NCBI GenBank assembly: GCA_905250115.1
Contig: CAJNOI010000031.1
Span: 1 to 46,143, forward strand
Length of the DNA stretch: 46,143 nt
Reading direction: 5' to 3'
Source of the DNA: Adineta steineri
Taxonomy: Eukaryota
Shown: positions 1 to 46,143 of the stretch, piece by piece
Position numbering within the stretch: the stretch's first letter is position 1
How the letters are laid out: each line of letters opens with the position of its first letter
Position numbers and translations under genes: made by a program
Notes under the pieces: model-generated
Told to the model about the DNA's origin: nothing
Databases searched by the model: none
What the model saw: only the letters and a program-made list of their open reading frames with translations

Positions 1-1344
1 ATGATTCTGTACAACGAAGAATAAGACCTTCATCTTCTTCAAGAACATATACATCTTGAATACCTTTTGCTAATCGTTCACCGGGCTGAAGAAAGAATGT
101 TTTTTCTCCCTTTAAAAAAAATTAATTTTCCATAAAAAAACAAATTTTAAACGTTTCATACTTGAACAAGTTTTTTCTTTCCAAGTTGAGGTTTACCATC
201 AGAATCAACTGGATCAAGAATAACACAGTATTGACGAGAATTTAATACTGTTACTGATACAACACCAACAACCTATATATTCATTTTATATTTATCTTTC
301 TGTTTAAAACAAAAAAATTAATTCTACCTCTTCATAAACATCAGGAATATATGTTTCAGCATCACTAGCATAGACTAACCATTCTTCACCATGAAGATGT
401 TTACGTTTAACTGAATCAGTAAATGTTCGTAAAGCACGAACATGAAGAGCTTTCTAAAGAAAATAATAATAAATCGTACAATGATCAAAACGATAAACAC
501 ATACTTTGTCAGTGAGCACATAAGCTTTAACTGTTGAAACAACTTCTTCATAGGCTAATGGTAAATAAGAACCAACGGTTCGGTTAAGCCATTCTTCGCC
601 TGTTTCTCGTTCAACACCATCTCGATCTGTCATTTCTTTTTTAGCACGTAAACGAACAGCTTCATTTGGTTTAAGAATAACAGCTTTGATTTGTTCTTCA
701 ACGCTAACTTCTTTACGTGGAAAATAAGTTCCTAAGAATAAATTTGAATTTTAGTTTTTAGATTAAAATATGTAACTAATATTTCTACCTGGTCCATGAA
801 AAAGAAATTCATCTCCAGCACGAATTTGTTGACCTTGATCATCAATAAAATCCAAAACAGCACGAAGACGTAATGCACAATTAGGTTCAATAACTTTTAA
901 TGGTGTTATAGTTTGTTTAAGTATTTCACCAGGATAAAGTGAAAATGGTTCTTGAGCAAAACGTATATCAACATCTGAATGTAATAATTTAACTTGACCA
1001 TTCGAATCCAGAATTACTTTGCCATTTTTATCACGAACAGCTGGATTTTCAATAACACAATAATGACGTGGTCTAGAGATTTATATAAAATAAATATATA
1101 TGAAGAAATATAATTTATAAACATACGGAATGATTAACATGCGCTCTGGGCCAAGTAAAACTTTTTCATGATCTTGTCTTACAAATGTTTTTGGACCAAC
1201 TTCAAGTCGAGTTACATTCGTATTTTGATCCAGTACATGAATATAATAAAAAGGTGCAATTCGATAAACTAAAATTAAAATAATATTCAATAAGAATAAG
1301 AAATTAATTTTCTTATTACCATTCATATGCTTTGCATCGGTCAT
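1..1344 (-). CDS. MVP: Major vault protein (MVP), N-terminal part; the gene continues past the left window edge. Proposed exons (minus strand): 1320..1344, 1127..1268, 789..1072, 505..731, 328..453, 162..272, 1..109
   Basis: The spliced translation is MTDAKHMN-(V)[53 protein letters not shown]...[57 protein letters not shown]...[43 protein letters not shown]...[69 protein letters not shown]. This is colinear with the vertebrate MVP N-terminus ([34 protein letters not shown]...; the vault repeat pattern RLRA..F.D..G..R.AGEEWL). All junctions are GT-AG and exon phases are consistent. Confidence 0.9.
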
Positions 1345-2113
1345 TTTTACTCTTGAAGACTAATGTAAGTCTGAATGAAAATGAAAAATACAAGGCCTTT
1401 TATGTATGAGAAAGAATGTCGCCATAATTAGAATATGTTGTGTATGTGAAGAAAGGAAAAAAAAGTTTTTCAATAAAGTTGTGAAATCACAAAAGAAGAG
1501 CATTGCACGACTAAGTCATAATTATGTGAAATTCAACGATATAGACTGTAGTTGATTCATTTTTCACAGTAAAAAAAATATTTATAGAACACATGTAGAT
1601 GACAATGAATACGATAAGAAAGCAAACAATTTAGATTAATATTTGTAATTTCAATCACAGTGAGAAATAAAAGGTATACTTTTTTTCATTCTATTGTGAA
1701 ATTTCAAGTGACACCAACTCAAATTTCGTAAATATAACACATATAGTTCATTGGATGTCGCTATCCGATATTTAATTACGCTATGCAACTTGATATAGAA
1801 AAATTTCAATTCAAGTGATGTACCTTCTAAATTGTATATGACTAAATACAAAATATACTATCAATGTCTTGGAAATTCAACAATTTTGTTTATATTTATA
1901 AATAAAAGTTTATTTAACAATCTTTTCAACAAATTGTATTATACATTTCGTAATATTTTTATTAATCTCTGCATTCGACAGATAATTAATTCAAATATAT
2001 ATACGAAAAAAGCAACTGAAAAATTCGAAGAAAAAATAATAAATATTGTTATAATACAACTCGTTGTGTACTGTTATATCAATTGAGATAATAATTATAT
2101 TTAACCTAATTAT

Positions 2114-4252
<2,139 letters not shown>

Positions 4253-7200
4253 TAGTATTGTTAATTCCGTCGAATAATCATATGGATATTTTTATAAAAT
4301 ATTTTCGAAGATAAAACAATTATTGTTTATCATAAACTGACATGTATACCGAAGAATATGAGATAAAATAGTGCCCGTCCTTGTTTAATACGATACTTTC
4401 ATGTATATTATTATATTATACAGACTATAAAATTGATTCTATTGGTTCTTAAATATGATCTATCATTTGAAACAAGATAGATGGAGTTCGTTATTTATAC
4501 TATTATGATAAATATATAAAATATTAGTATATATTTTACTTATTTTTGATTAAAATTATATATTCAATCGATAGAAAACTGTTTATATCAATTAGCAAAG
4601 TAGAAAAATGTGATATTCGTCAGAAAGCATATTATAAAAAAGGATAAATACAACAGAATTTTTGTTAACTAAATTTATATAAAGAAATAAATATAAACTC
4701 GATACTATTCTAACAAAGTCGCTTGTTGAAATAAGGATATCAATGCTATTCGATATTTTCAAATAGTTGTAATTATTGTAGTATTGAATAAAGTTTCCTT
4801 CTATTCCAAATGCATCTCGTACTAATTTGATAGATAATAATTTAATTTCGAAATAATTAAGCAGATCGTTTCCTCCCACATCATTCATATTAATCTAATA
4901 ATAAACTCAAATTAGAAATTTGAGGACGTATAGGAATCATTTTCACACGATATATGGTACCTAGAAGTTGCCTTTCGTATGTACATTTTACTGTTTTTCT
5001 CGATAATGATGAGAAAAATGAATTCCTTTTTAAGTATTCTTTATGTTAAGTGTGGTTTGAATTATTTCATATAGTAATAAGTAAAAATTCAAGAGATCAG
5101 CAAAGTATCATATAGAAAATTTGGTAAGATTTACGTTATTTTTACATTTAGTCCTTAAACGACGTTGTATTATCAAGATTGTCACGTCATACAGTGTGGG
5201 TTGCGAATAATAATAGAAAAACACGAACAAACGCATGACTACCGTATGAGTACATTACTTTAATGAGAACGCGATATAACAACCTTTATTATCATAAGAC
5301 CATCATAAAGTCTTGTCAACATCTTATCAAAGGATAATACTAATTCGATGTTTAATTATATCTGACTAATTTATATTCTATCATAGATTGTTTTCTCAGC
5401 TGTAAAATGGTTGCTAAGAGAGAATAATATCTAACTTTTCTTGTTATCTTCTTTAATATCTGATGTATCTGTGTACCTGTTTGTACTCAGTTTATTGGTC
5501 GGATGTTTATCTTTCTTTCTTTATAGCTTGTTAGACGTGCACAATAATTTTGGACACAGAATGCTACACAATATTTGGTGTAATGTGAGATAAAAACATC
5601 AACATTAACCTACATGTCTGTTCTATGGTCTTCTATGTGAGCAACCTTTGTTTACAAATAATAAATTGATAAGATTCCCTAAGAACTTCATGATCATTAT
5701 CCCGATCAGTCTTTTACACTCAAGTTCAATCAGTTGATCAAAACGAATGAATCAATACGAAACAAGATATTCTGAAATGTAAAACAAATCAAAGTTCACA
5801 AAAATTTATTTCTTTTATTAAACAATTTGTAAATAAATGAACACAAGTATAGAAGACTGGAGAACAGTTTACATACATTCAATGTCGAAATTTTTTGATT
5901 TTCTATTCTAAAGATCATTGTGATAAAAAAAACGACAGTTTTAGGTAGTCACAGCTGTTACAGGGGGAAGGAAAGAGAAACGGAAGGAAGCTAAAATTAT
6001 CAATATCTGGATTCACGACGATAGAAGGTGCTTCACATCCTACTTCTTTCGATTTACTTTAAATAGACGATGGTAAGATAAGATTATATAGTACTTTTTG
6101 ATTCAAGTGAAATTCATTCCTATCGGTATTGTTTGTATTTTATAGTCATAATTAGAATTTTTAATTAGTAGTTCGTTCATCGAATTGTATAACATTAACC
6201 TTAACTTTGCTAAAAAAAATTAAAAATGTCTACACGCTAAGAATAAAGGTTGTTATTAGTAGAAAAAGATTATTCAGTAGAATTGTCGATGTGCTAAGAA
6301 AGATCAAAATAGTAGAAAGTAAAGACTTCTATATAGGCTATACTTATCTGACAAAGAGATGTCCTATGTAAAGAAGAACGTGACAAGCATGAGCGAAATA
6401 GAGTAAATCCTAGACACGCATCTAGAAATTATGTCTAGCGGAGATCAACTATTTTAGGAGGAGGATTACTGACTAGAAAAACTGTTTCTTCGGTTTGTAA
6501 CATTTGATAAATCCGTACTCCCCTCCAGGCATCTGTATTGTTCAGAAGGGGACCGGCCCTCTAATCCTCCCTTTGGGTTTGTTACTGGTAAATCCGACAG
6601 CCTATTTTTATTTTATTTTTTTTCATCACAACAGAATTTTTCTTAGAATGTGTGGTCTGTTTTTTTCTATATGGTAATTTAATTGTTTCAAACATTAGAA
6701 CTATTGTAAGTCCATATAATCTAATAGTTTTTATATTCATTTATAAAATACATCAATATACTGAATTTTATTTTGATGTATAATTCAATTATCAATTGAA
6801 TTGTTCTTCTAGAATTTGAGAAAGATACTTTAAGTATTCATCATATATCTGCAATCAAATAACTAATAAATACAAGTTGATTTATGAATGACGTAAAATA
6901 AATATTTCTCCAGAGTACATCTAATAAAGACAAGAAATTTTTCTTTTAATCAGATGAATAAATTTAAGACAATATGATCTACATTGTAGTCAGTCTCAAA
7001 CGTCTAAGAATAGAAAAATTGTATGTGAAATATTCGCATAGTGCATGTATAGTTTAACCAGATTTCTCTCCGTGACCATCTGGATTTTATCGTTTCTTAA
7101 GATATTTTTATATTCATTTGTATGCCTTTTTTAGTAATGTTTTTCTTTTATTAAGCAGAACACTGATTCAGATTGATAGATTTATTATTCCTTATAGAAG

Positions 7201-10200
7201 CTTTTACCTACAGTCATTGAGTTTATCTCTATTCATATGAATGTATTATTAGGTGAATTAATCCTTCTTCGTATCTATTTATAAAAAAATAGAAGATTTT
7301 GCTTGTGTTTATTCTTGTGAATCTAATCAAAATCGAAGTAAGATAGTCTGAGAGCAAAATGAATGACATTTTGTCTACTATATTTACAAAAATAACTTCA
7401 TATTTCACACTCAGTAAACAGAGTTCAATATGTTAAGAAAACAACAGTGTATATTAAATTTATAGATTATAAACATTTGAATGATTTTATTTGTTCTCGT
7501 AAAAACAACTAATTGAAAAGAGTACTTTATATTTGCGTTATTTCTACAAAATCCCTAGAAATACTAAAATGACAATTAAGGACATGTATTACATTAACTT
7601 ATTTATAGCTAATGAGATAAAATTGATTGTATTAAAAAAATGATTCTGACGTAAATAAGATTTATTTGCAAAACTTAAGTATATATCAAAAATATCATAA
7701 GTACAATAGTATTTTCTTAACAAAGTTAATTATGAAATGTACTTTCATATATATATGTCACATGCCATTTATTACTCAATGTAAACACGAAATACATTAT
7801 ATGATGCGCAGTACTTAAACAGCGTGATTTTAAAATAATTTCATAAGAGTTTTGTTCATCTGAATTATAACATGATATAGATATATTTCTATTAAAAGAA
7901 GCCTGGTATGTGGTTAGAACGCCATTATATCTAGTTTTTTTCTTGTTCTAGAATTCTATACTTTGAAAAATGTTGTAAAAGAACACTATTAATCATAATA
8001 TGTATATTTAGAAAGATATCAGCGAGTTACTAAGTCCAAATGTGAATCCATTAGTTATAATCTGTAAAAAAAAACCTTCACTTTGAGTACGAAAGTTCAG
8101 TTCTTTTTTTTGCTGCTCGGTATTATTTACAAAGAGATTTAGATATAATGATAATATTATGTTTATAATTATAGCTATTACATGTCTCTGTGGCTTGCGG
8201 ATCACTATAAGGAAATACATCTGAGAACTTTTTTCAGCTGTTTAATTAAAAAACAGGATTTTTTTTCTTGATGACTCCCTCCATGTAGAACAAATTATAG
8301 TGAAATGATTGATGGATAGTTTATCATATGCTTTGACAGAATCTGTCATATTGAATTTTCGTTTGTTATAGTGAAATTTACAGAAACCAGAGTAAGATAT
8401 GTGCAGTGTCAAATAGTCGATCGTAAAGTTTTGAAGTACATTAATAATAGAGAGAAAAACAAAATAGCTGTAGAACTGATTAATGTTATTATCTTGACAT
8501 CAATAAAAATTATTATTAGAAATATATGTCTTCTTGATTATTAAAAAGTTTATTTGTATTAAATCAAGAAAGGTTTCTCAAAACACAGAACCTATAGACG
8601 TTATCGTTTTCTCTCGAGAAATAAGTGACAGATAAAGACTTCTTTTCTTCTATCATATAACTAGAAATCAATTATTGGAAAGAGATAAGGAAATCATTTG
8701 TACGAGTCATTGAGTAAATTAGTATGATGCATAGAAATAAATATTCTAGAAGAACTGAACTTGAGCTCTTTGTAAAGAAACCTGACTAAGAAATGTTATG
8801 AATTTGAAGACCTCTGCTTTTTGTAATCGAGCATTTTATTCCGAGTCGTAGAAGAGATATCAAAAACATAAGTGCATACATCCGGTTTTGTCATTTTGTC
8901 AGGCACAGATTGTTTTTCAAAATATTCTCCCATCATTATTAAAAAATGTAATCTTTTCCTTCCTACTATTTAATAGAGGAAAATATGCTTTGAAGTATCG
9001 TAGTCATTAAAAACAACTATATAGAAGAAATCTACGCATTATGCAAGGAATAAATTTCAAAAGCGTAAAAGATGTAATGCACTTAAAAGCTTTTTCTTTT
9101 TAAAAATACTTTATAAATAATGTTTCTTGTCAATACGAAGATTCATTTTGTTGACAATACACAGAGTTTAATTAAATGATTTAGTTTTATTACTGGTTTA
9201 TGTTCGGAAATAAAATTAGAAGATTTTGACAGATTTATTTTTCTGGTTTGTTTATTTTTGTACGAGTAATCAAAAGAACATTTAATTGAATTAAGTGTTG
9301 TCAAAAAAAAATATTCTTTTCTATATATTTTTCTCTATTATTATAATGAATTTCGATCGAAGAATATTAACCTATACATTTTTTGTAGTTAGAACAAAAA
9401 CAGAAGAACGTTGTTATATATCGTTTACATTACATTAGAAAGGCGTTATTAAAAGATTTGGAAATTAATATTTCTTTTGCGTATATCAATGCTCCTACTA
9501 TTGTATATTTACTATTAAAAACATTTCTTAAGGTTAGTTTTCGTTCTAATTTTGTTGTATTATGAGATACTTTTACAAGGTCTTTTTGTTATGGAAATGT
9601 GAACTTATTTCATATAATTTAACCAGTATTATCATAGCGTTGTTTATAATTTATAGTTAAAGACGCAATATATATCTATTAAAAATACCAGACAGATTAT
9701 AATATAGTATATAATGATAGGAAAGTATGAGAAGAATGAATGCATTGGAATCTTATTTTGTTGAAGATACATGCACTACAGTACGTGTTTATTTAGTAGT
9801 ACGATATACAGATATCCGCATTTTATACATGATAACTAATTTTACAAATTTTAATTTATGAATAAAATGTTAAAATTATACAATAGAAAGCGATCTATTG
9901 TTTAGTCTTGTCATTTAACATAATCTTATTATTTTTGAGTAGTAGACTTCAGATATAAATATTTGGTTAATAATGATGTATTACTAAATTAATATTGAAT
10001 ATCAGGATATAGATAGATATATGAATGTTTTCTTGTCCTTATTTAGGCGCATATTCTGAGACGGATGCTCTTTTAACCTTTGTCGTCTGTAATAGACAGC
10101 TTCCCCCAGTTAGTAAAAACAACCTAAATATATCCTTCGATTAGTTCATGTGAGTAAGCATACTCTATAATGTTCGATAAAAAGAAATCTTATAAATAAG

Positions 10201-11010
10201 TATTACCTTTTAGAATGAAATAGTGTGATAAGTACTAATAAATCAATTATAGCTCTCTAGTCTTTTATGTATGTTAAAAATAGCGTAGCTAAGTGTTTCA
10301 AGGCATTTTTTAAAATTACAAAGAGAAAATTATAATAAATCATGGTGAGAAAGAAAATCTTAACTATTTTCTAGGCATAAATTTTATATAAGAATTGCGA
10401 TCTGTAATATGAAGATTTATATTTTCTTTATCGATCAAATATCCATTTGTTATTTTTTCCTTTACGAAATCAGTAGGATTTAAATCTCCCTCTAGAAAAA
10501 TATCTTATTTAGAGTCTTTATCTCCTACGTCTATCAAGGACCATTATTATCAATAATTACAGTCATCAGTAATCTGATAGATAGACATTAATGGTAGGTG
10601 TTGATGTAAAAAAAGAAATTCTTTATTCTTTTCTACTCCCGGTACAGTCAACCTCTTAATGATAATAAAAAATTATGTAATCATTTTAGAAATTAAAATG
10701 ATAAAATGAATAAAGTCTAGATGTAAAAAAATAATGTATTCTTTTTCATTATTAAATCAATGCTGTAGGTTAATAAGAGGATCTAAATAAGCTGTATAAT
10801 ATCGTTTGTGACGCACATTCTACTTAATATAAGTCTATATTTTAATTTTAAAATGAGTCTCGCAACTTATTTCCTTTTGATAATAAGTAGGTTGATAGAA
10901 AAGAAATTAAAAAAAACGTTTTTAAATGGAAAACTAAATGTTATATGATGATAATATTTTATTCTATATAAATTTCTTTTTATTATTTCAGATTTTGTCG
11001 TTTTTTAACT

Positions 11011-12189
11011 ATGATTTCACCAACAAATTCTTCAATAAGTGACTTAGTCAATCCATCAATTCGACATTCAATGACTAATTTGGAATTTTTTTTCAAACAT
11101 ATTTATTTATTATTACTTGTAATTGTTGGTTGTATTGGAAATATATTTGTTATTATTATTTTTGGTCAAAAAGCAGTCCGTACAACGGTACGATGTGCTG
11201 GTTCAAGCATGTCAGTTTATCCATTTTTATTTTATATGGCTATATCAGATACAATGTATTTAATAATATTATTTTGTTTATGGTTATCAAATTATATAAA
11301 TGTTTTACATCGTCCTGGTATTTGTCAACTTACATTATATTTAACATATGTATGCAATTTTATAAATGCTTATTATACAATAGCATTTACTGCTCAACGT
11401 TTATTTGCTGTTATTAATCCATTTCGAGTATCACATTTTCTTTCATGGTATCGTTCACGATGTATAGCATTATCAATAATAATATTTGCTTGTTTATTAT
11501 ATTCATATTTACCAATATTAATTGGAATTGTCGATGGAAAATGTTATTCTCGTCCACAATTTCGCTGGATTAATAAATATATGGATATAATTGATAGTAT
11601 CATTGTTTTTTTAATACCATATATTGTTATAATAACAATGAATACAATAATTCTTATATCATTACGTCGTATGAAACAAAATCGTCATGAATTATTATTT
11701 CAAAATCATTCACAACTAAATTCAATACGTGAAATGACACGTCGTAATGCATCTCGTAAAATGACAAAACTTTTATTAACTGTTTCGACATCATATTTAA
11801 TTATATGTGCACCTTATGCATGTATACACACATGGCGTTTAATAAATGATCATGGAGAAGAAAGCAAAAGTCCTCAATTAATAAAAAAATTAGAATATTA
11901 TTCACATTTTATATATCATTTATCATTTGCAATGAATTTTTATATTTATATTGTATTTGGTTCAAAATTTCGTCGAGAATTAAAACGTGTACTGACAAAA
12001 TCGAAACAAAATATATATCGTTATTTTCATGAACGAAAAGATTTTGACAATGATAATCAATTAGAATTAGAATTAACAGAAAAAAATTCTACGATGACAA
12101 TTGAATATACATTTAATACAAATATAAACAATATTAATAATAAACATAACATATTAAGAAACTATTTTTGTTGTCATTTTAATATGTAG
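11011..12189 (+). CDS. Intronless rhodopsin-like (class A) orphan GPCR
   Basis: A single 392-aa ORF with seven hydrophobic segments: TM1 IYLLLLVIVGCIGNIFVIIIF, TM2 FLFYMAISDTMYLIILFCLWL, TM3 ending in a DRY-position variant (FTAQRLFAV), TM6 KLLLTVSTSYLIICAPY, TM7 with an NPxxY-like NFYIY followed by FGSKFRREL (helix 8). It has an N-glycosylation-type N-terminus (NSS). Confidence 0.7.
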   Translation: MISPTNSSISDLVNPSIRHSMTNLEFFFKHIYLLLLVIVGCIGNIFVIIIFGQKAVRTTVRCAGSSMSVYPFLFYMAISDTMYLIILFCLWLSNYINVLHRPGICQLTLYLTYVCNFINAYYTIAFTAQRLFAVINPFRVSHFLSWYRSRCIALSIIIFACLLYSYLPILIGIVDGKCYSRPQFRWINKYMDIIDSIIVFLIPYIVIITMNTIILISLRRMKQNRHELLFQNHSQLNSIREMTRRNASRKMTKLLLTVSTSYLIICAPYACIHTWRLINDHGEESKSPQLIKKLEYYSHFIYHLSFAMNFYIYIVFGSKFRRELKRVLTKSKQNIYRYFHERKDFDNDNQLELELTEKNSTMTIEYTFNTNINNINNKHNILRNYFCCHFNM

Positions 12190-12425
12190 ATTGTAAAGAG
12201 AAAAGAAAAAAATGAATGTATTAATAAATTATATTCTTTTAAGAGTGGTTATCTTTTATTTTATGTATATATATATATATCTTTAAACGAAAAAAATTCT
12301 TATCATACATTATTTATTCTATCTTACTTGAGACATTGTGTATAAGTTCTCTATAGATTTCTTTTTCTTTACATTACATCTATAGAAATTTCGTTCGTGT
12401 CTATAGCAAGTTATCAAATAAAAAA

Positions 12426-13909
12426 ATGTCAGGAGTAACAACAACAATCACACCAACTGGTTTGATATAATATATATATATATGTTCGATAAAGATCTGA
12501 AGATTTTTATTTTTTTTTGTTAGGAACACAACAGAATAAATTTGAAGGTGATGGAGTTCCGTTCAAAGGCAAACTTATTGGTATGAAAATTGAAAGAAAA
12601 ATAGATTCATTATCTTCCCTTTCTTTCTTATTTTATAAAATAAAGGAATGGAAGATGTACCAGTTGATCGTGATGAAAAAGCATGTCTTGATTCATTGTT
12701 TAAATTAAAAGCTGTTGCAAATGCTCGCAAAGAACATAAACAAAAACTTCAATTGAATTTAACTATGGCCGGAATTAAAGTTTATGATGATACAACAAAA
12801 GTAAGAAGGAAAACAAAGTCTATTTAAATTATTTATTATATTATTAATTAGGTTATAATTGCTTCTCATGAAGTTGAACGTATATCATTTGTTGTTATGG
12901 ATCCACGTGATCAACGTGCCTTTGGTTATATTTATAATACGAGTGATGATCGTCATCAATTTTGGGCTATTAAAACTGAACGAACAGCAGCAACAACTGT
13001 ATATGCACTTAAGGAACTTTTTGAAATAGCCTTTGAACAATTTACTAATGCTGAAAAAGCAAATCAAACGACATCTGCGCCAGTATCACCTGCAGACGTA
13101 ACTGTTTCAATACAGGTTAGGATCAATAAAATCTAAATTTATTTGTAAGTTTTTTTTCTTCTTCTAGCAAACACCTTCACAATCTACTCCTGTTCCTACA
13201 CCACAACCATCACTACAACCTCCACCACCACCGATACCTCAACGAACAGAGCCTGCAGCTGTAGGTCAAACATTTCTTTATTTTTATTTTTAATAAATTT
13301 TATTTTCTAGGCATCTCTTCTTGGTGATATCTGGGGAGACAGTCCAACAGTAACGTTGCCTCAACCACCAATACAAACAATTCAACAACCACCGATACAA
13401 ACAGTTCAACAACCTCCAACACAAACAGTTCAACAACAATCAATACCTGAGCTCGATTTGTGGGGTAATAATGAACCTGCTGTACCTGTTCAACAACCAG
13501 CACCACGTGTTGAAGATGTAAGTTTCTTTCTTCTAAATGATTTTACTAATTCATAAAAAGAAGAAAATTTACTAATACTAATTAATACTATTTTCAGCCT
13601 CTTGGTGATATGTTTGGTTTACCTGGATCACCATCACAACCACCACCGCCACCAGCACGTCCAACACCTCAACAACCAACATCTACTACTGGTACTAATG
13701 ATTTCTTGTCAATGTTTGCTCCTGCTCAACCAACACCAAATGTGAATACCAATATGTTTGCGCAATCAGTTCAACAAACACCTTTTATTCCTCAACAACA
13801 GCAACAACAACAACAAAATTTTATGAATCCAACACCTATCATGCCTGTGTCTCCACCAACTGTAACAAATTCAACTAGTGGCTTTGATTTACTTGGAGAC
13901 TTTTCATAA
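12426..13909 (+). CDS. Disabled (Dab1/Dab2-like) PTB-domain adaptor. Exons 12426..12459, 12524..12580, 12646..12800, 12852..13115, 13168..13260, 13311..13517, 13598..13909
   Basis: Spliced product: MSGVTTTITPTGTQQNKFEGDGVPFKGKLIGMEDVPVDRDEKACLDSLFKLKAVANARKEHKQKLQLNLTMAGIKVYDDTTKVIIASHEVERISFVVMDPRDQRAFGYIYNTSDDRHQFWAIKTERTAATTVYALKELFEIAFEQF... This matches the Dab PTB domain (FKGDGVRYKAKLIGIDEV..DKLCQDSMMKLKG...HKQKIFL..GIKIFDEKTG...[21 protein letters not shown]...HRFVAIKTAQAAEPV). It is followed by a Pro/Gln-rich low-complexity tail (PPIQTIQQPPIQTVQQPP, Q8 run). Seven exons, all GT-AG, with consistent phases. Confidence 0.85.
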
Positions 13910-15548
13910 TTCATAGCAAAAAAACTAATTCTTTTTCCATCATCATCATTAGCTTGATCAATTCAATGAATACTACAGAGAGTTAATACATATAATCAGA
14001 TATATTCTGATTGTAATGTCATGTTTTTTTTATTACTATTTTAGCTTTAAAACATAAATATTAATTATGCAACAAGTTTATTTTCTATTATTAATTTTAT
14101 ATGTAAAAAGAACATGTTTTTTGTTGTGATGATTGCTTTATATTCACGATCGTTTAATATTAATGATTTTCATAATGTGTATAAATAGTTAAACTCTAAA
14201 CAACAATTTAACATATTATTTTTTTAGAAATCTATAATTTACTTTCTTACTATATTGACAATGTGAATATGTAATTAACAGTTCCCGATATAACTGTGTT
14301 TAGTGTGAGAAGTACTCAATGACTATTCTTTCAATCTCATAAGAACATATTTGCATTCTCAGAAAGTCTGGAATGTAACATTGAAGTTTTTTTCATTTGA
14401 TTAGAGATGATTTGTGAATTATCTATCTTGTATATGTAGAAAAGAACATTTAATAAACGTCTGGAAATGTATTTCTTTTAAAAATACTATTAAGTCTATA
14501 TGATTTTTTTCTAATATCCAGAATGCTAATTTCCAACAACAATATGTAAATATTTATAATGATACTTCTGTAGTCAACGATAACAGAAGCCGACAGTTAC
14601 CTAAACTATTTCTTTTTACTACATCTCAAATGTTATCTATACTAAAGATAAGAAAATCGAAGAATGTGATGATATTTTTTTCATTGTACTTTTTGCATAA
14701 ACAAGTTATTTTTTTCATACAAATCTAATATAATGATTATTCACGATATTATTTTCTCGAAATTAATGAGTAAAAAAATAATTTCTATGTTAAAATTAAG
14801 TGTGGGTGAAAACCTATAACAATAAAATAATGTAATTAAATAAATGCATAAATATCTAATTGTCGCTTGACATGTATTCGTTCTTGAGAGGAAGCTTTAC
14901 ATATACCAACACAGCGCTATGCGAGTAAAAAAAACAGGGCAACGTATCGTAATATGGGTATAGGATGTAATGCTTTCATACGACCTTCTATTACTCGATG
15001 ATTCATGAATATGTACAGAAGAAAAAGAAATGAATAAACGCCGTATTGCATAGAACAGAATACTAAAAAGCATAACTCCTTTTTTATACGATAGTAATTG
15101 GTCGAAATAAAAGTATACATGTCAAAGAAAAACAAAATAACCGAATAAATTCTTCTATTTTCAAAAGTTTATTCAACACATGTCAAAAATAAAGTATGTT
15201 GATATGAATCGAATTTTACAACTATCAGTAATATAGGAAAAACAAGTATGTGATCATGCATGATTAGTTTTAGTCAATACAACCCACAACATATTGACAG
15301 AGACATAGTCAATGTATATAAATACTTATTTTTTTTTCTTACAGTCAGTCAAAAAAATTATGTATTCGCCTACATTTTTTTCTTCTGTTGTTTTTTCCCC
15401 ATAATGAAGCAAAATAGATTTTAGTGTGACATAATTTATCTACACGTATAAGTTTTAATTTTTGACAAAATTCATTGTAATACTAAATACATAGATAGAA
15501 TCATGATTGCTTAATTATTTTTTAGATAATGACCTACATCTAAACAAC

Positions 15549-17751
15549 ATGAAGATCAATAAATTAATATACACTCTTTTTATTTTATTTTCATTACAAT
15601 ATTATGTATTAGCTCGCAAGTATTCTCACTATTATGAAAGAAATTTAGAAGATGAACTTATTGATCTTATCAGTAGAAATCTAAATCAGATTTCATCAGA
15701 TTCCACTGAAGTTTCTCAAGAATCATATAATGATGAAAACAAAGTTGAACTTGATGATCCTGTTGATGTCGATCTTTGGAATAAATTAAATGATGAAGAC
15801 ATTAAAAAAATGCCACAAATTGATGATTATTCGAGTGAAAAACAAGCTAAAAGTTGGCTTAAATGGTATTTACGTGTGTCGAAACGATATCATCAAATTT
15901 CAGTTCTTCTCGGATGGAATCATAAAACTAATCTAACCGAAGAAAATCGAAAAGCAATGTCAGCACAACATCTTAAATCAGCACCATTCGGACGTCAAAC
16001 ATTACCAATAGCAAAAAAATTTGATGAATATATGACACATTCATCTGATGAAGATTTAAAACGTACTTATGATCGTTTAGCACGAGGTACTGTCAGTAAT
16101 AATGATGAAAATGTAAAAAAAAGTTCAAAATTACATGCGCAATTAGAACAAATCTATTCAACAGCAGAAGTATGTGAATTAAATGATAATACAAAATGTT
16201 ATACACTTTCACCTTATTTGGAACGATTAATGCAAATTGAAAAAGATTATGATCGTTTATTATGGGCATGGAAAGGTTGGCATAATCAATGTGGCAATAA
16301 AATTCGTCCAGTTTATTTACCATATATTGATTTATTAGATGAAAATATTAAAGAAAATGGATATAAAGATGAAGCGGTTAGTGAATAAATTTTGTAAGAT
16401 TTATTTTATAATTCAGTTTTTTCTTTTAGCAAAAATGGATTGAAGAATATGAAATGGGTAATGAAACAGAATTCGAAAGTATTCTAGATCAAAGTCTTCA
16501 AGATATTATGCCATTCTATGAACAATTACATGCTTTTGTTCGTGGACGTTTATGTGAAATATATCCTAAACGATTTGATTGTAATGGACCTATTCCCGCT
16601 CATTTACTTGGTAAGATATTTTTGAATAATTTAAATTTTAAACTAATCATTATTCAAAAAAGGTAATATGTGGGCTCAACAATGGCAAAATCGTCTTGAT
16701 GATCTTATGCCATATCCGGATGTGCCACTTGTAAATATCACACGTATTTTATATAAGAAAAAATATACTATAGAGAAAATGTATAAAACTGCTGAGAACT
16801 TTTTTACATCAATTAATCTTTATCCAATGACTCCAAAATTTTGGGCACGTAGTATGTTTACCAAACCTGTTGATCGTGATGTTGTTTGCCATGCATCGGC
16901 ATTTGATTTTCGTTATCATAATGATTATCGAGTTAAAATTTGTACTATTATGGATGATGATTATTTTTATACAATTCATCATGAAATGGGACATATAGAA
17001 TATTATATGTCATATGCAAATCAAAGATATGATTATCAAGATGGTGCTAATTCCGGTTTTCATGAAGCTATTGGAGATACAATTGGAATGTATGCAAGTG
17101 AGTACTTGAGATTTTAGTCTTTTTTTAGAAGAAATATTAATTTGGAATATTTTAGTTTCACCACGACATTTAGTAAAAATTGGTTTTCTCGATGAAGAAA
17201 GTATAAATTCTCATTATGAAATGAATTTCTTAATGCGTATGGCATTACAAAAAGTCGCATTTTTACCATTCGCATATGTAATGGATAAATATCGTTTTGC
17301 TTTATTTCGTCATGAAATAAATCGTGATACTGAACTTAATGCAAAATGGTGGGCATTACGTATTCAATATGGTGGAATTATGGCGCCAGTACCACGTAGT
17401 GATCCAGAAAATTTTGATGCAGGTGCAAAATTTCATATACCATCAGGTACACCGTATGCAAGATATTTTATAGCACATATATTACAATTTCAATTTTATC
17501 GTGCTATGTGTCGATTACAAGGACAGACGAAACGATTACATATGTGTGATATCTATGGAAATAAACATGTTGGAGAAAGATTTAAAGAAATGTTAGCAAT
17601 GGGAAGTTCGAAACCATGGTCAGAAATCTTAGAAAGTTTAACTGGAGAAAATAAATTAGAACCACAAGCAATGGTGGATTTTTTTGAACCATTATATAAA
17701 TGGTTAAAAATGGAAAATTTAGCACGAGGTTATCCTGTTGGTTGGAAGTAA
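15549..17751 (+). CDS. Angiotensin-converting-enzyme-like M2 zinc peptidase (single domain, secreted; no C-terminal TM). Exons 15549..16376, 16430..16610, 16663..17097, 17156..17751
   Basis: Signal peptide MKINKLIYTLFILFSLQYYVLA. The zinc motif HHEMGHIEYY and the downstream FHEAIGD are conserved. Further ACE/ACE2 matches: [42 protein letters not shown] (compare YEHLHAYVRAKL...LPAHLLGDMWGRFW), ILQFQFYRAMC, HMCDIYGNKHVGERFKEMLAMGSSKPWSEILESL, FFEPLYKWLK. The four exons total 2040 nt (679 aa). Confidence 0.85.
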
Positions 17752-17965
17752 TAATAATAATAAAAAAACCCTACTTTTTTTTTCGACTATGCATATCTGT
17801 GGTAATTCTTAAATTACAACAATAAAATATTTCATTTCTATTAAAACTTTTTTTTTTTTATTAATCAAAATCGAAATATTTATTAAGATTATTATATATT
17901 ATTCGATAATTCAAAAAGATAATAAAATGGACGGAAAAAGAAAGTGAGATTAATCAAACATGAGT

Positions 17966-18395
17966 TTAGACTTCTGATTTATCTTCCATACGATTTGTTA
18001 ATTCGTCGATCATAAAATGAATTGGATCTTTAGGTCGAGTAAGGACAATTTTTCCTGATAATTTCTATAAAAAATAATAATTGAATATTCGAAATGATTA
18101 TCTAATATTTTACTTTAAATAATTGATAGATGCCATGTTGCATCATATATTTATCAGCTAGAATATCCGGATTTTCATTTGGTACTGTTTTATGTAAAAC
18201 AGCGTCGATTTCTTCATCTGTTGCATCTTGTTTTTCTCCATTTTCATTTGTAGTTATTAAACCAAGCATTTCTAAACGTCGTTGTGCTTCTGGATGTAAA
18301 GTTTCAAGATTAAATCTAGGTATTTTTGGTACAATAAAACTCTCATTATCCATTGATTGAAAATTAAGCACTTCACTCTGTTCTTCAAACGACAT
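17966..18395 (-). CDS. Dpy-30-motif protein (small, about 126 aa). Exons 18114..18395 and 17966..18064
   Basis: ORF MSFEEQSEVLNFQSMDNESF...YMMQHGIYQLFK is spliced (GTAAAA...TTTTATAG) to KLSGKIVLTRPKDPIHFMIDELTNRMEDKSEV(stop). KDPIHFMIDEL fits the Dpy-30/RIIa-like dimerisation motif (P.NPIEFLA.YLL). Confidence 0.5.
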
Positions 18396-18496
18396 TTCTG
18401 AAATCTTAAAAAGAAATAATGTTTAATAATATCAATACTACTAAAAAAAAGCGAATGTTTTATTTTATTTAGAAAAAGAAAGAAACAGTTTATTAA

Positions 18497-19149
<653 letters not shown>

Positions 19150-19266
19150 TTTAGAAAAAAATTTATTTTCTACAACACAAACAAGAAATTAATTATATTA
19201 CATATCAAATGAGAATGAGATATATATATATATATATTTATTTATTTAAAAGAAAACAAATATTTT

Positions 19267-19808
19267 CTAAACAGCCGATTGACGATAATTTTTTGTTTGT
19301 AAAATTTTTACACCACACATTCCACAGATACCTAATTTATACGAGCAAGCTAAATGAAAAGAAAGAAAAATAATTGATAGAATAAATAGAATTACAGAAC
19401 AAACCTTGGCAGTAAGTACCTCCTGGTTGATGAACTGTAGCTTTACAAACCTTACATTTATTGAATTTTGTTGTATATGGGCTGTATCTATAGTTAAATA
19501 AGATATATGTAATTGTATATATATCAATAAATATTACAAACCGTGTTGATTTTCCTGTTAATAATTTATTTTCATTTAATTTTCTACCACCACTTTCTAT
19601 TAAAATTTAATATAAAACATATCGAAGAATAATATAGAAAATTCATACCAACTGTATTACGAGAACCACCTAATAAAATAAATTTAGATATATAGAAAAA
19701 CAATTTATAAACATACTTTTCCAAACATCTTGTGTCGCAACAGTACCTACTTTCTTTTGACCTAAATAATATATCATATTTTTCAAAACTGTTTTCTTTC
19801 AAATTCAT
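19267..19808 (-). CDS. Unassigned small ORF pair (candidate small Cys-rich protein gene); structure unresolved
   Basis: Two same-strand ORFs, MNLKENSFEKYDILFRSKESRYCCDTRCLEKY... (19584..19808) and ...KVCKATVHQPGGTYCQ ... ACSYKLGICGMCGVKILQTKNYRQSAV (19267..19527), separated by GT..AG-bounded AT-rich segments. CDTRCLEKY resembles the second CX3C motif of small Tim proteins (C...C[LV][ED][KR][YF]), but no first motif was found. ORFs of this length are uncommon by chance in 70% AT sequence. Confidence 0.25.
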
Positions 19809-19896
19809 AAGACTTACAATTATCGCAAACCATAATAATCTATATTATAATCTTTTTAATATCTAGAATAAAGAGAACCTATATTTATAATTCATT

Positions 19897-20551
19897 CTAA
19901 TCAGCTAATGGATTCGCATGAATAGTAACACGTTGTATTCGAACATCTGTTTCTGGTCGATATGTTTTTTCATTCACAGGTATTTTTTCTAATTCATCAA
20001 GTGTTTCAAGTCCATCAATGACTTTACCAAATACAGTATATTTTCCATCAAGATTCGTCTGTTTTCCATAAGTTATAAAGAATTGTGAACCATTTGTATT
20101 CGCACCACGACTAGCCATTGAAACCATTCCACGTTGACTATGCTAAATAAATATATTTCTTAGCTTTAAAAAGAAAAAGAATGGAATTCGATCTGATAAT
20201 TTACTTTTAAATGTTCATTAATTTCATCCTAAATAAACAAATAAATAAATAAATGATAAGTTATGTATTAATAATCTTACTGGAAAATATTCTCCCCAAA
20301 TACTTTGACCACCTTTACCTAATCCAGTTGGATCACCCGTTTGAATCATATAACCTTTAACATTTCGATGGAATAAACAATTATCATAATAATTACTTGC
20401 ACATAATGCCAAAAAATTCTAAATTTATTTTTTAATAAATTCAATCTATTCTTCTGTTTATTTAAATATTTACTTCACATGCTTTTGGACATTGGTCACA
20501 ATAGAGTTCAATTTTAATATCACCTAAATCTGTATGTAATGTTACAGACAT
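19897..20551 (-). CDS. PPIL3: Peptidyl-prolyl cis-trans isomerase-like 3 (cyclophilin PPIL3). Exons 20474..20551, 20281..20418, 20205..20228 (24-nt micro-exon), 19897..20142
   Basis: Spliced 161-aa product: [161 protein letters not shown]. It is colinear with human PPIL3 ([143 protein letters not shown]) and has the same length (161 aa). Confidence 0.92.
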
Positions 20552-20688
20552 CTATAAAGAAGAAAAAAATAGAAATTACAAAGTAATCTTATAGATTTTT
20601 GAAATAAAGAAACAATATCTATATGCTTCGAATAAATATGAAAAACGAAAAGTATTTTACAATAATTGCACATGCTATTTTTTATTGT

Positions 20689-22673
20689 TTATGCTAATTC
20701 TGGATTAGTGTCAACAACTATTGCTGCTGCATGATGTTCAATTTCATCTTTTGTTTGTCGACGATATTCACAATGGAAAAATGTAATGAAACAAATAACA
20801 AGAACAACCGATGTTACTGCTAAAATATATACAGGAACTAAACAAAGAATAAATTTTTAATTATATTTTAACAGAATGAATAGTTATACTAGAATAATCT
20901 CGAATGTCATTAAGTTTTCCATCTTGAACTTCACACTTTTGTATACTCATTTGATGAGCAGAAGGTGCCATTGTAAAATATGGTAAAATTACAATAGCAA
21001 GAATACTTCCTAATTGACTATAAAAAAGAAATCATGAAAAATTTTATTCAGATAAATATAAACCATAGATTTTATTATTATTTACCTGGCAACCATGAAT
21101 ATACCTGCAACAGTAGCTTCTGGAACTGGATGGGTTCTAAAAATAATTGATAGATTTATTACTAATGGAAAATTAATATGTAGAAATTACATACGTTTCA
21201 ATACTCAGATCTAAACTTAATGGAAGTACAGGTGCATTAGATAAACCAGCTATAGCAAATATTAGATAAAGCCAATACGATTTAACTTCATTTACAATGA
21301 ACTATTCAGATAAATCAAATCGATAAGGCTGCTTTTTTTCGTTAATTTTCTACTTACTAATCCAATACACATTAGTGAAATAACTCCAACTGAATATAAA
21401 ATTTTTGTTACTTCTTCTAATTTCCTCGTTTTATCCGCTATATATCCCATAAGAATACATCCAATAAGGCCAAAAATAATAAAACAACCAATACATAAAC
21501 CAACAGCTATATTATCATAACCGAATGGACACATGATTTGTTGTAATAATGTTGAAAGTGTATTATTATTTGATAAACCAATACCAACAGTAGCAAATAA
21601 AATTAAATAAGATTTTGATTTTAAAAGCTAAACGAAATATTTTTCTCAAATAAATCAAATAAATCAATTTTATACTTTTTTAAAAACTGATTTATATGGA
21701 ATTTTAACATCAAGTGAAGCTAAACATGATGGTGTTGGTGGTTGTGATGATCGAACAGTAAATGATAAAGCAGCTGCAAGTATAGCTGGTATTAATGTTA
21801 AATAAAGCTAAATGAAAATTTTTTATTAAATATAGAATATTAAAAGAAAAAATTAAACAAACTAATAAAGGTATTCGACTTTCATGTGGAACAATAATTG
21901 GTGGAGCAACAGTTCCAATAAATACACCCAAAAAATTAGCTAGGAAATAATTTTCAATTAATTTTAATCTTCATTTTATTTTTTTTTCTTACTGGCAAAA
22001 CAGAGACTATTAGCCAATGTTCGTTGATGGTCAGGAAACCAAACAAATGCAAATTTTGTTGGTAAAAATAATGTAAATGTTTGAGCAAAGGCACAAATCA
22101 TTTGTCCTATTTTAATTAAAATATATACATGATAAAAACAAGAAACTATTTAAATTTATCTTTACCAATAAAAACAATTGGATAACGACCTTTGATTGAT
22201 ACCCATGTACTAATAATACGAAAACATCCACCAATTAAATTTAACCAAACACCTGTTAAAATCTATAAAAAAAATAAATTTTATTCCGTTGATTTTGTTA
22301 AAAAAAATTTACTCCAAATCGAATACCAAATCGATCAATAGCCCATGTTGATGGTAATGTAAAAATACTACAAATAATCATAAATATAAGTGAAAGCCAA
22401 TTAATCGCGCTATATGAAACATCAAAATAACTTTTTGCTATATTAGCAATTGATGCAAAATTAATCCATAACTAAAATAAAAATTATTTTCGTCTATATA
22501 TATATACATAAAACAAAATTCTTACAATAGAATTTGACATATTTGCCAAACATATGCAAACTAAATAAAGCCATCGTCGTTTATATACTTTAAATTCAAC
22601 TGGTATTAATTCAGTTGTAGGCGATGGTGATACAGGTATTTGCTCGTCAATAGCACCGTACATCTAGAAATTG
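20689..22673 (-). CDS. FLVCR/SLC49-like major facilitator superfamily transporter, paralog A (multi-exon, more than 10 small exons; gene span given)
   Basis: N-terminus MYGAIDEQIPVSPSPTTELIPVEFKVYKRRWLYLVCICLANMSNSI (22673 downward). Internal exons encode ...MCPFGYDNIAVGLCIGCFIIFGLIGCILMGYIADKTRKLEEVTKILYSVGVISLM..., ...GVFIGTVAPPIIVPHESRIPLLV.... The C-terminus ...AVTSVVLVICFITFFHCEYRRQTKDEIEHHAAAIVVDTNPELA has its stop at 20689. There are many hydrophobic TM segments. The MFS/FLVCR (SLC49) signatures include KRRW..L after the N-terminal tail and the AINWLSL.F motif in the paralog. Confidence 0.7.
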
Positions 22674-22740
22674 CGTAATAACTATGAAATTATATTATAT
22701 ATATATATTTTCTTTCTTTCATAAATTTCATTTAGAAATT

Positions 22741-24222
22741 ATGATTCAGACTGATAAACTACTCTTGCCTTTATCGACAACAAAAACGAATATTGTATTA
22801 TTACTTAATGGATGTTTTAATCCAATACATAATAATCATATTCGTTTATTAGAATTAGCACGAGAACATTGTAATTCATTAAATCAGTATCATGTTGTTG
22901 GTGGTTATATTTCACCAGCACATGATGCATGTATTCAACGAAAAGTATCAATGTGTTATGCAACATGGCAAAATCGTCTTGAAATGTGTCATTTAGCTGT
23001 TCAAGATTCATCATGGATTATGATTGATGAATGGCAAATATCTCAAGAGAAAAATCCTGGTGGACAACAATCGAAACAACATCTAGGTGATTTTCTACGA
23101 AAATCTTATCCTACAATTGAAATTATATCGATTTGTGGTGGTGATGCATTACCAAAATTTAAATCAACATTTAAAAAAGAACTTGTTATTTGTATAACTA
23201 ATCGACCGATCGATGAATTTGATTTTAATGAATGGTTTCAATCATCAACAATAAAACCGTATCATAATAATATCATTCATCTACATGATAATCAATGTAT
23301 AAAATATATGAGTAGTACTAATATTCGTCAACAGATAAGTCAAAATCTTTTGGATTCGCCAATCAATGATATTCACCCATCGGTACTTGATTATCATCGT
23401 CAACATGGAATTAATTATCGTTCAGTAAATGAAACCATTCTTTGGTCAGAATTTGATAATAATGAAGAAATTGAAATTGGTCAAGGTCGATGTGCAACAG
23501 TTTATTCTAAACAATATAAAAATGAAGAAGTTGCTGTTAAAGTTATTCGTGAACGTAAACAATTTGAAAATGAATCAAAAATTCTAACATTATTAACTAA
23601 TGAAACATCGTATCATGTAAATGTAATTCGTATATTTGGAATAGGTAATCAATTTTGTGTTATGGAAAAATGTAATATTGATCTTCTTTCATATATTAAA
23701 TTAAATCGTATATCAACATGTCAAACAATAGAATCAATCTTTCCCAATATACAATGGTTACAATTTATTAAACAAATGTTAGCAGGTTTTGTTCATCTTG
23801 TTTCACTTGGAATTCTTCATCGTGATATTAAAACTGATAATATTCTTCTATCAAATATGACTGTTAAAATATCAGATTTTAGTGTATCAATTAATACCAA
23901 TTCTATGAATAAAATGCCAGTTAGAGGATCAATACGTCATTATGCACCAGAAGCTCTTGAAGATAAAAAAATTTATACAGAGAAATCGGATATTTACATG
24001 TTTGGATGTTTACTTTATGAAATAGCTCATGGTGCAGAACGTATTTGGAATGAAAATACTACACCTGAAGTTGTCAAACGACGATTAAATGGTGAAAAAC
24101 CAATTTTTTCTGTACCATGTGAATCATGGTATATTAATATGGTTTTAGATGATTGTTTGGCTATGAAGGATGACGAACGATCAACATTTGAACAATTATT
24201 ACAAAAAATTTCTATAAAATAA
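22741..24222 (+). CDS. Fusion protein: N-terminal nicotinamide/nicotinate mononucleotide adenylyltransferase (NMNAT) domain plus C-terminal Ser/Thr protein-kinase-like domain. A single continuous ORF (ORF track 22684..24222; the likely start is M at 22741)
   Basis: NMNAT part: LLLNGCFNPIHNNHIRLLELAREH carries the GxFxPxHxxH nucleotidyltransferase motif. VVGGYISPAHDACIQRKVSMCYATWQNRLEMCHLAV..SSWIMIDEWQ and ICGGDALPKF...YMSSTNIRQQI (the SxTxxR motif) match NMNAT1-3. Kinase part: Gly loop IGQGRCATVY, VAVKV (the beta3 Lys), HRDIKTDNILL (catalytic loop), ISDFSVS (DFG replaced by DFS), and HYAPEAL (APE). There is no stop or frame change between the domains. Confidence 0.8.
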   Translation: MIQTDKLLLPLSTTKTNIVLLLNGCFNPIHNNHIRLLELAREHCNSLNQYHVVGGYISPAHDACIQRKVSMCYATWQNRLEMCHLAVQDSSWIMIDEWQISQEKNPGGQQSKQHLGDFLRKSYPTIEIISICGGDALPKFKSTFKKELVICITNRPIDEFDFNEWFQSSTIKPYHNNIIHLHDNQCIKYMSSTNIRQQISQNLLDSPINDIHPSVLDYHRQHGINYRSVNETILWSEFDNNEEIEIGQGRCATVYSKQYKNEEVAVKVIRERKQFENESKILTLLTNETSYHVNVIRIFGIGNQFCVMEKCNIDLLSYIKLNRISTCQTIESIFPNIQWLQFIKQMLAGFVHLVSLGILHRDIKTDNILLSNMTVKISDFSVSINTNSMNKMPVRGSIRHYAPEALEDKKIYTEKSDIYMFGCLLYEIAHGAERIWNENTTPEVVKRRLNGEKPIFSVPCESWYINMVLDDCLAMKDDERSTFEQLLQKISIK

Positions 24223-25018
24223 TTATAAGAAAGGATCAGCAGATGAAAATTATCATACACCAATGAAAGAAAAGATTATTTTACTATATATATATATATA
24301 TGTATGTTCAGTGACATCTCTCATAAATGAGTCATTGAAATTTTTTTCTTTTTAAAAATAGAAATCTAATTGAATGTAATATAAGTTGTTATAAAACGTT
24401 GTCTATTGACAGTTGAAAAGTTTTGAACAGATGTTTTATAAGTAATTTGATCTGTTAAAAATAATGATCTTGATTTTATTATCTTTCAAGTATATATATA
24501 GTCAAGTATTTAATGATTTTCATTAAATTAAAAGAAACTGCAGTATGAATTCTCTGAGTAAAGAATTTCTAATAAACTGCTGACTGTCAAGTTGCATAAT
24601 GGTTCACTAATATCAATTTTATTCTAACCATACTGATCATATCTGTTGATGTGAAATGGAATACGGTTGCTCAATAGATGTATATCTTGAAGAGACATAT
24701 ATGCTTATTTTATTATATTTCGTTAGTAAATATGATTCAATACTATGATAAGCACAAATATCTATAAATTAGGTAGTTATTACGGGTTAGTAGATTATTA
24801 AGTATTAGTGTTTTCATTAAATCTGCGCAACGCCATATTGCATACAAAACAAAATTATATTTATTTCATGCGGTTTGTCTGATCATATTAATTTTAAGTG
24901 AATACATTCTTTCATAATGTAATTTCGTTAGCAAAAGATAGTTTACAATTAACTAACTGATGGTTAGTTCGTTTATTATTAATATTTCAATTACAATATA
25001 ACAACGAATATGAATAAA

Positions 25019-26234
25019 TCAAAATATACATCTTTTAAACAATGAGGTATGATGTAAAGCATACCATGTGACGGTTAACATATCATTCGATAATATAGTT
25101 ACTTTTGTACGGATAAATTGTGGATTAACATAACCTGTATGTGCAACTAAAAGAAAAATATTAGAATAAATATATATATATAAATCGATTATTTTTACTT
25201 TGTCCAATGCCTTCATAACATAAAGGAGAATCTGATTCACCTTCAAGAGGATGTATAGCAGCAAAAGTTATTTTACCATGTGGTACATTCGGATCTCCGG
25301 AAATTTTTCTAGCAATTAAAGCATCTGGAACAATTTCTGCATCTGTTAACATTCCATCAACCGTTGTTGGACATGTAAAATCATGACACAATTCTAAATG
25401 AAGTAATTCAAGACCATGACCACCATAAGATCCTATCCAAAGACCATTTAAACGTGATAATGAATGATTACTCGCATCAGTTGTTGATTGTGGAATTGAT
25501 AGAGGATGATAAATAATTGTTGAATCATCGGAACAATGTCTTGTAAAATAAATATCTCGTTCTCCGGGTATTTCCGTTAAATCATGATCATGTGTAATTA
25601 ATAATGATCGTTCATTACTGGGTAATGCTTCTTGTGATAAACCGAAATATTGTTGATTTTTATTAAAAGTTTTTATCCAAGATAATTCATGATGAGCCTG
25701 ATTGTATTGATGACAATAGATTTGATGAGATAAACTATCAATAGTAAATAATTTTGATCGTATAAAAACTGGTTTTAAAAATGATTCATTCGCTTCTTCA
25801 TCTTCATCATCAAAATAATATTGAGCTATATTATTTGAAGCATTCATTACACTTAATTTTTCTCCTGTAATAGTTCCATCTAATATATTTAATGTAACAT
25901 CAGTAAGACCACCAAAATATCTTTCATTTGATTTCCAATAACCAAGATATCGGCCATAAGGTACAAGAGTTTTTGTAAATAAACTGTAATAAAATATTTC
26001 AATTTTTATTTTATAAAAAAAGAAAAAGAATTATTCTTACTCATAAAAACTTTGTTTCATTCCATTTAATGATGGTTTAATATTATATAATCGATAGCAT
26101 AATCGTTGCCATATACGATCATCACGTGATACAGATAAAAATAATCGAGATACTCGAGAAAATGAAGCTAAATCTTTTGGTGAATCAAATTGAATAGCTA
26201 TTGAAAAGAGAATTTCATAGGGTAATTTATCCAT
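25019..26234 (-). CDS. F-box only protein 31-like (FBXO31). Approximate exons 26041..26234, 25199..25982, 25019..25146
   Basis: Exon 1 carries the F-box: MDKLPYEILFSIAIQFDSPKDLASFSRVSRLFLSVSRDDRIWQRLCYRLYNIKPSLNGMKQSFYE (compare FBXO31 [42 protein letters not shown]). Exon 2 has LFTKTLVPYGRYLGYWKSNERYFGGLTDVTLNILDG... and GLWIGSYGGHGLELLHLEL...ARKISGDPNVPHGKITFAAIHPLE (compare [27 protein letters not shown] and [36 protein letters not shown]). Exon 3 has IAHTGYVNPQFIRTKVTILSNDMLTVTWYAL (compare [29 protein letters not shown]). The exon1/exon2 phase does not close with the GT donor I chose, so it is off by 1 nt or non-canonical. Confidence 0.7.
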
Positions 26235-26309
26235 CTAAAACTAAAATATATAAATTATGTATGTTCAGAAATAAAACAATTTCTCTTTAGTATTTTTTAA
26301 AAAAATAAT

Positions 26310-28214
26310 TTAGTGTTGGCATCGTCGTTTATATTTACATTGAAAAAAATAAAAATAAAAAAGTGTTACGAACACCATAATTAATACCATTATATACAGA
26401 GGAACTAAATCAAATAAAAAAAGTAAAATAAATAAATTAAATAAATATTTTCTTTTACTTGAATAATCTAATATTGCTATATCATCTTTCAGATCTTTTG
26501 AACAAGTCTCAATTAACATTTGATGTGCATTAAGCGGACGAGCAAATTTTGGAAAAATAACTACCATTAGTATTCCAATAATTTGACTAGAAAAAATTAT
26601 ATAATTGAAAATAATTCGAGTATAATATTTTGAGGGTCGGTGTGGGCGAGGGTGTCAGTATTCCCTTCATTCTTAACCCACACCCTTAAGAATTTATTTC
26701 TTTACCTGGACATAACACTAATTCCTGTTGCAGTTGCTTCTGGTATTGGATAAACACATTCAAGACTTAAATCCATTGATATAGGTGATAATGGTAATGA
26801 TACAAAACCAACAAAAGCAAATGCAAAATAAATAAAATATTTCCATACTTGATTGATAATAAACTATAGAAAAATGAAATAAAATATTTTATTTAATAAA
26901 ACATTCTTATACCAAGACAAGAAGAATATAAGCAATTGAACTTGTAGCATATAATATTTTTGAGATTTCCTCTAATTTCCCTGTTTTATCCGCGAAATAG
27001 CCAAATACCAATGAACCCAAACTTCCAGCACCAATAAACCATCCCAAACAAAAGCCAACTGTTACATTATCATAACCAAATGGACACATCATTTGTTGAA
27101 CTAATGTTGAAAGTGTATTAAAACATCCAATTGCAAGTCCACAACCAATAAATAGAACAACATAAGATTTCGATCGAAAAAGCTATAGATAAACATTATA
27201 ACAAATCATTTTTATTTTGTATTGTCTTACTCTCAGTAACGCTAGTGAAAATGGTTGTTGTACATAAACAACTGCTTGACATGATGGTGTAGGTGGTTGT
27301 GCAGATCGTATTCCAAGAGAAAGTAAAGCAGCTATTAGAGCAGGTATTACACTTAAATATAACTGAATGAAAAAAAAGGGAATAACAAGAATATATAAGA
27401 ATATAAAACAAACTAGTAATGGAATTTTGCTAATATTAGGTACAATTAATGGTGAAAGAATACTGCCAATGAGAATACCAAAAAAATTACCTAAACAAAA
27501 GCGAAATTTAAAAGATAATATTTTTTTTAAAAGTAAACATACTTCCAATAGCAATTGAATTTGCTAATGAACGTTGTTGTTCGGAAAACCAAACAAAACT
27601 AAATTTTGTTGGAATAAATAGAATGAAAGTTTGTGCTAAAGCACATATAAATTGTCCTAGAAATCATATTTTTATTTTATTTTTTTTAGAAGAGAAAAAA
27701 AGCTTTTACCAATCATAAGTATTGCAAATCTTCCACTATTACTAAATATTGGCAATATACTAAAACATCGAACAATACTTCCAACAGCATTCATCCAAGT
27801 ACCAATTAACATCTATGAAAATAATAAATTCATAAGAAAGATTTTTACAAATATATATTTTATAAATCTCACCCCATAACGAACACCAAGTTTATCTATT
27901 AACCAAGTTGATGGTAATGTAAATGGTATTGATACAATCATATACATTAAACTAAGCCAATTAATAGCATCATAACTGACTTTATAATATTCTGTACCCA
28001 AATTTGCAATAGGTGAAAAATTTATCCAAATCTAAGAATAAATATGAGATGAATTGATTTAGTTGTTTTTATTTACTAGTGCATTCGATATTTGAGCTAA
28101 ACAAACAACGAATAGATAGAACCATCGACGTTTATAAGTAATAAAAACATTTGGAGTTGAAAATTTAACTTCTTCATCATCATCAGCTTGACCTAGCTGC
28201 TGATAATCAGCCAT
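26310..28214 (-). CDS. FLVCR/SLC49-like MFS transporter, paralog B (multi-exon; gene span given)
   Basis: N-terminus MADYQQLGQADDDEEVKFSTPNVFITYKRRWFYLFVVCLAQISNA, then WIWINFSPIANLGTEYYKVSYDAINWLSLMYMIVSIPFTLPSTWLIDKLGVRYGV. Internal exons encode MMCPFGYDNVTVGFCLGWFIGAGSLGSLVFGYFADKTGKLEEISKILYATSSIAYILLVLV and ...LIVPNISKIPLLVCFIF.... The C-terminus is ...FDLVPLYIMVLIMVFVTLFYFYFFQCKYKRRCQH(stop at 26310). It is the same family and orientation as paralog A and is colinear with it (compare MCPFGYDNIAVG.. and KTRKLEEVTKILY). Confidence 0.7.
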
Positions 28215-28627
28215 CTGAAAACAAAGAGTTCTTTTTCGAACATTAAAAAAATTGAATCTATCACAAGGATGCAGTGAAATATAGATATTCATAACTTTCA
28301 ATCAACAATACGAGACATTAGCCTACTCAAAACTATGTAATCAAGATACTGAATATAAATAGTTCAACTTAACTGAAACAAATATAAGACAAAGAAAGCC
28401 AATTTTTCACAATACTCTTATTTACATTTTGCCTGAATGTTTTCTGTACTAAAATTAACTATTTATCGAATTCAATACACATTATATATTTATTATTTCT
28501 CGTAATATCTAGAGTGTTGACTAAATATATAATTACGAAAAAGATAAATCATATAAATGTGCATGAGGCATTTTATCTATAAAAATATTTTAAAAATAAA
28601 AACAAATGAAAGATTTATTAAGTTCTT

Positions 28628-29307
28628 TTAATAATGTTCTTCAATTGGATTTCCTTCATCAATAAGACCATGTTCAAGCATAGCTTTTTGTCGAAGTTTT
28701 TCAATACGTTGTTTTTTTTCCAGATCTTGTTTTTGCAGTTTAAGAATTTCCTCAATTGTTACTTCATAAAGTGGAATACGTAACGGCTTACGAAAATCTA
28801 ATTCACCAATAAGTAAAACGTTTTCACCACGAATAACAAATAAACCACGAGGAATATCAGCATATTGTTGACCAACACAAATACGTTCAAATGCTTGATG
28901 AAGAACAAGATTTCCTTTTAAACAAAAAATTCAAAATAATAAACTATGATTCATTCAATGTAAATATTTAACTAAAATTTTCAATTACAATACGATCATT
29001 CTTTCTTTTTGTCATTTTACAGGTTTGCTCGTTAAATACATATCTAATCTTTTTTCTTTTCAGTTGAATTGAGAAATAAGATGTAATTCATTTATTTATA
29101 ATACATACCGAATTGATCAAGACTTCTTAAAAAAGCAATAAGTGTTCGACCATCACGTAGTATAATCATTAATTGTTCTAAACAAATATAAATCAAAGAA
29201 ATAGGTTAGATATTATATTGTACAGTTAATTTCTTACTGTCAATGTCATCAACTAATGTTGCTATACCAGATAAATAAAAATCATCGTCGACCATACTCA
29301 AATTCAT
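28628..29307 (-). CDS. LSM1: U6 snRNA-associated Sm-like protein LSm1. Exons 29238..29307, 29109..29177, 28628..28914
   Basis: Spliced 141-aa product: MNLSMVDDDFYLSGIATLVDDIDKQLMIILRDGRTLIAFLRSLDQFGNLVLHQAFERICVGQQYADIPRGLFVIRGENVLLIGELDFRKPLRIPLYEVTIEEILKLQKQDLEKKQRIEKLRQKAMLEHGLIDEGNPIEEHY. This matches LSm1 (LPGTASLIEDIDKKHLVLLRDGRTLIGFLRSIDQFANLVLHQTVERIHVGKKYGDIPRGIFVVRGENVVLLGEIDLEKE). All junctions are GT-AG with consistent phases. Confidence 0.92.
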
Positions 29308-29635
29308 TATTGCTTTATTAATTTATAAAAAATCGAAAATCTAGAATAAAATATTATACAATGATTTTTTTTTGTTCTTGTTCAATGCACATAGATAAAC
29401 ATTTCATTTTATTCGACCCACTTTTTGTTTTACTTCGCCTCATCTTTTATGTATGCATTTGAAAGATTTCCTTCTCTCTTCTATATACATATACATCATT
29501 ATTCAATCACGTATATAACCTACTTCAACAGTATCAATTAGGTTAAATATAAAGCGCAAAAAAGTAGACAGTCGCTCTGTCTTCTTCGTTTTTTTTTCTT
29601 CTTCTTCTTTTTTTGTGTTATGTGTAGGCGACAGA

Positions 29636-29650
29636 TGTATATAAAAAAAA
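29636..29650 (+). promoter_or_regulatory. Candidate TATA element in the about 400-bp divergent intergenic region between LSm1 (minus) and the MGNS-protein gene (plus)
   Basis: gatgtatataaaaaaaaggt lies about 65-75 nt upstream of the ATG at 29714. TATA-like strings are common in AT-rich DNA, so this is weak. Confidence 0.2.
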
Positions 29651-29713
29651 GGTAAAACAACGTTAAAGTGATACTATTATAGATTTAAATCAACACATAA
29701 GAATCTTATTATC

Positions 29714-30750
29714 ATGGGCAATTCAAGAAGTAATTATGAACGACATGAAGATGATGAACAACAACAACGAATTGTTATTGGAAAAGAATTTCGTCTTGTT
29801 CTTGGACAACTTAATCTATCATCGGATTTAGTAAAACGAAAAAAAATTCTCTTAAATAATAAACAACAACGTCGTGGAGAAATTTCATCATCATCATCAA
29901 ACTCAACAATAACATCATTATCTTCGTCCGATCATTCTCATACATCTGTTTCTTTAATTCAACTCGATATACCAACTTCTCCATCCGATTCTAATGAACT
30001 CGATATTCATGCACTTATGCAATATCTATCAAATCAAGAAGTCGATGGTAAAGAACTTTCACATATGTTTAAAATTCCATTCAATACAACTAATAACAAA
30101 TCTCGAGCAAAAACATTACCAACACTTAAAATAGCTGCTGTTTATTACGATCAACCTTGTGCAACTAATGAATTGAATATTGAACTAATTTCATTACAAC
30201 ATGAAAATAAACTTGAACAAAATTTACAAAAATTTTATGAGAAAAATATCTTATCTATTTATACATCAAGTATTTTTTTTTCTTATATCATATATTTTAT
30301 TCAATCTATTTTTTGCGATTTAATTTAGAATCAACAGCCTATGTAATTTATACGAAAAATTTATCTTTACATAATAACTATAAACTCATTTGTTCGGTAA
30401 CAATGTCAAAAACAACACTTGAAAATTTTGAATGGCTTCATCCATTTATTGACTACTCAAATTTAGGTTATCGTTTATGTGGAATAATTCCGTTTATTAA
30501 TTCTTCAACAGAAAATTCATTTACGATTTATTGGTTATTCGAACAAATCGAAACAAATGAAAGTATTCAATATGATTATTCAATAATTGAATATCAATTA
30601 AAATCATCTTCATTTACTAATTGTCTATCATTACTTAATTTAATGTCAAAACATGAATGGAAATTAGTAGCAACATTTGATTATAATCAAAAGAAAAAAA
30701 ATGGCGAACAAACATATTTTTTACTTTTTTTTCAAAGATTAAAAAATTAA
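29714..30750 (+). CDS. N-myristoylation-motif (MGNS...) protein of unknown function, about 325 aa. Exons 29714..30269 and 30329..30750
   Basis: ORF MGNSRSNYERHEDDEQQQRIVIGKEFRLVLGQLN...Ser-rich linker...NILSIYTS ends at the donor A|GTATTT. The acceptor TTAATTTAG rejoins the frame: KSTAYVIYTKNLSLHNNYKLICSVTMSKTTLENFEWLHPFIDYSNLGYRLCGIIPF...FDYNQKKKNGEQTYFLLFFQRLKN(stop). A Gly at position 2 followed by N/S fits an N-myristoylation consensus. I recognised no clear family. Confidence 0.55.
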
Positions 30751-30872
30751 GCTTGACTAATATTTTATTATTACTATGGAATGTTATACTTATCAATAAA
30801 AGAAAATAATATTAATATGGATTAGTTATCTAAAAAAATCGAATGAGCTAGATGTTCTTTTCCTTTTTCTTT

Positions 30873-33402
30873 TTAATATCGACTAATATCTCGTCCAAAT
30901 ATGTGTGTACGAACCCAATCAAATGCAAGTAAAGTTTTTGTTCGGCCAGTAAACATTTCTGTAAAATAAAATGATTTCCATAAATAAGCAGCACTACGAC
31001 CTGATAATGGTTGTAAATTAAATAAATCAAAAACTGGTTTTGAACCAGTAAAATCAAGTACTGCTGAATCACCGCCAACGTATGCTAATGCACCCATATG
31101 TTTATATTGAAATGGTTTTAAATTTTGTTGTTTAAAATCAGTTGATTGAATATCAGTTACTTGATTAAGTAAATGAGCGACATAACGACCTTCTTGAGAT
31201 GCAACTTGAGCTGTTGCTGGTAATGCACGAATTTTTTGATCAGCTTTTTCCAAAATAGCACGAAGTGCAGTTAAAGTGACATAACCAGATTTTTCTTTAT
31301 CAGCTTCTGCAAAAGCTTTTTCAATACTCTTCGAAAATATTTCAAGCTAGAAAGAAAGATGTCAAAAAAATATTGCTAACAGTTTATGTTAATATAAGCT
31401 TCTTTTCAAATAAAGCACCCAGAGAAGACATACTGTATATAGTACCTATGTGTACTTGTATAACTCTGATATGAATTAATATCGAAAAAATATATATATT
31501 TGAATACCTGTGGAAATTCTGTGACTTTCTTTTCAACTAATGTTTGAAATTGATTGAGATCAAGTGAACCTCGATGTTGTGTATCTGCTTCTTCGAATAA
31601 TAATTGAATTTGATCAACTAATTTTGGTTGTGCAATTGTAGCACAATCACCAAGAGCAAAGATTGAACCATCTTCAACACCTTTCACACGTAAATATCGA
31701 TCAGTTAAGAGACCCATTCGATTGGTTTGAATAGTTGAACCAATTATTTCTCGAATTCGATTTGTTAATGGTCGTGCTTTAATACCCGTTGCCCAAACAA
31801 CAACTGAACATGGAATAGATATACGTTCTTCGGAACCTTTTAATTGAATAATAACTTCTCGTTGTTTAACTTCTTTAACAAACGTATTCATTAATACATC
31901 AATATTTTCACGACGAAAATGTCTTTCTGTATAATCACTAATTTTTTTATCCTGAAAATAAAAATAATATAAATGATTTTTCAAATAATAAAACGATGAC
32001 AAACCATCATAGATAACACATGGTCAAGAGCTTCGATTAATGTTATTTTTACATCGCTAGAAACAAGACGTGGAAAATAATGTTGAAGATCTTCGCGAAC
32101 TAAATCAGCAAGCTAAAAATATATACATAGAAGATTTTCATTTCAATATAAACGATCTCTTTGAGTCTCTCTAAACTCCTTCGACTCTATTACACTACAA
32201 ACATACTTCTGCAGCAAATTCTACACCTGTTGGTCCACCTCCAACAACAACAAAATGTAAAAGACGTTTTCTTTCTGCTATTGTTTGTGTTGGTGTCATA
32301 GCTGATTCAAATGCATCACTAATTGCTGAACGAATACGTCGAGCATCAAGAAGTTCTTTAAGAAAATGTGCATGTTCTTCAACACCTGGAGTATTAAATG
32401 TATTATTTTCTGATCCAACAGCAACAACAAGTATATCATATTTCATATCGAATTGTGGTCGTGTTCGAGCTAAATTAGAATTAAAATTTTCTAAAAACAA
32501 GGTTTGTTTTTTTTCAAATTTACCTGAATCTTTAATAATTCTTGATGAAGCACCACTTTCACGCGATGGTGGTGCAACTATTGTTTTAACATCATCACCA
32601 CGTGATACATTTTGTTCTCCATTGTTATTACATGTAATAGTTTTGGCTTTTGGATCGACATTAATACAAGTTGCTTCAACAAATTTAACACGTGGTCCAA
32701 CAAGTGAACGAATAGATTCGATTACAGTACGAGTTTCAACTGTACCGACACTAACAGATGGTAGTAATGGTGTCATTAAAAAATAATTACGTGGTGATAC
32801 ACAAATAACTTCATATTTTTGAGTATCAAGATGTTTTAAAAGTGGTACAGCACCCCAACCTAAAGATCAAAAAATTATTCTAATAAATACCAAACAATTG
32901 AATTAATATATATATAACCTGTTCCAAGAACAACTATACGTGGTTTAGTACCAATTGTTTTATCCGAATCACTCATTTCACTATACCATTTATAACGACG
33001 ATAACCACGATAACTATAAAATGTACCAACACCAACAACAGTAATAATTAAAAGATTTTTTAAACGTCGCTTTAATTTTCCACCTAAAATAAATTGAATA
33101 TATTTTCAAAAAGTGCCCTCTAAGTGCATTCTATATTATTTTTATAAAAATGTTAGAAAATGAACTTTGTACCCTACATTCAATAGTCATATATTTTTAA
33201 ATTTTTTTCCCCTTAAAATAGAAATATTCAAAAAAAATTTAGTTTTTAACATACCAAAAGTTTGCTTGGCTGATTGTCCAGAAAACCAAGCAAGATTTCG
33301 AGTAAGAATTGGTTTTATTTCATTTAATTGTTTAAATGAGATATTTCGATGTGCATTTATTGTTGTTAATTGTTGAAGAAGAAGAGTTGAACGAGAAAAC
33401 AT
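30873..33402 (-). CDS. Type-II alternative NADH:ubiquinone oxidoreductase (NDH-2, NDI1/NDE-like), with a mitochondrial presequence and a C-terminal degenerate EF-hand-like segment. About 6 exons; gene span given
   Basis: Exon 1 MFSRSTLLLQQLTTINAHRNISFKQLNEIKPILTRNLAWFSGQSAKQTFG is presequence-like. The following exons encode ...GGKLKRRLKNLLIITVVGVGTFYSYRGYRRYKWYSEMSDSDKTIGTKPRIVVLGTG-WGAVPLLKHLDTQKYEVICVSPRNYFLMTPLLPSVSVGTVE...HFVVVGGGPTGVEFAAE (two Rossmann GxGxxG motifs), then LADLVREDLQHYFPRLVSSDVKITLIEALDHVLSMM-DKKISDYTERHF...VVWATGIKARPLT...GSIFALGDCATI. This matches yeast NDI1 (ELQDYLPELVDEVRITLVEALPNILPMF..Y..SHF...VLVWATGN...GSIFAIGDCT). The last exon has FAEADKEKSGYVTLTALRAIL...GRDISRY(stop at 30873). 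Confidence 0.85.
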
Positions 33403-34646
33403 ATTGATATGTAAATAAGAATAATTCCTGATTTGATTAAATGAGACTCATTATGTTATAAAAATAGAAAGATAGATAGATAAAAAACATAATAGTTCAT
33501 AGTTTCTATTCGTCAATTTTACCTCAATGAAAATAATAATTTCACTGCCATCTTTCGAAATATTTAATATAAAAATATAAATGGTCAATTAAATGGATTA
33601 GGCCGATTCACTTTCAGTTGGTTGATCTATTTTATACTTTGACTATTTTTTTGCCGTGCCAAAATTTGGTCAAATTGTTTAAAGAAAGTGGATGTGTAGA
33701 AATGATCGTGGTCGAATCTACCCGCTAGAATATGTTACTTAATGATGACCCAGAAATATTTGATAAAATGTGAAATATCAATAATCCTATGCCTTTCTTG
33801 GACTGAAAATAACAATTCTAGTCAATTCTGTATATAAAAAAAAAAGGAAGATAAATAAAATTTATTTTTAATTTAATAATAGAAATTTTATAGATAATAA
33901 ATATTATCTATATTTTAAGTGTTCGAATATTTATAGTGGATTGATATAACTTATGATTTACTTGATAGAATCTATTTTTTATATAGATTAGAATACATAT
34001 GAAAATTTTTTATTTGAGAACATATTCTAGTTGTTATAAAATTTTATGTATTACATAAGCATCAGCTAACAACCTTGATTTATTATTACATAAGATGCTT
34101 TTTGTCATAAGAGACTATCTAAAATAGATCATATAAAGTACAAAATGATTCAAAATAGTATTGTTTATATGAAATTTCTAGTCCAATCGAATAATGACTG
34201 TGCAATGTATCAGTACTGATGTTCGAATCTACCTTCGAGACTAGAGTCAGGGATGTCTCTTTCAGTGGCACATAACTGTTCATGCTCTCGATATATTAAA
34301 TATTCTCAACAATTTGTATCCATACATTCGAAGATTTATATTCTTCAAATGATTTGCTACGAGTTGTTGAACATTTTGATATATTTTATCACTCGAAATC
34401 TATGCAGAAGAACTTAATTTTTTTACACAGCAATATCAATGTCTATTGATACAATATCATACACAGTCAGTTCTTTAAACAAGATTTTATTGCATAAATT
34501 ATAATTTAAAGCACAAGTAATCTATTTATTAATAAGAAATGAAATTTACTAATTTTTTTCTTGGCTAATGACTCGAAATTCCTATTTGTTTGATGTTCAG
34601 CATATAAACATAAATCAGTTTATTTTCCCTCTAAAAATATAAGAAA

Positions 34647-37286
34647 ATGTTTTTCACGATATCAAATGGCGCTTATTTTATCATTGTTATTTGTCATTTG
34701 GAATTTTTTGTTTCGACGATGTTTTTATTTTATCTAATATTTTTGTTATTTTTAAAACAAACTGATGCAAGAAACATTACTGTAATAAGACTTGAAGAAC
34801 TAGCTCCATTAAGTACTAACAATGAGTTGGAAACAATTGCTGCTCAATTCAATCAAAATCCTAATTGGGAATTAGGAAATATGCCTTTGACATTAACTGA
34901 AGAAGAAGAAATTACACCAAATGATCCAGATGCTCCAGAAATATCAAATAAACCTGGTTTAATTAAAACTGGTCATCTTTTTCAACCTGAAGACATGCAT
35001 CCATATAGAATCGATAGAAAAGGCGTTCATCCTCATACTGAACATCATATATTTTTCGTTCGACATGGTGTGACATAAATATAGACATATACATATATAT
35101 TATTAAATTTCTTTTTTAAGGTTTATATTATTATACTGAAGTTGATTCATCTTCACATTTGCTTCGTTATGGAAAATATCAAGCTCGAATGGCAGGTGAT
35201 AAAATTAATGAAATAATTCATAATATATTATCAAGATCCGGACCATTAACGAGACCGATAAAATTAGTATCAAGTACACAAACACGTGCATATGAAACTC
35301 TTTATAATATTCGTTTACAACTTAGTAATAATTTTGAATATGCACCAGAAATTATACAAGATACTGGTCTTACTGAATGCGTGTATGATTATTTTTTCTT
35401 CTAATTGATTTTCAATATATATATATATAAATAAATTATTTATCTTTGATTTTTAGTGATACCAATAGACAACGTTTTCGTTGGCTCTATTTTGTTCGTG
35501 AATATTTACAACCGATTAAATCAAATAAACGTGAACATACAATAACGATTATAGCTAGTCATGGAAATCTTTTAACAACTTTTGATTATATCATTAGTCA
35601 TTTTCTTAGTCAAAATATACCTATGGAAGCTTTTGCTACTTTTCGACTTCCTTTAGGAACAGGAATGAAGCATGCTGAAGTATCATTATATCGTACTATT
35701 GGAGCTGAACGTGTTCATTTTCGAGAGTCTTATAGTATGATTCAAATTCCAATAACAGTTAATCATGCTCATTTAAAAAGAGATTTTTATTATGAATGGG
35801 CTTCTGTACATAAATGTCGAGTAAGTAAAAATTAAACTAATAAAGATAATATCACCTTATGTTTTTCTATTTTAAGTCACAGTATGGTCGAGAAAATATG
35901 AAAAATTATATTCGAGCAGGTATATTAGATAATGTATTTGGTGGAGGTCCTTTTTCTAATAAAATGAAAGATTACGACAGTATTGTTTATTGGGAAATGT
36001 TACAAGAATATGATACACATATATTACCGATGTTAATGCATACTTGTCGTACTTATCTTTATCGTTTACCATTTATTCAAGCAAATACAGATTTTGGTTC
36101 ATTCCATCGTTCAATGTCACCAGTACCAATTCCAGAAACTGAACAAGAACAACGTTCACCATTACAGAAACCAATGGATCGTTTTAATGCTTATAGTATG
36201 CCATTTTTTGTAGACAATGCTATTCAAAAATTTCGAAAAAATCCTGCTCTATATCGAGAACAAATACCACCTGGTGTTGTTCATCCACAATCACGTATAC
36301 TTTTATTTCTAGTTCGACATGATAAGTAGATATTAATTAATTAATTAAATGAAAAAAATATTTCTCTTCTATATTCTACGTATTAATGTCAATACAGGTG
36401 ATGATAGTACATCATATTTAACTCGTCTTGGTATTAATCAAATACGTGGTGTAGTTGATCAAATACATCGTACTATTCATGATTATATGCATAGATTACA
36501 AGCAAATGTTCGTATATTACCGATAAATATAGTAGCTGAACCATCAATTCCATCAGCTGAATCATGTTTTCATGTACGAAATCTTCTATTAAGTGTTGAT
36601 TATTCAGTATCTGAACAAATTACAGATCTTGGTATTCAATTTAATTATTTTCATAAAAGTATAGATCTATTAGAAATTAGTGCATTGATTTAATACATAT
36701 ATTTATGAAAGGATCTCCAAAAGAATTTATGGATTTTCAACGTGTACAAGTTCTTTATTTATTACGTCGTTATCTTGGACCTGATCAAAATGATTCTTCA
36801 CGACCATCATTTCAAGTTCATATTTTATGTGGTGATGGTCGATTATTTTCAGCATTTCGTCAAGAATTAGTCATAGCTAAAATACCTGTTGAACCAGTTC
36901 CAAGATTTGCATCAATATCTGATCCTGGATATAATGCATTAAAACATGCGAATGCATTTTTTTTCGAAGCTATCGATCGTGATGTATTAAGACTTCATGA
37001 AACTATAACTTTAACAGGAGCAAGACAGATTTCAGAAGAGCAAAGAATGGTTACAGATCATTCACTTCTATTACCATCACGTGAATTAAAAAATTGGTTA
37101 CGAAGTTCATCTGGTCCCTGTACATTATCTTATTTTGTTGATAATACCGAACAATTAGTTCAATCAATAGCAAATACAGCTTCTGTTTATCATCAACAAC
37201 TTGCTTTTCTACTTAAAAGAGAATGGCATCCATATCTTGCTGGTATTTCAAACATGTTTTTGCATATTTTCTTCATTGAATTATAA
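34647..37286 (+). CDS. Histidine-phosphatase (phosphoglycerate-mutase-family, RHG-motif) protein with two tandem PGAM-like domains and an N-terminal hydrophobic anchor. Proposed exons 34647..35067, 35121..35382, 35457..35820, 35877..36321, 36398..36658, 36712..37286
   Basis: Domain 1: ...HTEHHIFFVRHG|LYYYTEVDSSSHLLRYGKYQARMAGDKINEI (RHG catalytic His plus the substrate-binding Arg pattern) and ...HTITIIASHGNLLTTFDYIISHFL (second conserved His). Domain 2: ...SRILLFLVRH|GDDSTSYLTRLGINQIRG (RHG restored only if intron 36322..36397 is removed). The phases of all six exons close (2328 nt, 775 aa) provided the fourth intron uses an AT..AG boundary (cat g|ataagtag ... caatacag|gtgatgat). Without that intron the reading frame stops at RHDK (36329). 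Confidence 0.6.
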
Positions 37287-37375
37287 CGAAAATATATTTA
37301 GGATTATTCATTTATGCATGTCGTCTTCATCTTACACTATCAGACACTACTAATATACAAGAAATACAACCAGCG

Positions 37376-37402
37376 GCAGCGGCGGCGGCGGCAGCAGCAG
37401 CT
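37376..37402. repeat. (GCN)n trinucleotide repeat (poly-Ala coding in one frame)
   Basis: gcggcagcggcggcggcggcagcagcagc sits in an otherwise AT-rich region, about 90 nt downstream of the PGAM-like gene stop. It is followed at 37503..37530 by an (ATTT)n microsatellite and at about 37939..37966 by a (TA)n run. Confidence 0.6.
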
Positions 37403-38587
37403 GGTGAAAATGAAGCTACAAATCGATGTGATATACCAGGGACAGCAGCATCAGGAGGACCTTCAGGAGATTGTCCATAAATTGATTTATCGATATTTGC
37501 CCGTTTATTTATTTATTTATTTATTTATTTCTAATATAATACTTATCTAAAATAAATTAACTATAATGAAACTATTCAAATATCTCTTAGTTTTCCTTTT
37601 TTTGTCTAAAATCGAATTTGCATGTCATTATTGTTTATAGTTCATTATATTGTCGAGACCGGAAACATCGCTTTTCTCACGACATGAAATGTCCTTCGAG
37701 TTTGACGACAAAAAAAAAAGATTTGTTGTTGTTATATACCATGATCAAGAGGCGGTAACAAATTAGCCGATTTTTTTCTAAAAAAAATTACGTACACATG
37801 CAAACAATACTATCTTATTTCAAACTCTGTCAATCTCATGTTCATTATTAGTTTCTTTTTCTCAACTATATTTATTCATGGGATGATATAAGACATGTTC
37901 AAGTATCTACAACTATCGTCCATGCAATTATTATCTAGTTAACATATATATATATATATATATATATACACATCTTCTTTCATTCATTTGTGCATCTCGC
38001 GCAATCATCACTAAGAACAAAATGCAAATTTTACTTAATGTAGATTAAAATGAGACTGACATAAAGAAAGAGAACCTTTGCTTGATTATCCTCATCAACA
38101 TCATTCAACGAACACTATACAGTCGTATTGAAGTGACCTTTTCTTTCTTTTCTATTCACAATCTACGCTTTCACATAATCAAGAGCAATCTGTCTGTATA
38201 TATAAGTAAGATTGAAATAATGAATTTTATACTATTTTAATTAGTCTTTCTCTTCAATGAGTTTTGACTAGACGATAAACATACTTTTCATTCTTTTTTT
38301 TTTCTATGAATATAAAAAAGATCTATATATCTGATAGTGTAGTGTACATTAAATGACAAAAGTCGTTCACTTGGGTGATTTCTGTCTTCTAATTAATGTC
38401 TTCAACAGTTATCTATTTGTGCTTGACCGATTTATCAAGGATCAGCCTTAATGAACTACTTGAGAATAACATGCTTTATTCTTTAATATACACTGAAACA
38501 AAAAATTTATTTTTATCTGACATTTTATTAGATTTATAAACCTATACTGTTCATCAGATATCGACTTTGATAATCTTAGTTTTTTCT

Positions 38588-39469
38588 TCATCTAATCTTT
38601 ATAAACAATAATGAATAAAACAAAAAAAAACAAAAAAAAATATTCATTGATAATGTTAGTCGATTAGAACTTTTTGATAATAAAGCACTGATACGTTGAT
38701 GTCTTTGAATATCTAAATAGATAAAAAAAAAAACTTTCGTTGTTTATCAAATAAAATATATCAATCAAATTTTCTTACCTTTTTCAATGATTACTTTGGC
38801 ACTTAATTGTTGACGTTTATAAACACATGTCCATACACCTGTATGAAATATTTGTGCATGTTCAATAATTAAATATGAAGATAATGTATTATTAACGAAT
38901 TTTTTTCTTATATATATATCATGAGGTTTTGTATTATTGATTTGATTTGATACAAAATGCCAAGTTATCAATGATTTTTTATGAGTATCATTCATATCAC
39001 TATTCATTAAAAGACTACAATTTAATTTAATACTTGCGCCTGGTTCAATATAAACATTTGTAGGATAGATCATCATTGGTATTTGTATATGTAAATGTAT
39101 ATAAATACTAACACTTACTTTTCTATTAGCTATTTTACATATATATGTACCTTCATCAGAGAATTTCAATTGATAGATTTCTAATGACCAAAATGAATCT
39201 TTTGATGATGTAGAATAAAATGATATTGAATAACGTTTATCAGTTGTAAATAATTGTTTTCCAACAGCTAATGGCGATGGAAATGACGTTAATGGATCAA
39301 ATTTAAACCATGTTACATGATGTTCACCTAAATCACGTATATGACATGTTAAAATAGCTGTAGACGAAAGATTTGATGTTTGATTATATGTTTCAGTAAG
39401 AATTTGTGGAAATGTGTCAACAGCTGTTGTTATATGTACCATTAAGATAGCTAAAGAAAACGTAAACAA
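38588..39469 (-). CDS. Two-immunoglobulin-domain type I membrane protein (signal peptide, 2 Ig-like domains, C-terminal TM). Exons 38779..39469 and 38588..38712
   Basis: MFTFSLAILMVHITTAVDT is a signal peptide. Ig-like Cys pairs: LTCHIRDLGEHHVTWFK ... DEGTYICKIA and IKLNCSLL...ITWHFV...GVWTCVYKRQ. The ORF ends at the consensus donor AAA G|GTAAGA (38779), and a 66-nt intron joins it in frame to DIQRHQRISALLSKSSNRLTLSMNIFFCFFLFYSLLFIKIR(stop), which contains a hydrophobic TM segment. Confidence 0.55.
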
Positions 39470-39782
39470 TTATGAAACACAAAAAAAAACGAATTAGTAG
39501 CAATCGATTAGATTGTTAATTGAACTTTGATGACTTACTGGAACTAAAGAATAAAAAAATTTGTTCAATAAGAATAAGAATATTGTTCATTATTAGAAAT
39601 TCGACTATATAACATGATTAGAATCAATTTCATCGTACATATATGAAGATTTGTTTATAATCGATTGTACAATAAAAGTAGCTATCGATTTTTTTGAAAT
39701 AACTTAGAACATGTTGGTACTAGTAGATGAAGGAGACAACATATACAAAAGAAGATGAATAAAGATTAGGGTTGTTCTTTCT

Positions 39783-39870
39783 GGTGGCGATAAGGGAAAG
39801 GCGAAAAGGAAAGAGAAGAGAAGAGAGAAGGAAGAAGAAGAAGAAGAGAAGAAAAATAAACTTAGACTAA
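39783..39870. repeat. Purine-rich GA/GAA low-complexity tract
   Basis: ggcgataagggaaaggcgaaaaggaaagagaagagaagagagaaggaagaagaagaagaagagaagaaaaataaac is almost all purine on the plus strand. Confidence 0.7.
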
Positions 39871-41567
39871 TGGAATTAGGAATAGAGAGAAAAGATATCT
39901 AACTTAGCTGTGTTGATTAAAGCAGCTAGCGAGAAAGAGTGCATACACAAAAACAATAAATAGAATATTCATTGCCTTTTGTTCAAAAGAAACTCTTCGA
40001 TAATCACAAAAAGATCAAATAGCGTGCATACAAATAGAACAACGATGCATCTTATTACTTGTTAATTCTTTTTACCATAATCGATCTAGTTATTGTCATG
40101 TGACTCTATATCATTGAATAGATCACACCTTGCATACTCTATATTGTTGAAACAATTAGTTTTCTCACTATGCGGAATTGAAGTGACAAATAGACTTATT
40201 GTTTTTAATTCTTCTAGTACTTCAAGGAAAAAAGACAATAAAGAAGTCGCGACATTATAGACGCGTGTCTATTCAAATCAATTCGATTTTGACGCATTTT
40301 CACTCAATCATTTATTCATACAGTGCACACAAGTACTACTACTCCCTGTCGCTGAGTTATTGAGAGTCATCATATGACAACAGCAAATTACTTTCTTCTA
40401 TCAGCTTTTCTTTCTGGTACTTATCTAAGTAAAAAACAAATATGTTCATGGACTCTTTCATGTCGTACTTTGCAATGAGAAATGTATGATTAAAGAAGTG
40501 TTAAATGATGAATAGAAAATCAAGGTTCTCTTTTTCTTTTCACATCGTTTCTTGAGAGTCATTATCAATAATACATCAATAGCTCAAAAGAATACGAAAT
40601 ATAAAAAAAAAATGATTATATAGCTAGTAGTATTCTGCATTTGTTTTTAATCTCGATAAGACCTAAATCGGTCAATAATAATAACAAAACAGAAAGATTG
40701 AACATTCTATAATGCATGTGCAAGACATTTGTGATGGTGATTAAACGTTATAGAAATTAATGTGAACAAGATGAGCACAAACATCAGACAGAAGAAGAAG
40801 AAAAAAAAAAGAAAACGTAGAATGATGATTAAATATTATTCAAATCTAGATCGATAAGTAGTATAGCATATTCTATATTATGATCTCTAGAGAAGTTAGA
40901 TGACCTTGTTTGTCTTATAAAAATATAAACAACAGGTTGAATTTAATTAGTCTACGACGTTCCTTTGGTATATAAAAATTTCTTATACAAAAAAAGGAAA
41001 AGATATGGTAATGATTTGTTTTCTTTAAGTATATGCAAAATTGATCATTGCTCATTGAAACAAGTGATATTATTATAAATGATAAAAATTCCTTTTGACT
41101 ACCGAATACTCAATGTAATCATTATATTTCTATCTAAAATGACCTTTTTCAATCGTTTAGATGAATATTCTCTACTTAATTTAAGACATATTGAAAGTTG
41201 TCTGATGACATTTAACCGATTATATGTTTAATAGACATAAATTAGACTTAATCTTCAACGAAAATTGATTATTTTCTTTCACAAGATTGTATTTTTAAGG
41301 ATGACAAATGAAAATTGACATAATCAATTAAGTAACCTCATACTAAAAGTATCATTTAATATATAATTATTTTTTTTTTGATCAAACTTTTAAATTAGCA
41401 AATAAAATGAAGACGTGAATATTTCATAGAGAAAATTTTATTTGAAGAGAAATGCATGTCAAGCTTAATATTAAAATATGCACACTGATACAAAAGCGTT
41501 TTTTTTTTGGAAAAACAACGTATATATTTATATTTTTTGACAATATAATTTGTTAATGAATTCATTT

Positions 41568-43119
41568 TTAACGAACTTGAGTTTGAGTACCAAATGCTGT
41601 TGCAGTAACTTCCATTTTATTAGCTCGTGCCCGTTTATCACCAGCTAGATATTTCATTTGTAATATAAATTCTTTACGAAATAATGTTGAAGTAAGACAA
41701 TGACTATAGAAATTTAGCTAAAAATAAAGGAAGGGTGATGTTGATTATATAAAAATAAAATAGACATACTGCATAATTGAGACTTTGAAACCATCCTAAT
41801 CCAATCCAAACACCTGCAACTTGCATAATTGAAGTTGAGATATTACTTTGCCGTGCTGATGTTATTTTATAAGTAGCTACAGGGAGTGTAGTAGTGAGAA
41901 AAATACCGATACTTGTAAGCATAAGAATGAACATTTGCCTTTGAAGATTTTTTTGGTGTTGACTTCTATGATGATCATGCGAACCATTTGTTGGTTGAAT
42001 TACCGCACGTTTTCGGGCTTGAATATTTATGTAAATATCGGTAAGAAATATAAGCATTAGAACGACTGGTATTAAACTTATAATAAGGATCTAAATTACA
42101 ATATAGATTACATAATCTTTTAGCATTAAAGAAGATTTCTAATGAAAATAATTTTATTTTAATGTATAGTTTTATTGAATCAATAACAATATTATTAATT
42201 GTGGATAATAGTATTTTATAAAAAAAAAAGAATACTCTATAAGATGCATTATGCCTGAAGTAAATATTCTATTTTCTCATCTTGTTAGTAATAACTATGA
42301 TTTTCTTTTGGAAAATGAAAATAACGATATTGTTGATTTCAAATAATATGCATCATAGAACCTTTTGTATTTTAAGCGAATTTTCTTATCAATTCATAAT
42401 AAAATCTCACTTTTTAATATTAAGTCTTTTCAAACTTCATTTACTAACCTGTATTATACTCCAAGTCAAAAAATAAAATATGAAGTAAGTACCACTATAA
42501 ATTGTCGGTCCACAAGCTATCATTGCAAATCCCGGTATAAGCATTCCATATAATGGAGTTAATACATGAGAATGAATACCAATATCCAGAAGAAGTATAA
42601 TAAACACAAGTAACATAGCCTTTTTCGGTGTACAAATAGAACCTGACTTATATGGAAATCGAGTACGAATCCATCGATCAAATGATATTATTACCAATGT
42701 CCATGCAGATAATACTTGTGAGACGTACATTGCAAATGATCGAAATCGACAAAATGAATCATATTGGATATGATGATAGAAAGGTATCTATAATTAAAAA
42801 GATTATTCTATTAAATAATCATATCGATGAGACTTACCTCTAAACCGAACTCGACAAAATCTATAACACACATGCATAGATATATTGTATCCGAAATAGA
42901 TAAGACCATAAATAAACATCCAGTTGATATTTTTCTCAATGATAAACGTGAGAAAGTAAGCAAACTAGCAATACTTCCAATAAAACCAAAGAAAAATGTA
43001 ATTGGATAACCAAATCGAAAGATTCCAATAACGACAGGAGGATTTACATATAAAGCATAATAATAATCCAGAGAAAAAGCAACGGTTGTATTTGATCTTA
43101 GTGTAGTTGTATTGCTCAT
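41568..43119 (-). CDS. Rhodopsin-like (class A) GPCR, intron-containing. Exons 42838..43119, 42449..42787, 41770..42090, 41568..41717
   Basis: Exon 1 MSNTTTLRSNTTVAFSL...PPVVIGIFRFGYPITFFFGFIGSIASLLTFSRLSLRKISTGCLFMVLSISDTIYLCMCVIDFVEFGLE covers TM1-2 with an N-glycosylation-type N-terminus. Exon 2 ...SFCRFRSFAMYVSQVLSAWTLVIISFDRWIRTRFPYKSG...MLLVFIILLLDIG... covers TM3 with the conserved Cys and a DRW (DRY-type) motif, plus TM4. Exon 3 ILIISLIPVVLMLIFLTDIYI...RKRAV...MFILMLTSIGIFLTTTLPV...WIGLGWFQSLNYA covers TM5-7. Removing the 52-nt intron GTATGT..TTTTTAG gives exon 4 LNFYSHCLTSTLFRKEFILQMKYLAGDKRARANKMEVTATAFGTQTQVR(stop), with a helix-8-like LFRKEF. The total is 1092 nt (363 aa) and all phases are 0. 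Confidence 0.65.
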
Positions 43120-46099
43120 TTTAAAGATATAGTAACGATAAAATTGTATGCTTTCCCAATTATATGTTTACGAATGGATACTAAATTAGAAAAAATATAA
43201 GTATTTTATATGTGGAGTAAATTTGCAAGATTATTCTATTTTAGGGGTGAAAAAGCTCATTACATATTTTTGTATTAATCTCTTGCTTTTTTTAGATCGT
43301 TATGAATAATTAAACTATACAATCAGAACACTATACGCATATTTAAATTTAACGAAGATATATAATTGATAAAACATTTTTGTGAACGTCTTATTTTTGA
43401 AATTCAAGATGATTTCTATTGTTATATGAGGTTAAAGAAAAGACTATTCACATCCTACTACATAGTCAAGACTCGCTGACAATAATGTAAAGCCATTATA
43501 TTAAGCTCTTTAGCAAGTCAACTTACACTGATTGACATCAAAAAATGATTTCAATACTAGAATATTGTATAGATTTTCGAAGAAGAATCTTTAATAATAT
43601 AAACAGATATATATCAATAGAACTTTCTAAGAAATTTTAGATATTTTAGGACAAAGAACAATGAAATATCAGATAAAATCAATGTTAGATTATATATACT
43701 TACATACAATGATCGTCTTGTAATTATGAGATTATATCGAGGGCAAGTGAGCTTGTTGTTTACTGCTTTAAAAAAAAGAAATAAAAAATAGCGGATATCT
43801 TGCTCTAACATTTCCATTTAAAATAATTATTTTCGAGTCTGATACACAAAACTATTAGAAAAATCTAATCAAAAATATATTCATATCCGCATACATTTCC
43901 ATACATTCTTTTATTTCTATTATCTTCACTATGACATAAATAAGTATCAAAAAATAAAAATTTCATTTAGTTATATTTAGAATGATTTTATATCTTGCTT
44001 ATGTACTCTTTAATATTTAGTAAATATTAACCTATTTCTTACATCGTGAGCATCAATTAAAATTAAGTAGTATAAAATATAATTAGTTTTCTCTTAATGA
44101 TTATAGAAAAAATAAAACGATTATCATTAAATCATATTTATATATACAAAGAGATGGTTTATAAGTAAAAAAAAACATAATATGACAAGTATTTTTTTCG
44201 CTTACGTATTCCATTTTATTTATCTATTGTAGATGATATAACTAGTTTCATTATTTGATCAATTATTTCAGTTAAGTTAACGTAGTAATCTAAGTCGTTG
44301 AATAATTAATAAATTGAAAAGAAGCGTGACATATCTGACTTTTTCCAGAAAATACCTTAACCATCAAAAAGGCATGTTATGATTATCTAGATAAAATCCT
44401 CATTAGTAATATTTAAAATAATGTATTCTCTATATTTATTTTTATAAACATTGTTAAATAATTAGAGTTATACATTTCCTAATATAATTATAAAAATGTA
44501 TTCTTCGTATTTTAATAGAAAGAAATAAACACTTGGTGTTTTCTAATTATTCTCAATAGCAACCAATACACTATCATGTCTATTTTCAGCGTGAAGAAGA
44601 TTAATTCCTCATTATTATTCTGCATAATCTATGCATTTTCTTCTGCTTAATATATTGAAAGTAATTTAAATGAGATACAAGTCTTCCAGAGTACAAATAA
44701 TTCATTATGTATTTTATTAACTAGGTCACATATGTGGGTGTACCTAAAAATTTCTATTAGATGACAGTAATCGTTTCAATAAACAACATATACTTTTCAT
44801 TAGGTTTTTAAACCGCTAATTACTGATTGGATTAAGCAGGCTATATGATCTGCTATATCATTACGTTTGATGATTTATAATCGTGATGTTTGATACAACA
44901 TGAAATTCTCATTTATGTTCTGAATTCTTTACAAAATAATGTTGTGACTATAGAAATTTACATACATTCAAGAGAAAAAAATACATCTTTCGAGGTTGGC
45001 GATATATATATCAATACCGTCTTGATGCTATTAATCGATAGAGATACCTCTAATATGTTTTTTAGGTGTGTAGAAAATCTTTTTATCGTTTATGACGTGA
45101 TATTACACAAGTGCAATCCTTCTTTCCTTTCTTTCTGCTTGCCAGTATCATATATCTATGTTCTGTCTGTTTTCCTTCGCTCTAAATGATGACGCATATC
45201 TTCTTTTACTCTAATACACTCCAGTGTAATCACTTTTTTCCCTATCTTGTAGATATGGCAGTATTCAATGCATTTATTATTTACAAAATGCATAACAATA
45301 TTTCTTCCTACCTATCTCATTTTTGACTTGAAATAAATAAGAAAATTTTGACAAAGTAACAGATCACAAAGAACGACTACTATTGGAAGACTATCTACAA
45401 GAGATTCATCTGATCTCTAGATATTTTCCTTCAATTAGTCCAAAAGCATGGTAATTAACAGTCTCTAACAAAAGCTATTGTTTGCACATTCCATGCTGTT
45501 CGACGTAATTACACGATATATTTGTTCTGATCGCAATACACCTCTATATATTATAGATTGCTTCAAGGACTACCATACAAAAATGAAATACGAATGACCT
45601 TTGACATACATAATTTATTATAAACAAAAATCAGATTTAAGGGTTTCTTATAAAAATTCGAAATTTAAAAAACAAAGTTGGAATTGGAACTCAAAGGGTT
45701 AATAATTAAAACACTGAATATATCAAGTACAAATATTGAAGTTTTTGAAAATAGATCCATTTAGACAAGTGTTCCTCTAATATTATCTGCTAAAAGCATA
45801 TACCACAAAATATATATGAACTTCCAGACTTTGGAAGACTGCACTAGTTTTTAAAATTCAGTTTCAATATGTTTTTGAGAAAGTTTTTACTTATATCAAT
45901 AAATTATTGGTATATCATACTATAGAATATAATCTTTTAAAACTCTTAAAAGATTGTACTTATCAGTATTTTGATTCATCCAGTCTTTCTAATGGATTCC
46001 AAGTGTGCATGTTCCAAATAAAGTGAAACCGAACAAATATATTTAACCTTCTCTAAAATGAATTAGGGCAATTATATATTCTTGTAAATCACTTGACAT

Positions 46100-46143
46100 G
46101 GCTCGGTGGTCTAATGGTATGATTCTCGCTTTGGGTGCGAGAG
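46100..46143 (+). tRNA. tRNA-Pro (anticodon UGG), 5' part; truncated by the window edge
   Basis: ggctcggtggtctaatggtatgattctcgctttgggtgcgagag is near-identical to the canonical eukaryotic tRNA-Pro 5' half (GGCTCGTTGGTCTAGGGGTATGATTCTCGCTTTGGGTGCGAGAGG...). The D-arm is GGTCTAATGGTATGATTC. The anticodon stem ctcgc/gcgag flanks the loop tttgggt, placing the anticodon TGG at 46132..46134. Confidence 0.8.

Follow-up and report, generated by a model that had tools for sequence, protein, structure and literature searches.

The fourth intron of a tandem PGAM5-like gene in the bdelloid rotifer Adineta steineri begins with AT and ends with AC. It lies at 36322-36379 on the forward strand of contig CAJNOI010000031.1, within the 46,143-nucleotide stretch of DNA analyzed here (the window). 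Very probably this is a genuine, anciently conserved AT-AC intron whose signals are otherwise of the major-spliceosome type, and we regard it as a new member of a known rare class, the U2-type AT-AC II introns. The AT...AC pair was found in all 17 orthologous sequences that we compared, and by this comparison the AT donor is neither a chance occurrence nor confined to a single sequence.

The Host Gene and Its Product

The gene spans 34647-37480 on the forward strand and comprises seven exons (34647-35067, 35121-35382, 35457-35820, 35877-36321, 36380-36658, 36712-37242, and 37302-37480) with 826 codons and a stop; the spliced model translates without internal stops. Translation may begin at 34719 instead, at the ATG chosen in the public models. 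The translated model is 96% identical to the deposited A. steineri protein P0001 and 52-61% identical to Rotaria and Adineta orthologues. A second A. steineri copy is 96.65% identical to the window (3.3% diverged).

The encoded protein has a hydrophobic N-terminal segment, two PGAM5-like histidine-phosphatase domains that are homologous to each other by BLASTP (E 1e-19), and an Ala-rich C-terminus. Its likeness to PGAM5 and to branch 1 of the histidine phosphatase superfamily lies in the RHG, S..TRA, and SHG motifs of domain 1 and in the predicted fold. It differs from PGAM5 in having two tandem domains and a long linker, and from the family in a sequence score below the Pfam threshold and in the degeneracy of domain 2. 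Only domain 1 matches the His_Phos_1 family, scoring 11.9 bits in the window model and 13.7 bits in the Rotaria sordida orthologue P0002, both below the gathering cut-off of 21.7; a PDB profile search matched 3eoz with an E value of 0.032. For structure prediction, P0002 was modeled in place of the window protein. Domain 1 of this AF2 model matches the PGAM5 crystal structures 6cnl, 5muf, and 3mxo (Foldseek E 8.5e-9, TM 0.65-0.68), with pLDDT values of 55-86 over approximately residues 80-280. The overall pLDDT is poor (41.5) and that of domain 2 is below 50, so that the PGAM-type alpha/beta fold is seen for domain 1 only and the model is uninformative on domain 2. In domain 2 the RHG motif is kept (RNG in two lineages), but SA replaces RA and GDG replaces SHG, and the domain has neither the second catalytic His nor the Arg of the RA motif. 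From these substitutions domain 2 is probably catalytically dead. The first-pass annotation, made from the window sequence alone, had called the second RHG motif catalytic; the motif is there, but its catalytic status is doubtful.

As that annotation stated, the other five introns are canonical, all being GT-AG in the spliced model. Intron 1, in domain 1 (35068-35120, GTGTGA...TTTAAG), interrupts the Gly of the first RHG motif after codon position one. Intron 2 (35383-35456) is in phase 2, intron 3 (35821-35876) in phase 0, and introns 5 (36659-36711, GTATAG...GAAAG) and 6 (37243-37301, GTATTT...TTTAG) in phase 1. The junction of intron 6, PYLAG/LFIY, is common to all full-length orthologues. 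For intron 5 a GT donor at 36632 was ruled out, as GIQFNYFHK-like residues are kept in the orthologous proteins, which supports the donor at 36659.

Splice Sites of Intron 4

Exon 4 ends ...CTA GTT CGA CAT G at 36321, where CGA CAT G at 36315-36321 supplies the Arg and His codons of the second RHG motif and position one of its Gly codon. The 5' splice site that follows, at 36322-36329, reads ATAAGTAG; it has A for G at +1 and matches the U2-type consensus GTAAGTAT from +2 to +7. A non-GT donor at this position, within the Gly codon, had been noticed at the first pass, together with the unspliced reading, RHDK followed by an in-frame stop (TAG, 36327-36329). It had also been seen that removal of 36322-36397 restores the frame as RHG-DDSTSYLTRLG. 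All of these observations stand. The 3' boundary does not: it had been placed at the AG at 36396-36397, which spans the codons ACA GGT (Thr-Gly), and comparative evidence favors the AC at 36378-36379, 18 bases upstream.

With this acceptor, intron 4 is a phase 1 intron of 58 nt, in line with the other introns of the gene (53-74 nt). A polypyrimidine tract, ATTTCTCTTCTATATTCT, lies directly 5' of the AC at 36360-36377, with pyrimidines at 13 of the last 15 positions in the window and at 11-15 of 15 across orthologues. The intron ends ...TTTCTCTTCTATATTCTAC in the window, and a terminus ...ATATTCTAC is conserved among orthologues. The 18-nt segment at 36380-36397 (GT ATT AAT GTC AAT ACA G) now belongs to exon 5. 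It completes the Gly codon, encodes INVNT, and opens another Gly codon with its last base, the other two bases being GT at 36398-36399. The product, RHG-INVNTG-DDSTSY, is in frame.

Conservation across Bdelloids

The orthologue set holds 17 sequences with 16 distinct introns, from seven named Adineta and Rotaria species and from environmental contigs: the window, the second A. steineri copy, A. vaga, A. ricciae, R. sordida, R. socialis, Rotaria sp. Silwood1, and Silwood2, plus nine further contigs (three from assemblies and six moss-type metagenome contigs). It thus spans Adineta, Rotaria, and environmental bdelloids, including a lineage of 42% identity. Introns range from 50 to 66 nt and are indel-rich in their interiors, and the termini are invariant. 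The 8-mer ATAAGTAG is identical in 15 of 17 sequences and ATAAGT is found in every one; AC is likewise present in 17/17. The exon side of the donor is CGACA(T/C)G in 15/17 and CGAAATG (Arg-Asn-Gly) in A. ricciae and ERZ12293621. It had been proposed that orthologues be compared for GT at this donor; all 17 have A at +1 and none has GT.

The metagenome contigs were retrieved with a pattern in which +1 was free to be G or A and the acceptor dinucleotide was unconstrained, and all six matches were AT-AC. We also enumerated the frame-keeping GT-AG, GC-AG, AT-AC, and AT-AG pairs. Only the AT-AC pair 36322/36379 is common to all 8 genome sequences, and A. vaga and A. ricciae offer no frame-keeping GT-AG, GC-AG, or AT-AG option.

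An ORF-based scan of the whole window for similar introns returned 52 AT-AC pairs, compared with 54 GT-AC and 68 AT-TC pairs as nonsense controls. Since the AT-AC count does not exceed these controls, the scan by itself has no discriminating power. The pair 36322/36379 alone had a perfect ATAAGT donor together with a tract of 13/15 pyrimidines and long ORFs of 157 and 103 codons on either side. A second AT-AC candidate, at 12578-12520 on the minus strand, was rejected; its translation is junk and it lies antisense to plus-strand exons. An Rfam scan of the window gave no matches.

Intron Class

AT-AC introns of the U2 type were used as the comparison system, with human SCN4A and SCN5A and human and fly TAF2 as examples (Wu & Krainer 1997; Sheth et al. 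2006, PMC1557818). Human has 15 of them, mouse 6, and fly 3; they are kept in orthologues and make up approximately 0.003-0.008% of introns in these species, and none was found in worm or Arabidopsis (PMC1557818). Intron 4 shares with them AT-AC termini that restore the reading frame, a U2-like donor with TAAGT at +2 to +6, a pyrimidine tract, borders conserved in orthologues, and the lack of U12 motifs. Such introns are also often mis-annotated by automated pipelines. The rotifer intron differs in occurring in bdelloids, in a lineage-restricted tandem PGAM5-like gene, in being very short (50-66 nt), and in having a paralogous GT-AG intron at the identical codon position within the same gene; its assignment to the U2 type is made from sequence. 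A literature search on AT-AC or non-canonical splice sites in bdelloids and other rotifers yielded only minor-intron surveys, none of which describes intron 4.

A second possibility is that the same AT-AC intron is removed by a residual minor spliceosome as a degenerate or hybrid U12-type intron. AT-AC termini are typical of one U12 subtype, and U12-type AT-AC introns have a strongly conserved 5' splice site, as has intron 4. Loss of minor introns in bdelloids is reported to be extreme but incomplete, a few being retained, so the minor machinery probably persists (PMC10639083). The internal signals, however, point the other way. The donor G/ATAAGTAG agrees with G/GTAAGTAT at 6 of 8 intron positions, only +1 and +8 differing, but with the U12 consensus ATATCCTT at only 3 of 8. 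U12-type AT-AC introns combine a ATATCCTT donor with a TCCTTAAC branch site approximately 10-20 nt from the 3' splice site and have no pyrimidine tract. In the orthologue introns no TCCTTAAC-like site was found at a consistent or conserved distance from the 3' end, the best candidates having 2-4 mismatches, and the strong pyrimidine tract usually missing from U12 introns is present near the 3' end. CTAAC branch-like motifs occur 23-25 nt 5' of the AC in two lineages. Removal by the minor spliceosome is therefore improbable, and we infer from the signals that intron 4 is processed by the major spliceosome.

Choice of the Acceptor

The first-pass annotation had offered a rare AT-AG intron as one explanation. 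The intron is non-canonical, as proposed, but its class is AT-AC. An AT-AG intron at 36322-36397 would join CAT G to GT GAT GAT, giving RHG-DDSTSY, whether predominantly or as a minor isoform. The reading frame survives such a junction in the window and in 12 of the 17 orthologues, where an in-frame AG lies 18 nt downstream of the AC, and AT-AG pairs occur as rare variants of the U12 type (PMC1557818). In the remaining five sequences (A. vaga, A. ricciae, ERZ26165376, SRR33465454, and Ga0116229b), however, the AG is replaced by TG or GG. Pyrimidines fill only 8 of the 15 positions before the AG, compared with 13 of 15 before the AC, and A at +1 with G at -1 serves the second step of splicing poorly (background cited in PMC1557818).

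What is more, the 18 nt upstream of the AG do not look like intron sequence. They are free of indels in all 17 sequences and encode G(I/L)NV(N/D/A)TG across orthologues. In the 20 nt after the AC, variable columns account for 7/7 third, 1/7 second, and 2/6 first codon positions. By these measures the segment behaves as coding sequence. When it is included, the alignment of domain 2 with domain 1 is gapless through RHG, 12 residues, and L(L/T)R(Y/L)G (70.5 bits, E 1e-19), whereas the AG acceptor leaves a gap of six residues (64.3 bits). Because this comparative evidence favors the AC, we prefer it to the AG at 36396-36397, and the AT-AG reading appears very unlikely, although lineages with the in-frame AG may form it as a minor isoform. 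A-to-I editing of +1, which would mimic GT, was dropped from consideration, since the evidence is for an AC acceptor and not for AG.

Canonical Donors and Unspliced Readings

It had been stated that any nearby GT donor would break the frame, yet the window contains two frame-keeping GT-AG pairs. One of them, 36295-36397, is the predictor's choice in most deposited models, including the public A. steineri, Silwood1, and R. socialis models, and keeps the frame in A. steineri and Rotaria; it removes ILLFLVRHG together with the 18-nt segment. The donor GT is missing in A. vaga (TCACGAAAAC) and A. ricciae (TCAAGAAAAC). At 103 nt, such an intron would also be out of line with the others (53-74 nt). 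The part of the exon that is skipped is conserved as protein, with variation at third positions, and holds a beta-strand and the RHG motif that align to domain 1. We consider this intron a highly improbable product. The GT donor at 36326 paired with the AG at 36406-36407, which would give RHDN-TSYL, was rejected; it is unavailable in A. vaga and A. ricciae and removes conserved residues.

That no splicing takes place, the locus being two genes or a truncated gene ending in RHDK-stop (through a lesion, a pseudogene, or an assembly error) with its second half translated separately, is scarcely credible: the unspliced frame does stop at the TAG, and at 36349 the window has an ATG in the frame of the downstream ORF, but the A. 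vaga and A. ricciae introns have no ATG, coding constraint begins exactly at the AC, and both halves are intact ORFs in all lineages. The suggested G-to-A donor lesion in this strain is refuted by the fixation of A at +1 in 17/17 sequences, including two A. steineri copies 3.3% apart. A base error in the assembly is likewise excluded by the same A in the window, the second copy, other species, and metagenome contigs.

Gene Models and Transcript Evidence

Four deposited R. sordida models (P0002, P0014, P0016, and P0019) read RHGLNVNTGDEK, encoding the junction peptide RHGLNVNTG. The AT-AC junction of intron 4 is the sole possible source of this peptide, so these models must have used it. AUGUSTUS, as run by BRAKER 2.1.2, is not known to emit AT-AC introns unless they are hinted. 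The R. sordida models were built with BRAKER from same-species RNA-seq aligned with STAR (PMC7943196), and in BRAKER 2.1.0, according to one paper, the AT-AC option needed to be switched on explicitly. RNA-seq likewise went into the models of R. socialis, R. magnacalcarata, and A. ricciae, yet these do not use the AT-AC junction, which may reflect low coverage of the gene or a weak hint. The spliced junction was absent from JGI metagenome and metatranscriptome contigs, which were scanned as a proxy for cDNA. For A. steineri itself, we infer splicing at the AT-AC junction.

Outside the four R. sordida models, most public models skip conserved residues or split the gene. The RHG region is deleted or corrupted in those of A. 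steineri, Silwood1, Silwood2, R. socialis, R. magnacalcarata, and A. ricciae, and the A. vaga reference annotation divides the gene in two, UJR37133.1 ending in RHDK-stop. The AT-AC junction thus breaks gene prediction, and similar errors are likely elsewhere in bdelloid annotations.

Proposed Splicing and Origin of Intron 4

The mechanism that we propose is drawn from established splicing biochemistry. The signals are G/ATAAGTAG at the donor, a long pyrimidine tract, and a 3' end ...TTCTAC/G. Near-perfect complementarity to U1 and U6 at +2 to +7 would offset the A at +1, and the terminal pair would be A(+1)/C(-1), the pair known to rescue G1-to-A mutants. In yeast and human, replacing G by C at the end of the intron rescues 5' splice-site mutants of this kind (cited in PMC1557818). 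Because the A(+1)/C(-1) combination works in these rescued mutants, the AC, and not the nearby AG, is the compatible acceptor. Intron 4 resembles the suppressor mutants in carrying this combination in an otherwise U2-type intron, but its pair is natural, fixed, and long conserved, whereas the mutants were engineered. The exons would join as CAT G/GT ATT AAT GTC AAT ACA GGT, giving ...LLFLVRH-G-INVNTG-DDSTSYLTRLG..., with a predicted spliced junction sequence of CGACATG/GTATTAATG.

Intron 1 is paralogous to intron 4, having the identical position and phase in the duplicated domain. Its termini are GT and AG in A. steineri, A. vaga, A. ricciae, R. sordida, and Silwood1, whereas R. socialis and SRR33465454 lack the intron. 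The most parsimonious history is that the intron was present before the internal domain duplication and that both of its terminal bases were switched later in the domain-2 copy.

A more far-reaching possibility, and an unlikely one, is that the AT-AC splice is slow or regulated and serves as a conserved isoform switch, or that bdelloids carry an unusually large set of U2-type AT-AC introns systematically overlooked in present annotations. If there were such a switch, transcripts retaining intron 4 would stop at the in-frame TAG within ATAAGTAG, which is conserved in 15/17 orthologues, and would encode a single-domain, catalytically competent PGAM5-like phosphatase, while spliced transcripts would add the degenerate second domain.

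Intron 4 reveals no new mechanism. Its value is that a rare intron class gains a clear, deeply conserved example from another animal phylum, in which the paralogous GT-AG intron at the matching codon provides a built-in comparison and illustrates how the termini of an intron may be exchanged by a compensatory switch of two bases.

Genomic Setting and Structure of the Gene

All matches to the spliced product in a protein search were bdelloid rotifer proteins; the best came from Adineta steineri, at 96% identity, and the next from Rotaria and further Adineta species, at 52-61%. The window has a G+C content of 26-31%, and positions 33193-38900 align with an A. steineri contig of assembly GCA_905332045.1 (L003) at 96.65% identity with 27 gap openings. 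From the protein matches and the contig identity, we assign the window to A. steineri or a very close relative, and to a haplotype or isolate other than that of L003. Such divergence is typical of that found within bdelloid genomes.

The gene comprises seven exons on the plus strand (34647-35067, 35121-35382, 35457-35820, 35877-36321, 36380-36658, 36712-37242, and 37302-37480) separated by short introns of 53-74 nt. Two start codons are available, at 34647 and 34719; starting at the first lengthens the protein by 24 hydrophobic residues, while the second (MFLFYLIF...) is the start used in public models. The last exon contains a poly-alanine tract of GCN repeats (37373-37402), and the adjoining Ala/Gly-rich tail is of unequal length in the window (GTAASGGPSGDCP) and in the A. 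steineri model P0001 (GTAAAAASGGPSGDCP). Synteny around the gene is kept across bdelloids, as judged from the flanks of the orthologous loci L001-L011. By alignment to L003, an NDH2-like gene (Pyr_redox_2 plus EF-hand; about 33193-33400, minus strand) lies on its 5' side and an Ig-domain gene (about 38760 onward, minus strand) on its 3' side. Elsewhere in the window, a small multi-exon gene at 12300-12900 (plus strand) encodes peptides including MSGVTTTITPTG, FEGDGVPFKGKL, and GMEDVPVDRDEKACLDSLFKLKAVANARKEHKQKLQ; an AT-AC candidate antisense to it was rejected.

The Intron in the Second RHG Motif Probably Ends in AC

Exon 4 closes at 36321 with CGA CAT G, followed by ATAAGTAG. As the first-pass annotation had recognized, the donor at 36322 is not GT, the unspliced frame reads RHDK before a TAG stop at 36327-36329, removal of 36322-36397 restores the frame, and the other five introns are all GT-AG. 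It had also held that any canonical GT donor nearby breaks the frame, which proved incorrect, as two GT-AG combinations preserve it. One of these, 36295 to 36397, is used by the public A. steineri models and costs ILLFLVRHG. Eighteen bases upstream of the AG acceptor first proposed is TTTCTCTTCTATATTCTAC, after which the exon would resume as GT ATT AAT GTC AAT ACA GGT; splicing AT (36322) to AC (36379) is in frame and gives RHG-INVNTG-DDSTSYL.

We compared orthologous DNA from A. steineri, A. vaga, A. ricciae, R. sordida, R. socialis, and Rotaria sp. Silwood1 and Silwood2, three further assemblies from a profile search, and six JGI metagenome contigs, these last retrieved by a pattern permitting either A or G at +1 and any acceptor dinucleotide. 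In all 17 sequences, which comprise 16 distinct introns, the intron starts with ATAAGT and ends with AC, is 50-66 nt long, and has an indel-rich interior. The 20 nt downstream of the AC contain no indels and encode G(I/L)NV(N/D/A)TG, with variation at 7/7 of third, 1/7 of second, and 2/6 of first codon positions. Five of the 17 have TG or GG in place of the AG proposed earlier. When all frame-keeping GT-AG, GC-AG, AT-AC, and AT-AG pairs were enumerated exhaustively in eight genome sequences, the only pair common to all eight was AT-AC 36322/36379; in A. vaga and A. ricciae this enumeration gave no canonical or AT-AG pair.

The alignment of the two domains, which are homologous (28% identity, E 1e-19), offers independent support for AC at the protein level. 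With this acceptor VRHG-INVNTGDDSTSY-LTRLG aligns without gaps to VRHG-LYYYTEVDSSSH-LLRYG of domain 1, while AG opens a six-residue gap and lowers the score from 70.5 to 64.3 bits. Taken across the orthologues, the AT donor is real and ancient, neither the lesion nor the assembly error that had been considered, and the intron is read as AT-AC (36322-36379) with U2-type signals rather than AT-AG.

The Second Domain Is Probably a Pseudo-Phosphatase

Pfam His_Phos_1 gave a sub-threshold match to domain 1 only, and a PDB profile search a marginal match to Plasmodium PGAM (E 0.032). For the R. sordida orthologue, AlphaFold gave a model that was poor overall (pLDDT 41.5), with domain 1 moderately confident; the likeness to PGAM5 structures is of this modelled domain (E 8.5e-9, TM 0.65-0.68). 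Domain 2 (36380-37242) has GDG for the SHG and SA for the RA of domain 1, and in A. ricciae (L006, about 3122) and ERZ12293621 (L011, about 938) RNG replaces its RHG, with CGA AAT G preceding ATAAGT. Domain 2 is thus probably catalytically degenerate. Given the fold match and these motif losses, the earlier description of the gene as tandem PGAM-like is reasonable, whereas calling the second motif "catalytic" is doubtful.

Intron Class

At 6 of 8 positions the donor agrees with the U2-type consensus GTAAGTAT, the exceptions being +1 and +8. Pyrimidines occupy 11-15 of the 15 nt upstream of the AC, and CTAAC lies 23-25 nt upstream of it in two lineages. Processing by the U12-type spliceosome would accord with the few minor introns that bdelloids reportedly retain (PMC10639083) but finds no support in the sequence, since the donor matches the U12 consensus ATATCCTT at only 3 of 8 positions and no TCCTTAAC-like branch site was found at a conserved distance in the orthologous introns. 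Donor, branch-site, and pyrimidine features are the criteria of Sheth et al. for U2-type "AT-AC II" introns, of which their census gives human 15, mouse 6, fly 3, and worm and Arabidopsis none, and which they note to be conserved in orthologues (PMC1557818). The intron described here resembles them in its otherwise U2-like donor, its pyrimidine tract, and its conservation. Because a G1-to-A change is rescued by G-to-C at the last intron base (experiments cited in PMC1557818), AC, not the nearby AG, would be the compatible acceptor. On these signals we regard the U2-type AT-AC intron as a further case of an intron class that is known but very rare.

Domain 1 has an intron at the identical place (35068-35120), splitting the RHG glycine codon after its first base (phase 1). 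Five species carry it in canonical GT-AG form, and it is precisely lost in R. socialis (L005) and SRR33465454 (L010), whereas the AT-AC intron is kept in every lineage examined. The domain-1 donor varies freely (GTGTGA, GTAAAC, GTAAAA, GTAAAT); every lineage has the same AT-AC donor up to +6, and 15 of 17 share it up to +8. The shared position and the free versus invariant donors fit a history in which the ancestral intron predated the tandem duplication, both termini switched in the domain-2 copy, and the switched intron may now rely on otherwise optimal signals.

Gene Models and Indirect Transcript-Level Support

AUGUSTUS is not known to predict AT-AC introns without a supporting intron hint. 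Among 54 deposited models of the family, four from R. sordida read RHGLNVNTGDEK, which by pair enumeration R. sordida DNA yields solely via the AT-AC junction. These annotations were made with BRAKER 2.1.2 using same-species RNA-seq aligned with STAR (PMC7943196), and the models provide indirect transcript-level support for the junction. A search of JGI contigs for the spliced junction gave no match.

In SRR33465454 the AT-AC intron (L010 3425-3481) is 57 nt long, starts with ATAAGTAT, which lacks the TAG, and contains no in-frame stop, and is therefore read through by a prokaryote-style gene caller (P0058); retention in this lineage would add 19 residues, not truncate the protein.

Most public models mishandle the junction (L002, the A. 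vaga locus in CP075497.1, 4001-6777; P0001, P0003-P0007, P0030, P0035). The A. vaga model (P0006, UJR37133.1) stops at RHDK, splitting the gene, with a 297-aa gene after it. Models from A. steineri, Silwood1, and R. socialis delete the RHG strand, those from Silwood2 and R. magnacalcarata translate part of the intron, and that from A. ricciae omits more than the RHG region. The practical consequence of the AT-AC intron is thus for bdelloid gene annotation, which it affects.
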